A stretch of DNA of 64,000 bases from Malacoraja senta (taxonomy: Eukaryota): positions 15,130,001 through 15,194,000 of the forward strand of contig CM075990.1 in the NCBI GenBank assembly GCA_038087875.1, written 5' to 3'. Made by a program: the position numbers and the translations under genes. Each line of letters opens with the position of its first letter. The first letter of the stretch is position 1. Of this stretch, positions 1 to 64,000 are shown piece after piece. Under the pieces are notes generated by a model. The model was not told where the DNA came from and ran no database searches. It saw only the letters and a list, made by a program, of their open reading frames with translations.

Positions 1-3000
1 TAAATGTCTGAATTAAGTGCCCAGTCATACAGATGTTTGTAATGATGTATCTAAATCCTAATCAGAACTCCACCATCCCTGGGTCAGGTAGATTATAAAA
101 ACCTGTTGTTTTCCCTTGTTCTTTGAAATAATAGAGTCACTAATCTACTTGATCTGCATGAATTAGTTTAAGAAGAAAGCGAGTCATGCATACATTTCAA
201 AGATGGAAGGTACTTATAGAAGCAATTTCTTAGGGGGGGAAATACTGCAAGGACTGCTGAAAACTTTTAATAAGTACTAATTACCACAGCAGAAATTGTT
301 AGAGGCTTCAATGGATTTATGTCGCTGAATGAAAGATCAAAGATTGTAGGACTAGTATTTTAATCTGTTGGCTAAAAAATATGAAGAAGATGGTGGTAAT
401 GGGGCCCATGAGATTGACAACACAGGTGGCAGGGACTTTAATCCCTACTTTGCTGCAAAGGTCTCAGTCTACTCTCACTTAATACAATCAGCCATTTTTA
501 TTTCAACTTCATGTTCAAATATTGAGATTTTTGCTCTTGCCTAAAGGAGTGTGAGTGCAGGTAGCGATAGGAAAAGCCTTTGATTTGGCATTGATGTCTA
601 ACTTCTGAAATGGTGCTTTGTTGGTTTAAAGTGCTTATCTGTGAGATGTATGGAGGAGCAGGGAAATGGGTGAGGCGTGGATTGCTTTGATGTGGTCTTG
701 ATGCAGGGAGTGGCTGAATAAGGGGTCATTGGCATAGTTGCATCAATGACATCCATCAAATGCGATTGATCAGAAGAAGTAGAAGTGACAGATGCTTAAT
801 GATAATTTAGTGTGGTATTTTGACATTCAAACAGACTGTCAATAGTAATGCTGCCTTATCTGTAGGAACAAGCTCGACCAAATGTAAGGGGACAGTTTAT
901 GAAATGGAGCAAATCTGCAGATGCAGCGTTTTGAGTCGAATCACTAAATTAAAGGTTCACTTGGTAAGAATATTACACATTTTTCAAGAAGATATCAAGT
1001 TGTGCCGGCAATGACTCCCATCCTTGGGAGCATGGTGTAAAGGGTCAGAAAATTAAACTGACAGTCCCGATCAGGTTGGTCAAAAGCAATGTTAGAAACA
1101 AAGTTGGTAAGAGCCCAGGTCAAGCCGCGTTCTAAAGTCAGTCTTGTCAAAAGACTCAGTCACATTCATACCTACAGGCAACCTCTGCTGATCCTGAGTC
1201 ATTAATCAAACTGCAGAGCCAGTCTGACCCTGGCTCCTTCCCTTTGAAGTGTGGTGTCCTTTCCAGCATGAGGAAATAATTTGCTGCCTGATTCAATGAG
1301 CCATCAGTGGAGCCAGCAGACCTAATGACATGTGAGAATATTAACCTCCTACCACGAAGGGCTGTGAATCTTGAGAGGCAGTCTATAATTCACCCAGTGC
1401 TCTCGGAGGCACTCTGTCTCACAGCCTCTGTGACAGAACTTTGTTTTTATTCCGACTTCCTTCTCATCCTGAAACTTTGCCGACAAGATTTTACAGTTGA
1501 TCTAAATCTCCCTTCTTTTCTCACATCTCATTTCAACTGCCGTCTCTTGCTTCTGCACTTTTATTAAGTTTATTAAAACCAGTTGAATCCCACTTTTTTT
1601 ATATAGCAGGCCTCTGTTTGCCCATTCATTATGTTCTCTTATCTTGGCAGGCAATCAGAACTGAAAGGCAGCTAGTCCATTATGCACATATGAAGCCCAT
1701 CACTCCTTCAGCTTTTGCCAATTCATCAAACATTTATCATTTGCCCTCTGAACAGCATGTCAATTTGCCTGTCACTCCCAAGTCTGTGCTGCTTTGTTTG
1801 AATCTAAACATTGCCTTTTCACACTGGTGTTGTGGACCTATCCTTATAACACAGTCCCCACCACCCTCCTCCCCCTCCGCCCCCCCCCACAAACGTCTCC
1901 CCAACTCCCTTCAAAAGAAAGCCGCCTTGGTTCTCAGCGGGCAGCCAGTCGCCACCGCGTGTTGTATGCTACATTTCTGTAAGATAATGAGGGTGAAGTG
2001 TGAGCCATAGGCAATGATTCTGGGATATTAGCGGTGACAGAGAGCTTGATCATAATTATCTTAACGAGGATAGGGTTAATTACAGTGGAAACTTAAAAGT
2101 TCTTTCCATTTGAGTCAGGCAGAAGGAAATGCATTTTGATGTTTTGTCATCTTGATGTGACTTTGGAAATTGCAATGTAAATCTCTCGGCTGCGTTGGGA
2201 TTCCTTTGGGAGTGTGCTGAGCCCTGCAGTGAGGTAAAGGAGATGGTACCTGTGGGTGAGATAATGGGCAGTTGCAGGTCATTAGAGCCGTGTAATAGGT
2301 AAACACAGTAGGCGTCGTGACATTGTTCATCAGCTTTAAACAAAACTACGGGGAAAAAAACACCGACTGCTGAGCATAACTATTCAATTTGCTATTTGTT
2401 TCAAGCGTGGGGTGGGAAAGTGTGTACAAAAAACATTAAGAAGCAGAAGACATTTAAATAAGAGCCACATTTCAACGCCCTCTGTCCCTTCCTTCCCAAC
2501 CCCTCCTCCTCCCCCCCCCCCCCCCCCCCCGACCGTCCCCTTTGTGCCTACACTTGTAAATTTCACTGATTAAATCACACAGTGCACATCATGCTGATGA
2601 CAAGAAAAACAGCAATTAATAAGCAAGCCCTTGTGTGATGCAGCTACTTTTTTTTAAAAGACTGAGCAGTTAATAACATTACATGGCAAAATTATCAAAA
2701 TCAGACAGGTGTAAGGGGATTTGTGCAGAAATTTTCTCTGCCTGTTTCTGAAACTAAATCAGGCTTTAGTAGTGAGTGGGTCTGTTTCAATGGGCAACTC
2801 CCTCTAGTGTTCCAGACTCTTTGTCCCACTTCATGGTCTGTCATTTTGTTTAATGCATCCCCTGAAGCGTTTAGATGTGTGTGTGTGTTTTTTTTCCTGT
2901 TTGCCAGTTGCAATCCATTTGCTGATTCTCATGATTAGAATTTTCTATTTATACACCATTATTCAAAAACAACGTTTGCCATTGTTAAATATACCAGACA

Positions 3001-3655
3001 CCGGCTGTTTTTCTCTTCCCCCTCCCCGCAAATCTACTAGTTCCCTGACAGGCTTCCCAGGTACAGAGGAGTAAACCGCGCGCAGATCTTGGGGGCAGTT
3101 GGCAGCTGAGATTTTTTTTTGGGTTGAAGCGCAAGCCCCATATGATAAATATCACGTTTAATTTTATTCCTTCATCCCTTCAGATTGCACAGTGGTCACA
3201 TCTGAGCGTGATGGCAAACCTATATTCATTAGCTGCACCAGAATATAATATTTGGACTGAATGATGGATGACAACTTAAATTTGTGTTGAGGGAATGAAG
3301 GTGAACTGTGACAGAGTTATTTATCTTGGGAATGAAGGTTTGGGTCAATGGAGGCTGGGTGCCTCAAGGCACAAGACATTGACAAATTCATCCTCCAGGC
3401 CCCATATCTGAAGCCTTTTGTTTTAGATCCTGGCTACTCACTAAGTGACCCCCATTCTTCATTCTGCCAGTGTGTGAAAAATGTGAGCCTGAGCCAGTGT
3501 TCCCTCTGCCACTAATTCTTGTCATTCACTGGCTTGTCAAGTCCGAACTTAAACTTTCCAGCTTGTGAAAGGGAAGGTTGAAATATTTATTTCCGTGGAT
3601 AATGGTCTTCCTGATTTAGTAGCATATCATTTTTCCTGTTCTCTTATTGTCTCAG

Positions 3656-3782
3656 GTCACTAGAAGGACTTGAAGAATTTGTCTGCCTGGAAGAACTAAT
3701 CCTGGACAACAATCTTCTCAGAAGTGACCTACAGTTGCCTAGGTTACCATACCTTCATACCCTGACGATCAACAAGAACCAA
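3656..3782 (+). CDS. LRMDA: LRMDA internal coding exon (leucine-rich repeat region)
   Basis: Pyrimidine tract and CAG acceptor (3653-3655). 127 nt reading (R)[42 protein letters not shown], matching vertebrate LRMDA as I recall it ([30 protein letters not shown]). Ends at U12 donor ATATCCTTT. Confidence 0.95.
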
Positions 3783-4913
3783 ATATCCTTTGCACAGTGG
3801 TGTTGTAAATTATGTAGCAACTAATTTGAAGGGAATCATTTGAAATTTTGTTTATGCACAAGTCTGTTCCCTTGAATGAGGGGCAGGCCAGAAGTTATTT
3901 AGCAGCACCGATCCAAATCTTGTTCGGAATTCCCTTGAAAGCATTAAGGATGGTGGGGAGGTGGGGCAGAGGAAGGGGGAAGGAATAAAATCAGATTTTA
4001 AAGGAAGATGGGGAAAGGTTTGTCCTGGATGGAAGAGGGCCCTCTGCTGGAATAATTATTCAACATGATAGAATCAGGCCCTTGGAAACTGTTAAATGAG
4101 GGGGGAAAAAAACAAATAACTGGCAGGGTTGGGTGTAAATAGTGTTTACTGCGATGCATTTTTTAATCAAATTGAGATAAATACAATTTGGAATGGTGTT
4201 CTAAAGTACGTGTATGCAGCATCTCATGAATAATTCTTAAAGGACTGACAAAGTTAATGATGTGTTTGGATAAATTCACATTAACCCACACTTTTTCTGC
4301 ATACTAAGTTAAACACTATGTATTGTAAGATTTCTGGGCAAGGTCTTATAATATGTGCATGGAAAGTGGGGTACTGACAAGCTTTTAAATCAAAATCTTA
4401 GAGTGAAAGTGCAGAAACAATGTATCTTGCAATTTACCGGAGACATAATTCTGACTATACTAACATCTTAACCCAACGTTTATGTTCTTGGGGCAAAATG
4501 GCTGTTAATGTTTGCCACTGTGGACTCCTTTTACATTGGCTTGAATATATTCATGATGGATGTAGTGTGAAGTGGCTGTTTGTTTCCTCGTTGGAAAAGT
4601 TTCAGTTTCAACAATTGCTTACCATTTGGCCACACAACATCCATCATTTTGTCAAAGTTTTAAATGTTTGGGACTGAATCACCTTTGAAAGAAAGTGAGT
4701 GAACTAAAAGGAGGCAGATTCTTTCAATATATGCCAACATTCTGACATATGTTAGCAGTGAATTGCCCTTCAACAATAACTTTGACAAGTCCTGAGTGCA
4801 GTAGTAAATTTGATTGCCAGCCCCTGATGTAAATTATTTTTTTACCTATGACTGCTTCTTTATAAATGCCTTTTCATTAATGTGATTGAATCCTTAACCA
4901 TAACCTTTGACAC
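3783..4913 (+). other. U12-type (minor spliceosome) AT-AC intron
   Basis: 5' end ATATCCTTT (3783-3791), branch point TCCTTAAC (4891-4898), terminal AC (4912-4913). Removal gives an uninterrupted LRMDA frame (...NKNQ|ITEL...). Confidence 0.95.
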
Positions 4914-5053
4914 ATAACTGAATTAGACAGCCTTTTGGATCATTTGGCTGAAGTAGTCCCTTCACTTAAGTACCTCAGCCTCCTTGGAAATATAGCCTGT
5001 CCCAATGAACTTGTTAGCTTGGACAACGATGAAAGTGACTATCAACGATACAG
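4914..5053 (+). CDS. LRMDA: LRMDA internal coding exon (LRR / LRR cap)
   Basis: Follows U12 branch point TCCTTAAC and AC acceptor. 140 nt reading [46 protein letters not shown](R). GT donor at 5054. In frame with both neighbouring exons. Confidence 0.95.
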
Positions 5054-5799
5054 GTCAGTTTTGCTTGCTGCTAAGAAATTTGGTGTAGTTACTCATTTCA
5101 GATAAATGTCTTCCACTTATTTGCAGCTGATTTGCATTTATCAAGTACTATTCTTTATTGGCTTAATGTTCTTTAACTAGCAGGCACATTTATTCATAAT
5201 GTACCAGTTAGTAATCACTTAAATGATTAAAGTAACTTCAGGAAGTTGTTCAGCAGTTCATTTAGAACTCAAAAAGACATGTGACTGACATCCTTTGCAG
5301 TCCGTGATATAATATTTATAATATGTAACATAGAGCAATAGTTCAGAAGGAATATATCTAAGATATTGCGATTAATAATAAACATTGTACTTTGGACTTG
5401 CTTAAGTGTAAAAAGTGTTCCGAATCTTTTTTGCTTAAATCACAGTTGGACTGTGGTGTTTGTTTTAATACAGGAGGTAAAAATGTGTTCCAAAATTTGA
5501 ATTCACTGACAAAAAACAGATGTGGTATAAATCTATTTAATCAGCATTTCTGCTTTGTAAATTATGTTTTTATATGACCTATATTGGGCCTATATCCAGT
5601 GAAATTTGTATTAACCTGTTAGAATTTTGTGTTAAGGTAATGTCCTCTTGATAGTCATCTGTATCATCACAATCTGCAATGCCTGAGAAGAAACTGAAAA
5701 CAAATGTATCTACATTTTACTTTGATATTCTCCTTCTTTTCTTGCCACTGCTGGTCACCTTTATTTTGTGCACAATTACCAGACCATCACCATATTTTA

Positions 5800-6140
5800 G
5801 CTGAATGTGGAGAGGATGTTTCCACTAGTGGGAGAGTCCAAGACCAGAGGCCATAGCTTCAGAATAAAAGGACGTTCCTTGAGTAAGATGAGGAGGAATT
5901 TCTTCAGTAAGAAGTTGGTGAATCTGTGGAATTCATTGCGGCAGAAGTCTGTGGAGGTCAAGTCAATGGATATTTTTAAGGCAGAGATTGACAAATTCTT
6001 GATTAGTGTGGGTGTCAGGGGTTATGGAGAGAAGGCAGGAGAATGGGATTGAGAGGGAAAGGTGGGTCAGCCACGATTGAATGGCAGAGTAGACTTGTTG
6101 GGCTGAATGACCTAATTCTTCTCCTATAACATATGAACAT
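5800..6140 (+). mobile_element. CR1/HER1-like LINE 3' fragment
   Basis: Translates ERMFPLVGESKTRGHSFRIKGR...RRNFFS..VNLWNSL, the CR1-clade ORF2 C-terminus, followed by a 3' UTR that recurs many times in the window. Confidence 0.85.
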
Positions 6141-6758
6141 GAAATATTACTGTTTATCCCAAGAACCCACTCTTTTAAATGCAACAGGATTTAAGTCCTG
6201 AAGAATGTCATATGCAAATTATTTTATCTTTCTTGTGACCATCAGGAGGTTTCGATTTTCTCCATCAACAAAAATTAACTGCCTAAAATCTCAGTCAGTT
6301 ATAGTTGTAAGCTGCAACTTACAACTCCAGGTTGTTTTGCTGGGTTTGCTCATTTTATGTTAAAGGTAGCATATTAAAAATTGGTTTCAGGATTCCCGCA
6401 GTTATGTCCGGGGAAGTCAGCCAGGATTCCTTATTTTCGATTGCTGTTTGATATCGGTGCCAACTCCTGTGGTAGCAGTTACTAGGAGAGACCTTGGGTG
6501 GACCATCTGGCTGTGGGTGAATAGCTGGCTGAGGCAATCCTGGCTGTCACTTGACTAATGACCATGGAGGCAAACTCTGAATGATATCTCACACCTGCGG
6601 AGATACAGTGAAGTGTGGGAGAACTGCAGGGAGAGGAAAGTACCAGTGGAAAGAGAAAAGTGTTCAACATTACGAGAGAAAGTGGAACTTGATATCCATA
6701 TTGAAAATTATTTTAAGAGGCATTTAGACAGGCAGGAAATATGAAGTGTAGAGACCAT

Positions 6759-6856
6759 AGATAGACACAAAATGCTGGAGTACCTCAGTGAGTCATGCAG
6801 CATCTCCAGAGAAAATGGATAGGTGACATTTTGGATTGAGACTCTTCTTCAGACTG
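6759..6856 (-). mobile_element. Degenerate PLE-derived hammerhead-motif mini-element inside a CR1 tail
   Basis: Reverse complement of the family unit (CTGAAGAAG...GATGCTGC...CTCCAGCATTTTGTGTCTAT), flanked by CR1 3' sequence. Confidence 0.7.
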
Positions 6857-7481
6857 TCATGGGAAGGAAGGCCATTGGAGTAAATACCATATTCAGTTTA
6901 AATTGGTATCAAGGTCTGCACAGATACCATGGGCTGAAGGGTCTGTTTTTGTGCTGTAATGTTCTATGTTATGTTTTCTGATCATCATTTTTCTGAGAGT
7001 GGTTATATGTGAATTTTCAGTTTTGACAAAATCCCCACCGAGCAGATAATGGGAGAATATAAGAGGGAAGAAATTAAGAGGACAGTTATAAATTGCACTT
7101 AAAAAACGGCAAGAGACTAGAAATTGAGGGCATTTTCTCCAAGAGGAATGGTATGATGAACTTTGTCCATGATGACCAATTCTGAAACCATTTCTGTTCA
7201 ATATCAGTATCAATAGCTTGACAGGTTTAGAAATTTGAAGGCAATATCACAACAGTAAGGACCGAAGGAGCTTTAAAAAAAGAGGCACCCAAATTTCACT
7301 TATTAAATATGTGCTGATTTATTTCACCAAATAAAAAGTTGAATGTATACTCGATTAAAAGAGTAGATGAAATTTTGAGTTTTATCTATTTAGGAAATTA
7401 TAACCAGAAATGGAAATGAGTAGAATGACCACAAAATACTGTTAATAAACATCCTAAGCTATTTGACCATTTAAGGCGTAT

Positions 7482-7795
7482 GGGTGGCACAGAGGTGTAA
7501 CAGTAGAGCCACTGCTACAGCGTCAGAGACCCGGGTTCGATCCTGACTACGGGTGCTGCCTGTACGGAGTTTGAATGTTCTCTTCGTGACCTGCGGAGTT
7601 TTCTCCGAAATCTTCAGTTTCCTCCCACACTCCAAAGACGTACAGGTTTGTAGATTAATTGGTGTGGTATAAATGTAAATTGTCCCTAGTGTGTGTAGGA
7701 TAGTGTTAGGGTGCGGAGATCGCTGGTCGGCGTGGACTCGAGGGGCCCTAGGGCCTATTTCCGCGCTGTATCTCTAAAGTAAACTAATCTAAACT
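7482..7795 (+). mobile_element. tRNA-derived HE1/V-SINE
   Basis: B box GGTTCGATCC, V-domain core (GGAGTTTG..GTTCTC...TTTCCTCCCACACTCCAAAGACGT), CR1-like tail, (CTAAA)n end. Confidence 0.85.
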
Positions 7796-8635
7796 ATTTT
7801 ACACCTGGATATTTGCTCTCAAAAAACTATTGGCCCATAATTGAATGTTCCAGATAGCTGGGCTCCCTCAGTACTATTACTTCGCATCAGTACCACCGTG
7901 TTCTGCAAGTTACGTTGTCAAGGATTTATTAAAAGGAAGGTAGTTTTGTTAATTAATTGGTAAATTGCTCCCTCCAATGCTTCTAGCCTCTGCTGAGTCA
8001 TGGAAACAAACCCCCCCCCCCCCCCATATCAGTTCGTTGTAACTGAACACGCACGCTCTGTTCTGCCACAGCAGAGACCCAATAGACAAAGCCACTTGAT
8101 ATCAGTTAAAGGAGATGGTTTTGTTGGTTCTAATTGATTCCCCAAATACTTTAAGCAGTACTGATGGGCTGTGCTTGATGCTGAATGATCTATTAAAGGG
8201 TATTATTGCACTGGGGGCCTTAATTAAAAGCATTAAGCTTTGCAGAAGTGTACAGGTTGAACATAATATGGAATTATTCTGCAACACATTGCTTGAAAAA
8301 GTAATAAAACTCCAATGAGAATAATTGGACAATGCTTAAAGCAACTCATAAGTGCTTGGCCTGTAGTTGAACAGCAGTTTCCAAAATATCCTTAAATTGG
8401 GACAGGAGAAGAATGATCATTGTAGTCATGAGTGTTTTATCGAGACGATATCCATGCAAAAAGTGAGCAGTCTTTATGAGATTGGCGATGAGCCATATTC
8501 GGTGAATGGTGTTAAAGTGCATGAAGAACACACAGCAGTACAGCAAAAGAACAGGCCTTTTGGCTGAAAATGTCTGTGCTGATAATAAAGATTCGAGCAA
8601 AAGTTAAAGTGCTGGAGGTACTGGGCCAGGCAGCA

Positions 8636-8815
8636 TAGACATAGAAACATAGAAAATAGGTGCAGGAGGAGGCCATTCGGCCCTTCAAGCCAGCACCGCC
8701 ATTCATTGTGATCATGGCTGATCGTCCCCTATCAATAACCCGTGCCTGCCTTCTCCCCATATCCCTTGACCCCACTAGCACCTAGAGCTCTATCTAGCTC
8801 TCTCTTAAATCCATC
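8636..8815 (-). mobile_element. CR1-like LINE 3' end
   Basis: Starts with (CATAGAAA) repeat tail; reverse complement of the CR1 3' UTR seen at 14940-15170 and 40800-40980. Confidence 0.8.
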
Positions 8816-9010
8816 TGTGGTTTATTGATGGTGAAAAACCATCATAACTATCCACTTGTTACACTATTGCTCATTCAGTGAAGAAGGATCCCGACTCAAA
8901 ACATCGCCTGTCCATTCGCTCCAGCTGATGCTGTCTCAATCGATTTGTTTCTCCGGCACCTTGTTTCTTTGCTCAGGATTCCAGCATTTCCAGCATTTCC
9001 AGCATCTTGA

Positions 9011-9262
9011 TAGTAAGTAAGTAAGTAAGTAAGTAAGTTTATTGGCCAAGTATTCACATACAAGGAATTTGCCTTGGTGCTCCGCCCACAAGTAACAACA
9101 TGACATACGGTGACAGTTACGAATGACTCAGAAAACACTAAATATTAATAATAATAAAACATTAATGATAAAACACCATTGATCAAGCTTGTGAACCAAC
9201 AAAATACCAGATCAAAGGGAGGCAGCAGATTTTTGGCTATTGAGTAGAGCAACTACTCGTGG
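9011..9262 (-). mobile_element. Non-LTR retrotransposon 3' tail (Rex1/Babar- or L2-like)
   Basis: Minus strand ends ...AAATTCCTTGTATGTGAATACTTGGCCAATAAA followed by an (ACTT)n microsatellite tail. Confidence 0.6.
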
Positions 9263-9805
9263 GTACATGGACCAAGTTGCCAGAGGAGGTAGTTTAGGCA
9301 GGTACTTTAACAACGTTTAAAAGACATTTGGACATGTATATGGATAGCAAAGGTTTAGAGGGATACGGGCCAGATGCTGGCAGGTAGGACTAGTGTAGCG
9401 AAGGCATCTTGGTTGGCATGGTCAAGTTGGCTGAAGGGCTTGTTTCCAAGCTGTATGTTTCAATAACCCTACCACTCTCTCTCCATGTAGATTTACCTTA
9501 TAATAATTATCTAATAATTATCAGAACCTGGTCAGGCAGCAGTGGAAGGAATGGATGTGTCTGAATAAGGGTCCCGACCAGAAACGTCAACATTTGAAAG
9601 GGGAGCACATGAAAGAGCTACCAAGATTCCAGATTTTGATTAAAAAAACCAAGTGCAATGAAACATAAACTGATCACAGAGATCTGGGAGTATCTTGAAA
9701 TGCATGAAATCTTGAAATGCGACCCGTAGGAAGGTTCCAAGTGAAAGGACATTTAGAAACTCCTTCATATGGGGATTATAAGTTGAAGTTAAAGCTGTTA
9801 GTCGG

Positions 9806-10023
9806 GATAGACATAAAATGCTGGAGTAACTCAGCGGGACAGGCAGCATCTCTGGATAGAAGGAATGGGTGATGTTTCGGGTCGAGACCCTTTGTCAGAC
9901 TCAATGTCTCGACCCGAAACATTGCCCATTCCTTCTATCCAGAGATGCTGCCTGTCCCGCTGAGTTACTCCAGCCATTTGGATCTATCTTTGGTTTAAAC
10001 AAGCATCTACAGTTCCTTCCTAC
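9806..10023. mobile_element. Fold-back PLE-derived hammerhead-motif element (subfamily B)
   Basis: Inverted arms of about 80 bp (CTGGAGTAACTCAGCGGGACAGGCAGCATCTC / GAGATGCTGCCTGTCCCGCTGAGTTACTCCAG) with stem-II motif GTCTCGACCCGAAAC. Confidence 0.8.
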
Positions 10024-10329
10024 AGCTGTTCGTCAGGACATTGATTTGTTTAGAGATTGGTTGGGTGGCAGAAAGCAAGCAACCTCCCCATTGTCTTTGC
10101 TCTCTAATGGTCAGGGGTTTAGCAAGGAACTGTTTTGGGGCCAAGGTGATTCACTGATTTAAAAACAAACTCAAAATGATGGGAGAGGAAACGACCAATG
10201 TAAGATTATTGATAGCACCAAAGTAGGCAGCATGGCATGTGGCGTTCATGGAAATGTTAACTTAAAAATATTAATAAACTAACTGCATGAACAAAACTGT
10301 GACAAGTGGATTTCAATGTCTGAGATATG

Positions 10330-10525
10330 AAGCAAAACACCAAATGCTGGAATGACTCAGTGGGTCAGTTAACATCTGTGGAGGGAATGGACAAGTGGTG
10401 TTTTGGGTCGGGACCCTTATTCAGACCCATCTAGTCCCTCCACCAAAACTGCCTGACCCACTGAGTTTCTCCAACACCTTGTGTGTTCGCTCAAGATTCC
10501 AGCATCTGCAGTTTTCTGTGTCTCT
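10330..10525. mobile_element. Older fold-back PLE-derived element
   Basis: Degenerate inverted arms of the same family, ending CCAGCATCTGCAGTT. Confidence 0.65.
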
Positions 10526-11214
10526 GAAATGTGACATTGCCTTATTGAACCAACGAACAAAATGTGTTCTGAGCAATAAAATGTGAGAAGCAAAGAATGT
10601 CCAAAGAGATTTAAAGGTCCATGCACCTTGATTATGGGCAGGTGGAGAAATTAATGAAAGAGGTTAATAGAATGCTAACCTTATCAAGAGAGTAAGAACT
10701 CAAGGAAGAGAGGTTTAGCAACAGCTGTAGTTAAACTGCACCTGAAGTACAGTCAACATCTTGTTCAATACATCCAAACACTGCTCCCACCTTCCATCAC
10801 AGAAAACATGACCCTGCACCACTTTCAAATTCCAAATTCATCCTTGCTCCAGCCATCAGTCTGTCATTAACCTGCTCAATCGACAGCCGTAGAGATCATC
10901 TGAAGGAGGTATGAAGTTGTTACAAAGCCTACTTAAAACACCAGACCTCAGCCCGAACTAGTAGAATTGGAACCAAATCAAGTAGGGCAAAGTTTTTCAG
11001 CTCTGCCGTATGTATCAAGGTGTGAACAATGTTGGACAACTGAATGACAAATAGATATGCACTGTTAAATGTGTAACCTTGTAATGTGTAACCACCGTGT
11101 AACCTTGAATGCAAAAATCCTAGGGCAGATGCTTGAAAGCATGTGAGATAGGAAAATGCTGCAAGGATTTAATTACTTGCAAGTTCCTGGCTGTGTATCA
11201 TCAAAAGGTACTCT

Positions 11215-11507
11215 TTAGACTTTGGAGATTCAACGTCAAAACAGGCCCTTCAGCCACCGAGTCCGCGCCGACCAGCGATCTCTGCACACTAACACTATCC
11301 TGCACACACACTTGGGGCAATTTTCAGTTTTACCAAGCCACTTAGCCTACAAACCTGTATGCATTTGGAGTGTGGGAGCAAACTGGAGATCCTGGAGAAA
11401 ACCCACACAGGTCACGGGGAGAACGTACGAACTCTGTACACTCAGCACCCGTAGTCAGGATCGAACCCGGGTCTCTTGCACAGTAAGGCAACAACTCTAC
11501 CGTGCCA
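11215..11507 (-). mobile_element. HE1/V-SINE
   Basis: Reverse complement of the SINE; B box seen as GGATCGAACC at about 11458. Confidence 0.85.
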
Positions 11508-12142
11508 TTGTCCAGTTGCTCATGTCCAGTTAGTTTATTTATCTTTATATTAACAGGCAGCTGAATACACTGAACACAGCAAAGGCTGAGGGCCTTGACA
11601 TGTGGACCTACACGCTTCTCCTCCCAAAATGAATCAATTGCAGCAATCATGGCGAATTCGTCATGAGTGTTCTGTTCCCAAAACGTTGGGTAAATCTGAC
11701 CAAATCAGGAACCACCTTCTCAATTTACCCCTGAACATACAAAAATCCACCAGGGAAATCATCAAACAACACTAATTCACCTATAAATTGGTTCATTTTT
11801 GCTTAGCTTGTGTTCTCCCGGGGCCATGAACTAGAATCATCATTATAGTTTTAATCTACCATAAAGCAAATCCAATAATATGGAGGAAAATTAAGAGCAG
11901 CCACACTCAACCTTGTGAAAATGAATGCAAAGCGAAATGCTTGTCATTTGTTTGAACCCCTCATGTGGACACCCCATAAATACGTCCACTTTCCAGCCAT
12001 TTGTGAATGGTAACAATGAATTCACGTTCAAGGCTTGGTCAGGAATGGTACTGTTGTCCACGAATTCCACATTGCACAATTGGAGTCACGTCACTTCCAA
12101 TACGCTCACCTGGCACAGAACCTGGGTAAGATCTCATCTTTA

Positions 12143-12382
12143 GGTACACAAAAATGCTGGAGAAACTCAGCGGGTGCAGCAGCATCTATGGAGCGAAGGA
12201 AATAGGTAACGTTTCGGGCCGAAACCCTTCTTCAGACTGAAAAAACATCAGTCTGAAGAAGGGTTTCGGCCCGAAACGTTACCTATTTCCTTCGCTCCAT
12301 AGATGCTGCTGCACCCGCTGAGTTTCTCCAGCATTTTTGTGTACCTTCGATTTTCCAGCATCTGCAGTTCCTTCTTTAACAC
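12143..12382. mobile_element. Perfect fold-back PLE-derived hammerhead-motif element (subfamily A)
   Basis: Perfect 99 bp inverted repeat (12142-12240 / 12248-12346, 7 nt loop) plus a unique 3' tail. 15 bp TSD AAGATCTCATCTTTA (12128-12142, 12383-12397). Confidence 0.92.
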
Positions 12383-13474
12383 AAGATCTCATCTTTAACT
12401 GAGAAACGGTGGACTTATTTGCATCCCATAGTGCTAACTGAGGACTATTTGGCAGAAGAGAAAGGTCAACATGATCTTCAAAGCTGCAACATCAAAGTCC
12501 ATGGCACCAATCATTGGTTTTAAATGGACAACCATATCGTTATTGGCTATGAGGCCAAAACAAAAACTGATTGGTTTGTGACGATTTTTTCCCTCACTCC
12601 TTCAAGCCAGCCGGCCACTCTGAAACAAAAACAGAAAATGTTTAAAAAGATCACCAGGTAAGGCAGCATCTGTGCAACGAAAAAGAGTGAACATTTTGGC
12701 TCTGCACCTCTTTGTCAGGCTGTTGACTCTTTCTCTTCACACAGGTGCTGCCTGGCCTGCTGAGAATTTCCCGCATTTTCTGTTTTGGTGAAAAGTTATT
12801 GTTAAGTGGACTGTATTCACTTGTTTGGGAATTACAGCGATCGAGGGCGATGAATGATTCTTGCTGTGACCTGGCGATCCAATTCATATGGTTGTTTAGT
12901 CTGCCATATATTTTAAAGGAAATCATTCTACTTGTAACAGTTAAACTCAGTATCTAGGAGATTGCTCATATTTCATGTTTAAAATGATCTTGTGTGTGTA
13001 TGTGTAAGAGTGGTGAAAGGATTTATCAAAAAGGAGTTATATTGTCTGCACCTTTGTATGGCCATGATAAATTGGCATGATTTTCATGTTGGTATGATTG
13101 CTTCCCTAAGCCTATGTGCAAGTGAAAGTTATTCCACATTTGCCCACAACGGGACAAATAATAGAAACTGCCACCAACCCTTTTCTTGCGTGCCAATGTT
13201 TTGTCTTTCACAATTGATATTCTCAGAACAAAAAAATATCTTGGATAATGTCCAATATATTGAGGGGCGTTAAGCAGTTATGTCTCTGCTTCTTGAGCCC
13301 TCGTGATGACTGATTATGGGAAAAGTCACACAAGGAGGCAAAGGAGGTGACTCTTACAAACAAGTAGCAGTTCCAGGTGATTTAGAATAAATTGGGAAAT
13401 TAAAAAACGTACATATCCCAAACTTAATTTTCTTCCTGGTCCTATCTGCAAAATAAACAGAGCAATATTGTAAT

Positions 13475-13687
13475 GGTGCTGGAGAAATTCAGCGGGTGAG
13501 GCAGAATCTATGGAGTGAAGGAAATGGGTAACGTTTCAGGCCGAAACCCTTCTTCAGTCTGAAGAAGGGTTTCGGCCCGAAACGTTGCCTATTTCCTTCG
13601 CTCCATAGATGCTGCCTCACCCGCTGAGTTTCTCCAGCATTTTTGTCTACCTTCGATTTTCCAGCATCTGCTGTTCCTTCTTAAACA
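13475..13687. mobile_element. Fold-back PLE-derived hammerhead-motif element (subfamily A)
   Basis: Inverted arms meeting at CTTCTTCAG|TCTGAAGAAG. 12 bp TSD CAATATTGTAAT (13463-13474, 13688-13699). Confidence 0.9.
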
Positions 13688-14394
13688 CAATATTGTAATA
13701 ATGTTTTGGTATTATTTTTTGTCTTTATGTCATTTTCTAATATATATATTGGAAGCAAACATAGAACCTAGGCATAAACCAGTACAGCACAGGAACAGGC
13801 CCTTCGGCCCACAACGTCTTTGTGCTGAACTGGTCTCATCTGCCTGTACATGATTCATATCCCTCTATTTCATGCCTATCTAAAAGCCTCGAACACCACT
13901 GTTGTACATGCCGCCACCACCCCAGGCAATATGTTCCAGGCCCCCACTACACTCTTCGTTAAATAAATGCCTTGCACATCTCTATTAAACTTCCCCCTCT
14001 CACCTTTTAGCTATGCTCCCTAGTGTTGGACATTACCACTTTGGCCAAAAGGTTCTGACTATACACCCTATCAATTCGCTATCATCCCGGGATGGCGGGA
14101 CTGACATATGATGAAAGAATGGATCGACTGTGCTTGTATTCACTGGAACTTAGAAGGATGAGAGGGGATGATAGAAACATATACAATTCTTAAGGGATTG
14201 GACTAGATGCAGGAAAATTGTTCCCCGTGGTGGGGGAGTCCAGAACCAGGGGTCACAATTTAAAAATAATGGGTAGGCCATTTAGGACTGAGATGAGGAA
14301 ATACTTTTTCACCCAGAGAGTTGTGAATCTGTGGAATTCTCTGCCACAGAAGGCAGTGGAGGCCAATTCACTGGATGTATTCAAGAGAGAGTAA

Positions 14395-14917
14395 AAGGCC
14401 TGTCTCACGAGTCTGCGGTCATTGGCGGCAAAACAGGAACAATCTACCGCTCCTGGGCCGCCAGAGACCGCGGGCTCGGTCAAACGCCCGCCGCCTGGGG
14501 CCGTGCGGCGTTGTTCCCAACACCGCACGGTGCTAAAATAAAACCAACACTGTTCAAAAATATGTTCCTACCGCACAGCCGCCGCCAGTGAGGCACGGCC
14601 GCCGCCACAGCCGCCGCCACAGCCGCCGCTAGTGAGTCACGTGTGCCGCACGGCCGCCTCCACAGCCACCGCCACAGCGCCGCGATCAGCACTGCCGCCG
14701 CCACAGCCCCGCAGATCCGAAATGACGTCATCGCAGTCGGCCCGCCCTTTGTTTTTACTTACCGCAAGCTCGTGGGACCAGCCGTACTTAAATCACTCGG
14801 CCCCTGCGCAGCGCTCCCGCGGCATAGGCTCGGCCCTCTCGCCGTTGCCGTGCGGTCCCCTCTACCGGCGACGCCGCGCTTCACCGCCGATGACCGCAAC
14901 ACCGTGAGACAGAGCCT
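14395..14917. mobile_element. GC-rich PIF/Harbinger-like MITE
   Basis: Terminal inverted repeats AGGCCTGTCTCACG / CGTGAGACAG(A)GCCT flanked by TAA/TTA. Cleanly splits CR1 sequence. Internal GCCGCCACA repeats. Confidence 0.75.
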
Positions 14918-14993
14918 TTAGATATCGCTCTTTGGGGCTAACAGAATCAAGGGATATGGGGAAAAAGCAGGAACAGAGTACTGATTCTGGATG

Positions 14994-15094
14994 GTAGACA
15001 GAGAATGCTGGAGTAACTCAGCAGGACAGGCAGCATCTCAGGAGAGAAGGAATGGGTGACATTTCGGTTCGAGACCCTTCTTCAGTTCTTTCCC
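14994..15094 (-). mobile_element. PLE-derived hammerhead-motif mini-element in a CR1 3' UTR
   Basis: 14 bp TSD ACTGATTCTGGATG (14980-14993, 15095-15108). Confidence 0.85.
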
Positions 15095-15766
15095 ACTGAT
15101 TCTGGATGATCAGCCATGATCGAAGGGCCGAATGGACTACTCCTGTACCTATTTTCTATGTTACTATGTTTAATTCCTCTCAAAATGGTATACGAACGGC
15201 AAATTATCATTTTAAACAATGTATGGCACATGTCTTGCACTAAATGACCAGCCCATTAATGGAAGGAAACTATGCCATCTGGTTTCCTCCTTTGTGGGTG
15301 CTGCCTCCGACAATTTGTGGCATGTAGTGCTTTCTTATTAATGGCATCGTCCAACAGGATCAGTGTTCAAGCTATAAAATGTCCATGCTATATATGCAGC
15401 CCCAGCTTATTCATCAATGGACCCTTGTGATAGGTCATGCAGGAAATTACATAACAACCTGAATGGAAATTCCAGACTCGTGAACCAACTTTTTATTAAT
15501 AGTTTCCTGTAATATATTTGTTGTATGTGACTTCGGATTTTTTATCTTCAATTCCAAATATACTGCAACATTCTTAAAATAAACACTGTACCCCAAATTT
15601 TACAATCGGCATCGAACCAACAAGTCTCTCAGTTATTGAGCTGAAATCTGCCCACTGAGTTTTTTGCAGCCTTTTGGGTGGCCATTTATAAAAGACAGAA
15701 GGCCAATTCCGTGATATCAATGCTACAGTCGATAAGGAATTATGTGATAACCTGGAAAACAACAAG

Positions 15767-15944
15767 TGTGTAGGAAGGAACTGCAGATGCTGGTTTACAC
15801 CGAATATAGACACAAAATGCTGGACTAACTCAGAGGTTCAGGCAGCATCTATGGAGAAAAGGAACAGGTGATGTCATCTATTCCTTTCCTCCAGAGATGC
15901 TACCTGACCTGCTGAGTTAATCCAACTTTTTGTGTCTATCTTCA
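15767..15944. mobile_element. Fold-back PLE-derived element with the core hairpin deleted
   Basis: Inverted arms meet at GGTGATGTCATCT. GGAAAACAACA flanks both sides. Confidence 0.7.
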
Positions 15945-16089
15945 GGGAAAACAACAGTCCCCTTAAGCAAACAGTTCAAAGAATTAATACTGATCCATTT
16001 ATCTTGGATATTTGATTGGATACCCTGTTTTTTTTTTGTGATTCAACATGTCCAAAAAGGATATGTAATTTTGATCATTTTGAAAAAAA

Positions 16090-16510
16090 GACTGTGCATT
16101 TACCTTATCTATCTACCTTTCATGATCTTGTACACCTCTATAAAATTACCATTCATCCTCAGCGCTCCAAGGAATAGAGTCCTAGTCTGTTCAACCTCTC
16201 CCTATAGCACTGGCCCTCGAGTCCTGGCAACATCCTCATGGATCTTTTTTGCACCCTTTCCAGCGTAACAACCTCTTTCCTATAACAGGGTGACAAAAAC
16301 TGAACAAAATATTCTAAATGTAGCCTCACCAATGTCTTGTCCAACTGTGTAAGAATGAACTGCAGATGCTGGTTTAAACCGAAGATAGACACAAAAAGCT
16401 GGAGTAACTCGACGGGACAGGGAGCATGTCTGGAGAGAAGGAACGGGTGATGCTTCGGGTCGAGACCCTTCTTCAGACCCCATTTTGGGTCGAGACCCTT
16501 CCTCAGACTA
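16090..16510 (-). mobile_element. CR1 RT-region fragment followed by a PLE-derived mini-element
   Basis: Minus translation LVRLHLEYFVQFLSPCYRKEVVTLERVQKR..RMLPGLEG..YRERLNRLGLYSLERR (CR1 ORF2). 16347-16510 is the mini-element with a duplicated stem-II motif. Confidence 0.85.
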
Positions 16511-16972
16511 TATATGCCAATGATAGACATCCATTCATAAGTTTCAGTGACAAATGTCTCCATAAGGTACCAGTCTACTGAGGGTTTGTAGAAGTCTAGG
16601 GCAAATCAAAGTAGATCTTGTGCTTTCTGTGTTTAACTTCATGTTAGCTCTGTAATGCCAGGGAACTGATAGCCTAACCATTATTTTCCTGCAAAATCCA
16701 AGCCATTGGCAACATCATACGATGATCTGAAATGACAAGGAATGCAAATGAGGTGCTACAGATGTGTTTCTGTCTACTTGTAGCTGCTTTCCCTTGCTGC
16801 CTCCTGGTTTCCCCTTGGGGACATAGATAAATTTTGTGTCAAATGTTTAGCTTCCGCTCAGAGCAAGTTGGTGAAATCTCAGCACTTCGTTTTTCCTGAG
16901 GATTTTTACTCAAGTTTAGGTTGCATATCATCTTTACTCTGTCCTCCATTCATATCTTGTCTGTAAACAAGC

Positions 16973-17103
16973 CTGAAGAAGGGTATCGACTTGAAGCGTC
17001 ACCTATTCCCCTTTTCCAGAGATGCTGCCTGACCCGCTGAGTTACTCCAGTTTTTTTGCGTCTTTCTTTTGTGTAAACCAGCATCTGCAGTTCCTTCCAA
17101 CAC
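16973..17103 (+). mobile_element. PLE-derived hammerhead-motif mini-element, degenerate
   Basis: CTGAAGAAGGGTATCGAC...CGTCACC...GATGCTGCCTGACCCGCTGAGTTACTCCAG...CAGCATCTGCAGTTCCTTCC. Confidence 0.75.
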
Positions 17104-18019
17104 ACCAAATCCTGCAGTGGTCACCACTTGATTGGGTCCCACACAACTCACCCTCATGCTTAGAGTCCCTTGTGACAAGACCTTGTAGATCTCAACTTTT
17201 TCATATAGATGGTAGTTGGTATATGGAACAAGCTACCAGAGGAAGTAGTAGAGGCAGATACTATAATAGCATGTAAATGAGACTTGGCCAGGTAATGGAA
17301 AGGAAATGTTCAGAGGGATATTGGCCAAATGCGGGCAAACCTAGCGTAGATAGGGTATCTTGCTCAGCACGGATGACTAAGGCACGAAGGGCCTGTTTTT
17401 GTGCTGTATTGCTCCATTAATCCTCTCCCTAAACGTAGCTCACTTTCTCCTGACAAATACTTCTAGCCGATCCCTTGCATTGTCTTTGCACCCCACCATG
17501 CTTCAATGTGAGAAGCAAGGTTGTTCTTGCATGACATCTTTATTTAAAAGTGAGTTCAAAATTAGAAATTATTTTGTGTTTGACCTGGACTTTGATGGAA
17601 AAAAAATCAGAGTGTGGTTGGATAGTTCAAGATAGCTGCTGTTTATTGCTGCAAGATTGCATGCTTTGCCTGGTGATGTTAAAACTGAAAAAATATTGGG
17701 ATTCAAATTAGTTCCAAATGCTTAACTCAAATTGATTTACCTTGGAGCTATAGCAATAAAGATGAAATATATTATTGCTTTCATGGCTGGTACTTATTTT
17801 CTATATGATGCTGACATTCTTTTGTTGGAAGGAAAACTAATGGAGCATTTAATTAATGCTATATTTATTTAGAATTAGCCCATCTCCTCTGGCTTTGCTC
17901 ACAGTAAATTGGGAGGATGTGCTGCTTTTTTTTTTACGAACACATACTTTGTATGATGGAACACACAGGCTACTGTTGCTTAATTAAGGTTGGGAATTAT
18001 AAACCAGTGTTTGGTTAGA

Positions 18020-18150
18020 TGTTCAAAAAGGAAATGCAGATGCTGGAAAATCGAAGGTAGACAAAAGTGCTGGAGAAACTCAGCGGGTGAGGCAGCATCT
18101 GTGGAGCGAAGGAAATAGGCGACATTTAGGGCTGAAACCCTTCTTCAGTA
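18020..18150 (-). mobile_element. PLE-derived mini-element (subfamily A)
   Basis: Reverse complement of the 12248-12382 unit. Confidence 0.8.
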
Positions 18151-18259
18151 CAAGATAGATGTACTTGTTAACAAAAATTTGAATGTACAGTAGGTTGGCA
18201 CTAATTTTAAATCACTTGCTCAATTCCTTGGAGAGCATCATCCAATGTCCCCTGTTCAA

Positions 18260-19080
18260 AGGTTTGAGATGCAGCACAGAAACAGGCCCTTCGGCCCACC
18301 GAGTCCGCACTGACCAGTGATCTCCGAATAGTAACACCATCCTACAGACACTACGGACAATTCACATTTATACCAATCCAATTAACCTACAACCCTGTAC
18401 ATTTTTGGAATGTGGGAGGAACCCAAAGATCTAGGTGAAAACCCATGCGGTACCTTGAAGAGATAAGACTCCTCCTAGCAGGTAAACCAGATCACTTCCA
18501 CCTGACGTGGTCTGCATTTATAGAATTATTACAAATATAGGGTGCAAAAGTACTTTATAAAAAATAAAAAATAAATTGAGGTCAGGTAAGGGGGGATGAT
18601 AGTTGAAGAGTTGGTATGCCCCATTTACGTAATGCTCATAAAAATATTTGTTTCTCTCTTTTTCCTCTTTCTCTTTCTCTTTCTTTTCTAGGGCCTATTT
18701 CTTAACTCTTTTTCTTTTGTTTTTAATTTTGCTCTTATAGGGTCTTCGTCCTTTTTTGTTGTTACATTTTCTACACTTTCACTTTTTCCTTCACTTTCTT
18801 CTTTCTTTCAATCTTTTCCTTTTCTAGTGTAAAAAATAAATGGAGTACATTAATTGTAAGAAGATATAAATGACGAGTACTAATGTATGCGGTTGTAATG
18901 TAATGTACTTCTAATAAATAAATAAAAAATAAAAAAAAATTTAAAAAAATTAAAAAAAAGAAAACCCACGCGGTCGCGGGGAGAAGGTACAAAATCCGTG
19001 CAGACTAGCACACGTAGTCAGGATTGAACCCGCTGGCGCTGTAAGGCAGTAGCTCTACCGCTGCGCCACCGTGCCGCCCA
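18260..19080 (-). mobile_element. HE1/V-SINE split by an L1/Tx1 insertion
   Basis: SINE halves at 18260-18451 and 18960-19080 join into a full unit. Confidence 0.85.
18452..18959 (+). mobile_element. 5'-truncated L1/Tx1-clade LINE with poly(A) tail
   Basis: ORF end LEEIRLLLAGKPDHFHLTWSAFIELLQI*, T-rich 3' UTR, AATAAA and A-rich tail. 15 bp TSD GAAAACCCAYGCGGT (18437-18451, 18960-18974). Confidence 0.8.
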
Positions 19081-20011
19081 ATTAATTAAGATTATTTTCT
19101 CCTATTATGTTGATATAATACTTGAATCTATTACATGCAAGTATGAATGACCAGGTATGGCAATGTTTGGTGCGACGATTATATGTGGCAAGCTTTGTTC
19201 CAATGTAAAGTGAATTGCTTTTTGCTTGTTTGTCGAGGCACATTGGTCCCGTTTACCCATCATGGTTTTTCATAGAATGGTAAAAAATATATGGTACGTG
19301 GGGTGGCCAATTCATGTTAAGATAATAATCACTGAGTGCGGAATGGTTACTGAGGTGGATTTGAGAGGGATTTGAGGAGGAAGATAATAACAGATTTTCT
19401 CCATACACCAATGAAAGTATCAATCCATTTCTTATGAAATATCCATTCCCAACAGCATCTTCATTACATTTCAACTTTATACACTCCGAGCTTTCCCCTT
19501 TCCTTTATTTCTCCCATGAGGTAATGGTATGTTTTAGAATGTAGACTGGCTATTTCTTCCAGTGAAACCGAGAAATAATAAATGCTTTCACAGTTATTGT
19601 CGGTTAGAAGCTGCAGCAATTTTGCCAGATTTTTATCCAAAGTTGAGAGCTATAATAACGTTTCCTTTACTACCTCATAATTAATCTTTGACGACGAGCC
19701 TGTTCACTCCATTCAGTCCTTTCTGGTAAATGTTTGGTTTCACTTTCAGAGTTTATTGCTCAATTCTCTGCAATGCAATACACTTAACATGGGAAAGGTA
19801 GCAAATCCTGCGGCTTCCATATGCTAAGTTCAATGTAAATTCATAATGGATTGTCCGTCTTATAGATAAAAGCAGCAAAAAAGAAAGATTCCTTGCAAAA
19901 TTATCTTCTGCGCTCATCGTGGGCCTATGCTTGTAAAAATGTGAGGGTCCAATTGCCATGGGCTTCATTATCCCGGGGTCATTTATTAAGGTGCAACAAG
20001 CATTATAGGCC

Positions 20012-20216
20012 ATGCTTAAGAAGGAACTGCAGATGCTGGAAAATTGAAGGTAGACAAAAGTGCTGGAGGAACTCAGCGGGTGCAGCAGCATCTATGGAGC
20101 AAAGGAAATAGGCAACGTTTCAGGCCGAAGAAGGGTTTCGGCCCGAAACGTTGCCTATTTCCTTCGCTCCATAGATGCTGCTGCACCCGCTGAGTTTCTC
20201 CAGCACTTTTGTCTAC
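20012..20216. mobile_element. Fold-back PLE-derived element (subfamily A)
   Basis: Inverted arms. 15 bp TSD CAAGCATTATAGGCC (19997-20011, 20217-20231). Confidence 0.9.
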
Positions 20217-20444
20217 CAAGCATTATAGGCCGGTGCACAACTGAAACCCTGCCTCCTGAACACCTTTGATGCCCCAGGTAAGGATGCAGGTTGGAGCAGA
20301 GCCTTCTTTCTCTCCTGTCAAACGCAGGGAGCTTCAGATATGCAGAGACATTTAATCATCATAAAATTGCTTTGATTAATTAAAATTGAATTAAAGTCAT
20401 AAAAACATACCAATAACTCGTTAACCTATTAGAGCCACTCACTT

Positions 20445-20700
20445 AGTTGCACAGACCCGGATTCGACCCTGACCTCGGGTGCTGTCTGTGTGGAATTTGC
20501 ACGTTCTCCCAGTGACCACTTGGGTTTCCCTCCCACATCCTAAAAACGTATTCGTTAATTGGTTGTTGTAAATTGCCACTAATTGTAGAGCGTATAAATA
20601 CACAGAACAAGTATGAACCGGAGATCGATGGTCGGCACGTACTCGATGGGCCGAAGGGCCTGTTTTCATGCTATATCTCCAAAACAAAAACTACACTAAA
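20445..20700 (+). mobile_element. HE1/V-SINE, 5'-truncated
   Basis: V-domain and GGGCCGAAGGGCCTGTT tail. Confidence 0.75.
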
Positions 20701-20829
20701 ACAGAGTGTAAATCATTGATCTTGGCTTTTTCTTCCTGAACTTCGGATTGGGGATTCCCATTCCAATAAATGGTGACATCTGGTCTGGCTGGGACAGGAT
20801 TGCAGATGGACTAACATCTGTCACTATAA

Positions 20830-21462
20830 AAAGGCACAAAGAGCTGGAGCAATTCCGCAGGACAGGCAGCATCTCTGGAGAAGATAGATACAAAGTGCTG
20901 GAGTAACTCAGTGGGTCAGGCAGTGTCTCTGGGTGACATTTGGGGTCTGGACCCTTCTTCAGACTTATTGTGAGGGTGGGGTGAAGAAAGCAGGGAGAGA
21001 GATGGGGCAGGACAAAGCCCATCAGGGAATAGGTGAATGCGAGTGAGGAGAAGGGGGTGGGGGGGGAAATAGGTACGAGTCTAGTTGAGGAACAGGGGAG
21101 AAGGGGAAGGGGCGGGTGTTTGTAGTTTCCTAAAATTGGTGAATTCAATGTTCACACCTTTGCGTAAGCTACCAAAGTGGAATATGAGGTGCTGTTCTTC
21201 TGTGTCTACGTGTGGCTTCACTCTGGCAATGGAGGAGGCCCAGGACAGAAAGGTCAGTATGGGAGTGGGAAGAGGAATTAATATGGTTAACAACCAGGAG
21301 ATCCAGTGTATGTTTGGAAAATACTATTTTCCTCCACCACTCTTTCCTTTTCCCGAACCAAAACGTCACTTATCCATGTTCTCTAGAAATGCTGCCCAAC
21401 CTGCTGAGTTACTACAACACTTTGTGTCCTTTTTGTGTAAACCGGCATCTGTCATTCCTTAA
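20830..21462 (-). mobile_element. Penelope-like element 3' fragment (endonuclease C-terminus, 3' UTR, hammerhead motif) with inverted terminal copy
   Basis: Minus translation ...EEQHLIFHFGSL.KGVNIEFTNFR resembles the end of PLE GIY-YIG ORFs. Followed by a pyrimidine-rich UTR and CTGAAGAAGGGTCC.GACCC.AAA.GTCACCC. An opposite-orientation tail copy lies at about 21350-21462. Confidence 0.75.
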
Positions 21463-21529
21463 TGTTACATCTGTCACTGTGCTTGCCCTGGGCTAGAAAA
21501 GGACAGGGCGGGTTTACCTGCAAGCAGCT

Positions 21530-21653
21530 TCTTCTTCTTCTTTCGTGTGGCGTGCACAGCCTAAAGTTGTTGGACAACTTGTTCTATTTGATCTTCCGTT
21601 TGTGCACGTCGAGTTGCTTGCATTTGTCGAAACAGGGCAGACCACGTGAAGGT
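21530..21653 (-). mobile_element. Short Vingi/Ingi-tailed retroposon with HDV-like ribozyme remnant
   Basis: Minus strand ends CACACGAAAGAAGAAGAAG, like the element at 31729-32087. Direct repeat TGCAAGCAGCT at 21519-21529 and 21654-21664. Confidence 0.7.
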
Positions 21654-21833
21654 TGCAAGCAGCTGAATGTTAGCACTGCCTTTTGGAAATATCGGTCACT
21701 GCCTGCACCATTTAGCTCATGTTAAGCATGGGTGGGGAGAAATTCTTCTGAACGAGACAATATCATTTTACATATTGGGGCTGCTTTAATTTTTGGTCGT
21801 GTTTATTATTTGGCTGGGATGGAAGAACATTAT

Positions 21834-22086
21834 AGGGCCTGTCACACTTTCACGACCTAATTCACGGCCTTTTTTACTCGTGGACTTTTTTCATCATGCT
21901 AGAAAAAACGCCCCGACCTACTTGATGCCACTTGATGAGTACCTACGACTAGCATCACGGCCTGCTACGACCTACCTATGACCTCCTACGACCTCCTACA
22001 ATCTTGTGACGACCATGCTGCGTGTATGAGTCAAGGGCAAACTCGGCAGAGGTCGTGAATTAGGTCGTGAAAGTGGGACAGGCCCT
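21834..22086. mobile_element. PIF/Harbinger-like MITE
   Basis: About 34 bp TIR AGGGCCTGTC.CACTTTCACGACCTAATTCACG / CGTGAATTAGGTCGTGAAAGTGGGACAGGCCCT. TAA on the right flank. Internal TACGACC repeats. Confidence 0.85.
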
Positions 22087-22214
22087 TAAAGGTCTCTCCG
22101 TTGCACGCAGACCAGAAGAATCCTCTGTCCTCACCTTCAGAAATCACCTTGCACAATAGGCGCTAGAAATACTCAGCAACATTGAACTGCAAGGCTTTTC
22201 CAATATTTATATAA

Positions 22215-22580
22215 CATTCGACAGTACAGTTCAGGAAAAGGCCCTTAAGCCCACAATGTTTATACCAAACATGATGCCAAGACCAACTCATCTGTCTGCA
22301 CTTCATATATATTCCCCTATTCCCTGCAAATCCATGTTCCTAAACAAAAAGTCTCTTAAAAGCTGCAATCATATCTGCCTCCACCACCACCCCTAGGGCA
22401 GTGTTACAGGTAGTCACCACCCTCTGTGGAAAAACAAAATTGCTTCAAACATCTCCCTTAAACTTGGCCCCTCTCACCAAAAAGCTATGCCCTTTAGTAT
22501 TTAATATTTTCATCCTGGAAAATAGGTTCTGACAGTATGCCTAATCTACGTCTCTCATAATGTCATGCACTTCGATCTGC
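22215..22580 (-). mobile_element. CR1-like LINE 3' fragment
   Basis: Reverse complement of CR1 ORF2 end and 3' UTR. Confidence 0.7.
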
Positions 22581-22876
22581 TCTCATTTCAATTTTGAATT
22601 GCCTCCATCTGTGTTATTTTACCTCAGAGTGTGTGATTGGGTAAACTTGGTCTTTACATTATGACAGTGTTCGGTAAAGAAACCCATTTATTTATGTGTC
22701 TACATGTGTGCCTCTGAGTTAGAAAGGAACCGGGTCGCCCATGTCAGTTAATATCAAGGCTTATTGAGTGTGGTTCCAATAGCAACTTTCTTGGTGTCTT
22801 TTACATTCCAGTTCTTGCCTGTCCTTACACTTTTCCATTTTTGCCTCTCCATAGTTCATTGCCAATCTGAAGGTCT

Positions 22877-23240
22877 CAAGTTCAAGTTCAAGAGAGTTCA
22901 TTGTCATCTGTCCCTGATAGGACAATGACATTTTTGCTTTGCTTTAGCACAACAGAACATAGTAGGCACGAATACAGAACAGATCAGTGTGTCCATATAC
23001 CATTGTATAAATATATACACACATGAATAAATAAACTGATAGTGCAAATAAACAGATAATGGGCTATTAATGTTCAGTGTTTTGTCCGAGCCGAGTTTAA
23101 TAGCCTGCTGGCTGTGGGGAAGGAGCTATTCCTGAACCTGGTCGTTGCAGTCTTCAGGCTCCTGTACCTTCTACCTGAAGGTAGTGGGGAGATGAGTGTA
23201 TGGCTCAGATGGTGTGGGTCCTTGATGATGCTGCCAGCCT
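22877..23240 (-). mobile_element. Rex1/Babar-like LINE 3' end
   Basis: Minus translation AGSIIKDPHH.SHTLISPLPSGRRYRSLKTATTRFRNSSFPTASRLLN; tail ends in (AACTTG)n. Confidence 0.8.
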
Positions 23241-23549
23241 TTATCAATGTTGAACTTCTCAAGATCCTCCACTGGAGTAAAATCAAGCACAACAAACTAC
23301 CCCGTTCAGGGGTGATATTGAATAAATGACCAAAAACGTTGGTTGGATGAGTGGAACCTTAGATGCGCATGATTAGGTTACCAGAGTATCTGGAGAAATT
23401 TGAGCTGTCAATTATGCAGCACCATTAATTAGGGAAGATATTTTATTTGCAGTCTTTATTAAAATGGACTAATTGCTTTCACTAAGGTTTTGGTCAGCAA
23501 TGGTTTAAGAATCATGTTTATGGCATAGATTGACTGAAAGCTGCAGGAA

Positions 23550-23822
23550 GGCAACAGGCCCTTCGGCCCAGAGACCATGCCAACCATCCCGTTCACACCA
23601 GTTCTGTTAGCCCACTTTCCCATTCACTCCCTACACTCTACAGAAGACAAATAATCTCCAAACCCGCACAACTTTGGGATGTGGGGGGAAACCGGAGCAC
23701 CCATAGAACCCCACACTGTCACAGAGAGAACGTGCAAACTCCGCACAGATAGCGCCTAAGGTCAGACTCAAAGCCGGGTCTCTGGAGCTGTGAGGCAGCA
23801 GCTCTACCAGCTGCACCACTGT
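23550..23822 (-). mobile_element. HE1/V-SINE, diverged
   Basis: Reverse-complement SINE head, V-domain and tail. Confidence 0.75.
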
Positions 23823-24048
23823 ACATATGAACGCTTTATGAACCATATAGCGTTGATCCTTTGGTAACGTTTTTCTGAATTCCATCTTCTCTTTGGATTT
23901 TTTTCTTGTTAATTTTGTAAACTGCAGCTGGAAAACACTTCCATCACAGAGTTCCTGAAACCATCCGCCCTCCCCTCCCTCCTTCCTTCCCCCTTACACA
24001 ACCAGCACGTGTCAAATCACTGGAGAGGACTGCCGAGTTTTAAAAGTA

Positions 24049-24246
24049 GAAACAAAATACTGTAGATGCTGGTTTATGCCAAATATAGACACAAAGTGCT
24101 CGAGTAACTCAGCGGGTCAGGCAGCTCTGGAGAAGAAGGACAGGTGACGTTTTGGGTCTGAAGAAGGGTTCCGACCCAAAACGTCACCAGAGTTCTTCTC
24201 CAGAGCTGTTGCCTGGCCCGTTGAGTAACTCCAGCACTTTGTGTCT
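24049..24246. mobile_element. Fold-back PLE-derived hammerhead-motif element
   Basis: 15 bp TSD CGAGTTTTAAAAGTA (24034-24048, 24247-24261). Core GGTCTGAAGAAGGGTTCCGACCCAAAACGTCACC. Confidence 0.88.
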
Positions 24247-24981
24247 CGAGTTTTAAAAGTAAATGTACTCAGAAGCTTGAATCAGCAGAAATTCTTTAAG
24301 ATCATTGTCTTGGTGTCTGGCGTTCTGCCAGCGTAAGACAGCCACTTCAAACGTGTTCCTCGCATAAGTACAAAATTAAACTGCAGAGGCATGTGGCAAC
24401 ACACCCATCCAACAGAATGACTGGCTTGACAGAAAGGCCTAATTATCTCTCAAAATAGTGTCTTCCCAAACCACTGCTTTTCCCTATTTCTATCTAAAAT
24501 TTTGATCTACCAATTCACGGCAGTGAACAAGATGAGAACGTAATGGAATTAAAAGTTCTGCGGAATTTATTCATGGCTTGCCTGGTATTGAGGTGCGACA
24601 TATTCGTGGCAGTAAATAAAACAGACAATGCAAGGAATACTCGGCATGTGGGGGGAAGGAAAAAGAGTAAATACGTATGGCCATCAGTATAACATAGAAC
24701 ATAGAACAGTACAGCACAGAAACAGGTCCTTCGGCCCACCATGTCTGCACCCAACATGATGCCAAAACCACTCTTATGACCCAGTAAATATTCCACACCC
24801 CGCCATTTACTGCATATCCATAAGTTTATCCAAAACTCTCTCAAATGCCACTATCTGCTTCCACCTCCACCTCCACCCCCTCACTCCTCCAGCCCTCACC
24901 ACCCTCTGTAAAGATAATTGTCCCTCCCGCACAGCTCCTTTAAATTTTGCCCCTCTCATCTTGAAACTGTATCCTCTAGTG

Positions 24982-25215
24982 CAGAGCTTCTTTAACTATT
25001 TCACTGTCATTCACCCTTGAGTCTTTATCACAAAATTTCATTCACCCTCGAATAAATTGTCTTATGTTTTTTGGTAATTTTTCTCTTATTCTACCTTGTA
25101 TATTATACTTGAATAAATGAAGTCATTCACCCTTCATTCACCCCTCTAGTTTCATTCACCCCAAAATAATTTCATTCACCCTTGGGTGAATCATTCACCA
25201 GTTTAAGAAGCACTG
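24982..25215. mobile_element. hAT (Charlie-like) MITE inserted in a minus-strand CR1 fragment
   Basis: TIR CAGAGCTTCTTTAACT / AGTTTAAGAAGCACTG (14/16). Imperfect 8 bp TSD CTCTAGTG/CTCCAGCG. Several internal TCATTCACC motifs. Confidence 0.75.
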
Positions 25216-26859
25216 CTCCAGCGTTTGATATTATCATGAAACATTATCTCTGTTTTCCTTTCCACAAATGCATCTTTGCCTGTGTTTTCCAAAGTTTTCT
25301 GTCTATATTTCAGATTCCCAGCATCTTTTGATATTTTGCTTTTGTGCCATTCATTAAGGAACAGTCACCAACAGATTGAAACTTTCAGTCTCAGATTTGG
25401 TAAGACTGTACAATCTTAGCCAGACTTACAATCAATAGTATTTTACCTGCAGTAGTGTTGGCTGGAACATACAGTATATACAAATAAAATTAGGGGTTAA
25501 AGGAAAGGATGACCGCAGTAATGGGGAATTCTTTGGGAAATAAAAATATCGAGTAACAGAATTCACTGAAAGCAGCAGAAGCTTTGAGCCCCAATAATGG
25601 ATTTCTCCTGGTCCCTTGTATTTTATATGAATCCCAACTTTGACTACATTGCAGCTAAAGTGAAAGGTTCAAGAAATCCATTGAGTGCATTTACTCTTAT
25701 TTATTTTGTGGGGAAAACTATTTTCTTTGTGTTTCTTTTTAAAAAGACATCCATTATATCTAAATGGTAGTTGAAGAACTGTAGTTTTTGGCAGAGTGTG
25801 ACTGACTGACTCAACCGAACACAAAGGGCCATAATTTGTTGTCAAGATCTTGGTGAGACTAATGGGCAGGCACTGGTATTTATGTGCAATCACTGCAGCA
25901 CTTAAGGTGAGATGAGACACAGAAAGCCACAAGTTTCTCTCCAAGAAATAACAACCTGCCATTTATTTCAAGGAACAGTCTCGCTGGCTCCCTCAAGCGT
26001 AGCTGATTTACTTGTGAGCAATGTATGAACCAATTGCGTCACAGAATGTTAAATCTTTTTTATTTGACTCTCCCGTTCATTTTCGCAACATGTGTGAACC
26101 CCCGCCTGGTCATTTCTAAAATTCCTGGTCTTCTTAAACCAGGAACGAGACCTGAAACATCACGTATTCCTTTTCTCCAGAAATGCTGCCTGACCCGCTG
26201 AGTTACCCTGGTACGGGCATCAGAGGTTCTGGGGAAAAGGCAGGAGAATGGGGTCAAGAGGGAGAGAAAGATCAGCCATGATTGAATGGCAGAGTAGACT
26301 TGATTCTCTGAATGGTTTAATTCTGCTCTGATTGTATCTCTTATGATTTTTTGGTGTTTGATGGTCAGTGCAAATACTATGGGGCTGAAAGACCTGTTGC
26401 TGACTGCTTCTTTCCGACTCTGATTTCTCATATCATGTATTCTTTGCCTGTTATGAAGTTGAATACACCTGCACTTATTCCACTCAGTGCTATGCTACAA
26501 AATTTAGAATATGCAATCTGTTTCAAGAGAGTTGTGTGGTTAATCATCATATGAACTGATAAAGGAACAAGGAGACACAGTTGCCTTCCCTGCCTCAGGT
26601 ATCCTGTTAGCCTTGCTGTGACTTCTCAGCAAACTTTGCTGACATCTTTTCGTCAACAAATTACAGGGAAAATTATAGTATTATTCTGCTTGTAGCCAAA
26701 CTCTCGTCAAATTTCGACTGCTCATGGTTTTGTGAAATAAAACAGTTTCCAACTACATCTGCAATGTGACTTTGCTCCCTACTTATGTTGTTAATAGTTA
26801 TCCTACCAGATTTTTCGATATTTTTCTTTTTGAAGTTGATGTTAGATTTAAGGTTACGT

Positions 26860-27350
26860 TCTCAGGTCTGGGTCAGAGAGCTGTGGTTTATGATCTGAAC
26901 TAACTAACCATGCAGTGCAGTACCAAGACCACACAGCACTGTCTGAGGTCTGATTTCTGGACACGATGCTTAACATAAACTCCAAGTTCCTCCTCTGGCA
27001 GGGAGCAATCATCCCATGTTGCTACTCCGGGAATTCACTATTTATTTTTTATTTTTATTTTATTTTATTTTATTTTATTTTTTTTATTTTATTTTTAACA
27101 TAAACTCCAAGTTCCTCCTCTGGCAGGGAGCAATCATCCCATGATGCTACTCCGGGAATTCACTATTTATTTTTTATTTTTTATGTTTGTTCCTCAATCA
27201 GAACTGTTATCTTGGGTTTTTTCAATGCTCTGGGTTCTTGCTATGTACAGATTCTTCACTGTGTTTCTGTAGTGTCGCAATATCATGCTTCAAATGTCCT
27301 TCAATGAAAATAATGTCCTTTGGGGCGTCCTGGTGTCGATAAAGGCAAAA
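26860..27350 (+). mobile_element. Ancient Deu-domain SINE relic (SacSINE1/AmnSINE1-like)
   Basis: Degenerate order of motifs GTGCAGTAC..CAGCACTGTC.GAGGT, ATCCCATG, TTATCT.GG, CTTGCT.TGT.CA, CTTCAAA.GT.CTTCA, CTTTGGG.CGTCCTG..GTCG..AAAGGC. Recognised from memory of the consensus. Confidence 0.5.
26971..27183. repeat. Direct duplication of about 87 bp around a T-rich tract
   Basis: TAACATAAACTCCAAG...GGGAATTCACTATTTATTTTTTATTTTT at 26971 and 27096, with about one substitution in the non-T part. Confidence 0.9.
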
Positions 27351-27594
27351 TGTCAATGTTTTTTTTCCATATTTTAAGGAGGCTTGACATCAAAGGTTTC
27401 TTTGCAGGTTCCATTTTGTATCTTTTGTGTCCAATTTCCTTTGTGTTTTCTGTACCATACAGTGTGGACCTGTTCTCCACTGCTTTCTTTCTAATATATT
27501 GTTTTCCTTCATCGTGTAGATCTCCCGTCGGGCCAGCTACTGGGAGAAGAACAGCGATTATTAACCAAGACCTCTCTCGTGCTTCCTTTTCCAG

Positions 27595-27718
27595 GTTCTT
27601 CATTCTTCATAAGTTGCCAAACCTGAAGTTCCTGGATGCAAGGAAGGTTACCCAAAAGGAACAAAGAGAAGCAAGCACTCGGGGCGTCTTCATGAGAGTG
27701 GTGAAACCCAAAGAATTG
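27595..27718 (+). CDS. LRMDA: LRMDA internal coding exon
   Basis: Pyrimidine tract and CAG acceptor (27592-27594). 124 nt reading (R)[41 protein letters not shown]; phase completes the AG|G Arg codon from the previous exon. Probable donor GTAAAG at 27719. Confidence 0.92.
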
Positions 27719-29864
27719 GTAAAGTATCCAGAGATTAGACAATGTAATCTTTCTTTTTTTTATTTTCTTTTTTTTTGGAATTTATTTTATTAGAAGCGAT
27801 TGTACAAGGATATCTTGTAATCTTTCTTAATTGCTACATGCAAATACAAAAACAGTTAAGGAAAAATTGCTACCTATAGCTATCAATATTACTTACACAT
27901 CTGTTAACCTGCGAATCCCTGCGTACAAGCTATATATACACACACATATGATATCAAGTCGCATAAATGTGCATGTGTTCTCTTATTTAATTGATTTGGT
28001 ATTTTGCTGAATTATGGCTAGCTTTAAGAACATCTTCATCCCGTTAGTCCACCTTTCCAGCTTGTTGCCTCCTGTTCTTTATTATCGTGCTGACAATTTG
28101 TGCTTCACGACGTCTGATTTAAAATAATAAATTAAATCTCCTGTTAAAGTTAAAAAAAAAAAACTTTAATCACACAAGGGAGATTTTAATGACCAGATTT
28201 TGACATCATTTCATTTGCCTAAGCGTAGATCAAAGTGGACGAGGCCTGTCTGATTCCAGTAGTGTTACAGGGCGTGACAGCACTTCACATCAAAACGACA
28301 GCTCACGTACAGGACCATCAAATTGCTCAATTATATTCTGGGCCTGTAATTATTCCTCTCCATTTTTTGCAAAGCCTTCATTTGTCATTCCATTGACATA
28401 ATTTACCTTATGATCACCTCACTAATATTTTGGTTGCCTCCGCGGCTGAAGAGATAGGGAGGCAGCTTCCATTCGTCTTGTTTTGAAATTGATGAGCTCT
28501 GATACGGCAGCCACAATAACCTCTGCAGGGCATGTGTAGTCTTTGTGTTTAATTGCCTTCATCATCCCAATTGTCTGCTGACCAAAAGTGCAGATCACCA
28601 ATTACTGCAGCTGTGTCCAAACCTGCAGGTAATTGGATTTCTCTGGCAGAGCATAATTGGATATTTTTTTGCTGTTTGTTGACAAACTTCGCCGTTTTAT
28701 CCTCCGTGTGACATTGTGGCATTTATGAGACAAAGGGTATATATCCTTGGTGATCCTTGTTTATACGTTAAACTTCCAAGTCCAAATAGTCGACAGTGCA
28801 CAGAGGTGGAATATCCAGTGCATAGACTGTGTAAAAAAAAAAGATGCATTTAATATATATATTACCACAATGATGAAAACGACATAAGTAGGAGCAAGTG
28901 TTATCCATCTTGTGGTTTGCATTTATATATTTTTGCAATGTCGACAGTCACACTCACCTTAGCCGGCGCTTGGCTCCTCAAATCATGCTTGGATCGTTAT
29001 GTGAGGTGAAGCCTTCTGCCAACTGGTGGAAAGTAAGTCACAGTCGTACAGCAAGGAAACGAGCCCTTCAGCCCTCCAAGCACGCACGCGTCTGTGCTAA
29101 ATCTACACTAATCCCATTTTATTCTCCCCGCATCCCGTCAACTCCTCTCAAATTCTGCTGCTCACCTGCACGCCAAGAGCTATTTACAGTGTGACCTGTT
29201 AACAAATCAGGCCATGTGTTGTTGGAATGAGGCGGGGAGGGGAAGCCCATGCAGTCAAAGGGAGAACGTGCAAACTAGATAAACAGCATGGGAAGTCAGG
29301 ATCAAATTGGGTCGCAGAGATGGTGAAGTGGATGCCCTATGCTGCCCCATCAGACTGCCCTGATGACCAATGGACTGTTTTTGTTAGCAAAGACCTTTAC
29401 CACCGTTTCTACATGTATCCAATAGGCAGAGAGAGCTAGAAACTTGAAAAAAATTAAATATTTATTAAAACACTTTAAAAATAATATGTTCATTTAAAAC
29501 CACATTCACCTTGTGTAAATGGATTAAAAATATTAATTAAAATCAAGTTAAAAAGCAAAGTCAATTATCTTTGCTTATCTTTACAGTGCAAGTCTATCAT
29601 CCTATTCAAATAAATGGGACCATATCGGCTCAGATGCACCAGGGAGAGTCTCTGGGAGAGTTCAGGGACCAGGTACAAAGTGCATCTCATTGACTCATTG
29701 ACAGATGCAGCACGGAAACAGGCCCTTCGGCCCACCAAGTCCAAGGCAAGCATCGACCCCCTGTTCAACTAGTTCTATGGTATCCCACTTTCTCATCCAC
29801 TCCCCTCACACTGGCACAGTTTTACAGTGACCAATTAACCTGCAACCCCGCACTTCTTTGGGAT

Positions 29865-29958
29865 CTGAAGAAGGGTTTCGGCCCGAAACGTTGCCTATTT
29901 CCTTCGCTCCATAGATGCTGCTGCACCCGCTGAGTTTCTCCAGCATTTTTGTGTACCC
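29865..29958 (+). mobile_element. Single-arm hammerhead-motif mini-element (subfamily A) inserted in a minus-strand SINE
   Basis: Begins exactly at CTGAAGAAGGGTTTCGGCCCGAAACGTT. 10 bp TSD TCTTTGGGAT (29855-29864, 29959-29968). Confidence 0.88.
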
Positions 29959-31329
29959 TCTTTGGGATTTGTTCCATTGGTCTTGGTGTAACAGTGTAGC
30001 AGCTGGATGCAGAGGTGAGGTCATGGGTGGATTTGCTGCCTCCAGCTGTGTACAGATGTAAATGCACATTATCGGCCGCTGTGCACACTGCAGCTTCTCA
30101 ACAGAGTCCATCGCATCGCGAGGCCTAAGTGTTACCTGGTCCACTAGCGTTGCTTCACTTTGCAGGTGGACCACTTGGAGAGTTCCTCAGGTTCAGACGT
30201 TAGAACGTGCAATGGAGAATAAAATGGAATCAATGTAAATGTAAGTGATGCTCAGTATGGACTTGAAGGGCTGAAGGGCCTGCTTCCTTGCTGTGTGACC
30301 CAAAATGCGATGTATATAGTGATGATAGGACAGTTGAAAGAGCATTAACTATATTTATTCCTGATGGAGAAAGCAGCCGCTCTCGATTCTCATGAGTGAA
30401 AGGAATAATGAGAAGTTTTGCACCTCAATTTGACTGTCACCAAAGAAGGGATAATTATCAAAGGTTTAGAACTGTGGTTTCCTCTATCCTCTATCCACAT
30501 GCAGCTTTGAATATGGTGTTCCCTCAAGGCCATTTGCTGCATCTGGCAAGAGTAATGTTGCAAGGCAGTCTAATCATTAAAATGAAATTGGTCTTAAAGG
30601 CAACAAGCCAGGAAGTAAAAATAATATTGTTTATGGTAAATGGATCTTTGTTAAGTTTGGCAATTTTTTTGTGTGAAACTGTTCGGGGTATTTTGCCTCG
30701 TAGAAGAATCTATGGTTGTTGGTGTAAGTAGAATGAAATCTCAGATATTTAAAAACTCTACAAGTCTGGGGAACGTGGACTGTAAAGAACAGGTGGCCTG
30801 AGACGAGACTCCCCTTATGCTTCCTCATTTATTTAGTGCAACAAAGGGTTTAGTAGAAAATTAGTTTTTTTGTAAGTGCATTTGCTCAGGAAGTAATCAA
30901 TGCTCCGCACCAAATGGAGCTGGAATAGAACCAGAAGCTGGTGATACTTCAGGTAAACAGAATCATGCTTTGACTGAATTGAAAGAAAACTGGTCATGTA
31001 AAATCCACATTCCTCATGAATGAGAGTATTAACAGTCAATTCACATGATAAGTGATTCCATGAAATGTGAAACTGAAAAAAACAACATCAGTCCTGATTC
31101 AAACAGAAATTGAGTGAACGAAATGAACAAACTTGTTCGGCGAAGTGGTCACGCAACCTGCCTTTGATTCCATACGATTGATAAAGTGAATCTGTCTCCC
31201 CCGGAGGATGTGGCTCTGCCAGGGAGATGATAGGGTTAAAATTCTGAGAGATTGAGGAAGGGTCTGCAAGGTGACAACTATGAGGTCTGTCGTAGAGTGT
31301 ACCACTGAAGACAAGTAGGACACAGACCA

Positions 31330-31716
31330 ATCTCCTTCCACCTTGGTAGTGGTCTACATCAGGAAGGCTGGATGTATCGCCAAGGAAGCCTGCCAACCCG
31401 TTCACCTCCATTCCTCTCTTCTACCTACAAGGAGAAGATGCAGGAGCTTGCAAACCCAGAATCCAGACCCAAGAAGAACTTCTTTTCCATGGCTCTCATC
31501 CTTTTGAACCAACCTTCTTCCTACTCCTTTCTTGGACATGTTGCCCCATAATCTTACTCTTAACTCTACCTCACTCGGTTATTCCACTGTTGCACTCTGC
31601 CATATTTTTGTATTTACTTTACATTGTACAACAGTCTTTGCACCATTCTGCTGCTCAGCATTTGTTGTGTGCATTAATTGTTGAACTTGTTGTCTAGCTT
31701 GTGTAGCCTGAGCTTC
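31330..31716 (+). mobile_element. Decayed Rex1/Babar-like 3' region (tail resumes about 32100-32140)
   Basis: Remnants of LLP..RRCRSL and KKNFFSMAL.LLN motifs; TGACAATAAA tail after the Vingi insertion. Confidence 0.55.
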
Positions 31717-31728
31717 ATGCACACTAGG

Positions 31729-32087
31729 CCGCTTCCAAGGCAGCCTGGGTCAAGACGAGATGGAGACACCAGTGGAAGTCAGCGGAACCATCTAGGCTAC
31801 ACCGTTACATCGATGACCCCTGGCCAGGACCTGCCCCGAAAGCAGTGGACAACCCTCAACCGCTTGAGGACAGGCGTCGGACGCTATGGAGTAGCGATGA
31901 AGAAGGTGGGGCCTCGTGGACAGCGAGCGCCTCCTGCCAGTGTGGGGACCCAACACAGACAGTGGAGCACATCGTCACCAGTTGCCCCAAACACCGGCCA
32001 CCGAATGGTGAACGAGGTCTGATTGACCTGGACGATTACACCTCAAAGGAGCTGCAGGTCTAAAAGACATACGACAGAAGAAGAAGA
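31729..32087 (+). mobile_element. Vingi/Ingi (I-group) LINE 3' fragment with CCHC zinc knuckle
   Basis: Frameshifted WTTLNRLRTGVGRY...CQCGDPTQTVEHIVTSCP. CATACGACA(GAA)n tail. 12 bp TSD ATGCACACTAGG (31717-31728, 32088-32099). Confidence 0.85.
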
Positions 32088-32899
32088 ATGCACACTAGGA
32101 ATTTCACAGGGGGTAAATGACAATAAACCAATCTCAATCTCCCCTCAGCCACCACCCCATAATCATCTGAGCATGAATCTGTAAATACTCACTAATCTGT
32201 ATGTCACAAAACATTTGCGTACCCCCAATAATCTGGCAAATTTCAATTCCCACCCATATACTTATGCTTGCCGAATGAGGAGTACAATCTTAAAATTAGC
32301 TATCTATATTAAACTAATAATTGCAAGGTTCACCCTAATGCTGCTTGTGATTTAGTACTGAAAGCATTATTTTCTGTGACCAAGATTAATTTCAGATTCC
32401 CTGGAGTAGGAATCGTATTGTTTACTTCGGCATGCAGCATGATGTAAAAGAAATAATATGTCGACCGTTTTGGTCTGCTTGTATGTAGTTGAGCCAGTTC
32501 TTTTGTTGATCTACACAATCATCAACAATCATCATTCACTCTGTCATAAACCTCGCCCAGCCAACGTTTATCACCCCCAATGCCCCTTCTTGCATCTTTT
32601 CCATCCGTTTTCCTACTCTCCTGCAAGGAATTGCTTACTCAGATTTAAAGTTATCCAGAAAAAGCAACGTGAAATAATTTGGTCCGTTGGCTGTGATTTT
32701 CATGAGATTTACTGGCTGTGGTCATCGCTTTCATAAAGTGGCACCATGGTGTCAGGGGGACAAGATTAGTGCATGTTATGTTCTGAACAGGAAATTGGAT
32801 GTCCAACAAGGATTTCCGTTTCTATGCGGTATTTTACTGTCCTTCCATATTTGTTCATTAACTGCAAAGTAATGTTATATCAGTGATGTCTCAGTAGGA

Positions 32900-33290
32900 A
32901 TTGAGTTAGTGGGAATAGAGAGCCAGAGTGTTTTATAAGTGGTGAGAATTGGTGTTCCGTGGGACCTAGGTGTCCTTGTACACATGAATCACTGAACATT
33001 AACATGCAGTGCAGCGAGCAATTAGGATGGCAAACGGTAAGGTAGCCTTTAATAAAAGATTTCAGGGCGAGAGTGGAGATCCATTACTCAAATTATCTCG
33101 GACCCTAGAGACTGCAGCTTGAATATTGTGTACAGGTCTACTCTCCCTGTTAAGTAAGAATAAACTTGCAATAGTGGGAGAGCAGTGAAGGTTCACTATG
33201 TTGGCCCCTGAGATAAGCTGATTTTTGTATAAGGAGAAATTAAGCAAAATGGGTGGATAAACTCCAGAGTATAGAAAATCCAGTGCCTTT
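32900..33290 (+). mobile_element. Decayed CR1 RT-region fragment
   Basis: Remnants of RDLGVLVH.SL and LEYCVQV.SP motifs. Confidence 0.65.
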
Positions 33291-34499
33291 ATTTTGTGAT
33301 GGTCTGTGCCAGTGCACCATACACCTTACACCATTAAAAAGTTAAATATCATATAGTTTGCCGTCCACATATCAAGTATGTTTATTAATCGGGGGTACTG
33401 GCATCTTTTTGTCAGTAAGTAAAGCACTGAGATGATCTGTGGAATCTAGGCATCCCAGCTGGGGGAAACATTGACTCTGCATCTATCATGTTCTTTAAGA
33501 ATTTTTGTATGAGATATTTTATACTTTGCGAGCAAAGGCCCAGTTTTTAAAATCTTTTGTAATTCTACATCACATCTCTGTATTAAGACACCACAATGTG
33601 TGTGTTTACAGGGGCAGATTCTGGGAGAAGTCACTGTCAAATTAGAACAGCTTGTCTCTCAAAGTCTTTCCAGTGTTTGCATTCAAGTAGTTCCTGTGCA
33701 TTAAGATTTATGACATCAAATTAAATTTATGACATCAAATCAACTTAGGCAGATTTGTGCCTGAAATAGTATGTGATGCAAACAAATTATTCATTACATT
33801 CTTGGAAGCATTTGTAATAAGGTCGTTTCATGATGAACAAACTAACTGAGGTGCTTGTCCAATGAAGCCAGCTTTCTTTAACTGATGGCAAATGAAAACC
33901 AGTGTTGGTGGACAACCTTTCAGATATCTTTAGTGTGTTAATTCTCTTCTCTCCCGATTACATTGATTTTCAACTTTCCCCTCCATATCTATAACCTTCT
34001 TGTGTCGCACTCAAGTGGCCATTAGTTGTGTCTGAGCAAGTGATGGCAGGTTATTCACCAGGGGTACATTAGACTGAGCTCATTGATCTGGTTTGAAAAC
34101 CTGTCACCAGCATTTACCCTTCCACAAGACCCAGAGAGGTGACAAGTTTGGTTCACCGCAGATGTAACGCTTGATTATTGAGTCTCCTGGATGACCTTGT
34201 AATGTTGCTTGGTACATAGTGTGGTGAAACATGCATCATGGACTTCAATTTATTTTGTTGATGAAATTATGTTTGAGCAATTGCATGCTGTTTGTCACTG
34301 TAATAACTTCAAGGAATTTTACAAAGTAGTTTGAAATACTTTTTTTAAGAACCTCAGTTCTCAGCTGATTATGAGAGTAATATCTGTAGATTTAAATGAC
34401 TTTCTTCATGACTTAATGCATAAATCTATTTATATTTTTTGTATTTTAATGTCCACTAGTTTTTTTATTTACAAAGATTATTCCACAGTAAATCACCAG

Positions 34500-34985
34500 T
34501 AGAGGGGTGATATTATCAAAGTCTTTTACCCAGGGTAGGAGAATCAAGAACCAGAGGACAGGGAAACATAGAAGCATAGATAATAGGTGCAGGAGTAGGC
34601 CATTCAGCCCTTCTGGCCAGCACCACCATTCAATATGATCATGGCTGATCATCCAAAATCAGTGCCCCGTTCCTGCTTTCTCCCCATATCCCTTGAATCC
34701 GTTAGCCCTAAGAGCTATATATAACTCTCTCTTGAAAACATCCAGTGAATTGGCCTCCACTGCCTTCTGTGGCAGAGAATTCCACAGATTCACAATTCTC
34801 TGGATGACATGTGTTTAAGTATGAGTGGATGATTTAAAAGGAACCTGAGAGGCAACTTTTTCACGCAGAGGTTGGTGGCAATATTGAACATGCCGCCAGA
34901 GGAAGTCATTGAGGCAGGTTTAACAACATTTAAAAGACATTTGGACAAGTCCATGGATGGGAAAGATTTAGGGGGATGTGGGCCA
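34500..34985. mobile_element. CR1 3' fragment (+) interrupted by a second CR1 3' end (-, 34562-34800)
   Basis: Plus copy breaks at AGAACCAGAGGACA and resumes at about 34805. Confidence 0.75.
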
Positions 34986-35639
34986 TTATTCTCACGTAAA
35001 GAATGCTCTTCTGACACAGAACATCATCTGGTTACCAAATCTTCCAAAACAAACTTAGACTCAAAGATTCTATTATTTTTCTAATTTTTTTCAAAATAAT
35101 CTTTTTATACAAGTATTCTGGGTACATTAAATATGTTGTGCATTATCCTAAATCAAATTCAGAATAACATCAAGAGAAAAAAAAGTCTCATTAAAAGGAA
35201 TTGAAGATATTTTTCAGATCAGGTTGCAGCCAAAGTAATCATTGTTAATGACTGGAAAAATAATTATAATGGGCAAAAAAATGATCACACATGCGTTTTA
35301 ATATCCAGCCCCAGGCTGTATATGTTATACTTTGATATGATGTTGAATATCGGCTGAAAAATGCAAGTACAGACATTATGCAGATAATTTTACTTTCAAA
35401 GAATGTGAGAAAACTATTTTAAACTGTATCCAGTTTAAAGTCGTCTCAAAGTTTGGTGGCTACATGTCTCACTGGATGAATGTAACATTTTTAGATGTTT
35501 AAACACCTATATGGGGTGCAACAAAAGTTTACTTAATGTAATCAAAAGCAATAATGTTTTATTCTTATTGATTAAATATGATAAAATATGATAAAATAGG
35601 CCGAGGTCAGTATGGTTTTGTGAAAGGGAGATCTTGCCT

Positions 35640-35870
35640 GTTGAACCTGTTGGAATATGGAATTCATTGCCGTAGACAGCTATGGAGGCCAAGTCAATGG
35701 GTATTTTTAAGGTGGAGATTGATAGGTTCTTGATTAGTACGGTTGTCTGGGATTATGGGGAGAAGGCAGGAGAATGGGATTGAGAGGGAAAGTTAGATCA
35801 GCCATGATTGAAATGGGGAGTAGACTTGATGGGCTGAAAGACTTAATTCTGCTCCTGTCACTTATGAATT
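35640..35870 (+). mobile_element. CR1-like 3' fragment
   Basis: Near-copy of 5930-6140. Confidence 0.8.
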
Positions 35871-36404
35871 TATTAACTTAATATGTTGTGCGATTTGTGA
35901 AAATAAAAATTGCCATAGAGAAATAAAATACAAACATTGGGAAACAATCAGTTCAATAAGAACAAAGATGGTAGAAGCTGCCTCTATTCTGGACTCGTAC
36001 ATTAACTATGAAGCATTGGGGAGATGGGAAAACTTTACTGATGCACGCTCTTTCCTGAAATATCATCTTATTTTTATGCATAGCTAAAATCCAAAGTCTA
36101 GTTTTGCTTAAAAGCGATGTTTAATTTACCACAATAAGTCTGGATATCCATCGAAGCACAAGCTTGACACACCAACCATCTTTAGGTTTTATTTCAAGAG
36201 AGGGCAATGTTGCAGATAATAATTGTATCAATCATTGGGAGCAGTATACTCTGCAGATCAGCAATGCACACAAGCTAAGCAGCTGTCACTTGGAAAACCT
36301 TTGAGGTATTCCGAAACAGGGTCTGTTTTGCCTGTGCCAGAAGTTGACACATTGTCAGCATTGTACAGACTTGGAAATCACACATTTTAATGCTTATTTT
36401 GTGC

Positions 36405-36610
36405 TTGTTAAACACAAACTGCCGGAGGAACTCAGCAGGTCAGGCAGCATCTGTGGGGGGAAATGAACAGATGATGTTTCAGGTCGGAATCCTTCTTCAA
36501 ACATTTGCCATTCTGAAGGAGGTTTGCAACCCAAAATCTCACCTGCCCATTCCCTCTCCAGATACCTACCGACTGTCCAGCTAAGTTTCTGCAGCACTGT
36601 GTTTTGCACA
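36405..36610. mobile_element. Older fold-back PLE-derived element
   Basis: CCTTCTTCA...TCTGAAG(G)AGG centre with degenerate inverted arms. Confidence 0.65.
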
Positions 36611-36637
36611 ATTCGTGAATTCATAATTTCTGCAATA

Positions 36638-36968
36638 GTAGAGAGGTGATCTTATCGAGGTGTATAAAATCTTGAGGGAATAGGGTGAATGGGAATGATT
36701 TCCCCAGGGTAGGGGAATCAAGAACCAGAGGACAGGGGTATAAGGGGTGAGGAGATAATGTAATTGGGGGCAACTCAGAGGATAACTGGTGTACGGAACG
36801 AGCAGCCAGAGGAAGTCAGTGACGCAGGTACTATAACAACATTTAAAAGACATTTAGACAGGAACCGTTTAGAAAATCATGGGCCAAACACGGGCAAAAG
36901 CAACTAACTTAGATGGAGCATCTTGGTTAGCATTGATGATTGGGTCGAAGGGCCTGTTTCTGTACTGC
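36638..36968 (+). mobile_element. CR1-like 3' fragment
   Basis: RGDLIEVYKILRG...FPRVGESRTRG motifs and 3' UTR. Confidence 0.75.
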
Positions 36969-37569
36969 TGTAAATTGGTTCATCAAATTCTGCCATCCAG
37001 ATCCTGGGAACAGCAAAAGTTAGATTTCCTACAGGGAATAAATGAAAGCATGACCTGCTGTGAGTGTATTTATTTCCACTGCAAAATTAAATGCAACATA
37101 TCCATTTTTTTTAATGCAGAAAGAAAATGGCAACATTGCAAAATGTTGCAAAAATGACGACACTTCGCATATTCTCCCTTGGCTGTGTAGCAACTGGCAA
37201 CAAAAGTGCCACATAAGTTCTTTCTTTTCTTCGTCGCATGCAAAAATGAAGGAATCATTAATAAAATCCCATTTTCAAATGTTCCAATACTTTATTCCAA
37301 AGTGGTTTATGCTTTGGTGGGAGAAATTAGAGTTTAAAACTCCAACATGGGTTTAACACAGTCGATTTCATTCAGTTCGAAATAGCACTAGTTCAGAAAA
37401 GGGAAATTCAGACAGAACGCATGCTCCTGATGTCTCTTTCTTGATTTTCGTAGGAGAGGGGTTGGATACGTAGTTGGGAAGAACGGAGGACGTAAGTATG
37501 TGTTATTCGCTCTGACAATGTCAGTGCTGACATTGATATAAAACTCCCAGTTTGGTCTAATTTGCATTC

Positions 37570-37875
37570 ATCATAATCATACTTGATTAGCCAAGTTTTT
37601 TTTGCAACATACGAGCAATTTGATTTGCCTTACAGTCATACTAATAAAAAGCAACAGAACACACAAAACACATTTTAACATAAACATCCACCACAGTGAC
37701 TCCTCCACATTCCTCACTGTGATGGAAGGCGAAAAAAAGTTAAATCTCTCCCCTCTTTGTCCTCCAGCGGTCAGGGGCCTCTAACCTTCCGTTGACGGGA
37801 CGATTTTACTCCCGTAGCCGGTGGCGGGCCTCCTTGTCGGGGCGATTAAGCTCCTGCATCGGGGGGGGGGGGGGG
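37570..37875 (-). mobile_element. Non-autonomous retroposon 3' part (same family as 54840-55590)
   Basis: Near-identical to 54840-55140; (ATTATG)n tail on the minus strand. Confidence 0.75.
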
Positions 37876-38344
37876 GTTGATGCAGTCATTGTATTGTATA
37901 TAATGCACTATAAATGTTCGTTAGGATAATTGCCCTTTAGATTTATATATTAAACTTGAAATAACCCTATAGTTTGTTGAGGTTGGACGTCAAGGATAGA
38001 ATGTTGACTGTGTGAGGGGCTGCAAGAGGTTGGAAAGATTTGGATTATTTTCTCTGGAGAGCTATAGATTTAGTTTAGTTCATTATTTTTGCAACATGTC
38101 CCGAGGTGCAGTGAAAAGTTTTTGTTTGTGTGCTATCCAGTCAAAGAAAAGAGAGCACCATTACTTCATTGGAGACACTCGGGCTATCTTTAATCGGAAT
38201 TTACTGGACTTCATCTTGCACAAAATATTATTCCCTTTATCTTGTACATGTACACTGTGGACGGCTCAATGCAATGTCTCTCCGCTGACAGGAAGGCAAG
38301 CAACCTAAAGCTTTTCACTGTACCTCCACACACACGTATCAATA

Positions 38345-38940
38345 AACTAAACTAAACTACGCATGAATAAAATCAAACCGTCCACAATGCACAGGATACA
38401 ACATTTAGTGCAAAGATATAACATTGTAGTCCGATAAAGTCTGAATAAAGATTGTTCAAAGGTCTCTAATGAGGTAGATGAGAGGTCAGGACCACATTCC
38501 CGCTAATACGAGGACCATTCAGTTGCCTGATAACAGCCGGGAATGAATTGTTCCTGAATCTGGAAGTATGCATTTTCAAACATCTGTACCTCCGACTGAT
38601 GGGAGAGGGGAGAAGAGGGAGTGACCAGGGTGAGACTGGTCCTTGATTATGTTGGCGGCCTTGCCAAGGTAGTGTGAAGTGTAGATGAAGTCAGTGGAAG
38701 GGAGGCTGGTGTGTGTGATGGCCTGGGCTACGTCCACAACTCTCTACAATTGCTTGCGGTCTTGGATGGACTTATTCCCAAACTGGCTGTGATGCATCTG
38801 ATAAGATGCTTTCTGTGACGCATCTGCAGAGGTTGGTGAGGTTTGTTGGGGACATGCTGAACTTCCTAAGCTTTCTAAGAACTCGAGGCATTGGTGTGCT
38901 TTCTTGGCCGTATCCTTGATGTGGCTGGTTCACGACGAAT
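38345..38940 (-). mobile_element. Rex1/Babar-like LINE fragment
   Basis: Minus strand carries the IKDQSHPGHSLFSPLPS...RFRNNSFPAVIRQLN motifs. Confidence 0.75.
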
Positions 38941-38944
38941 TGCT

Positions 38945-39320
38945 GGAGACCTGATAAAAGTATATAAAGTTATGAGAGGCATAGATATGGTAGACAGTCA
39001 CAGCTTTTCTCCCAGGGTGGAAATGTCAAAGACTTTTGTCAAAGAGGGCATAGCTTTAAGGTGAGAGTGGCAGTTTAAAGGAGATGTGCGGAGCAAGTTT
39101 TTTGCACAGAAAATGGTGAGTTGCTGGAAATCGTTGTCAGAGGTGGTGGTAAAAGCAGATATGATTGTAGCATTTAAGAGGCTTTTTGACAGCTACATGT
39201 ATATGCAGGGAATAGAAGTATGCATTATGTGCAGGCCGATGAGATTTGTTTATCTTGCATCATGTTCGGCATCGATGTTGTGGACCGAAGGGCCTATTCC
39301 TGTGTTTTGCTGTTCTGCCT
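38945..39320 (+). mobile_element. CR1-like 3' fragment
   Basis: DLIKVYKVMRGID..., RGHSFKVR..., FFAQKMVSCWKSL. Confidence 0.75.
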
Positions 39321-40397
39321 TCACAGAATCAAACCACAGGCTAATTTTTTTTAAAATTGTATCTGATTGAGATTTTGAGACTTTTGTAGTTTATGACCAA
39401 TAGCAGGATAGACAACTCAATCTTATGCAGGAGATTGTCCAGAAACAATAAGTTGTCTGGACATTGAGTTCCATTCTTATCATTCGTATTAACGAGCTTA
39501 TGATTATTATCTGTGGCTCAAAATTATTTTTTCCTACTTCAGAAGCATTTCATTCAGAATTGTTATACAAAATAACAAGAATGGTGACTAACATAATGCA
39601 CTGCCTTGAGTCATATGAATAAAATCTGGGGATGCATCTGTCCCAATAGGTTGTAATTGATATTTATCTTGAATACTTGCACTATTTCTCCTTGTTGATG
39701 CATAACTGATGTTAATCCAAAATGTGAAAGAGTTTCCCTTAGTCAGATTCAGATTAATATCCAAAAGGAGCGTGACAAATCACAATCTATTTGAACAAAT
39801 CATTGTGTATTTATGTTTTTGTATCGGATACATCCAAATAGATTATATTTTTACACCAAAATGAGTGAGATGACAGGTCTGTGTAATATTATAGTGCACA
39901 TCACTTACATTGTTCTGCATTGCCTTGTGCTTGTTCAAAAGTCTGGATTCATTTACTACTATCCGCTGGAATGTTCAGCATTTTCATGAAGCAATTTAGT
40001 AATAAAATGACAAACCAGGGGTAAGATAACACCAAGCAGTTTGATTCTGGTTAAATGTATATAAATATATATTTGATGTAAATTTGATTTGTTTGCCAAA
40101 CACGTGTAAACACAAAATTTATATTTGACAAATATAACAATTGTAGATATTTATTGCCTCATCTTATTGAATTGTCTAAGCACTACACACAGTGAATTGC
40201 TCTTGTAGTGCGGTGGGTGACTGCTGTTATTTAAGTAAATGTGGCAGCAGTTCAGTGCCTCTAATGTTCAATAAATATATGTATTGTTCTCTTTTTTTTG
40301 TTGGAATTGGTTGAAGCAAGTATACTGGTAGAAATAGAGTCAAATTCATACAGCATGGAAACGCACCCTTCAGCCCAACCTGCCCCCTCTAACCAGA

Positions 40398-40655
40398 GGC
40401 ACGGCTGTTATGCCATACAGCGCCAGAGACCCAGGTTTGATCCCGACTATGGGTGCTGTCTGTATGGAGTTTGTATGTTCTCCCTGTGAAGGCGTGGGCT
40501 TTCTCGGGGTGCTTTGGTTTCCTCCCAGATTGCAAAGATGTGCAGATTTGTAGGTTAATTGACTTCTGTACATTGTTCCCTGTGAGCAGGATAGACCAAT
40601 GTGCGGGGGATCTCTGGCCAGCATGGACTCGGTGGGCCAAATGGCCCTTATCCAC
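40398..40655 (+). mobile_element. HE1/V-SINE
   Basis: SINE head, V-domain and tail; followed directly by CR1 fragments at 40665-41160. Confidence 0.8.
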
Positions 40656-41292
40656 TCTGCACCCCGATGTTGGGGGAGGCCAGAACCAGGGGCCACAGTC
40701 TAAGAATAAAGGGGAGGCCATTTAAAACTGAGATGAGAAAAAACTTTTTCACCCTGACAGTTGTGAATTTGTGGAATTCTCTGCCACAGAAGGCAGTGGA
40801 GAATTTAAAAGAGAGTTAGATGGAGGTCTAGGTGCTAGCGGATTCGAGAAATATGGGGAGAAGGCAGGCAGGGGTTACTGTTTATGGATGATCAGCCATG
40901 ATCACAATGAATGGCGGTGCTGGCTCGAAGGGCCAAATGGCCTTCTCCTGCACCTATTTTCTATGTTTCTGTTTCTCTGTTAAATCTGCACCTTCCCTTT
41001 CCCTGTACCGCTCCAAATGGCTTTTAATTGTTGGAATGGTTTAGAGAGATATGGGCCAAGCATGGGCAAATGGGAGTAGCTTAGATGGGGCATCTTGGTC
41101 AGCAAGGACTAGTTGGGCCAAAGGGACTGTTTCTGTGCTATATGACTGTGTGACCTCTGACTCTAATATTCTTTCTGATGCCATTGTTAATCCAGAACTA
41201 CTCTTTGTTAGTTTGTACTTCAGTCACGGAAGGAAGTACAAATCTATAGCACTATCTGAAAAGGGGCAACTAATTAAAGAGAGCAGAACTAA

Positions 41293-42325
41293 TGGTTTAG
41301 AGATACAGTGCGGAAACAGGGCCTTCGGCCCACCGAGACTGAACCGACCAGCGACCCCTGCACACGTACACTATCCTACACACCAGGGGCGGAAAACCCG
41401 GGGGGGGGGGGCAGAGGGGACACGTGCCCCCCATGTTTTGAGAGATGGGGACATCTCCCCCAAGTTTTTGTCACCCGGATTTTAAAATCTCCGCTTTCCG
41501 CGAGACAGTGGAGGTGGGACTGCTGATCGAGGGCGCCGATTGGACGAGAGAGACGTCGGTCAGCAGGCAATGGGGGCGGGATATGATGATTCAGCACGCT
41601 GATTGGAGGAGTGGAGGGGGGTGGGACTGAGGATAGAGTGCGGTGATTGGAGGAGGGAGACGTGGCACAGACCTGCGCCTCATCCACAGCCAGGATCGAT
41701 CCCGGCCGGGTCTCCGGCGCTGTCCCGTCCCCACCCGAGTGACCCCCCCCCCACGGGTGGCCAGAGAGGTCGGGAGTCAGACGGGAGCTGTACCCCCAGG
41801 CCCACAGCCAGCGCAGAGTAGCAGCGCTAAACCCAGCTCAACTCTGCCTGTCCCGCCAGGTTAATCTGCCTGGGCTTGCGGGAAATATGGCCAGCGCGGA
41901 GAAGCAGCGCTGGTGTCCCGTCAGTCCAGTCAGGGCTTGTAGGTGTACCCGGCGAGACAGGCAGTGTTGAGCTGCATTTAGCGCTGGATTGAGCCTCCGA
42001 AGCCTCGCGGATGTGTGTGTGAGTGTGCGCATACGCGCGCGGCCGCCAAAAAATGGTGTCCCCCCTGTCCCCCGGTCCCCTCCATATTTTGATAGCGAGT
42101 TCCGTGCTTGCTACACACCAGGGACAATCTATACTTATACCAAGCCAATTTACCTACAAACCTGTCCGTCTTTGGAGTGTGGGAGGAAACCGAAGATCTC
42201 GGAGAAAACCCACGCGGTAACGGTGATAACGCACAAACTCCGTACAGGCAGGACCCGTGGTCGGGATCAAACCCAGGTCTCTGGCGCTGTAAGGCAGCAA
42301 CTCTACCGCTGCGGCACCATGCCGC
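41293..42325 (-). mobile_element. HE1/V-SINE split by a hAT element
   Basis: SINE halves at 41293-41383 and 42111-42325. Confidence 0.85.
41384..42110. mobile_element. GC-rich non-autonomous hAT-type DNA transposon
   Basis: Perfect 8 bp TSD CTACACAC (41376-41383, 42111-42118). Imperfect TIR CAGGGGCGGAA / TTCCGTGCTTG and subterminal inverted GGGGGACA / TGTCCCCC motifs. Confidence 0.85.
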
Positions 42326-43409
42326 CAGTAGTTTGCCTGGAAACAGTTGGAAGAAGCCCCAAAATGGCTGATGTGTCCATGCAGGTGCTTCTTCCTGAGG
42401 TAAGATGTGAGGAGCATATATGTTGGGCACAGCTGACCTCCTGAGAGTGTTGCAGGCTGTTTGGATTAAAGTGGACTGTGCCAACTCCATGACCCCAGAG
42501 TGTGAAGGTCCCATACTGAACAAGGATGTCATGATAACTTGACAAATGGAATTTAAGATGGGATAGTGTAAGGTCATGCAATCCAGAAAGAGGAATCTAT
42601 AGGCAGAATGTTATCCAAATCATGAAAGTTACCGATAAATAAAGTGCAGAGGGATCTAGTTTTTTCCCCCCCAGTCTGTTTAGTTTCTATCAGCTCATCT
42701 TCTTGGATCAGGGATTGGACTTACACTACAATCCCACAATATGTACTCATGTTATTTTGTGCCATGAAATCGTACTCTGCATCGTTTACGGACAAGCTCG
42801 ACTTCATTTTGGAATCAGCTTGCTATCCAGTATTTGACTAAAGCTGCAGCCATCCGCTTTATAAACTTGTCTCTCCATCAGCCTCATTTTTTTTTGCCAA
42901 AGGTGGTTGTGAATGTGATCATTTATTATATATACTGGGTGGTATGTAAAACAACTGTGCTGTTTATATTCTACAATATGGCAATGATTTATTAACTTGG
43001 CCTTTGTTGGCCCAATGCATTTAATAATTCAGCGCTATGTTGAGCAGCATTTGTACTACTTTCTCCACAAATTTGACTTGCATATGTTGCAATCTTGTTA
43101 AGGTAACTGAATATTATTTCTGTGAGCACAAGCAGTTCTGAATTTTTACCCAGATTTTTAAAAGATTTTTGTGAATCTGAGCTTTGCAAAGGAATTAATA
43201 ATTCCTGCAGATCCTATGATTTACTGCAAGACCTTTTAATACGTCAGCCATTATATTTTAAAACAGCGCTGTTCTGATCAGGTTTCACACTTCTATGGGT
43301 GAAAATAAAGCTGGCCAACTTGCTGTTGTGTCTTCCGGCAGCTTGACTTTATGTCAGAATCTCACCAAGTTGAATGGGTTGTTGAGAGGGATAGATGGTC
43401 ATCCACATT

Positions 43410-44033
43410 GAGAAACAATGAACTGCAGATGGTGGTTTACAAAAAGACACAAAGTGCTGGAATAACTCAGCAGGTCAGGCAGCATCTCTGGAGAACACAG
43501 CGAGGTGACTATCCCCTATTTTCTATTTCTCCATCACTGCCACCTCAGTTCTCAAGATGAGGCCTTTCTATCCAGGACATCCGAGATGTCTTCTTTCTTT
43601 AGTAAACATTGTTTTCCCCTCTTGTTGTCATGGATAAATCCCTCTCCTCTGTATCCGGTAGATCTGCTGTCGCTCCCCCTCCCCCCAGATGGAACAAGGA
43701 TAGAGTTCTCCTGGTCCTCACTTTCCCCCCTCCATCAAACTCCGTCTCCAACAATCGTTCTCTGCCATCTTCAACGTGATATCTCCTCATCCCCACCCCT
43801 TTCCACCTTCGGCTGAGACCACACCCTCCATAACTCCTTGGTTCATTGATCCATTCCCATTGAAACCACCCCCTCCTCAGGTACTTGCCCCTGCAACCGC
43901 AGGAGATCTAACACCTGTCCCTCCCTATACCTCCTCCTTCACATCCATCCAGGGACCCCAGCTATACTTACAGACGAAATAGAGGTTCACATGCACCTCC
44001 TCTAATCACATCCAGTTGTGACCCTTCTTCAGA
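43410..44033 (+). mobile_element. Penelope-like element ORF relic preceded by an inverted terminal repeat
   Basis: Frameshifted SQDEAFLSRTSEMSSFF...LVLTF...HLQRD..SSPPLSTF..DH.LHNSLVH...GTCPCNRRRSNTCP.YTSSFTSIQGP...RFTCTSSN, typical of the PLE RT-to-GIY-YIG linker. 43410-43510 is an antisense family tail. Confidence 0.75.
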
Positions 44034-44178
44034 TTTTCATCATTAATCTTCCTTTTCCCAGTAGCTTGGCCACAGTTCAGTCCTACCAGGTGCCTCCAAA
44101 CCATGTTCCACCATTTGCCAAAAGTTAGCATTGAAATAACCTGAAGGCTGCTTGTGTCAGATTGATCGATGGTACATA

Positions 44179-45435
44179 TCTATATTACTAAAAGTCTGAT
44201 CTTGACCACTTCCTGTTGTTCTCTATAATGATTTTAGAAAAAACGCTGCCACTTACGGCTGTGAATTTTGGCCATCTTACTCAGAGTCCTCCTCCGCTGC
44301 GCAGGACAAGAGGATTTTTCCCATCGATTAAAAATAAAAGAGTTATTAGTGTTTAAAAAATGTTGAGATTCTCTCTCCTGAAGGCCACGCCCTTTCCGGA
44401 GGGACTATAAAACCCGGAAGTGTTGAGTGCCTCAGTCAGTCTCTGCAAGATGGGGGAGCGAGAGGGTCACGTCTCTCAGTCTGTGCTGTGAATAACACTG
44501 AACATATGTCTACTAAACTGTGAGTGGTTTTACTGGCCTGTCAGTGCCCTTAATGTGGTTTGAAAATATAGTTTGGAAATGCTAAAGCTGTGTTGCCTTT
44601 TGTTTGGAAATGCTGGAGCTGTGTTGCCTAATTAAAGTTGCCTTGCCTAATTAAAGTTGCCTTGCCTAATTAAAGTTGCCTTGCCTTCTATATAATTAAA
44701 AGTCTAACCTTGACCACTTCCTGTTTGCGCTTTATATTGATTTTAGAAAAAACGCTACCACGTACGGCTGTGAATTTTGGCCATCTTACTGAGGGTCCCC
44801 CTCCGCTCATCAGGTGCCGAGGATTTTTCCCATTGGTGAAAAATAAAAGACTTATTAGTGTTTAAAAAATGTTGAGATGCTCTCTCCTGTCAATCATGCC
44901 ATGAAGGCCACGCCCCTTCTGGTGGGAGGGAGGGAGGGAGGGACTATAAAACCCAGAAGTGTGGCCGTGGCTCAGTCTCTGCAAGATGGAGGAGGGAGAG
45001 GTCACGACTCGCTGTCTTTAGTGGCCTTGCACCCTGCTTGAAATGGTATGAAACTGCACTTGAATTTGGTGGCCTTGCACCCTGCTTGAAGTAGTAAGAA
45101 ACTGCACTTGAATTTGGTGGCCTTGCACCCTGCTTGAAATGTAATTTCAAGGAATAGCCGTGAGTCAACTGCCAGCCCACCAGCCGTGAGTTAGTGAGCT
45201 GCCAGCACAACTGGCTTGAGTGACTGAGCCGCCAGCCCAATAATCCATTCGGCCCACAATGTCCATACTAGCCCTCTGGAAACCAGTCCCTTCAGCCCAC
45301 AATACCCATACTAGCGCTCCAGAAAGCCCCCACCACTGGCCACCAATATTGGAATTAGTGGATAGGTGGAATATTGCACTGGGGGACCAGCCCTCCCGTG
45401 TGATGCTGGGACCCAACGGGTCCCACTTAGCCTAG
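44179..45435 (+). mobile_element. Non-autonomous Helitron with duplicated 5' end
   Basis: Inserted between A and T with no TSD. Starts TCTATATTACTAAAAG and ends CTAG, preceded by hairpin TGGGACCC-AAC-GGGTCCCA (45407-45425). Second 5' end TCTATATAATTAAAAG at 44687. Internal 19 bp and 49 bp tandem repeats. Confidence 0.88.
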
Positions 45436-45684
45436 TATTAATTATTGCTATCATCTGGTCTTACTCAGTTGTTTGATGTGTGAAGGCAAGTGATATAATT
45501 TGTAAGGAAGGTGGAAGGCAGCGAAATGTTCGAGCTTGGAAGGCCCAGGGTGGTCGAGGTCATTGCGCAGTTGGACATTTTGGCCAAAGTTAAGGTATAA
45601 TATTTTTGCTCAAAGATCACAGATGGTGGGAAGTCAGTTGATTAACACGAGTGATTGCTGCTCAGTCATTAGGTCTTTCCCTCA

Positions 45685-45976
45685 GGCGGCACGGTGGCGC
45701 AGCGGTAGTGTTGCTGCCTTACAGCGCCAGAGACCCGGGTTCGATCCTTACTACGGGTGCTGTGTGTATGGAGTTTGTATGTTCTCCACGCGGATTTTCT
45801 CCGGTTTCCTCCCACACTCCAAAGACGTACAGGTTTGTAGGTTAATTGGCTTGGTTAAATTGTAAATTGTCCCTAGTGTGTATAGGATAGTGTTTGTGTG
45901 CGGGGATCGCTGGTCGGTGCGGACTCGGTGGGCCGAAGGGCCTGTTCCTGCACTGTATCTCTAACTAAACTAAACA
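45685..45976 (+). mobile_element. HE1/V-SINE, near full length
   Basis: A box TGGCGCAGCGG, B box GGTTCGATCC, V-domain, (CTAAA)n tail. Confidence 0.9.
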
Positions 45977-46273
45977 AAATTAACATGTAGGCACGTGCAT
46001 AAAGAAACACATGGACCACATTTACTCCTCATACATAAATAACCTGGTGTTTCCCACTATGTGAAATCTTGCAATTGTGATTTTACTTTGAGAATTGTGA
46101 CCTGTTTAGGGGAAGAGGCTGCTTTGAGGATAAAGATAAGATGAATGTAGCATTGATGAGGTGAATGGCCACAGCCATTTTCCCAGGGTAGAGGTGTCCA
46201 AAACTACAGGGAGTAGTTTTAAGGTGAGTGGGGGTAGATTTAAAGAGACCAAGCGCCAACCTTTACACACAGA

Positions 46274-46551
46274 TCATCATCATCGTTGAAAACATCAACG
46301 GGCACAGTGCCTTACAATGCTACGACAGTAATCGCAACTTCTACTGAAGTGTGGATGGCTGTTGGCTCGCTAGGAGCTCATCTGCCCTTTGACAGGTCTT
46401 GTTTTTGGTCCAGCTGGGGGTTCCAAAGCCCCCTCCTCACCTGGCAAACCAGGTGGGGGAGATGGTTTAGTCGCCGACTATCTGACCATGGAGCAGGTAG
46501 CACGTGATTACATGGTACCCGTGGCAGGGGGGAACTCCCCCCGAACTGACC
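46274..46551 (-). mobile_element. Short structured retroposon with (GAT)n tail inserted in a CR1 fragment
   Basis: 10 bp TSD TACACACAGA (46264-46273, 46552-46561). CR1 sequence resumes on both sides. Family not recognised with certainty; possibly RTE-dependent. Confidence 0.7.
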
Positions 46552-47639
46552 TACACACAGAGGTTGGTGCATTTATGGAACGAGCTGCCAGAGGAAGAGG
46601 TAGAGGCTGTACAATTGCAATATTTCAGACACAGTTGGGCAGGTACATGGATAGGAAAGGTTTGGAAGTATATGGCTCAGCGCAGGCAAGTGGGAGTAGC
46701 TCAGTTAGGCAACTTGATCAGCATGGTTGAGGCCTGTTTTCATGCTGTATAAGTCTATGACTCTCTCAAACTGGGTCATGTACAAGATGGTTGATACAGT
46801 GGGAAGTTTTAGTTTGAGACTTCCAGATAAGAGTCCGAACCATGTTGCTCTTCCAGAAAAAATGATTTGTTATCCTTTGCCTTTGTTTGTGAAGAGCAGT
46901 AAAATGATCGTAAGAAAAGATAGTGAAATTCTCCGGATTTTTTACATATTCCTCTCAACAGGCTGATCTTTTCAAGCACTTGCAAACTAAAGTAGATATT
47001 CTTCCTGCACTGTGTGCCACCTCTGCTGGAGGTTTGTACGACGTTGCGGTTGTGGAAGTTTTATTTTTGACATGGGGGTCCAGTCACTGTGAAATATCAT
47101 GTGACTGTTGGCAATGGGGACTGTAGTGCAAGCACTTCACACTTCATTACTCACTTGCCTGCTTCAGCCCACACTGTAACTGCATCTTTCAGTGTTCATG
47201 ATCAGGAAAGTTCCAGCTGCTCATAAACAGGAACCTTTAACTCTGGAATGCCAGCACTGTTCATATTAAATTACTTTGTTAATGTTTGTGGCACATTTTG
47301 TCTGTGGGCCTTGTTGATAGGGAGCAGCGCTATCTGCAAGCAATGCCTCACAGGCCCTGCTTTTGGCACTTTCTGTTCCACCCCAAAACCTTTTGAAGAT
47401 ATTTGCTTGCTTGACAGATCCAGGTCATATGATTCCTTCTAAGTGGCTTTGTGTAATTTTTTTTTTTTCCTTTCCGAATTTGGGAGGAGGGAGTTCACAG
47501 TTCACAGTACTTCCTTATTATGTGTTGTTTGAGCAATAGTTGCTTCTTTGCGGTACACTACAACAAAAAAAAAAATGACGAAGTTGAAAGTCCCTCGTTG
47601 AGTATGTGCTTACACAAAGGTTCTTTGTGGTTTGGGCCT

Positions 47640-48130
47640 GTCAGACTTGTCAGACGTGGTAAGAAAAAGTATATTGTTTCCAGCACTTGGATTCCTTTCC
47701 TTCTGACATCTGCCACTCTGTAAAGATGATAAATTCCTGCCTCATTAGCCAGGGGTGTGGGATTACAGGCTGACAACACATTAATCACCAGCTTCTGTGG
47801 CAGGAGGACTAGCAATAGGCATTGTTAACAAAACTTTTCTAATATGTCACTCTCGTTCATGACAGCATGTAATCAATCATCTTGATTGACAGTGTTGATA
47901 GATTACACTATTTATACTTTCTGTAATGAAAGATAGCATTTCCACCTACTGTCAGTCCAGACCAGCAACACAGTATCTGTGAATAGAAATAAATACAACC
48001 AACAGTAAAAAGTAGCCCTCCACTGCTCTTTGTGTGCAGAGACAGACATTGCTGTGGCTCCGTTCTGACGCAGTTAACAATAACTTTTTGTTTGGTAACC
48101 TGGTAACAAGTCATTGGCAAGATTTAAGCC
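47640..48130. promoter_or_regulatory. Candidate intronic enhancer with PBX/MEIS/HOX site cluster
   Basis: TGACAG (47860), TGATTGAT on minus (47872-47879), TGATTGACAG (47883-47892) and TGATAGAT (47896-47903) within 45 bp of TE-free DNA. Confidence 0.5.
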
Positions 48131-49690
48131 ACTGTTTTAACTTGTTTGGCTCATGTTGTAGGTCAAGTTCTAGCGGGCACTAGTCTGTACTCGATGACTG
48201 AAAGCTTTGGCGTTTGCCTGACAGGATGACAGATGATTTTGTTACTGATGAAATATCTGCGTTTCATGATTTTAAGTGCAAATATTAAACTTGTTTTCCA
48301 TAATTGCTGTGCAAAATAAATCGGAACAGTTTGCTTTCAAAGCCAGTTACCAAACCCAAACAATTCCATCAGTCACTTTCTTTGAAGTCCTTGAAGAATT
48401 TTATTTGCAGAGTTTCAAAGTGCCTTGCGTGCAGCAAACTATTCTAAGCCAAGGCCATGGTAAATGAATAGGTTTTACTAGTCTCTGGGGATCTAAATTA
48501 TAGTGTGCGGAACTTACAAGATTCCAAATGCCAGGTGGAGTGGACAGAAATGGTCTAAAGCTTTAATCTTTCAGGAAAAGAGTTTAAGTTTAAGGCCAGA
48601 TGATTAATGAGTAGCCTGGCCATCTAAAGCCCTGTGTCACAGGACATGATTAGTAGGTGACAAGGACTGGAGCAGCATCCAGCCTGGCACTGTTTCTCCA
48701 ACATCTCATGCTTTTTCTATAATTAATGTCCCCGAGGGTATCTTTGGGTCGGGCAGGTTAAACCTGTCAGAACAGGTGTAACTGACAGCCTCCACTTGAG
48801 TGCTTCCATGGGAGGAGATGATGAGAAGGCTTCCAGATGTGGTGTTTGACCTCCGTGCTGCCATCAGACACAAAATGCATCGTGGAAACGGACCGAAAGA
48901 GAAGCTTCGAAAACTGCAGATGTTTCACTTCATAGAGCTACCACAATGCAGTCAGAGGCATTGATGGATTCTGATTATGTCCTCGTTTTATCTTGCAAAT
49001 AAGCTCTTCACAAAACGATGGATTGATGAAATCAGTGCTATTAGAAAATAAGAGTATTTAGTTTATTCTTTGTGGCCTTTAGAAACAGTGGGAAGAATTG
49101 TCAACGGTAATTCCATTAACAGTATTGACTCCTATTGTTCGAGTTCCTGGTGTTAGCGATGGCTTCCTCCCTTGTCATAGCTGTGGCAATGTATTTCAGA
49201 ATATCTCTGCCACAACAACATTGGGCAGCATAACCATTTCATTTTGGATATCTCTTGCTTTTCGCAATTGAGTGCCAAATTGTCAATGGGAGGGCACCAG
49301 TAAAAAGTTTGAGTTTAATTTAATTCTGAACTTAAAATCAATGTGTGTGAGCTTACCATTCCTTTGTTGACTTACTGCACTGACTGGAATGGACCCCATA
49401 GCAAATGCTTATTTTTGTAATGTGTAGTGATTGAGTTGAGTTGTAGAATTGTTACAACATAGAAGGAGGTAATTTGGCCCATCAAGTCCATGCTGGTTCC
49501 TTAAGGAACAATCTATTCAACCCAATTCCCTTGTGTGTATGATGTTTGCAGGTAAATCTTTCAAGTAAACGTTTTAATTTTGTCATTTTAAAGAGGTCTT
49601 TGATGATTTGGTTGTTGTGCAATAATTAGAAGCAGCTTTCATGTTGTCCAACTGCTTAGCTCTAGAGAGAGAGAGAGAGAAGAAGACTAA

Positions 49691-49936
49691 AGAGCCTGTC
49701 CCATTTGAGCATCACCGAGGTGGCGAGCGAAGATTTTGTGAATCCCAAAATCCTGGGGCGCCGCGCATGACCGCTCGTCCCTGCCTACACCACCACGTCT
49801 CACCACGCGCCATGCACGCGTCACGTGACCGTCACGGCGCACGCATGACGTGTAAATGATGTCGCATCGTGCGTCATGACACGTAAATGATGTCGCGTAA
49901 ATGACGCGCAAATAACGCCCAAGTGGGACAGGCCCT
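49691..49936. mobile_element. PIF/Harbinger-like MITE
   Basis: TIR AGAGCCTGTCCCATTT / AAGTGGGACAGGCCCT with TAA TSD on both sides; CpG-rich interior. Confidence 0.85.
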
Positions 49937-50544
49937 TAATGCTCAAGTGTTTAGAAGTGAGTGAGCACGTTTTGTTATTCATAAATGGGACAAATTGGAA
50001 ACAATTGAGTGATTCATCATTCCCTCTGCTGATGGAACTTTTTTTTCCAAAATGTTAATTCTTTGTTCGTGTTTTGAATGTTGCCTGTTATTATGGGAAA
50101 ACATAAATGAAGCCCCAGTGATAATATCTGAAGTACCTGCAATGGAAATTACACTGACAGCTTGTACCATCTCTATCAAATTGGTTAGATTTGCAGACTG
50201 AGCAGAGAGTTGGAATTTGCAACTAACTTTAAAATAAGATTATTCATACTTAACATATGCAAATGTGGGGAAGGAGAGAAAGACAAACCATTGATTGTTC
50301 ACAGTTTGTGAATGCCCTGTTTGTACAGATGGATATTTGAGATGTTTCCAGAGAGGGAATGTACATCTTTCAATAGTAGAAAGTTTAGGCAAAACATTGA
50401 ATACTTAACACAATGCACAGCACCAGAAGATGGCCTGGGTGATTCCTGTGGCATAGGAGGGAGGGACTGGGCACACTTGCGGCAAGTACGGCAGTCCGGA
50501 GAGCACCTCACACCTCACATCTGATGACCGAGTCTTTTACTCAG

Positions 50545-50825
50545 TTGGAGAATCAAAAAGGAGGGGACATATGTCTAAGGTGAGAGGGGCAAGATTTAAC
50601 ATCTTTCTGAGGGGCAACATTTTCCACATAATGGGTGATGGATATATGGAATGAGCTGCCAGAGAAGGTAGCTGAGGCAGGTACTATAAGAGTATTTAAA
50701 AGACACGGAAAGATTTAGAGGGATATGGACCAAACGCAGGGAAAATGAGACCAACTTAGATGGTTCATCTTGGTCATGGGCGAGTTGGGCCAAAGGGCCT
50801 GTTTCCATGATGTATGACACGATGA
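50545..50825 (+). mobile_element. CR1-like 3' fragment
   Basis: Same 3' UTR type as 9265-9470, 17200-17415 and 36700-36968. Confidence 0.7.
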
Positions 50826-52053
50826 CAACATTGGCTTTTCTTTATCATTATTCTATACTTGTAAGTGTAGTAATTTTATTTTGAGCATGTTTTTGCACAG
50901 CACTTTTTGAAGGTGCATTTGTGCGAATGTATTCAAAGTGAGCAGACTTCTTCTGATACTCTTTCAATATCTTTCCCCCCCACAAAAAAAAATGTCCACC
51001 CATCTGCTCTTTGCTTGCAGTAACGGTGTTGTTTTTGTTCAGCTGCCTAGTGGGACAGTCTTAAGTTACTGCTCCTCTGAACTTTTCAACCTTCATTTTA
51101 CTAAGCTGTTAAAGTTTTGATCCTGTACTCTGTTCATGCTCCCAACAGTATTAAAATTGAGTTCTCCAACTCATCAGTTGCTCCAAAATGTGGAACCCTT
51201 TAACTCTTTTCGCTCTAATCTTGAGCCTGTTAAAAACAGTCCCAGGTTGCCTTATAACTCTTCCTCCCATTTCATTCAATGAAGCTTAACAACTTCACAC
51301 GAGCCTTGCCTTTAATCTTGCCTTTTATGAAAATAAATGTTTCATTGGCACCAATTCAGTTGTATCAATAGTGTTCAAATTATTCTCTTGTAAATGCCTT
51401 GCGAAATTGGCAGTTATTTCAAATTTCTGCAATTTTGCAACTCATATTTGCCAAAGTATCATTTCCACAATGACATTTTCTTTTTCAGTCTTATTACACA
51501 TCACATTTCTGACACGTATAAAAAACATTGAACAAATTGGCATGGTTAGGGGTAAATCATTTGACAAACCACTCTAGACAGAATCGCCAAATGGTGTAAT
51601 CATTTTACATGCTGCATAGATAGTAAATGCAAAGGAAAAAAAATGTGATTGAAGTATTTAACTAGCTTTGTGAAATACAATGATTTCAATTGTATTAATT
51701 GTTTCAGAGTGCCTTGGGCTTTCCAACAGAATAAGATGCAGACAAATGAGATATTTTGAGTCTTTTTCATTGACTTTCTGCTCATCAGGATTACAGTGAC
51801 TTGGTCTGTTTGTCGCTAAGTGATTGTTAGATTTGCTGTCATCTTTCTTAATTTACAATTCTCATTAGTTTCTGGATTTGCGTCACAGGCAATATTTTGA
51901 TAGATTGCATTTTGTGTTTTATTTTGATCTTCTAGTTGTGACTAACTACATGATCCTCTCCATCTTGCAGCCAGCCACCCACCATACTGGTACGTGTAGA
52001 TCATGAGATCAGAAGGGATAGGAGTAGTAGGCCATTCGGCCCATCAAGTCTAC

Positions 52054-52408
52054 TGGGTTGGGGACTGGACATTGTGCCTTCCCCCACAGTGGTGGTCATT
52101 GTGGGGGGATGATTTTGTGTGCTGTGCCTGTGCCTGTCAGTCCATGTACAAGATGGCGGTCGGAGGGGAGAGTGGACGCTGGCGCGAATTGGTCGCCGCT
52201 GCTCTCTCCTCAAACTTGTGTTTCTTATTTTCTTTTGGTGCTTTTGAAATTGAATTCTGTCCTTGATTTGTGTACTGTGGTGTTTTTTTATTTAATTTAT
52301 TCTGATTATGTGTTTTTTTGTTTTGTTGTGATTCTATGCATTGTAAGGTGTCCTTGGGTTTTAGAAAGGCGCCAGTAAATAAAATGATTATTATTATTAT
52401 TATTATTA
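52054..52408 (+). mobile_element. L2-tailed short retroposon nested in a minus-strand CR1 end (52010-52535)
   Basis: Tail TGTAAGGTGTCCTTG...GAAAGGCGCC..TAAATAAAATG(ATT)n; CR1 sequence is contiguous across it. Confidence 0.65.
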
Positions 52409-52904
52409 CTCCGCCATTCAATCATGGCTGATCTATCTCTCTCTCCTAACCCCATTCTCCTGCCTTTTCCCTGTAACCTCTGACAAATGTACCAATCAAA
52501 AATCTATCTACCTATGCCTTAAAAATATCCACTGAACCACTTACCATTTAGAACATAATCACATAATTCTACATCAGATAAAGTGTAAGGTAATGTAAAA
52601 TAATTTATTCTTAATGTAGTTCAAGAATCAAGTGGTTAATTGTCAAATATACCGGCAACAGAATAATGAAATTCTTACTTGCTGCAGTTTTACACGCCCA
52701 ATAACATTCATACACAAATAAATATATAATGATTGATAACACAATAAATTAATAACTGAGTAACCAGACTCTAATAGTGCAACCAAAACAAAGTCCAAAG
52801 TAGGTCAAAGTTGCTGAGGTAGGATTGCAGTTTGAGGGAATATTGATGAAAAGTGTTGTAGTCATTCTGTGGTTCAGGTGGCATCATGGAACAACATGCA
52901 CAGG

Positions 52905-53046
52905 CAACATTTCGGGTTGGGACCCTTCTTCAGAGGAGGGGTCCTGACGTGAAATGTTGCATGTCCATATTCTCCAGAGATGCTTCCTGACCTGCTCTAG
53001 CACTTTGAGTTATTTTTGTAAACCAGCATCTGCAGATCCTTGTGTC
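52905..53046. mobile_element. Short fold-back PLE-derived element
   Basis: GGCAACATTTCGGG..GACCCTTCTTCAG followed by GGGTCC.GAC..GAAATGTTGC and the family tail. Confidence 0.7.
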
Positions 53047-54024
53047 CATGGGAATATTGACATCATATTCAACTTCTGAAACAGCAGAGCATGGTGATAC
53101 AGAAGAAAGGCCCCTTGATCTTACAAAAGTCGCGCCTTGCAAAGTACGGGTGATTTTACTCGTTGCCAAATAATTGTTAGTGACCATTTCAAGTGCAAGT
53201 GAGTTTAATGTCAAGTTCAATTTTTGCACGTGGCTCAAAATAGAGACTTTTCACAGTCTATTTCATTGGCAACCAACGTGGAATATTCAACAAATTGATA
53301 TGGATGTTGTTTTTGAAGTTTAGAATGATTGACGTATTCTTCCAGCTGAATCAGCTGTAAGCAATAAAGGAATGCAAGAGAGTTGTTGAAACTGCTGTTG
53401 GCTATGTCTTGCTGTTCATTCAGAGCATGTTCTTGAGTTCATCTTGGAACTCTGGGGATTAACAGCCAGATGCTGCAGATCTAATGACCTTCATAAAATG
53501 GAGGTGGTGATTCATTGTTGCTTCCAGCAATTCATCAGAGACCTTAGCTTGTGGGCCAGCAGCTTTAGATATACAAAAGATCATCGCCTCTGACAATGTC
53601 ATCAGATGACATATTGACAAGCAGGTCATAAGCCTCGTGAGCGTGGTGCAAGTTAGGTTTGGAAATCCGAGAATCAGTAGGTTTAAGCAGAGTGACATGA
53701 ACCTGCAGAAGATTATTGAGATGTATCTAGCCACGGGGCCTATCATCTCTGCTGTAACGCTGTGAGGAGAGGAATTGCCTCTGAGCCTACATGTGTGATC
53801 AGAGAATGGTGTGTTTTCTATGGGATTGAGCACAGTGTCACGCATCAATGGATGTTACTAAAAGTTGGTCTCCATTTCCATGTGGTTTTGATCTCTCTCA
53901 TTCTCTTTCTCCACTCTCTTAACATTATCACTTTTTTTTTCTGAAAATGTATACATTTTTTCTTGCCATTGATCATCTGCAGTTGATCTGCTTGCATTCC
54001 AGCATCACATTTCTTCATGTTTAT

Positions 54025-54440
54025 AAGTCATTGGAGCAGAATTAGGCCATTGGGCCCATCAGGTATACTCAGCCATTCAATCATGGCTGATCTATCTTTC
54101 CCTCTCTTGCCTTCTCCCCATAACCCTTGACACCCGTGCTAATCAAGAATCTGTCCATCACTGCCTTAAAAAAAAACTAATGACGGCCTCCACAGCCTCT
54201 GTGAGAATGAATTCCACAGATTCATCACCCTCTGACATAACAAATTCCTCCTTATCTCCTTTTTTAAAGGTGTGTCCTTTTATTCTGAGGCTTTGCCCTC
54301 TGGTCCTAGACTTCCACTCGTGGAAACATCCTCTCCATGTCCACCCTATCCAGGCCTTTCGCGACTCAATAGGTTTCAATGAGGTCCCCCCGTTATCCTT
54401 CTAAACTCCAGCAAGTGCAGGCCCAGTGCCGTGAAATGGT
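54025..54440 (-). mobile_element. CR1-like 3' fragment
   Basis: Minus translation contains SRTRGQSLRIKGHTFK. Confidence 0.8.
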
Positions 54441-54839
54441 CACAGTTTATGATATTCCTTTAACATCAATCCTCCGTTAGTTTGCACCCACAGTAATGGG
54501 AATGCAGTGGTATCATTGTCCCATTTGGAAGATGTCCTTGCAACTTGTAACTTTATTATTTCAACCAGCTTTGTGTTTGATGGCTTATCTTCTTTTCTTA
54601 CATTGGCAGTTCTTCAGTATTGAGGAGGGCTTGCTTACATCTCAGCTCTGAAGGCTCTGAGGCAGTTGTTGAAGCCATTATGGGAACTGCAGACATGGTT
54701 AGGGGTGTTTGGGAGGTGGTACTCTCTGCCTATCATTTACAATGGGCTTTGATCACTTTTAATGCAACAACAACGATTCTCAGTGCCCTTTTTGCATGCT
54801 CTTTCTCCACCTTGGGGTTCACTGGTGGTTTTCTTAATT

Positions 54840-55590
54840 ATAATCATAATCATAATCATACTTTATTAGCCAAGTATGTTTTGCAGCATATGAGGAATTT
54901 GATTTGCCATAACAATAAAAAGAACAAGACACACAAAATACATTGGAACATAAACATCCACCACAGTGACTCCCCCACATTCCTCACTGTGATGGAAGGC
55001 CAAAAAAAAGTTCAATCTCTTCCCTTCTTTGTCCTCCCGCGGTTGGGGGGCTCAAGCCTTCCGTTGACAGGACGATCTTGGCTCCCGTAGTTGGCAGTCG
55101 GGCCCTCCGTGTCGGGGCGATCAAGCTCCCGCATGGGGGGGGATCTCAGCTCCCCGCGCCGGGCGATCGGAACCCGGGTCGGGGCTAGTTGAACGTCCTG
55201 CGACTTTGGAGCTTCCCGACATCAGTCGCTACCTGAGACTGCGAGCTCCTCGATGGTGAAATCCACAGGCTGCAGTTGGAGCGTCGATCCCAGGCAATGG
55301 TAAGTCCACGGCCCCGCGGTGCGGCTCAAAGTTAGTCTCGAGCAAGGCCGCCAGCTCCAGGATGTTGGGCTGCAGAGCGACCGGAGACACGATCTGGAAA
55401 ACAATCGCATCTCCGGCAAGGTAAGAGATTGAAAAAAAAAATTCCCCCAACCCCCTCCCCCACCCCCCACACAAAAACAAACCAGAGAACATTAACGCAA
55501 ACTTTTTAAAACACACTAAAAATAACAAAAAAGACGAAAAGACAGACAGACCGTTGGCGAGACTGCCATCGCTGATGGCGCCCCCCAGTT
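54840..55590 (-). mobile_element. Non-autonomous retroposon, longest copy in the window
   Basis: GC-rich body starting GGGGGGCGCCATCAGCGATGGC on minus; ends GGCTAATAAAGT(ATGATT)n. Second copy at 37570. Confidence 0.7.
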
Positions 55591-56679
55591 TTCCACTCCA
55601 AATAAACCTGCACACTTTAAGGGGCAACACCTACCTCTCTAACTCTGGCGTCCACTGTCCACCTACGTCCCAAATCCATACCTACCCTAGCTCTGCTGAA
55701 CCAACCTTTGCCTCTGCTCCTCCAGGGTAAAGGAGTTATTTCTCCACAACTTTCCACAGTTCTCAGTAGCCAGACCTTGCCTGACATGTCAAGCACCCCA
55801 ATCCTCTATCCAGATCTCAGGCTATTGGTCCCTATTTTGATCCGAGCTCATTCTTCCACTAAGTGATCCCTCTTCCACTTCCTGCCTAATGTTCTCTCTT
55901 CTGATTCCTTCTCAATAACAATCTCTATGAACCCTGTCTTTATCAATGCAACTCTCAGGTCTATAAATACTCCATCCCTTTGCAAATTGGCCCATTGCAC
56001 ACTCCGCAGTGGCAAAATCCATACTGGAAGACCTCTCCTTTGGTAGGAATAGGTAAGGCCTACTCACTAGTGGACAACACCTGAATTTGCCAACGGCAAT
56101 CCTCGAATCAAAATGTTCATTGACCCATCATGTGTCAACCGTGCAATATGTCCAATGAGTTGCCATTCAATACTTAGTAATGGAGGAGTGAACCAATGGA
56201 GATCTTTGCTTGTAACTGTATTGGTTTGCAATATATTACATGGTCAACTTCAACATGTTTATGATTAATTGTACCAAGAGGATTCTGGTCCTTTGGTTCC
56301 AACTTCATCAATGATGATAAAACATCAATGTCAATAGCATTGCGATATTGATTCCATCATGCCTTCAGCAAGGAGCTGTAGATACCATTAGCTTGTGAGT
56401 CAGATCATTGTAATCCTGGATCACCTTTACGTGTTGCTGGATGATCAGTCGAGGAGTGAGCAGGCACTGGAGAGGTACTGGGATAGAGGGAGCATCAAAA
56501 ATGAGTTATGAAAGGAAACTGTGGTGGTTTTGTATGAAATAAACCTAAATGTACAGGTTATCCCGCCTCCCTGTGGCCAATGCAAAGTGTTGTGTTGCTA
56601 TATCCTCTATTTCTTGTTGAGAAAAGAACAGTAAAGGGCCCACTCTGTCCAGTGTTGATTCAATGGTCAAATCCATTAT

Positions 56680-56813
56680 TTTGAAGAAGGCTCTTGACCC
56701 GAAACTTCACCCATTCCTTCTTTCCAGAGATGCTGCCTGTCCCGCTGAGTTACTCCAATGATCTTTTTGTGTCTATCTTCGGTTTATACCAGCATCTGCA
56801 GTTCCTTCCGACA
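56680..56813 (+). mobile_element. Single-arm hammerhead-motif mini-element
   Basis: 12 bp TSD CAAATCCATTAT (56668-56679, 56814-56825). Confidence 0.85.
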
Positions 56814-56867
56814 CAAATCCATTATGTCATTGGATTTACACCCACACGTCATAAAACAGGATCCTGT

Positions 56868-57016
56868 TCTCTCCATATCACCGTCTACATCTCTCGTTTC
56901 CCATTCCCCTGAATCTCAGTCTGAAGAAGAGTCTCGACCCGAAACGTCACCCATTCCTTTTCTCCAGAGATGCTGTCTGACTCGCTGTGTTATTCCAGCT
57001 TTTTGTGTCTATCTTC
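56868..57016 (+). mobile_element. PLE 3' UTR fragment with hammerhead motif (subfamily B)
   Basis: CTGAAGAAGAGTCTCGACCCGAAACGTCACC at 56921-56951. Flanked by GGATCCTGT repeats. Confidence 0.8.
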
Positions 57017-59469
57017 GGATCCTGTCACATACAGGAGATAAAATTGCAATTGGAATCATGATGAAGCAGGTAGACCTCTGCTTTGTTAGTCTTCCTGTCC
57101 ATTTTAAACACCTGCTTTCCCGTATTCCGACAGTGAGGGAGATTGAAATCAACGGCTTCAAGTGAGAAAGCGCCATATGAAACATCAAGCCTGTTTGTTT
57201 CAGAAACCTTGTAAAATCCACCGAATCCTGGTTTCAGACAATCCATTTCTTCTTGAGCTGAGATTCAAGAAAGTTTCAAGCAAAGCTGCAGAATACCTAG
57301 AATAAGACAAGAATACCTATTTTTGTTTATATCCCGCTTGATGCGTCTTTGAACACTTGTGTTCCTTGATGTGACATTTTGATGGAACCAGCACCTCAGA
57401 ATTACCATGTTCCATATAGCATGTGGTTATCTGCTAAAACATGAAAAATGAATGCTCTTCCTCTCTGGTTCAGCTGCTCACAAATGTTCATCATTCATAC
57501 AACCTGCGGCAAGAGAAATTGGGTAAAAAGCCGAGCCTAAGTGATGCTTATGTCATAAGTAATAGGAGCAGAAATAGGTCATTCGGCCCATCAGGTCTAC
57601 TCCATCATGGCCCATCAAGTCTACTCTACATGGCTGGTGTATCTCTCCCTCCTAACCCCCATTCTCCTGCCTTCTCCCCATAACCCTGCTTTATCAAATC
57701 AACATATTCAACCACTTGGCTTCCTTTGTATTATCTGTTTAATCTGCCCTGATAGATTTAATTGACGTGATCATTTGTGTCTGGAGGTCCTCTTCTTTAT
57801 ATTTGATATATTGTCGGTAATTGTCCCAGGTTAGGTTTCTGCATGATCTTGGGGTAAAGTGGGCAAATATTTCACTTTTTTTTCCCTCTACGTTCATTTA
57901 ACAAATTCAAATAATCCTTCACGACATTGACAAGTTTTGCAGAAATATGTTTTTTTTTTAAATCTGGTTGATGGGAACTATGACATGTTTCTCCAACATA
58001 AAAATGAGTTGGAAAGAGCATTCTGTGAAAATAAGTATATATCACAAATGGCAGCCCAGAACAGCACACAGTATTTCATGCTCACTGAATAGAAGCACAA
58101 GAAAAAATATTTGGTACGAAAATAGCAATTCTAGCGTAGACAAAAATGCTTAATATGTACAAAAAAAAGATGCCTGTATGGTTCGTGACAAATATTCTCA
58201 GTGCCAGAATGCACATTTTGTCTTATTCTGCCCTTTAGGTTAGTTTAATTAATACCAGTAGGCAGCATTGATTTTCATGTCTACTAGTTAGGATCTCTGG
58301 GAATCCCAAAGGTCATCTGTACACTGTGCTGTCTTTTGCCACCTTGTTGTACGGAGGACATTAGTTACATCTCCCACTGTTGCAGATGGCCTGTGAATAA
58401 AGACATCAAGTTAATAGGCAGGATGACAAGCAGCCCTGGTGTCTGCTGCTCTGCTGGTGTAAGTGGCAGGTCAGCACTGATTTCAATACATTAGAGACCC
58501 AGGATCTTCAGTTTTTGAGGTTCAGAAAGCAACACTGATGGGAATACACACAGCCGCACCAGCATACGAGTCGAATAAATGAAAGATGTATTTACAGTGC
58601 CTCTTGTTCCCATATTGTTAGTCACATCTGACTACAATGTGCATAAACAACCATGCTTAAGAGAGTTCTGTTGTTTTCCAAATTTATGCTTATTTTCAGA
58701 AAGGGATTGCTGTCACAATAAACATCAAGATTAAAATGTACTGCCGAGGTAGTATGTTTTATTACTTTCACTCATGGACCTTAATGGCTTCTCCTGGGTC
58801 TTGAGAAATTTCTTCAAGGGCTCTTGTCTTGTTTTGTTCAGAGATGTTGCTTTCTTACAAAGAATCATTCATTAGCAAAGCCTCTCAATAATCAGTGCAG
58901 TTGCCCAAGGTGACTGAACATTATCTCTGCAATCATCTGATAACGTAGTAATGTGTGTGGTAGACTGCATGGAGATAGCTATCACAAGCAAGTGTTTATG
59001 TGTTTCACTTTGCACTCTTTTCACTGCAGTTGTTGAAGATAATTTGCTCTGGATAAAAGCCTGATCTACCACCCACATGTCGCACAGCCCTCCTGACTGC
59101 CAGCTTTATTTCTGCCTTTGATCTCCTAATCTGTAATTTGTTGGATAAAGCACAAGTCTGAACTTGTTAAAAATGTGCTGGCAATTATATAATTGCACTG
59201 TGGCGATGTGGCGGGGACAAAATCAATAAACCGCTTCTCTTTCCCGTAATGGAGGAATAAAACTCATTCCCACTTTACGTCCGAGGAAGCAAGTCTTTGC
59301 TGAGATATCTATCACGTTCGTCGTAGTAAGTCTTTGCTGAGATGTCTATCGATTGCTCTCCAATGCCAACATTTTGGGGAAAGAATAAGCAGCACATTGT
59401 GAAGCCTCCGGTGTAGTAAAATATCCCAAGGTACTTCAGCAGTGTAACCAGGCCAGCCGCCCAGTTGCA

Positions 59470-59730
59470 AAGTGCTTAGGTTACTAGACTAGAAATCCAG
59501 AGGTCGAGACTAATAATGCAGGGACTTGGGTTTAAACTCCCACCAGGGTAGCTGGGGAATTTAAATTCATTTAATTAAATAACCAGGAATAACAACTCAA
59601 CCATCAATAATGAGTGGACTGTTGTAAAAATCTATTGGGCTCCCTTTTGTGAAGGGAACCTGCTGTCCTTGCGTGACTGACACGTAACTCCAGGTCCCCG
59701 ACAATACGTTTACTCCTCTGTGTGCAATTG
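59470..59730 (+). mobile_element. Old tRNA-derived SINE of a different family
   Basis: tRNA-like head (CTAGACTAG.AATCCAGAGG...GGGTTTAAACTCCCACCA) followed by GGAATTTAAATTCA and GAAGGGAACCTGC.GTCCTT motifs. Confidence 0.5.
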
Positions 59731-60145
59731 GGTAATATATACCCTCGAATAAATGAAAAATGAATGTCAAGATTTTTGCGTTTATATGTGGATGACAAAA
59801 TACAGAAGCCAATTAACCTACAAACCAACATTTATTCCCTGTTCCTTAATGTCATAGGGACATTGAGCACCTTAAAATGTTACCCACGAGGTTCTCAAAG
59901 TGTTATTAGTTAAGAGAAGTCAGGAAATCGACCACATGATAATGAAAGACCATGAAGTATTTCCAGAGTGAAAATCAAAAGTACTCAAAGGGTCGGGCAG
60001 CATCAATGGAAGGAAATGGACAGATATTTTTTGGGTCGGTACTCTGTTTCAGATTGATGGAGTTCTCTCTTCCACACTTAAGATCATGTCCTGACAGTCC
60101 CTCTTCTTAGGTCTATAGATTCAGAGGACATTTTCCTATTATAAC

Positions 60146-60390
60146 GGGCGGTCACGGTGGCGCAGCGGTAGAGTTGCTGCCTTACAGCAAAATGCAGCGC
60201 CAGAGTCCCGGGTTCGATCCCGACTACGGGTGCTGTCTGTATGGAGTTTGTACGTTCTGTGTGATCTGCGTGGGTTTTCTCCGAGATCTTCGGTTTTCTC
60301 CCACACTCCAAAGACGTACAGATATGTATGTAGGTTAATTGACTTGATTAATTGGCTTGATAAATGTAAAAATTGTCCAGTATAAAATTG
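60146..60390 (+). mobile_element. HE1/V-SINE, 3'-truncated
   Basis: A and B boxes and V-domain. Confidence 0.85.
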
Positions 60391-60480
60391 TCCAATGCTG
60401 AGTGATGCTTTACCTGGAGCTTTTCGGCCACTGCATCCAGATCCAGAATATTTAATATACTTCTCCTTGGCTCTACATAC

Positions 60481-60858
60481 CAAAGATCACTCCTGCTAAA
60501 TGCAATGGGCTGACGTGTAACACGCAACGAAACGGAACGTGGGCCTTTTTTTCATCCATTTCCGTAACCGGACCCGACCCGACCCGACTCGCAGTGTAAT
60601 CAACGTTGCGGGGGAACAGTTTGTGTTAATAAATTAAAATTCTGAAAATGAAGAGAAGATTTTTACCAAATAACTTTTATTTTTACGAGGATGTTTCCGT
60701 AACCGGCTTCCGTCCCTGCACTATTATCCTATGGGATCTTTGGTGCAGAGACGGAAGCCGGTTACGGAAATGGGGCCTTAAATTACCCATGAATCTGCCC
60801 ATGACCGTACTACGTCTTTTTCGTCGAGTGGACTATCTTGCTCGCTATAGGATCTTTG
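60481..60858. mobile_element. Non-autonomous hAT-type element with internal palindrome
   Basis: Perfect 8 bp TSD CTACATAC (60473-60480, 60859-60866). TIR CAAAGATC / GATCTTTG. Confidence 0.85.
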
Positions 60859-61121
60859 CTACATACCACTTCACTTCTCCTTATCTGACACCCTTTTGTC
60901 TTATTTTCATCTCTTGCATTTGTCACTTACTCTGCCCATCTGCCTATGAAACATCCCCTGTGTGTCCACTTACCACTAGATTTTTATTCCCTGCCCACAC
61001 TTACTCGACTCCTGCACTTTGTGTTTTGTATAATATTTCTAAAACTGTATAAAACAATGTCTGCCGATCCACCCCTGCTTGTATTTCTCACATTTGATCT
61101 AAACAAGACTGCACAAGAATA

Positions 61122-61436
61122 GGGCAGCACGGTGGCGCAGCGGTAGATTCGCTGCCTTCCAGCACCAGAGGCCCAGGTTCGATCGGGACTACAGGCGCCG
61201 TTTGTACGGAGTTTGTACATTCTCCCCATGACCTGCATAGGTTTTTTTCCGGGAAGCTCCAGTTTCTTCCCACACTCAAAAGACGTGCATGTTTGTAGGT
61301 TAATTGGCTTGGTATAAGTGTAAATCGTCCCTAGTGTGTGTGTAGGATAGTGTTAATGTGCGGGGATCGCTGGTCAGCGCGGACTCGGTGGGCCGAAGGG
61401 CCGGTTTCTGAGCTGTATCTCTAAACTAAGCTAAAC
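61122..61436 (+). mobile_element. HE1/V-SINE, full length
   Basis: A and B boxes, V-domain, tail. Confidence 0.9.
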
Positions 61437-61475
61437 AGTGCTGCCCGGTGGAATAAGTTGTCAATGGTTTCATTT

Positions 61476-61914
61476 TTTAGAGATACAGAGCTGAAAAAGG
61501 CCCACCGACTCTGCGCCGACTAGCGATCCCCATACATTAACACTGTCCTACGCACACTAGGGACAATTTACACAGACACCAAGCCAATTAACCTACATAC
61601 CTGCACGTCTTTGGAGTGTGGGAGGAAACCGGAGATCTCGGAGAAAACCCACTCGGTCACGGGGGTCTCCCTGCTCTGTGCCAAGCAGAAAGTCATCACC
61701 AAGGTATTCATCAGTCACCTTCTGCCATCGTCTGAAGAGCTCCTTCCAAAATTCCAGCATGGGGTCCATCAATCGCAGGTCACAGTGGGTGTGATCTTCA
61801 GAATGTATAAACACCGTACATACAGCAACATACAGTAGTTGGGATCGAACCCGGGTCTCCGGCGCTGCAAGCGCTGTAAGGCAGCAACTCTAATACTGCG
61901 TCACCGTGCTGCCC
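61476..61914 (-). mobile_element. HE1/V-SINE containing a 140 bp foreign insert
   Basis: SINE is contiguous if 61662-61801 is removed. Confidence 0.88.
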
Positions 61915-62570
61915 ATATTCCTGAAGAAACAGGCGCTGTGGAGCTTGCCATGTTTCAAACCATTCGAAACCCACAGCTTGATGAAGGAGCTTGTTGGTGA
62001 AAGCAGCCGAAGTTAAACGTGATGGGTGATGTGTTCATCCATTTTACATCAACAAACCTATACACAAACCCATGTACTCACGGAAACATCAGGCAGTGAC
62101 TAATGTCGCTGAATCCAAGTTGCTCTTGACAAATGTAATGGCCTCAAACCCAAATTCAAGATAATCCCAGCGATGAAACGGATTATTTTGCTGGTTTTGT
62201 ATGTCAGGATAACTAATGTTCTCCAATGTTGAAGCTGGTAACGTGAATTAATGTTGCAGAAAACCCATCTGTTTGCTACAATGGCAACAATAATTCGCCT
62301 CAAACAAGGCTGCCGTAACAAAGGGAAATTATTCTAGCATCCTTCGGAGGATCATCATCTGTAAATAAGCTAGCAACAAGCTAAAGAAGGCTACATCAGA
62401 ATAGTTTGATCATAGAATTAGATTTTGAGGAGGAAGATTAGGAGGGAGCGATACATCAGCCATGATTGAGTGCCGTAGAGTTGATGGGCCGAATGGCCTA
62501 ATTGTACTGCTATTCCTTATGGCATGATCTTAAAATAGGAGAGATTAAAGCTCGGACTATGAACATCTAT

Positions 62571-62870
62571 GTGGCACAGTGGCACAGCGGTAGAGTTGCT
62601 GCCTTACAGCGCCAGAGACCCGGGTTCGATCCTGACCATGGGTGCCGTCTATACAGAGCTTGTTCATTCTCCCTGTGACAACACTGGGTTCTTCTGGGTG
62701 CTCCGGTTTCCTCCCACACTCCCAAGACATACAGGTTTGTAGGTTAGTTGGCTTCTGTAAATTGTAAATTGTCCCTGGTGTGTAGTAGGTTAGAGCTAGT
62801 GTACGGGATGATCGGAGGTTAGCGCGGACTGAGTGGGCCAATGGGCCTGTTTCCATGCTACATCTCTAAG
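62571..62870 (+). mobile_element. HE1/V-SINE
   Basis: A and B boxes, V-domain, tail. Confidence 0.88.
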
Positions 62871-63014
62871 GTCTGCAGATCCAATTGTTGCTGGGCCAAT
62901 AGCTGAGGTTGGGCTGACTTTGGACTTTGGAGTGGAGGGGTGTAACCTTTCACTTTGTGGATGTCAGTGGAAGGAAGGTTCTCTCATCTGCATCAGTGAG
63001 TGAGTCGATGATGA

Positions 63015-63850
63015 CCACCTTCTTAAAAAAAAAAGGATCAAGACAATTGTGGTAACTACAGAGGGGTCTCCCTGCTCGGTGCCATGCAGAAAGTCATCAT
63101 CAAAGTAGTCATCACTCACCTTCTGCCATCGTCTGCAGAGCTCCTTCCAAAATTCCAGCATGGAGTCCATCAATCTCAGGTCACAGTGGGTGTGATCTTC
63201 AGTGTACGATAACTGCATGAGCAGAGCACCATCCTCTGTACGATATCTTCACTGATCTCACAAAAGCCATTATCTTTTGTTAGATTTAGCTCTAAGGCCA
63301 AAGGGAATCAATGGATATGGGGAAAAAGCCAGAATGGGGTACTGATTTTGGATGATCAGCCATGATCATATTGAAAGGCGGTGCTGGCTCGAAGGGCCGA
63401 ATGGCCTACTCCTGCACCTATTTTCTATGTTTCCATAACCTGGCCCTGCTGCACCACACTGCCCTCTGATGACAAAATTCCATGACAGAACGCAGCAAAG
63501 CATTGACCATTTCCCACAAGTTGTCATCCAGCTCTCAACCCAGGTAGATGTCATTGATCAAATTCACAATCACCTTTGTTGGAGTAGTACAGCCTTGAAG
63601 ATCCATGCCTCAAACCGAGTATAAAGATGATGTTCTACAGAGCAAAATGAAGTCTTGTCACATAAACATCTATGGCATGAACCTATGGGAGGGGCTTCAA
63701 AGCACTGGAGATGTACCACCAGCGTCAACCCCACAAAGTCCTTCAAATGCCCAGGCACAAATAGTGCATCAATGTCGATCTTCACACACCAACATCTAAC
63801 CCCAATTACACTCAGCCAGTTCCAGTGGATGGACTCATGTTGCCCACATG
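63015..63850 (+). mobile_element. Decayed RTE-clade LINE RT fragments, interrupted by a CR1 tail (63280-63435)
   Basis: KKKG..DNCGNYRGVSLL...KVI...LLP..AELLPKFQHG....TVGVIFS...FTDLTKA, and later LEMYHQR, matching RTE RT motifs. Confidence 0.7.
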
Positions 63851-63966
63851 TTTGACTCACATGGAGTATGTGCAAACTCCATACAAACACCTGTAGACAT
63901 GTTCTCGGGATCGAACCCGGGTCTCTGGTGATGTAAGGCAGCAACCCTACCGCCGTGCCACCGTGC
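63850..63966 (-). mobile_element. HE1/V-SINE 5' part
   Basis: B box GGATCGAACC and SINE head on minus. Confidence 0.75.
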
Positions 63967-64000
63967 AAACTGCGTGTTATGAGAGAAAGTGTCAGAAAAA

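Follow-up and report, generated by a model that had tools for sequence, protein, structure and literature searches.

The window analysed here is a 64-kb stretch of Malacoraja senta DNA, and it contains a short fold-back element framed by a target site duplication (TSD). The initial annotation had described a perfect 99-bp inverted repeat with a 7-nt loop and a 15-bp TSD, with a hammerhead ribozyme motif in each arm, and each of these features was found again (Table 1). The arms (12142-12240 and 12248-12346) are 100% complementary across 99 nt, and both carry the motif CUGAAGA-A-GGGU-UUCG-GCCC-GAAA-CG-U-U. The element is nevertheless asymmetric, as only the right arm continues into a 36-nt tail. 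Positions in the family are counted from C3 of CUGA, taken as 0, which places the predicted cleavage between +27 and +28 (12280/12281 in the right arm). On this count, the 3' end of the left arm coincides with the fixed tail boundary of the family at about +95, while its 5' end lies 5 nt upstream of the core. The palindrome at which the right arm starts overlaps both helix I and the core.

Table 1. Features of the focal fold-back element and of its main relatives in the window.
Feature	Position	Strand	Remarks
Left TSD, 15 bp	12128..12142		last A also belongs to the inverted arm
Inverted, 5'-truncated, tail-less pLTR copy	12143..12240	-	terminal repeat of a Penelope-like element (PLE)
Hammerhead motif, minimal type I, left arm	12208..12235	-	C3 = 12235, H17 = 12208
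Inter-arm junction, 7 nt	12241..12247		AAAAACA; 12241-12246 filler, 12247 family match
Direct, 5'-truncated pLTR copy	12248..12346	+	starts at the odd palindrome TCAG-T-CTGA
Hammerhead motif, minimal type I, right arm	12253..12280	+
Right-arm core	12253-12260	+
Right-arm helix II	12261-12264/12269-12272	+
Right-arm GAAA	12273-12276	+
Right-arm palindromic CG	12277-12278	+
Right-arm U16.1	12279	+
Right-arm H17	12280	+
Right-arm helix I, 2 bp	12251-12252 with 12281-12282	+
PLE tail, 36 nt	12347..12382	+	right arm only
Right TSD, 15 bp	12383..12397
Second young fold-back, sister haplotype	13477..13688		left arm shortened and lacking the tail; CAG-T-CTG with a centre of 1 nt; TSD of 13 bp, one mismatch
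Older fold-back	20880..21460		tail-less arm on the - strand runs ~290 nt upstream, into the end of the endonuclease coding sequence
Internal coding remnant, decayed, from the same PLE family	43508..44012	+	thumb to linker, several stops; tblastn E 1.7e-21

About 20 relatives had been listed in the window, and BLAST returned a match at all 20 places. With the 135-nt right arm as query there were 36 matches in total; HMM grouping likewise gave 36 arms, arranged in 25 loci, 11 of which are fold-backs. The intact motif is kept by only three of these 36 arms (12253+, 12235- and 13559+). Two of the relatives contain remnants of PLE coding sequence, at 21132-21303 and 43508-44012, so that the description of the relatives as devoid of coding sequence proved wrong for the family. 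A far older, decayed fold-back relative, with arms 75% complementary, lies at 12625-12789, 230 bp from the focal element.

Coding copies were also met elsewhere in the genome. At one locus (L033), found by a genome search for GIY-YIG domains, an endonuclease-coding stretch (32.1 bits, above the curated cut-off) ends in the focal unit and is accompanied by an inverted partial copy and a TSD. Further coding copies, belonging to older subfamilies, continue into the focal unit to or past the tail boundary in 28 of 30 cases. The focal subfamily has a C-rich 3' UTR of its own, and three loci chosen by this UTR (L179, L180 and L181) have ends identical to 12248-12382 at 135/135 positions. Compared with these loci, the junction bases 12241-12246 of the focal element are unlike the family's upstream 3' UTR, while 12247 agrees with it. 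L179 carries a 480-aa open frame with Pfam matches to RVT_1 (E 7e-5) and GIY-YIG (E 5e-4), both below the curated cut-offs; its inverted arm lacks the tail and measures 414 bp, and its TSD has 13-14 bp. L180 and L181 resemble it in terminal identity and fold-back layout. The L179 protein has 929 homologues at E<=1e-20, the closest named ones being mis-annotated or un-annotated shark and ray proteins with 58-71% identity. A C-x4-C-x2-C linker, present in the L179 frame and in the older copies, points to the Neptune clade of PLEs, a criterion taken from the accessible text of Craig et al. (2021, PMC8557442), where a linker motif is ascribed to Nematis as well.

Full-length copies of older subfamilies clarify what the unit is. 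In L175 (-138..+130) and L178 (-364..+129) it stands as a 5' pLTR directly before the element body, with the tail running straight into the body, and two other copies (L172 and L177) begin inside the tail. The unit is therefore the end of the pLTR plus the tail of an autonomous PLE, from which it follows that the focal element consists of two truncated copies of this end placed head to head. No intact full-length copy of the young, focal subfamily was present among the copies retrieved. Taken together, the copies display RT followed by C-terminal GIY-YIG, a pLTR, a tail at one end, an inverted truncated copy and a TSD, which is the canonical set for an EN+ PLE. The proposed Penelope origin and mobilisation by PLE machinery are thus upheld, as the right arm is the end of RT and GIY-YIG copies and the layout is that published for PLEs. 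We conclude with high confidence that a young protein-coding PLE inserted at 12128-12397 in minimal form, truncated at the 5' end of both arms, and that its fold-back was likely made during insertion instead of being copied from a hairpin master. A MITE or another DNA transposon was ruled out by the one-sided tail, the variable 11-16 bp TSDs and the identity to a retroelement end.

Two observations on these coding copies stand apart. At L181 (G000:C1:27508780-27510140), another young fold-back encloses a young arm that has the tail and part of the element body, and all terminal units there are 100% identical to the focal arm. In ray genomes, pieces of the protein of the focal PLE are annotated as host-gene isoforms with kinase-domain and chitinase-domain names (P0003 and P0015), which likely reflects mis-annotation or exonised copies.

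Regarding the hammerhead, both focal arms show CUGANGAH, the G10.1-C11.1 pair, helix II, GAAA, the palindromic 15.2-16.2 positions and U16.1-H17, and the assignment to the minimal type I class (min-HHR) fits the published consensus. The extra A of the focal motif also agrees with that consensus, which includes a base between positions 9 and 10.1 (Cervera and De la Pena 2014, PMC4209133, Fig. S3, in the part accessible). Helix I is shorter than the consensus 3 bp: it has 2 bp in all 19 intact motifs of a blind 600-kb sample and 3 bp in none. Since the accessible portion of the published alignment contains members with a 2-bp helix I, from D. virilis, Culex and Oikopleura (PMC4209133), the short helix weakens min-HHR membership and does not exclude it. 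Subfamilies differ at sites where change is tolerated (H17 C/U, 1.1 A/G, helix II U-A/U-G and the loop), and all of these changes are one-sided. Ten non-CpG core sites are more uniform than 58 downstream sites (0.93 vs 0.84, p = 0.0008), a comparison made on 140 of 310 rows after those not spanning -2..+85 had been dropped, which favours a good 5' match and leaves an alignment-edge bias. With this bias in mind, and with no two-sided covariation found, the uniformity of the core would fit selection acting on the parent element.

Folding gave the active helices a probability of at most 0.03 when one arm was folded by itself and of about 0 for the complete fold-back, in line with the earlier expectation that the fold-back would sequester the core. 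A hammerhead-type dimer was predicted at -8.9 kcal/mol, vs -24.6 for an alternative duplex. Published min-HHRs are described as cleaving weakly even as dimers (PMC4209133, accessible text), and one of nine Xenopus dimers is reported to have cleaved (Li, Clavereau and Pollet, bioRxiv 10.64898/2026.07.22.740005, accessible part). On these grounds, any activity of the candidate ribozyme is probably low without the help of a protein. The focal copy itself was likely dead on arrival, its hammerhead being predicted to lie inactive, locked in a duplex. A comparison with Rfam returned no hammerhead family at E<=5, only sub-threshold hairpin families that included miRNA. The literature available to us in part describes the role of PLE hammerheads as unclear. 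Independently of the core, CAGCAUC of the tail can pair with GAUGCUG at +48..+54 (window 12295-12370, +) in both of the subfamilies folded; this pairing is a candidate recognition stem for the protein of the element, and it is invariant and so offers no covariation.

The abundance claimed for the family is borne out at the level of the genome. Exact 25-nt cores number 51,960, of which 20,930 belong to the focal subfamily (0 in reversed-pattern controls), and an exact pattern for tight fold-backs found 2,199 (again 0 in the reversed-pattern control). A blind sample of 600 kb was drawn from 12 large contigs as 60 stretches of 10 kb at even spacing. It contained 274 HMM matches in 224 loci, 50 of them fold-backs, and its arm density of 3.4 +/- 0.4 per 10 kb, scaled to 1.94 Gb from large contigs only, amounts to ~6-7 x 10^5 arms. 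TSDs of at least 9 bp surround 44 of 249 loci, as opposed to 10 of 747 random intervals, by a finder that overlooked the focal TSD because of an end offset. A descriptor search found 19 intact minimal hammerheads in the blind 600 kb vs 0 in 1.8 Mb of shuffled sequence, well beyond chance, which extrapolates to ~6 x 10^4 genome-wide (Poisson range ~4-10 x 10^4). Some copies (L015-L017, L019, L022, L029 and G000:C1:3.87-4.04 Mb) have been passively amplified within larger tandem arrays with periods of ~1.36 kb and 2.4 kb, and such arrays somewhat inflate the exact copy counts.

Three RNA runs from 2026, whose organism was not shown to be M. senta, placed ~18,000 of 12.9-17.6 million reads on the repeat. 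Between 90 and 96% of these reads run on into unlike sequence, and none fell on the unique flanks beside the focal element; in these oligo-dT or single-cell libraries, no piles of read starts or ends were found on the repeat. The family is present in these transcripts (organism A) as embedded copies. In the single-cell run X21, reads over window 11900-13900 favour the strand opposite the hammerhead by ~3:1 (e.g. depth 4,243 vs 1,237 at 13575-13641), a ratio that depends on library orientation and is not readable as depletion of copies in the ribozyme sense.

The initial annotation had gone further and proposed a separate non-coding, retrozyme-like family. In that scenario, short or fold-back masters of a retrozyme- or SINE-like kind would be transcribed by themselves and moved in trans by PLE protein. 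Some observations are compatible with it: 178 of 204 sampled arms end before -50, a CAG[A/T]CTG centre recurs in 26 of 50 tight fold-backs, one haplotype of a non-blind set has six short members and no long one, and the Penelope pLTR of D. virilis has an internal promoter (PMC2377424, accessible text), so that solo units might be transcribed. Against it, the unit is identical to the end of the ORF-bearing copies L179-L181 (135/135), the fold-back layout is found whatever the length of the copy, neither centres nor arm starts are constant, and the common short haplotypes also have long members. The upstream flanks of 87 short singles are likewise unshared; the exceptions are inverted arms without a partner and a single pair that sits within one repeat. 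Moreover, at the 249 loci grouped, the units are head to head and not in tandem: the focal element and 61 fold-backs have this arrangement and the rest are single arms by grouping, although tandem derivatives may exist elsewhere in the genome. Non-LTR retrozymes, as presented in the accessible text of Cervera and De la Pena (2020, PMC7229834), share with the focal copies a non-coding, hammerhead-bearing nature and a relationship to PLE pLTRs; yet they form head-to-tail tandems with a hammerhead per unit and circular RNAs, whereas the focal copies are single or head to head. A master sequence of their own, which defines retrozymes, was not found for the short copies, as the common haplotypes are shared with long ones. 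We therefore consider a separate family very improbable and regard the short copies as remnants of the PLE. It had also been stated in advance that independent terminal truncations of an already catalogued Penelope family would count against a new family; this largely applies, the focal arm being the truncated end of ORF-bearing PLE copies.

How the fold-backs arise can be approached through their two arms. Among 61 fold-backs the tail is on one arm in 42, on both in 3 and on neither in 16, and 18 clean fold-backs of 0.2-2.1 kb have exact TSDs of 11-16 bp and a tail-less end fixed at about +95. Coding copies show the same layout of inverted tail-less copy, tailed copy and TSD at 0.6-2 kb, the fold-back layout is also seen with arms of 280-1,700 bp, and spacers and junctions differ between loci, which speaks, together with the varied centres of tight fold-backs, for independent formation. 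When arm lengths were compared in the 42 fold-backs, the arm extending further 5' was the tail-less one in 23 and the tailed one in 8, the two being equal within 6 nt in 11 (p = 0.011). Arm ends were read off local HMM alignments, with an uncertainty of several bases that is larger in old copies. Two young and clean loci agree, the tail-less arm of L180 reaching -200 vs -183 for the tailed one and that of L181 likewise being longer. In unequal fold-backs each arm holds sequence missing from the other, and hence neither is a plain copy of the other. This asymmetry (23 vs 8) favours two separately primed cDNAs over snap-back, in which a single tail-primed cDNA would fold at TCAG-N-CTGA and copy itself up to the tail boundary. 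Snap-back, which would account for fold-backs only, draws on the built-in palindrome, at which about half of the tight fold-backs are centred (by eye, CAG[A/T]CTG in 26 and other centres in 24 of the first 50 of 2,199), and on several junctions that link an end at -1..-3 to a similar site at about +40. The equal arms (11/42) and the one common centre are also what a fold-back master or snap-back would lead us to expect. Nevertheless, it is at odds with the sequence that the tail-less arm carries beyond the tailed one in 23/42 cases, L180 and L181 included; the centre base, too, occurs in both identities (in the sense of the tailed arm, A in three loci and T in seven, six of the latter being copies of one duplicated array), and no terminal hairpin was predicted for cDNA ends at -3 to -6. 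Snap-back is thus contradicted as a general mechanism and survivable only for equal-armed cases, and we judge it improbable.

The truncation of the arms raises a related question. For 204 arms, 111 of the 5' ends fall in -12..+5, 44 in -13..-49, 23 in +6..+30 and 26 beyond -50, so that loss per nucleotide is 0.050 at +6..-12, 0.02-0.03 at -12..-50 and 0.004 beyond -50; 104 high-scoring arms gave 0.041, 0.016-0.030 and 0.003 in the same three zones. Genome-wide, an exact match over the 12 bases upstream is found for only 6,946 of the 20,930 exact young cores, a count that understates long copies because exactness is required and that, with a few per cent of decay, would be nearer one half. Hammerhead cleavage was considered as the cause of the ends of short copies. 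Cleavage predicts 5' ends at +28, yet only 3 of the 274 sample matches start at +27..+29 and most copies retain the whole core, so cleavage does not set these ends. It is true that a start at +28 or further downstream is seen for the tailed arm in 8/42 fold-backs, vs 1/42 for tail-less arms, but most starts at +39..+44 fall on a microhomology site; we regard cleavage-set ends as extremely improbable. A strong stop is less remote, though still rather unlikely in our view: short arms would have run off a capped RNA 5' end at an initiator-like TCAGTC overlapping helix I, and long copies would need strand transfer. The accumulation of 111/204 ends in -12..+5 speaks for it, as does a G before AGTCTGA in five of six singles and, genome-wide, in 2,520 of 6,271 non-C cases (40% vs ~28% expected); an extra G opposite the cap is known for L1. 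However, the excess loss persists through -50 and is not confined to one base, a G at -4 also arises from fold-back junctions (TTCAG + AGTCTG) and TSD overlaps, and the position intended as a control for the cap G is confounded by a subfamily difference. Furthermore, long arms are equally frequent among tailed and tail-less ones (7/86 vs 7/98), and read starts do not pile up in the three RNA runs, which come from fragmented libraries. A splice site at CAG|UCUGA, like that of the intron end in D. virilis, was rejected because 87 short singles have no common upstream exon, although very short exons could escape. As the cause of truncation we prefer a stall on entering the C/U tract.

Reading the genomic scars, we infer the following course of priming and joining, which as a whole we hold to be slightly favoured. 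The endonuclease would make staggered nicks ~14 bp apart, and each target strand would prime RT on the element RNA, one at the tail end and the other 36 nt further in. Both cDNAs would be prone to stalling where the hammerhead domain gives way to the C/U-rich 3' UTR. Their 3' ends would then be joined by microhomology, most easily at the built-in TCAG-N-CTGA palindrome and sometimes with filler bases, as at the focal element, while the hammerhead would belong to the RNA cycle of the parent element. An inner cDNA running ahead on a single RNA would fit the bias toward a longer tail-less arm. We might tentatively speculate that both nicked strands prime at two fixed sites 36 nt apart, on one RNA or on an RNA dimer held by the hammerhead palindromes, and that the hammerhead is a stop-and-join signal, either in place of a cutting function or in addition to it.

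A parallel is offered by the twin priming of L1, which causes 5' inversions: the second target strand primes RT internally, and the inversion is joined by microhomology. In L1, however, the two segments are free of overlap and the position of second priming varies, whereas the arms of the PLE fold-backs are both copied from one terminal stretch, with a constant distance of 36 nt between the end and the second site. A further comparison is with the complex insertions of EN+ PLEs. As far as the accessible texts of Craig et al. (2021, PMC8557442), Arkhipova et al. (2013, PMC3846280) and Schostak et al. (2008, PMC2377424) go, these share with the focal family the 5' truncation, a pLTR that arises from partial tandems, a neighbouring copy in inverted orientation that is itself 5'-truncated, a short TSD, RT with C-terminal GIY-YIG, and, at one end only, a tail of 30-40 bp whose sequence is that of the body's start (a 34-bp repeat in D. 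virilis); a curation guide describes the layout as well (PMC8969392, accessible part). The focal element differs in being reduced to two terminal repeats without a body, and the family in having copies in the hundreds of thousands. In the same accessible portions, the accounts of EN+ PLEs describe no truncation hotspot at a hammerhead and no asymmetry of arm length.

The min-HHRs of metazoan PLEs, mostly dispersed singles in truncated PLEs according to the accessible text of Cervera and De la Pena (2014, PMC4209133), resemble the focal motif in fitting the consensus; pairs on opposite strands, 100-700 bp apart, are noted there in Schistosoma. Cartilaginous fish are absent from the table and alignment of that paper as far as accessible, and its counts of ~4,000 intact motifs in coelacanth and ~9,000 in Xenopus compare with ~50,000-60,000 in M. 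senta. The one genome of M. senta thus combines ~2,200 tight fold-backs, ~50,000 intact motifs and a very young subfamily. A preprint mentions retrozymes in one chondrichthyan (bioRxiv 10.64898/2026.07.22.740005, accessible part), and its supplements may list the focal family among them. We found no account of the focal family, the hotspot or the arm asymmetry in the literature on cartilaginous fish, in a search that lay outside subscription papers, Repbase Reports, Dfam and preprint supplements.

Overall, the class of the element is known and the focal copy is ordinary in kind, a PLE-derived truncated insertion; its interest lies in the junction statistics and the young subfamily. The value of the data set lies in junction statistics able to discriminate between mechanisms, PLE integration being described as still undefined in the accessible text of PMC8557442. 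If true, the stop-and-join mechanism would account at once for the tail, for the inverted pLTR and for the hotspot of truncation, and PLE integration would be recorded in scars numbering hundreds of thousands. The subfamily with 100% identical ends and a long open frame would then offer, for testing, a vertebrate PLE that was active recently. For the annotation of repeats in cartilaginous fish, short palindromes of this kind should be filed under the parent PLE and not under MITEs, SINEs or miRNA hairpins.

Finally, we would like to comment on other sequences met during the analysis. A second PLE family has intact 759-aa RT and GIY-YIG frames in tandem arrays with a spacing of ~7.5 kb (loci L037, G000:C5485, and L039, C4423; arrays at C14:18.24-18.41 Mb, C5550 and C17:5858-11621). 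It showed no match to the 135-nt unit, for which reason it was rejected as partner of the focal element, and no hammerhead core by regular expression. Its 3' end adjoins (CCCTAA)n or a telomere-like variant repeat. Such an endonuclease-bearing family at telomere-like repeats is worth attention, as telomere attachment is described, in the literature accessible in part, for endonuclease-deficient PLEs. In the window itself, inverted-repeat pairs unrelated to the PLE unit lie at 61244-61647, 21827-22093, 14392-14920 and 41822-41986 and are possibly MITEs or inverted SINE pairs. A probable exon of a leucine-rich-repeat protein is located at 27584-27718 on the + strand (Pfam LRR_9, E 2e-4; Atlas 0.92). 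We take this exon to resemble LRMDA, and the focal element may sit in an intron of the corresponding gene.
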